A stretch of 851 bases of DNA. It comes from a phage. A model generated the notes under the pieces. The model made no database searches, was not told where the DNA came from, and was given only the letters and a program-made list of their open reading frames with translations. The position numbers and the translations under genes are program-made. Positions 1 to 851 of the stretch are shown one piece after another. The stretch lies in sequence record AB218928.1. The stretch is one strand, 5' to 3'. Position 1 is the stretch's first letter. Each line of letters begins with the position of its first letter.

Positions 1-25
1 TTCGAGCTCGGTACCCGGGCGCGCC
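1..25. other. Cloning-vector polylinker, 5' half: SacI GAGCTC 4-9, KpnI GGTACC 10-15, SmaI CCCGGG 14-19, AscI GGCGCGCC 18-25
   Basis: Overlapping restriction sites read directly in the sequence, in the order of a pUC19-lineage multiple cloning site with an added AscI site. A native genome would not pack these together this way. Confidence 0.9.
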
Positions 26-77
26 GCTTCACTTAGCGAATGCATTAGCCTTAATCAACCAACGCCTGAAAAGGTAA
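26..77 (+). CDS. Putative 3' end of the levivirus maturation (A) protein gene, partial with 5' end cut at the insert boundary; reading frame uncertain
   Basis: In leviviruses the maturation gene lies directly upstream of coat. The frame starting at 27 stays open to a TAA at 75-77, leaving a 16-nt spacer before the coat ATG. The frame starting at 28 stops at TAG 34-36. The frame starting at 26 runs through the coat start. A fragment this short does not let me pick the frame with confidence. Confidence 0.3.
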
Positions 78-81
78 TTAT

Positions 82-85
82 GGAG
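82..85 (+). promoter_or_regulatory. Shine-Dalgarno-like GGAG for the coat gene, 8 nt upstream of the ATG at 94
   Basis: GGAG at 82-85 with the coat ATG at 94-96. Spacing is appropriate for an E. coli ribosome binding site. Confidence 0.6.
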
Positions 86-93
86 TTAGCCAT

Positions 94-486
94 ATGGCAA
101 CTTTACGCAGTTTCGTACTCGTCGATAATGGCGGTACGGGGGATGTTACTGTCGTTCCTGTTAGCAATGCCAACGGCGTCGCTGAGTGGCTTTCTAATAA
201 CTCGCGCAGCCAAGCTTATCGCGTGACTGCCAGTTATCGTGCGTCAGGCGCGGACAAGCGCAAATACACCATCAAACTTGAAGTACCGAAAATCGTTACA
301 CAAGTTGTAAACGGTGTCGAGCTGCCTGTCTCCGCATGGAAGGCTTACGCCTCTATTGACCTGACCATCCCTATCTTTGCCGCAACCGACGATGTGACCG
401 TTATTTCCAAGTCACTTGCCGGCCTGTTCAAAGTTGGGAACCCTATCGCCGATGCTATCTCTTCGCAGAGTGGCTTCTACGCGTAA
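94..486 (+). CDS. cp: ssRNA coliphage coat (capsid) protein, 129 aa after Met removal, GA-like (group II levivirus)
   Basis: Complete 130-codon ORF ending at TAA 484-486. The translation MATLRSFVLVDNGGTGDVTVVPVSNANGVAEW...NPIADAISSQSGFYA matches my recollection of the phage GA coat protein almost residue for residue. It is also clearly homologous to MS2 coat (shared FVLVDNGGTGDVTV, NGVAEW, SRSQAY, RKYTIK-EVPK, GVELP, ELTIPIF/DLTIPIF and GNPI motifs). Confidence 0.95.
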   Translation: MATLRSFVLVDNGGTGDVTVVPVSNANGVAEWLSNNSRSQAYRVTASYRASGADKRKYTIKLEVPKIVTQVVNGVELPVSAWKAYASIDLTIPIFAATDDVTVISKSLAGLFKVGNPIADAISSQSGFYA

Positions 487-677
487 TGGGTCTGAAAGCA
501 AAACATAAGGAAAACCTATGTTCCGATTCACAGAGATCGAAAAGACTCTATGTATGGATCGCACTCGCGATTGTGCTGTCCGATTTCACGTCTATCTTCA
601 GTCATTGGATTTGGGGTCTTCTGATCCTCATTCTCCGGACTTTGATGGACTTGCCTACCTTCGTGATGAATGTCTAA
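486..677 (+). CDS. L: Levivirus lysis protein (L), 63 aa, single transmembrane helix; overlaps the coat stop and the replicase start in the +1 frame
   Basis: ORF from ATG 486-488 to TAA 675-677. The ATG shares its A with the coat stop (TAATG). The product has a basic N-terminal part (KAKHKENLCSDSQRSKR) followed by a hydrophobic stretch (LYVWIALAIVLSDFTSIFSHWIWGLLILIL) containing a Leu-Ser dipeptide (VLSDFTS, compare MS2 L FLSKFTN). Position, length and architecture match the L gene of GA/MS2-type phages. Confidence 0.85.
   Translation: MGLKAKHKENLCSDSQRSKRLYVWIALAIVLSDFTSIFSHWIWGLLILILRTLMDLPTFVMNV
503..521 (+). promoter_or_regulatory. Translational operator hairpin (coat-protein binding site) spanning the replicase start codon
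   Basis: ACATAAGGAAAACCTATGT folds as a 5-bp lower stem (ACAUA/UAUGU), a bulged A, a 2-bp upper stem (GG/CC) and a 4-nt AAAA loop. This is the same geometry as the MS2 operator ACAUGAGGAUUACCCAUGU, with the A-rich loop I recall for GA. The replicase AUG (518-520) and an AGGA Shine-Dalgarno-like element (508-511) lie inside the hairpin. Confidence 0.85.
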
Positions 678-808
678 CTAAACATCCTTCACTTGGGGAC
701 AGTAATTCGGACGCACGCCGTAAGGAATTGGCATATGCCAAACTTATGGATAGTGATCAAAGATGCAAAATCCAAAACAGTAACGGATACGACTACTCTC
801 ATATCGAG
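518..808 (+). CDS. rep: RNA-dependent RNA polymerase (replicase beta subunit), N-terminal 97 codons only; 3' end cut at the insert/polylinker junction
   Basis: ATG 518-520 in the operator hairpin opens a frame that stays open to the end of the window. The translation MFRFTEIEKTLCMDRTRDCAVRFHVYLQSLDLGSSDPHSPDFDGLAYLRDECLTKHPSLGDSNSDARRKELAYAKL... parallels the MS2 replicase N-terminus (DPHSDDF..AYLRDE.LTKHP.LG). Phage-derived sequence ends at about 808, just before the PacI site. The ORF track omits it because there is no in-window stop codon. Confidence 0.9.
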
Positions 809-851
809 TTAATTAAGTCTAGAGTCGACTGTTTAAACCTGCAGGCATGCA
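809..851. other. Cloning-vector polylinker, 3' half: PacI TTAATTAA 809-816, XbaI TCTAGA 818-823, SalI GTCGAC 824-829, PmeI GTTTAAAC 831-838, SbfI/PstI CCTGCAGG 838-845, SphI GCATGC 845-850
   Basis: Contiguous run of restriction sites read directly in the sequence, in pUC19 order (XbaI-SalI-PstI-SphI) with added PacI, PmeI and SbfI sites. This is typical of an expanded pUC-derived MCS. Confidence 0.9.

Follow-up and report, generated by a model that had tools for sequence, protein, structure and literature searches.

The stretch of DNA analysed here, referred to throughout as the window, has a total length of 851 bases, starting TTCGAGCTCGGTACCCGGGCGCGCC and finishing TTAATTAAGTCTAGAGTCGACTGTTTAAACCTGCAGGCATGCA. 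It raises the question of whether the genes of an RNA phage, present as DNA between two clusters of restriction sites, represent a natural locus or a product of cloning. An earlier note on this DNA had taken it for an engineered construct and not a native locus, and that view stands: the flanks match vector and do not run into chromosomal or phage sequence. The window is very probably the sequenced insert and adjoining polylinker of a recombinant plasmid, with a cDNA fragment of a group II RNA coliphage in a pNEB193-type polylinker, and none of the observations allows for an RNA phage having a DNA stage in nature. Its content is already known and is without biological novelty. Its value lies in quality control, as scans for novelty must drop a window that is a cloning artefact carrying well-characterised phage genes.

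Both ends of the window are dense with cloning sites, and in this respect the site map and a shuffle test support the earlier note, which had described sites in pUC19 order with AscI, PacI, PmeI and SbfI added. The left polylinker remnant (positions 1-25) contains (GAA)TTC and sites for SacI (4), KpnI (10), SmaI/XmaI (14) and AscI (18, with BssHII at 19). The right remnant (809-851) contains PacI (809), XbaI (818), SalI (824), PmeI (831), SbfI (838) with PstI (839), and SphI (845), and closes with the first A of HindIII. The order of these sites is that of pUC19, with four 8-base sites interleaved. Palindromic 6-mers and 8-mers account for 64 of 68 bases in the flanks, versus 68 of the 783 bases between them. 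The flanks hold ten palindromic hexamers; 20,000 composition-preserving shuffles yielded 0.95 on average and never more than 8, and no 68-base piece of the insert has more than 3. Ten cloning sites in pUC19/pNEB193 order are thus far beyond chance. The record covers the EcoRI-HindIII polylinker cassette nearly exactly, from the TTC end of EcoRI at 1-3 to the HindIII A at 851.

The sequence between the flanks was compared by megablast with 50,697 phage records, a collection of complete genomes only. Six of these records, among which JP34 does not figure, match, all of them genogroup II leviviruses (Emesvirus japonicum), with identities of 88.8-96.9% over positions 26-808 or nearly all of that range. 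The closest is BZ13 strain DL20 (96.9%), followed by GA (96.6%), two other BZ13 strains (96.5% and 90.5%) and KU1 (88.8%), and no phage record outside genogroup II among the 50,697 matches the insert by megablast. The suggestion that the insert consists of levivirus gene copies is therefore confirmed by its match to levivirus genomes. The matches place the insert at exactly 26-808 (783 bases, plus strand), corresponding to positions 1257-2039 of GA (X03869), and identify it as cDNA of a genogroup II levivirus of the GA/BZ13/JP34 type. Nucleotide identity, the maturation-coat-lysis-replicase gene order, the overlaps of the lysis gene and three Pfam domains scoring above cut-off all agree with assignment to Emesvirus japonicum. 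The gene order, the UAAUG overlap of coat and lysis genes and the operator hairpin are the same as in BZ13 DL20 and GA; the insert differs from these phages in being a DNA copy, in being cut off at GA positions 1257 and 2039, and in a small number of nucleotides (24 ungapped mismatches in 26-808 against DL20 and 27 against GA).

Four genes are represented in the insert, all on the plus strand. The 3' end of the maturation (A) protein gene lies at 27-77 and, translated in register with the GA coding sequence (136-1308), provides the last 16 codons (LHLANALALINQRLKR) and the stop; this C-terminal peptide is identical to that of GA. The coat protein gene is a complete open reading frame of 130 codons (94-486; Pfam Levi_coat, E=1.7e-39), and its product matches the GA coat structures PDB 1GAV and 1UNA and is exactly P34700/AAA72210.1 (JP34) and BAE54356.1. 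The lysis protein gene, also complete, has 63 codons (486-677; Pfam Phage_MS2_lysis, E=3.3e-7); its ATG and the coat stop share bases (TAATG), the gene also runs across the replicase start, and its product is exactly P34702 (JP34), BAE54354.1 and ACT66727.1 (DL20). The 5' part of the replicase (beta subunit) gene occupies 518-808, comprising the first 97 codons (Pfam RNA_replicase_B, E=9.3e-24, profile positions 12-94 of 540), with 0 amino-acid differences from DL20. Apart from these genes, all minus-strand and alternative-frame ORFs in the ORF list are of 50 amino acids or fewer and none is credible, and promoter and terminator scans of the window gave chance-level matches only.

The insert most resembles JP34 at the level of protein, where both the coat (130 amino acids) and the lysis protein (63 amino acids) are identical. 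This identity is not unique to JP34, as BAE54356.1 has the same coat protein and several strains of the BZ13 group have the same lysis protein. The insert may come from a genogroup II isolate that has no deposited complete genome and is not JP34, in which case it would represent a new strain-level variant about 3% removed from DL20 and GA, but this is a tentative reading that we consider somewhat doubtful. The record may derive from the work of Nishihara et al. in 2006 (Microbiol Immunol 50:61; BAE5435x protein series).

The distribution of differences from GA bears on how the insert was made. The coat gene has 21 nucleotide changes relative to GA, scattered along its length, of which 17 are silent and four change an amino acid. 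Divergence is 5.4% in the segment that encodes coat protein only (94-485) versus 0-2.5% elsewhere, and the lower values in the stretch shared by the lysis and replicase frames suggest stronger constraint on those bases. The two ends of the insert (26-80 and 698-808) have no mismatch to GA, while positions 33 and 44 differ in DL20; this pattern suggests that the primers were derived from GA. Since the differences from GA are scattered and mostly synonymous, they are consistent with RT-PCR of a natural isolate and not with a designed or codon-optimised gene.

Plasmid standards are in wide use for F-RNA phage genogroup RT-PCR assays. An insert obtained by gene synthesis, as a designed standard or control fragment of that common kind, could have clean 8-cutter ends like those seen here. 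It would not be expected to carry scattered, mostly synonymous differences from every reference genome while encoding proteins identical to those of the natural strain JP34, and there is neither codon optimisation nor any added tag. Furthermore, a standard normally copies its reference exactly, yet the best complete genome in the collection is only 96.9% identical. Synthesis is accordingly an unlikely origin for the insert, and amplification from an isolate remains the favoured one.

The boundaries of the insert are sharp. When GA is compared in the same ungapped register along the whole window, 756 of the 783 positions inside the insert are identical, as opposed to 5 of 25 in the left flank and 11 of 43 in the right flank. 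Identity outside 26-808 is thus at chance level, and homology ends precisely where the AscI and PacI sites meet the insert, with breakpoints at 25/26 and 808/809 and cloning junctions at AscI (18-25) on the left and PacI (809) on the right. The absence of a BamHI site is as expected if the AscI-PacI stuffer was swapped for the insert. An artefact of assembly or editing, in which vector reads were fused in silico to reads derived from levivirus RNA, could be imagined for a record that is short (851 bases) and ends inside a polylinker, and vector remnants are frequent at contig ends in public collections. However, each junction coincides with an intact AscI or PacI site, the two flanks share one polylinker polarity, and the AscI-PacI (BamHI) segment is precisely gone; a chance mis-join would not mimic directional cloning with two enzymes in this way. 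Such a chimera is very unlikely, even less probable than a synthetic insert, and directional cloning of a phage cDNA is the reading followed below.

Natural sites for NdeI, HindIII and MluI are present within the insert (91-96, 212-217, 479-484 and 732-737) and are also found in GA; one internal NdeI site falls exactly at the coat ATG. The HindIII site inside the insert may be one reason why rare 8-base cutters were used.

pNEB193 is a New England Biolabs (NEB) derivative of pUC19 in which AscI, PacI and PmeI sites have been added to the polylinker. The window has this arrangement, with AscI after SmaI, PacI before XbaI, and PmeI between SalI and PstI/SbfI, and it reproduces the whole SacI-KpnI-SmaI-AscI ... 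PacI-XbaI-SalI-PmeI-SbfI/PstI-SphI order; it differs from pNEB193 in having the insert in place of the BamHI segment, as expected. In two papers on Neisseria gonorrhoeae, pNEB193 was linearised with primers GTTTAAACCTGCAGGCATGCAAG and TCTAGACTTAATTAAGGATCCGGCG, and positions 831-851 (GTTTAAACCTGCAGGCATGCA) and 809-823 (TTAATTAAGTCTAGA) of the window are exact footprints of pNEB-F and pNEB-R, respectively (PMC6033465, PMC6424457). The first primer, GTTTAAACCTGCAGGCATGCAAG, reads as window positions 831-851 followed by AG, and CGCCGGATCCTTAATTAAGTCTAGA, the reverse complement of TCTAGACTTAATTAAGGATCCGGCG, reads as the BamHI site and the CGCC end of AscI, then window positions 809-823. The CGCC that stands ahead of the insert junction agrees with the CGCC|GGATCC in the pNEB193 primer. 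Given the agreement of both the right flank and this CGCC with the pNEB193 primer, the window is the expected product of an AscI/PacI replacement of the BamHI segment. The seven bases between the two footprints, GTCGACT, presumably belong to the pNEB193 sequence as well. The likeness to the pNEB193 layout that the earlier note had pointed out is thus upheld on the right by published primer footprints; the left flank, to judge by its site order, probably comes from the same polylinker, with a possible discrepancy of 1-2 bases in a run of G's.

This discrepancy concerns the junction of the SmaI and AscI sites (14-25), which reads CCCGGGCGCGCC in the window, with three G's, the two sites overlapping by GG. 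In pNEB193 the same junction presumably has four or five G's, i.e. 1-2 more than the window. A junction with five G's would keep lacZ-alpha in frame and would fit a vector length of 2713 bp versus 2686 bp for pUC19, a 27-base difference. The shortfall may reflect compression of a GC palindrome during sequencing, the use of a derivative vector, or an error in the number of G's expected for pNEB193, and does not affect the main conclusion.

The polylinker and junction patterns are absent from 72,556 natural plasmids, from 5,426 E. coli genomes and from 185,579 species genomes (GTDB), and the polylinker/junction string was not found in IMG/VR or the JGI metagenomes either; none of these DNA collections contains the pNEB193 polylinker. 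String searches of the literature with the left-hand polylinker string gave no pNEB193 context. The exact coat and lysis gene products were not found in the assemblies searched, and no contig there carries the junction string. A natural DNA locus, in which a bacterial chromosome or natural plasmid had taken up levivirus sequence, has in its favour only that the sequence is DNA, and is effectively refuted by a man-made polylinker bounding an insert about 97% identical to circulating RNA phages, with no polylinker or junction match in the plasmids and genomes just listed and the exact coat/lysis gene absent from the assemblies.

The orientation of the insert relative to the vector can be read from the left flank. 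Positions 1-19 form the EcoRI-SacI-KpnI-SmaI stretch, and this 19-mer occurs in eight IMG/VR contigs, in each case at an end or close to one. In the three contigs examined, the 19-mer is preceded by lacZ-alpha, the M13(-20) site and a T7 promoter, and the sequence runs on into BamHI. These contig ends are vector remnants, and it is only in such remnants that public contigs showed the 19-mer. The complement of one remnant translates to lacZ-alpha (36 amino acids), and lacZ-alpha is read from the strand opposite to the one bearing TTCGAGCTCGGTACCCGGG. Since lacZ-alpha lies on the complement of the 19-mer strand, the sense strand of the phage is antisense to lacZ-alpha/Plac, and to judge from this arrangement the vector promoter would not transcribe the lysis gene in the cloning host.

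The vector remnants in IMG/VR are of fosmid or pUC type and lie at 1-170 in L006, at 1-66 in L010 and at 14520-14832 (minus strand) in L008, with others in L003, L004, L005, L007 and L009. Several 'viral' contigs of this public collection therefore end in untrimmed vector, and untrimmed polylinker can survive in public records.

A probable history of the construct would begin with an F-specific group II RNA coliphage, either JP34 or another strain whose coat and lysis proteins are the same, whose RNA would have been reverse-transcribed and amplified. The forward primer, bearing an AscI site, would have started from GA position 1257, and the reverse primer, bearing a PacI site, would have ended at position 2039. 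The amplified DNA would then have been ligated directionally into AscI/PacI-cut pNEB193, or into a vector with the same pUC19-derived polylinker, with loss of the BamHI stuffer. In the resulting antisense orientation the toxic lysis gene would not be expressed from Plac, which would suit a clone meant for sequencing or storage.

One consequence of the cloning is visible at the right junction. The replicase frame stays open across the PacI site and on into polylinker sequence (...SHIE-LIKSRVDCLNLQAC), with no stop up to position 851. This read-through is a by-product of cloning, and a gene caller could list the resulting artificial fusion ORF as a gene.

As DNA, the insert is without native function, and its coat, lysis (UAAUG start) and operator features act only in the RNA phage. 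Two RNA hairpins known from the annotation of GA can be placed in it, both on the plus strand. A putative control stem-loop of the lysis gene lies at 452-476, in register with the GA feature at 1683-1707 and just before the overlap of coat stop and lysis start; the fold of 450-478 (-9.0 kcal/mol, z=-1.78) is weak by itself. The translational operator hairpin, the binding site of the coat protein, lies at 501-521 and encloses the replicase start (518-520). It corresponds to GA 1733-1753, annotated as 'pot. binding site coat protein' (X03869), and its predicted fold has an energy of -4.9 kcal/mol (z=-2.95).

The operator shares with that of MS2 (Rfam RF02359) a seven-pair stem, a bulged A and a four-base loop around the replicase AUG. 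It differs in that the loop is AAAA and not AUUA, and in that one G-C pair is replaced by A-U, a compensatory change; by these features the hairpin is of the GA type and not the MS2 type. Because of the AAAA loop and the A-U pair, it scores only 18.1 bits (E=0.12) against RF02359, under the gathering score of 40, and a scan at the gathering threshold would miss a genuine operator.

What the first reader, a model, noticed from the sequence alone, without database searches (positions are those of the whole stretch)
484..677. Lysis gene embedded in the +1 frame, with its start overlapping the coat stop (TAATG)
The 63-aa ORF begins at an ATG sharing one nucleotide with the coat TAA and ends 157 nt into the replicase gene, so part of this region encodes two proteins in different frames. 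The UAAUG overlap suggests coupling to coat translation by termination-reinitiation; I see no strong independent Shine-Dalgarno element just upstream of 486. The product has the basic N-terminus, single TM helix and Leu-Ser dipeptide typical of MS2-type L proteins. If the plasmid transcribes this strand, the clone could be toxic or lytic to its E. coli host.
Basis: partly seen in the sequence, partly recalled or inferred. Interest (0 to 1): 0.5.

Follow-up and report, generated by a model that had tools for sequence, protein, structure and literature searches.

The report
Phage GA-type lysis gene, already known
The 63-codon reading frame is the well-known lysis gene of a GA/BZ13-type RNA coliphage, sitting in a cloned cDNA fragment and translated only by ribosomes that have just finished the coat gene at the shared UAAUG; it is real but ordinary.

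Summary
Observation confirmed and interpretation supported, but everything is already known. Window 26-808 is a cDNA fragment of a group II levivirus (Emesvirus japonicum, GA/BZ13; 96.9% to BZ13 DL20, 96.6% to GA) between cloning-vector polylinker ends. Coat is 94-486, TAATG is 484-488, and the 63-aa ORF is 486-677. Replicase starts at 518, so the overlap is 157 nt of sense codons (+1 to replicase, +2 to coat). GA's 1986 record annotates a lysis CDS at the same position with the same one-base overlap. The product is 100% identical to the annotated BZ13 DL20 lysis protein, 98% to KU1 Sgl and 40% to MS2 L. It passes Pfam PF11125's cutoff and has the basic N-terminus, hydrophobic stretch and aligned Leu-Ser. 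The L start has no Shine-Dalgarno above background. Published experiments on GA itself show lysis-gene translation depends strictly on coat-translating ribosomes reinitiating at UAAUG (about 25% do). The KU1 homologue lyses E. coli without blocking peptidoglycan synthesis. Caveats: ORF length alone is not beyond chance (about 40% in controls), "single TM" is only consistent, the molecular target of L is unknown, and the insert probably lies antisense to the vector's lac promoter.

The parts
1..25 (.). Vector polylinker, left end (SacI 4, KpnI 10, SmaI 14, AscI 18)
   Evidence: Restriction-site scan. The phage match begins at 26.
26..77 (+). 3' end of the maturation (A) protein gene, stop TAA at 75-77
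   Evidence: The GA maturation CDS ends at record position 1308, which is window 77. Translation ends ...NQRLKR*.
83..86 (+). Coat Shine-Dalgarno (GGAG), 7 nt before the coat ATG
   Evidence: Anti-SD duplex -5.9 kcal/mol.
94..486 (+). Coat protein gene (130 aa), the upstream ORF whose terminating ribosomes feed the lysis gene
   Evidence: ORF list. Pfam Levi_coat E 1.7e-39. Annotated coat CDS in GA, BZ13 and KU1.
452..476 (+). Stem-loop near the 3' end of the coat gene, annotated in the GA record as 'pot. function in lysis gene control'
   Evidence: GA misc_feature 1683-1707. Folds at -7.2 kcal/mol. No compensatory changes among 6 sequences, so its function is unproven.
484..488 (+). TAATG junction: coat stop TAA (484-486) sharing its last A with the lysis ATG (486-488)
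   Evidence: Sequence. Same junction in GA, DL20 and DL10. Experimentally characterised coupling site in GA (PMC9955659).
486..677 (+). Lysis gene L / Sgl (63 aa). Domain 1 (basic): aa 1-20 = 486-545. Domain 2 (hydrophobic): aa 21-30 = 546-575. Leu-Ser: aa 31-32 = 576-581. Domain 4: aa 33-63 = 582-674. Stop: 675-677.
502..522 (+). Translational operator hairpin (coat-protein binding site) holding the replicase SD (AAGGA, 507-511) and ATG (518-520). It lies inside L codons 6-13.
   Evidence: GA misc_feature 1733-1753 'pot. binding site coat protein'. Folds as a hairpin at -4.2 kcal/mol. Invariant in all 6 sequences.
518..808 (+). First 97 codons of the replicase gene, cut at the PacI site. Codons 1-53 (518-676) overlap the lysis gene.
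   Evidence: Pfam RNA_replicase_B E 2.6e-23. Annotated replicase CDS in relatives. The frame runs on into the polylinker.
809..851 (.). Vector polylinker, right end (PacI 809, XbaI 818, SalI 824, PmeI 831, SbfI/PstI 838, SphI 845)
   Evidence: Restriction-site scan. The phage match ends at 808.

Best explanation
Window 486-677 is the lysis gene (L, a 'single-gene lysis' protein, Sgl) of a group II F-specific RNA coliphage of the GA/BZ13 type, carried on a cloned cDNA fragment. How it works in the phage, or in any sense transcript: ribosomes load at the coat Shine-Dalgarno, translate coat and terminate at UAA 484-486. They are released by RRF, and a fraction rebind the AUG that shares the A of that stop and translate L in another frame (about a quarter in GA reporter fusions). 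Free ribosomes cannot start there because L has no Shine-Dalgarno. L output is therefore a fixed, small fraction of coat output. The 63-aa product has a short basic N-terminus, then a long hydrophobic helix with a conserved Leu-Ser. By homology with MS2 L and KU1 Sgl, it inserts in the inner membrane, probably oligomerises, and triggers envelope lesions and autolysis without blocking peptidoglycan synthesis (type II Sgl). Its direct molecular target is unknown. What is shown: gene identity, junction anatomy, absence of an SD, and the conservation signature (here); coupling in GA and lysis by the KU1 homologue (literature). What is inferred: that this allele behaves the same way, and the membrane mechanism. 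In this particular plasmid the gene is probably a silent passenger.
For: The insert is 96.9% identical to BZ13 DL20 and 96.6% to GA. The GA, BZ13 and KU1 records annotate a lysis CDS at the homologous position, and GA, DL20 and DL10 have the same one-base stop/start overlap. The protein is 100% identical to DL20 L, 98% to KU1, 95% to GA and 40% to MS2 L, with invariant L31-S32. Pfam PF11125 scores 30.6 bits against a cutoff of 25, and PHROG 8450 gives E 1.8e-32. The SD at L equals background, while the coat and replicase starts have clear SDs. Dual-coding signature: variable columns are 16.7% in the coat-only region against 5.7% in the overlap (Fisher p = 5e-4). Replicase synonymous divergence is 0-0.07 in the overlap against 0.12-0.27 downstream, and variable third positions are 4/53 against 35/139, p = 0.008. 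Literature: in GA the lysis gene is read exclusively by ribosomes that finished coat, through UAAUG. Mutating the upstream start or the AUG abolishes expression, and 24.7% of upstream ribosomes reinitiate (PMC9955659 and its ref. 39). KU1 Sgl in pBAD24 lyses E. coli while mDAP incorporation continues, which makes it type II (PMC10614894). MS2 L oligomerises in membranes through its TM domain (PMC10688784). AF2 predicts one helix over 4-62, with pLDDT 86-93 across residues 21-60. Only one low-energy TM candidate is found.
Against: ORF length alone is not significant (about 40% in two null models). The conservation tests rest on only 5-6 closely related, non-independent genomes. RNA-structure constraints in the same region (operator hairpin) also lower variation. 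No expression or lysis data exist for this exact allele or clone. TM status was judged only from hydrophobicity scales (KD 1.77; a Hessa-type sum of +2.6 kcal/mol, marginal but equal to MS2 L) and a single-sequence AF2 model. The lysis mechanism of L-type proteins is unresolved in the literature.
Confidence: 0.93

Rival explanations
1. The 63-codon frame is a chance open frame inside the replicase and intercistronic region and encodes nothing.
For: ORFs this long arise in about 40% of synonymous resamplings and shuffles.
Against: Pfam and PHROG family matches. 40% identity to MS2 L with an aligned LS motif. The ORF is intact and annotated in all five relatives. Synonymous variation of replicase is suppressed in the overlap. 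The KU1 homologue is lytic.
Confidence: 0.01
2. L is a real gene, but it is initiated independently by free ribosomes once coat translation melts a masking RNA structure. On this view there is no termination-reinitiation at UAAUG.
For: The predicted fold pairs GGGU 488-491 with ACCC 440-443 and includes the stem-loop 452-476 that the GA record flags for lysis control. The fold is kept in KU1 despite its 18-nt insertion.
Against: The SD is no better than background. GA deletion and substitution analyses found no sequence allowing lysis-gene expression independent of coat translation. In reporter fusions, expression was lost when the upstream ORF's start was removed and when the junction AUG was changed to AUA (PMC9955659). 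The structure has z of only -2.0 and no compensatory pairs.
Confidence: 0.03
3. The product is a type I 'protein antibiotic' Sgl that inhibits a lipid II pathway step (for example MurJ, as PP7 Sgl does despite its L-like domain layout), rather than an L-type (type II) lysis protein.
For: The four-domain/LS layout does not guarantee type II behaviour, because PP7 Sgl has it and targets MurJ.
Against: Unlike PP7 Sgl, this protein has real sequence homology to MS2 L. The 98%-identical KU1 Sgl does not stop mDAP incorporation and gives type II morphology. Its multicopy suppressor profile is complex like that of MS2 L, with no single target.
Confidence: 0.04
4. This rivals only the 'toxic clone' clause. 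In this plasmid the lysis gene is a silent passenger, because the phage-sense strand is not transcribed at a meaningful level.
For: The window has no promoter-like site above chance, and none upstream of coat. The polylinker order SacI-KpnI-SmaI-AscI...PacI-XbaI-SalI-PmeI-SbfI-SphI is that of pNEB193/pUC19 read from EcoRI to HindIII. In pUC vectors that direction is antisense to Plac-lacZalpha (from memory). The minus-strand frame matching pUC lacZalpha stops inside the insert. pNEB193 has PacI and PmeI in a blue/white polylinker (PMC1874603).
Against: The vector backbone is not in the window. Searches for the polylinker in plasmid, genome and metagenome collections found nothing, so orientation relative to a promoter rests on memory. 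Read-through transcription in high-copy vectors is possible.
Confidence: 0.6

Closest known systems
Lysis protein of Escherichia phage BZ13 strain DL20 (ACT66727.1, FJ483839)
   Same: 100% identical 63-aa protein, with the same TAATG junction and the same position relative to coat and replicase.
   Different: One synonymous base difference within the gene (position 674). The surrounding insert differs at 24 positions, including a private coat N17D.
Putative lysis protein of phage GA (CAA27498.1, X03869; Inokuchi et al. 1986) and its UAAUG coat-lysis coupling (Inokuchi et al. 2000; PMC9955659)
   Same: Same gene and same junction. The sequence is identical over window 466-530. This is the system in which SD-less termination-reinitiation was demonstrated.
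   Different: Three amino-acid differences (Q16E, I49Y, R51Q going from window to GA; 95% identity).
Sgl of phage KU1 (AAF67675.1), a tested type II Sgl
   Same: 98% identical protein. It is lytic from pBAD24 and does not block PG synthesis.
   Different: KU1 (and BZ13 T72) have an 18-nt insertion that splits the UAAUG. The stop and start are then 17 nt apart, the start codon is UUG, there is one extra residue, and the coat stop sits in the loop of a 7-bp hairpin.
MS2 L protein (Pfam PF11125; YP_009640126.1)
   Same: Homologous (40% identity). It shares the basic N-terminus, the LYV.I.LAI.LS.FT core and the aligned Leu-Ser. It lies in an alternative frame across the coat-replicase boundary and is translationally coupled to coat.
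   Different: MS2 L is 75 aa with a 17-residue longer N-terminal domain, the part that confers DnaJ dependence. Its start lies 50 nt inside the coat gene (1678 against a coat end of 1727) rather than on the stop codon.

Membership tests
MS2-type L / L-like (type II) single-gene lysis proteins (Pfam PF11125) | Sequence match to the family profile above the curated cutoff | tested here: met
   PF11125 30.6 bits against a cutoff of 25, E 3.3e-7, residues 6-53. 40% identity to MS2 L.
MS2-type L / L-like (type II) single-gene lysis proteins (Pfam PF11125) | Domain 1: positively charged N-terminus of variable length | tested here: met
   Residues 1-20 have 6 K/R + 1 H against 2 D/E. Domain definition as given in PMC10229422.
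MS2-type L / L-like (type II) single-gene lysis proteins (Pfam PF11125) | Domains 2 and 3: a hydrophobic stretch immediately followed by the conserved Leu-Ser dipeptide | tested here: met
   LYVWIALAIV (21-30, KD 2.75 over 21-31), then L31-S32, aligned to MS2 L48-S49 and invariant in 7 sequences.
MS2-type L / L-like (type II) single-gene lysis proteins (Pfam PF11125) | Gene in an alternative frame spanning the coat-replicase boundary | tested here: met
   ORF 486-677 against coat 94-486 and replicase from 518. Same layout annotated in GA, BZ13, KU1 and MS2.
MS2-type L / L-like (type II) single-gene lysis proteins (Pfam PF11125) | Membrane protein with one transmembrane helix | tested here: inconclusive
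   The best 19-residue KD window is 1.77 (above 1.6). There is one candidate segment by a Hessa-type sum (+2.6 kcal/mol, the same as MS2 L), and the second-best non-overlapping segment scores +11. AF2 single-sequence gives one helix over 4-62. No dedicated TM predictor or topology data were available.
MS2-type L / L-like (type II) single-gene lysis proteins (Pfam PF11125) | Expression alone causes lysis without halting net peptidoglycan synthesis | not testable with these tools
   Shown for the 98%-identical KU1 Sgl (PMC10614894). Not shown for this allele.
SD-less termination-reinitiation coupling at an overlapping stop/start (GA coat-lysis UAAUG) | The stop of the upstream ORF overlaps the start of the downstream ORF | tested here: met
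   TAATG at 484-488.
SD-less termination-reinitiation coupling at an overlapping stop/start (GA coat-lysis UAAUG) | No functional Shine-Dalgarno for the downstream ORF | tested here: met
   Best duplex -2.7 kcal/mol at spacing 11, the 49th percentile of all window positions. Coat gives -5.9 and replicase -6.2.
SD-less termination-reinitiation coupling at an overlapping stop/start (GA coat-lysis UAAUG) | Downstream translation strictly depends on translation and termination of the upstream ORF | not testable with these tools
   Demonstrated for GA with lacZ fusions (PMC9955659 and its ref. 39). The window is identical to GA over 466-530.
Type I Sgl ('protein antibiotics': Qbeta A2, phiX174 E, Sgl-M, Sgl-PP7) | Blocks a lipid II pathway enzyme, so net PG synthesis stops before lysis and septal blebs form | not testable with these tools
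   The literature on the KU1 homologue shows the opposite (type II) behaviour. There is no sequence similarity to type I Sgls in the Pfam or PHROG hits.

The most novel reading that the evidence does not exclude
In group II phages the coat-protein operator hairpin (502-522) begins only 16 nt 3' of the L start codon, inside L codons 6-13. In MS2 the L start is about 68 nt upstream of the operator. A coat dimer bound to the operator could therefore sterically hinder the ribosome that tries to reinitiate at UAAUG, or be displaced by it. Coat concentration would then tune lysis timing and replicase repression through a single hairpin. The published GA reporter constructs appear to carry an altered operator region (sequence in the Fig. 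4 legend), so this seems untested.
Probability: 0.12. Interest if true: 0.35.

Novelty: already known. Interest (0 to 1): 0.08.

Why it matters
It matters little beyond correct annotation. The element is the GA/BZ13 lysis gene, sequenced and annotated in 1986, and its UAAUG junction is a published model system for ribosome recycling and translational coupling. Two practical points follow. A sense-strand transcript of this insert would make coat and, through coupling, a lytic peptide, so expression constructs need tight control or an L knockout. The still-open question for the whole family, the molecular target of L-type proteins, is not advanced by this window.

Tried and rejected
(1) Statistical significance from ORF length was rejected. 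Both null models give about 40%. (2) The RNA structure masking the L start has a modest z-score (-2.0 for the window, -2.9 for KU1) and 0 compensatory pairs among 6 sequences, so I do not claim it as functional. (3) Vector identification with data failed. There was no match in PLSDB, genome contigs or metagenome contigs, so the pNEB193/pUC orientation argument rests on memory. (4) Chamakura et al. 2017 (PMC5775895) and Inokuchi et al. 2000 (PMC313962) are not held in the library. Their content is cited only as summarised in PMC10614894, PMC10229422 and PMC9955659. (5) No solved structure of a relative was found, only a chance-level TM-peptide hit at E 0.21. (6) I did not run the large protein-database searches, because a 100% identical annotated protein was already in hand. 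(7) Promoter and terminator scans gave nothing above shuffles. (8) The other small ORFs in the window (for example 80-226 and 550-624) were not pursued. They have no SD of note and no annotation in relatives.

Full report
WHAT THE WINDOW IS. The 851-base window has polylinker ends: SacI, KpnI, SmaI and AscI at 4-25, and PacI, XbaI, SalI, PmeI, SbfI/PstI and SphI at 809-851. Bases 26-808 match group II F-specific RNA coliphages (Emesvirus japonicum). Identity is 96.9% to BZ13 strain DL20, 96.6% to GA, 96.5% to BZ13 DL10, 90.5% to BZ13 T72 and 88.8% to KU1. There is no match in the plasmid collection. The insert therefore holds the last 17 codons of the maturation gene (26-77), the coat gene (94-486), the intercistronic region with the replicase operator, and the first 97 codons of replicase (518-808), which is cut at the PacI site.

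CHECK OF THE OBSERVATION. TAATG is at 484-488. The coat stop is TAA 484-486, and the 63-codon ORF runs from ATG 486 to TAA 675-677. The replicase ATG is at 518. The ORF shares 157 nt of sense codons with replicase, or 160 nt counting its stop. The frame is +1 relative to replicase and +2 relative to coat. The best anti-Shine-Dalgarno pairing in the 22 nt upstream of 486 is -2.7 kcal/mol at a spacing of 11 nt, which is the median for all positions in the window. The coat start has -5.9 (GGAG, spacing 7) and the replicase start -6.2 (AAGGA, spacing 5).

One caveat applies. The length of the ORF is not evidence by itself. In 40% of synonymous resamplings of replicase codons 1-53 the frame stays open, and 40% of shuffles of the insert give an ATG-ORF of at least 63 aa somewhere.

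WHY IT IS NEVERTHELESS A GENE. There are four lines of evidence.

(a) Annotation of relatives. The GA record (X03869, Inokuchi et al. 1986) has 'put. lysis protein' at 1717-1908 and coat at 1325-1717, the same one-base overlap. BZ13 DL20 and DL10 have the same arrangement. KU1 and T72 have the same gene after an 18-nt insertion.

(b) Protein identity. The product is 100% identical to DL20 L, 98% to KU1, 97% to DL10, 95% to GA and T72, and 40% to MS2 L. The invariant columns include the core L-Y-V-x-I-x-L-A-I-x-L-S-x-F-T.

(c) Family profiles. Pfam PF11125 (Phage_MS2_lysis) scores 30.6 bits against a gathering score of 25, E 3.3e-7. PHROG 8450 gives E 1.8e-32, and that family carries no functional label in PHROGs.

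(d) Evolutionary signature of dual coding. Across the six sequences, variable columns fall from 16.7% in the coat-only region to 3.1% in the L-only stretch and 5.7% in the L/replicase overlap, with 10.7% in the replicase-only part of the window. Fisher p is 5e-4 for coat-only against the overlap. With 192 replicase codons from five genomes, pairwise synonymous divergence is 0-0.07 in the overlap against 0.12-0.27 just downstream. Variable third positions are 4/53 against 35/139 (p = 0.008). These tests use few, related genomes, and the operator hairpin also constrains part of the region, so they are supporting rather than decisive.

HOW IT IS TRANSLATED. It is the published mechanism for this very junction. 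[quoted passage not shown] It summarises the authors' earlier EMBO J 2000 paper as follows. The lysis gene is translated strictly by ribosomes that translated coat, and deletion and substitution analyses found no sequence allowing independent expression. In the reporter fusions, expression was lost when the upstream start was changed to AUU and when the junction AUG was changed to AUA. With active RRF, 24.7% of upstream ribosomes read the downstream frame from the AUG. The window is base-for-base identical to GA from 466 to 530, so the inference carries over directly.

A stem-loop at 452-476 is flagged in the GA record as having a possible role in lysis-gene control. A predicted helix pairs ACCC 440-443 with GGGU 488-491. 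The same closing helix is predicted in KU1 despite its insertion. However, there are no compensatory substitutions and the z-scores are modest, so I treat a structural contribution as unproven.

WHAT THE PRODUCT DOES. The protein has the four-part layout defined for L-like Sgls (as described in PMC10229422, and PMC10614894):
- a cationic N-terminus (residues 1-20; 6 K/R against 2 D/E);
- a hydrophobic stretch (21-30);
- Leu31-Ser32, aligned with MS2 L48-S49;
- a variable, largely hydrophobic C-terminal part (33-63).

The hydrophobic region spans about 21-54. The best 19-residue Kyte-Doolittle window is 1.77. A Hessa-type sum (scale values recalled from memory) gives one candidate segment at +2.6 kcal/mol, the same as for MS2 L, and no second candidate. 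A single-sequence AlphaFold model is one continuous helix over 4-62, with mean pLDDT 79 and highest confidence over 21-60. 'Single TM helix' is thus consistent with the data but was not tested with a dedicated predictor.

On function, the 98%-identical KU1 Sgl, cloned alone in pBAD24, lyses E. coli while 3H-mDAP incorporation continues until lysis, and it gives many small unstable blebs. That is type II behaviour, like MS2 L (PMC10614894). Its multicopy-suppressor profile is complex and involves envelope-homeostasis genes, with no single target (PMC10229422). MS2 L inserts into membranes and oligomerises through its TM domain, and its lesions begin at the outer membrane (PMC10688784). The direct target and mechanism of L-type proteins remain unknown. 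DnaJ dependence of MS2 L maps to its N-terminal domain. That domain is 17 residues shorter and not conserved here, so DnaJ dependence is an open point for group II. No relative has a solved structure.

THE 'TOXIC CLONE' CLAUSE. A sense transcript covering 72-677 would carry the coat SD, the coat gene and the coupled L gene, so it should be lytic. The window itself has no promoter-like site above the shuffled expectation, and none upstream of coat. The order of polylinker sites is that of pNEB193, a pUC19 derivative, read from EcoRI towards HindIII. In pUC vectors the lac promoter reads the other way (from memory). The minus-strand frame that corresponds to pUC lacZalpha runs into a stop inside the insert. 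I could only partly support the vector identification with data: pNEB193 has PacI and PmeI in a blue/white polylinker (PMC1874603), while searches for the polylinker in plasmid, genome and metagenome collections found nothing. My estimate is that the gene is a silent passenger in this clone (about 0.6).

COMPARISON WITH WHAT IS KNOWN, AND NOVELTY. This is the GA/BZ13 lysis gene and the GA UAAUG coupling site, both already described and in part experimentally dissected. The only things peculiar to the window are strain-level substitutions. The L protein equals that of DL20. Coat carries a private N17D (A142G) relative to all five relatives. The natural KU1/T72 variant is a useful contrast. It has an 18-nt insertion, the stop sits in the loop of a 7-bp hairpin, and the UUG start lies 17 nt downstream. 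It shows that the exact overlap is not obligatory in this lineage.

MOST NOVEL READING NOT EXCLUDED. The operator hairpin starts 16 nt after the L AUG, much closer than in MS2. Coat dimers on the operator might therefore interfere with reinitiation at L, or be displaced by it. The published reporter constructs seem to have this region altered. I give this about 0.12 probability and modest interest.

VERDICT. Observation confirmed, interpretation supported, already known, low interest.

Noticed in passing
window 502-522: The replicase translational operator hairpin (coat-protein binding site, holding the replicase SD and ATG) lies inside L codons 6-13, only 16 nt 3' of the L start codon. In MS2 the L start is about 68 nt upstream of the operator. 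Possible interplay between coat binding and L reinitiation seems untested.
   Followed up: partly
L003 (KU1) 757-779 and L005 (BZ13 T72) 758-780; corresponds to window 486/487: An 18-nt insertion directly after the coat TAA splits the TAATG. The lysis start becomes TTG, 17 nt downstream. The insert pairs with the coat 3' end to form a 7-bp hairpin, CUACGCC-UAA-GGCGUAG, with the stop codon in its loop.
   Followed up: partly
window 1-25 and 809-851: Polylinker ends (SacI, KpnI, SmaI, AscI ... PacI, XbaI, SalI, PmeI, SbfI, SphI) look like pNEB193, with the insert cloned AscI-PacI. The phage-sense strand appears antisense to the pUC lac promoter (orientation from memory). No database match was found for the polylinker.
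   Followed up: partly
window 142 (coat codon 17): A-to-G change giving coat N17D, private to this clone relative to GA, BZ13 DL10, DL20 and T72, and KU1. There are several further private synonymous changes in coat (210, 300, 330, 381, 417). It could be a distinct isolate or a cloning or RT-PCR mutation.
   Followed up: no
window 440-491: A predicted long-range helix, ACCC (440-443) with GGGU (488-491), encloses the stem-loop 452-476 that the GA record flags for lysis control and places the codon after the L AUG in a stem. z = -2.0, with no compensatory changes among 6 sequences.
   Followed up: yes
window 518-851: The truncated replicase frame (97 codons) reads on through the polylinker (…HIELIKSRVDCLNLQAC) with no stop inside the window, so a sense transcript would make a replicase-fragment fusion peptide.
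   Followed up: no
window 80-226: A 48-aa ATG ORF in another frame overlaps the coat start. It has a weak SD (-3.9 kcal/mol), no annotation in relatives, and variable bases at 78-81 in T72 and KU1. It is most likely chance.
   Followed up: no
window 91-96 and 212-217: The NdeI site (CATATG) at the coat start codon is native to GA-type phages, not engineered, since there is no difference from GA there. A HindIII site lies inside coat.
   Followed up: yes
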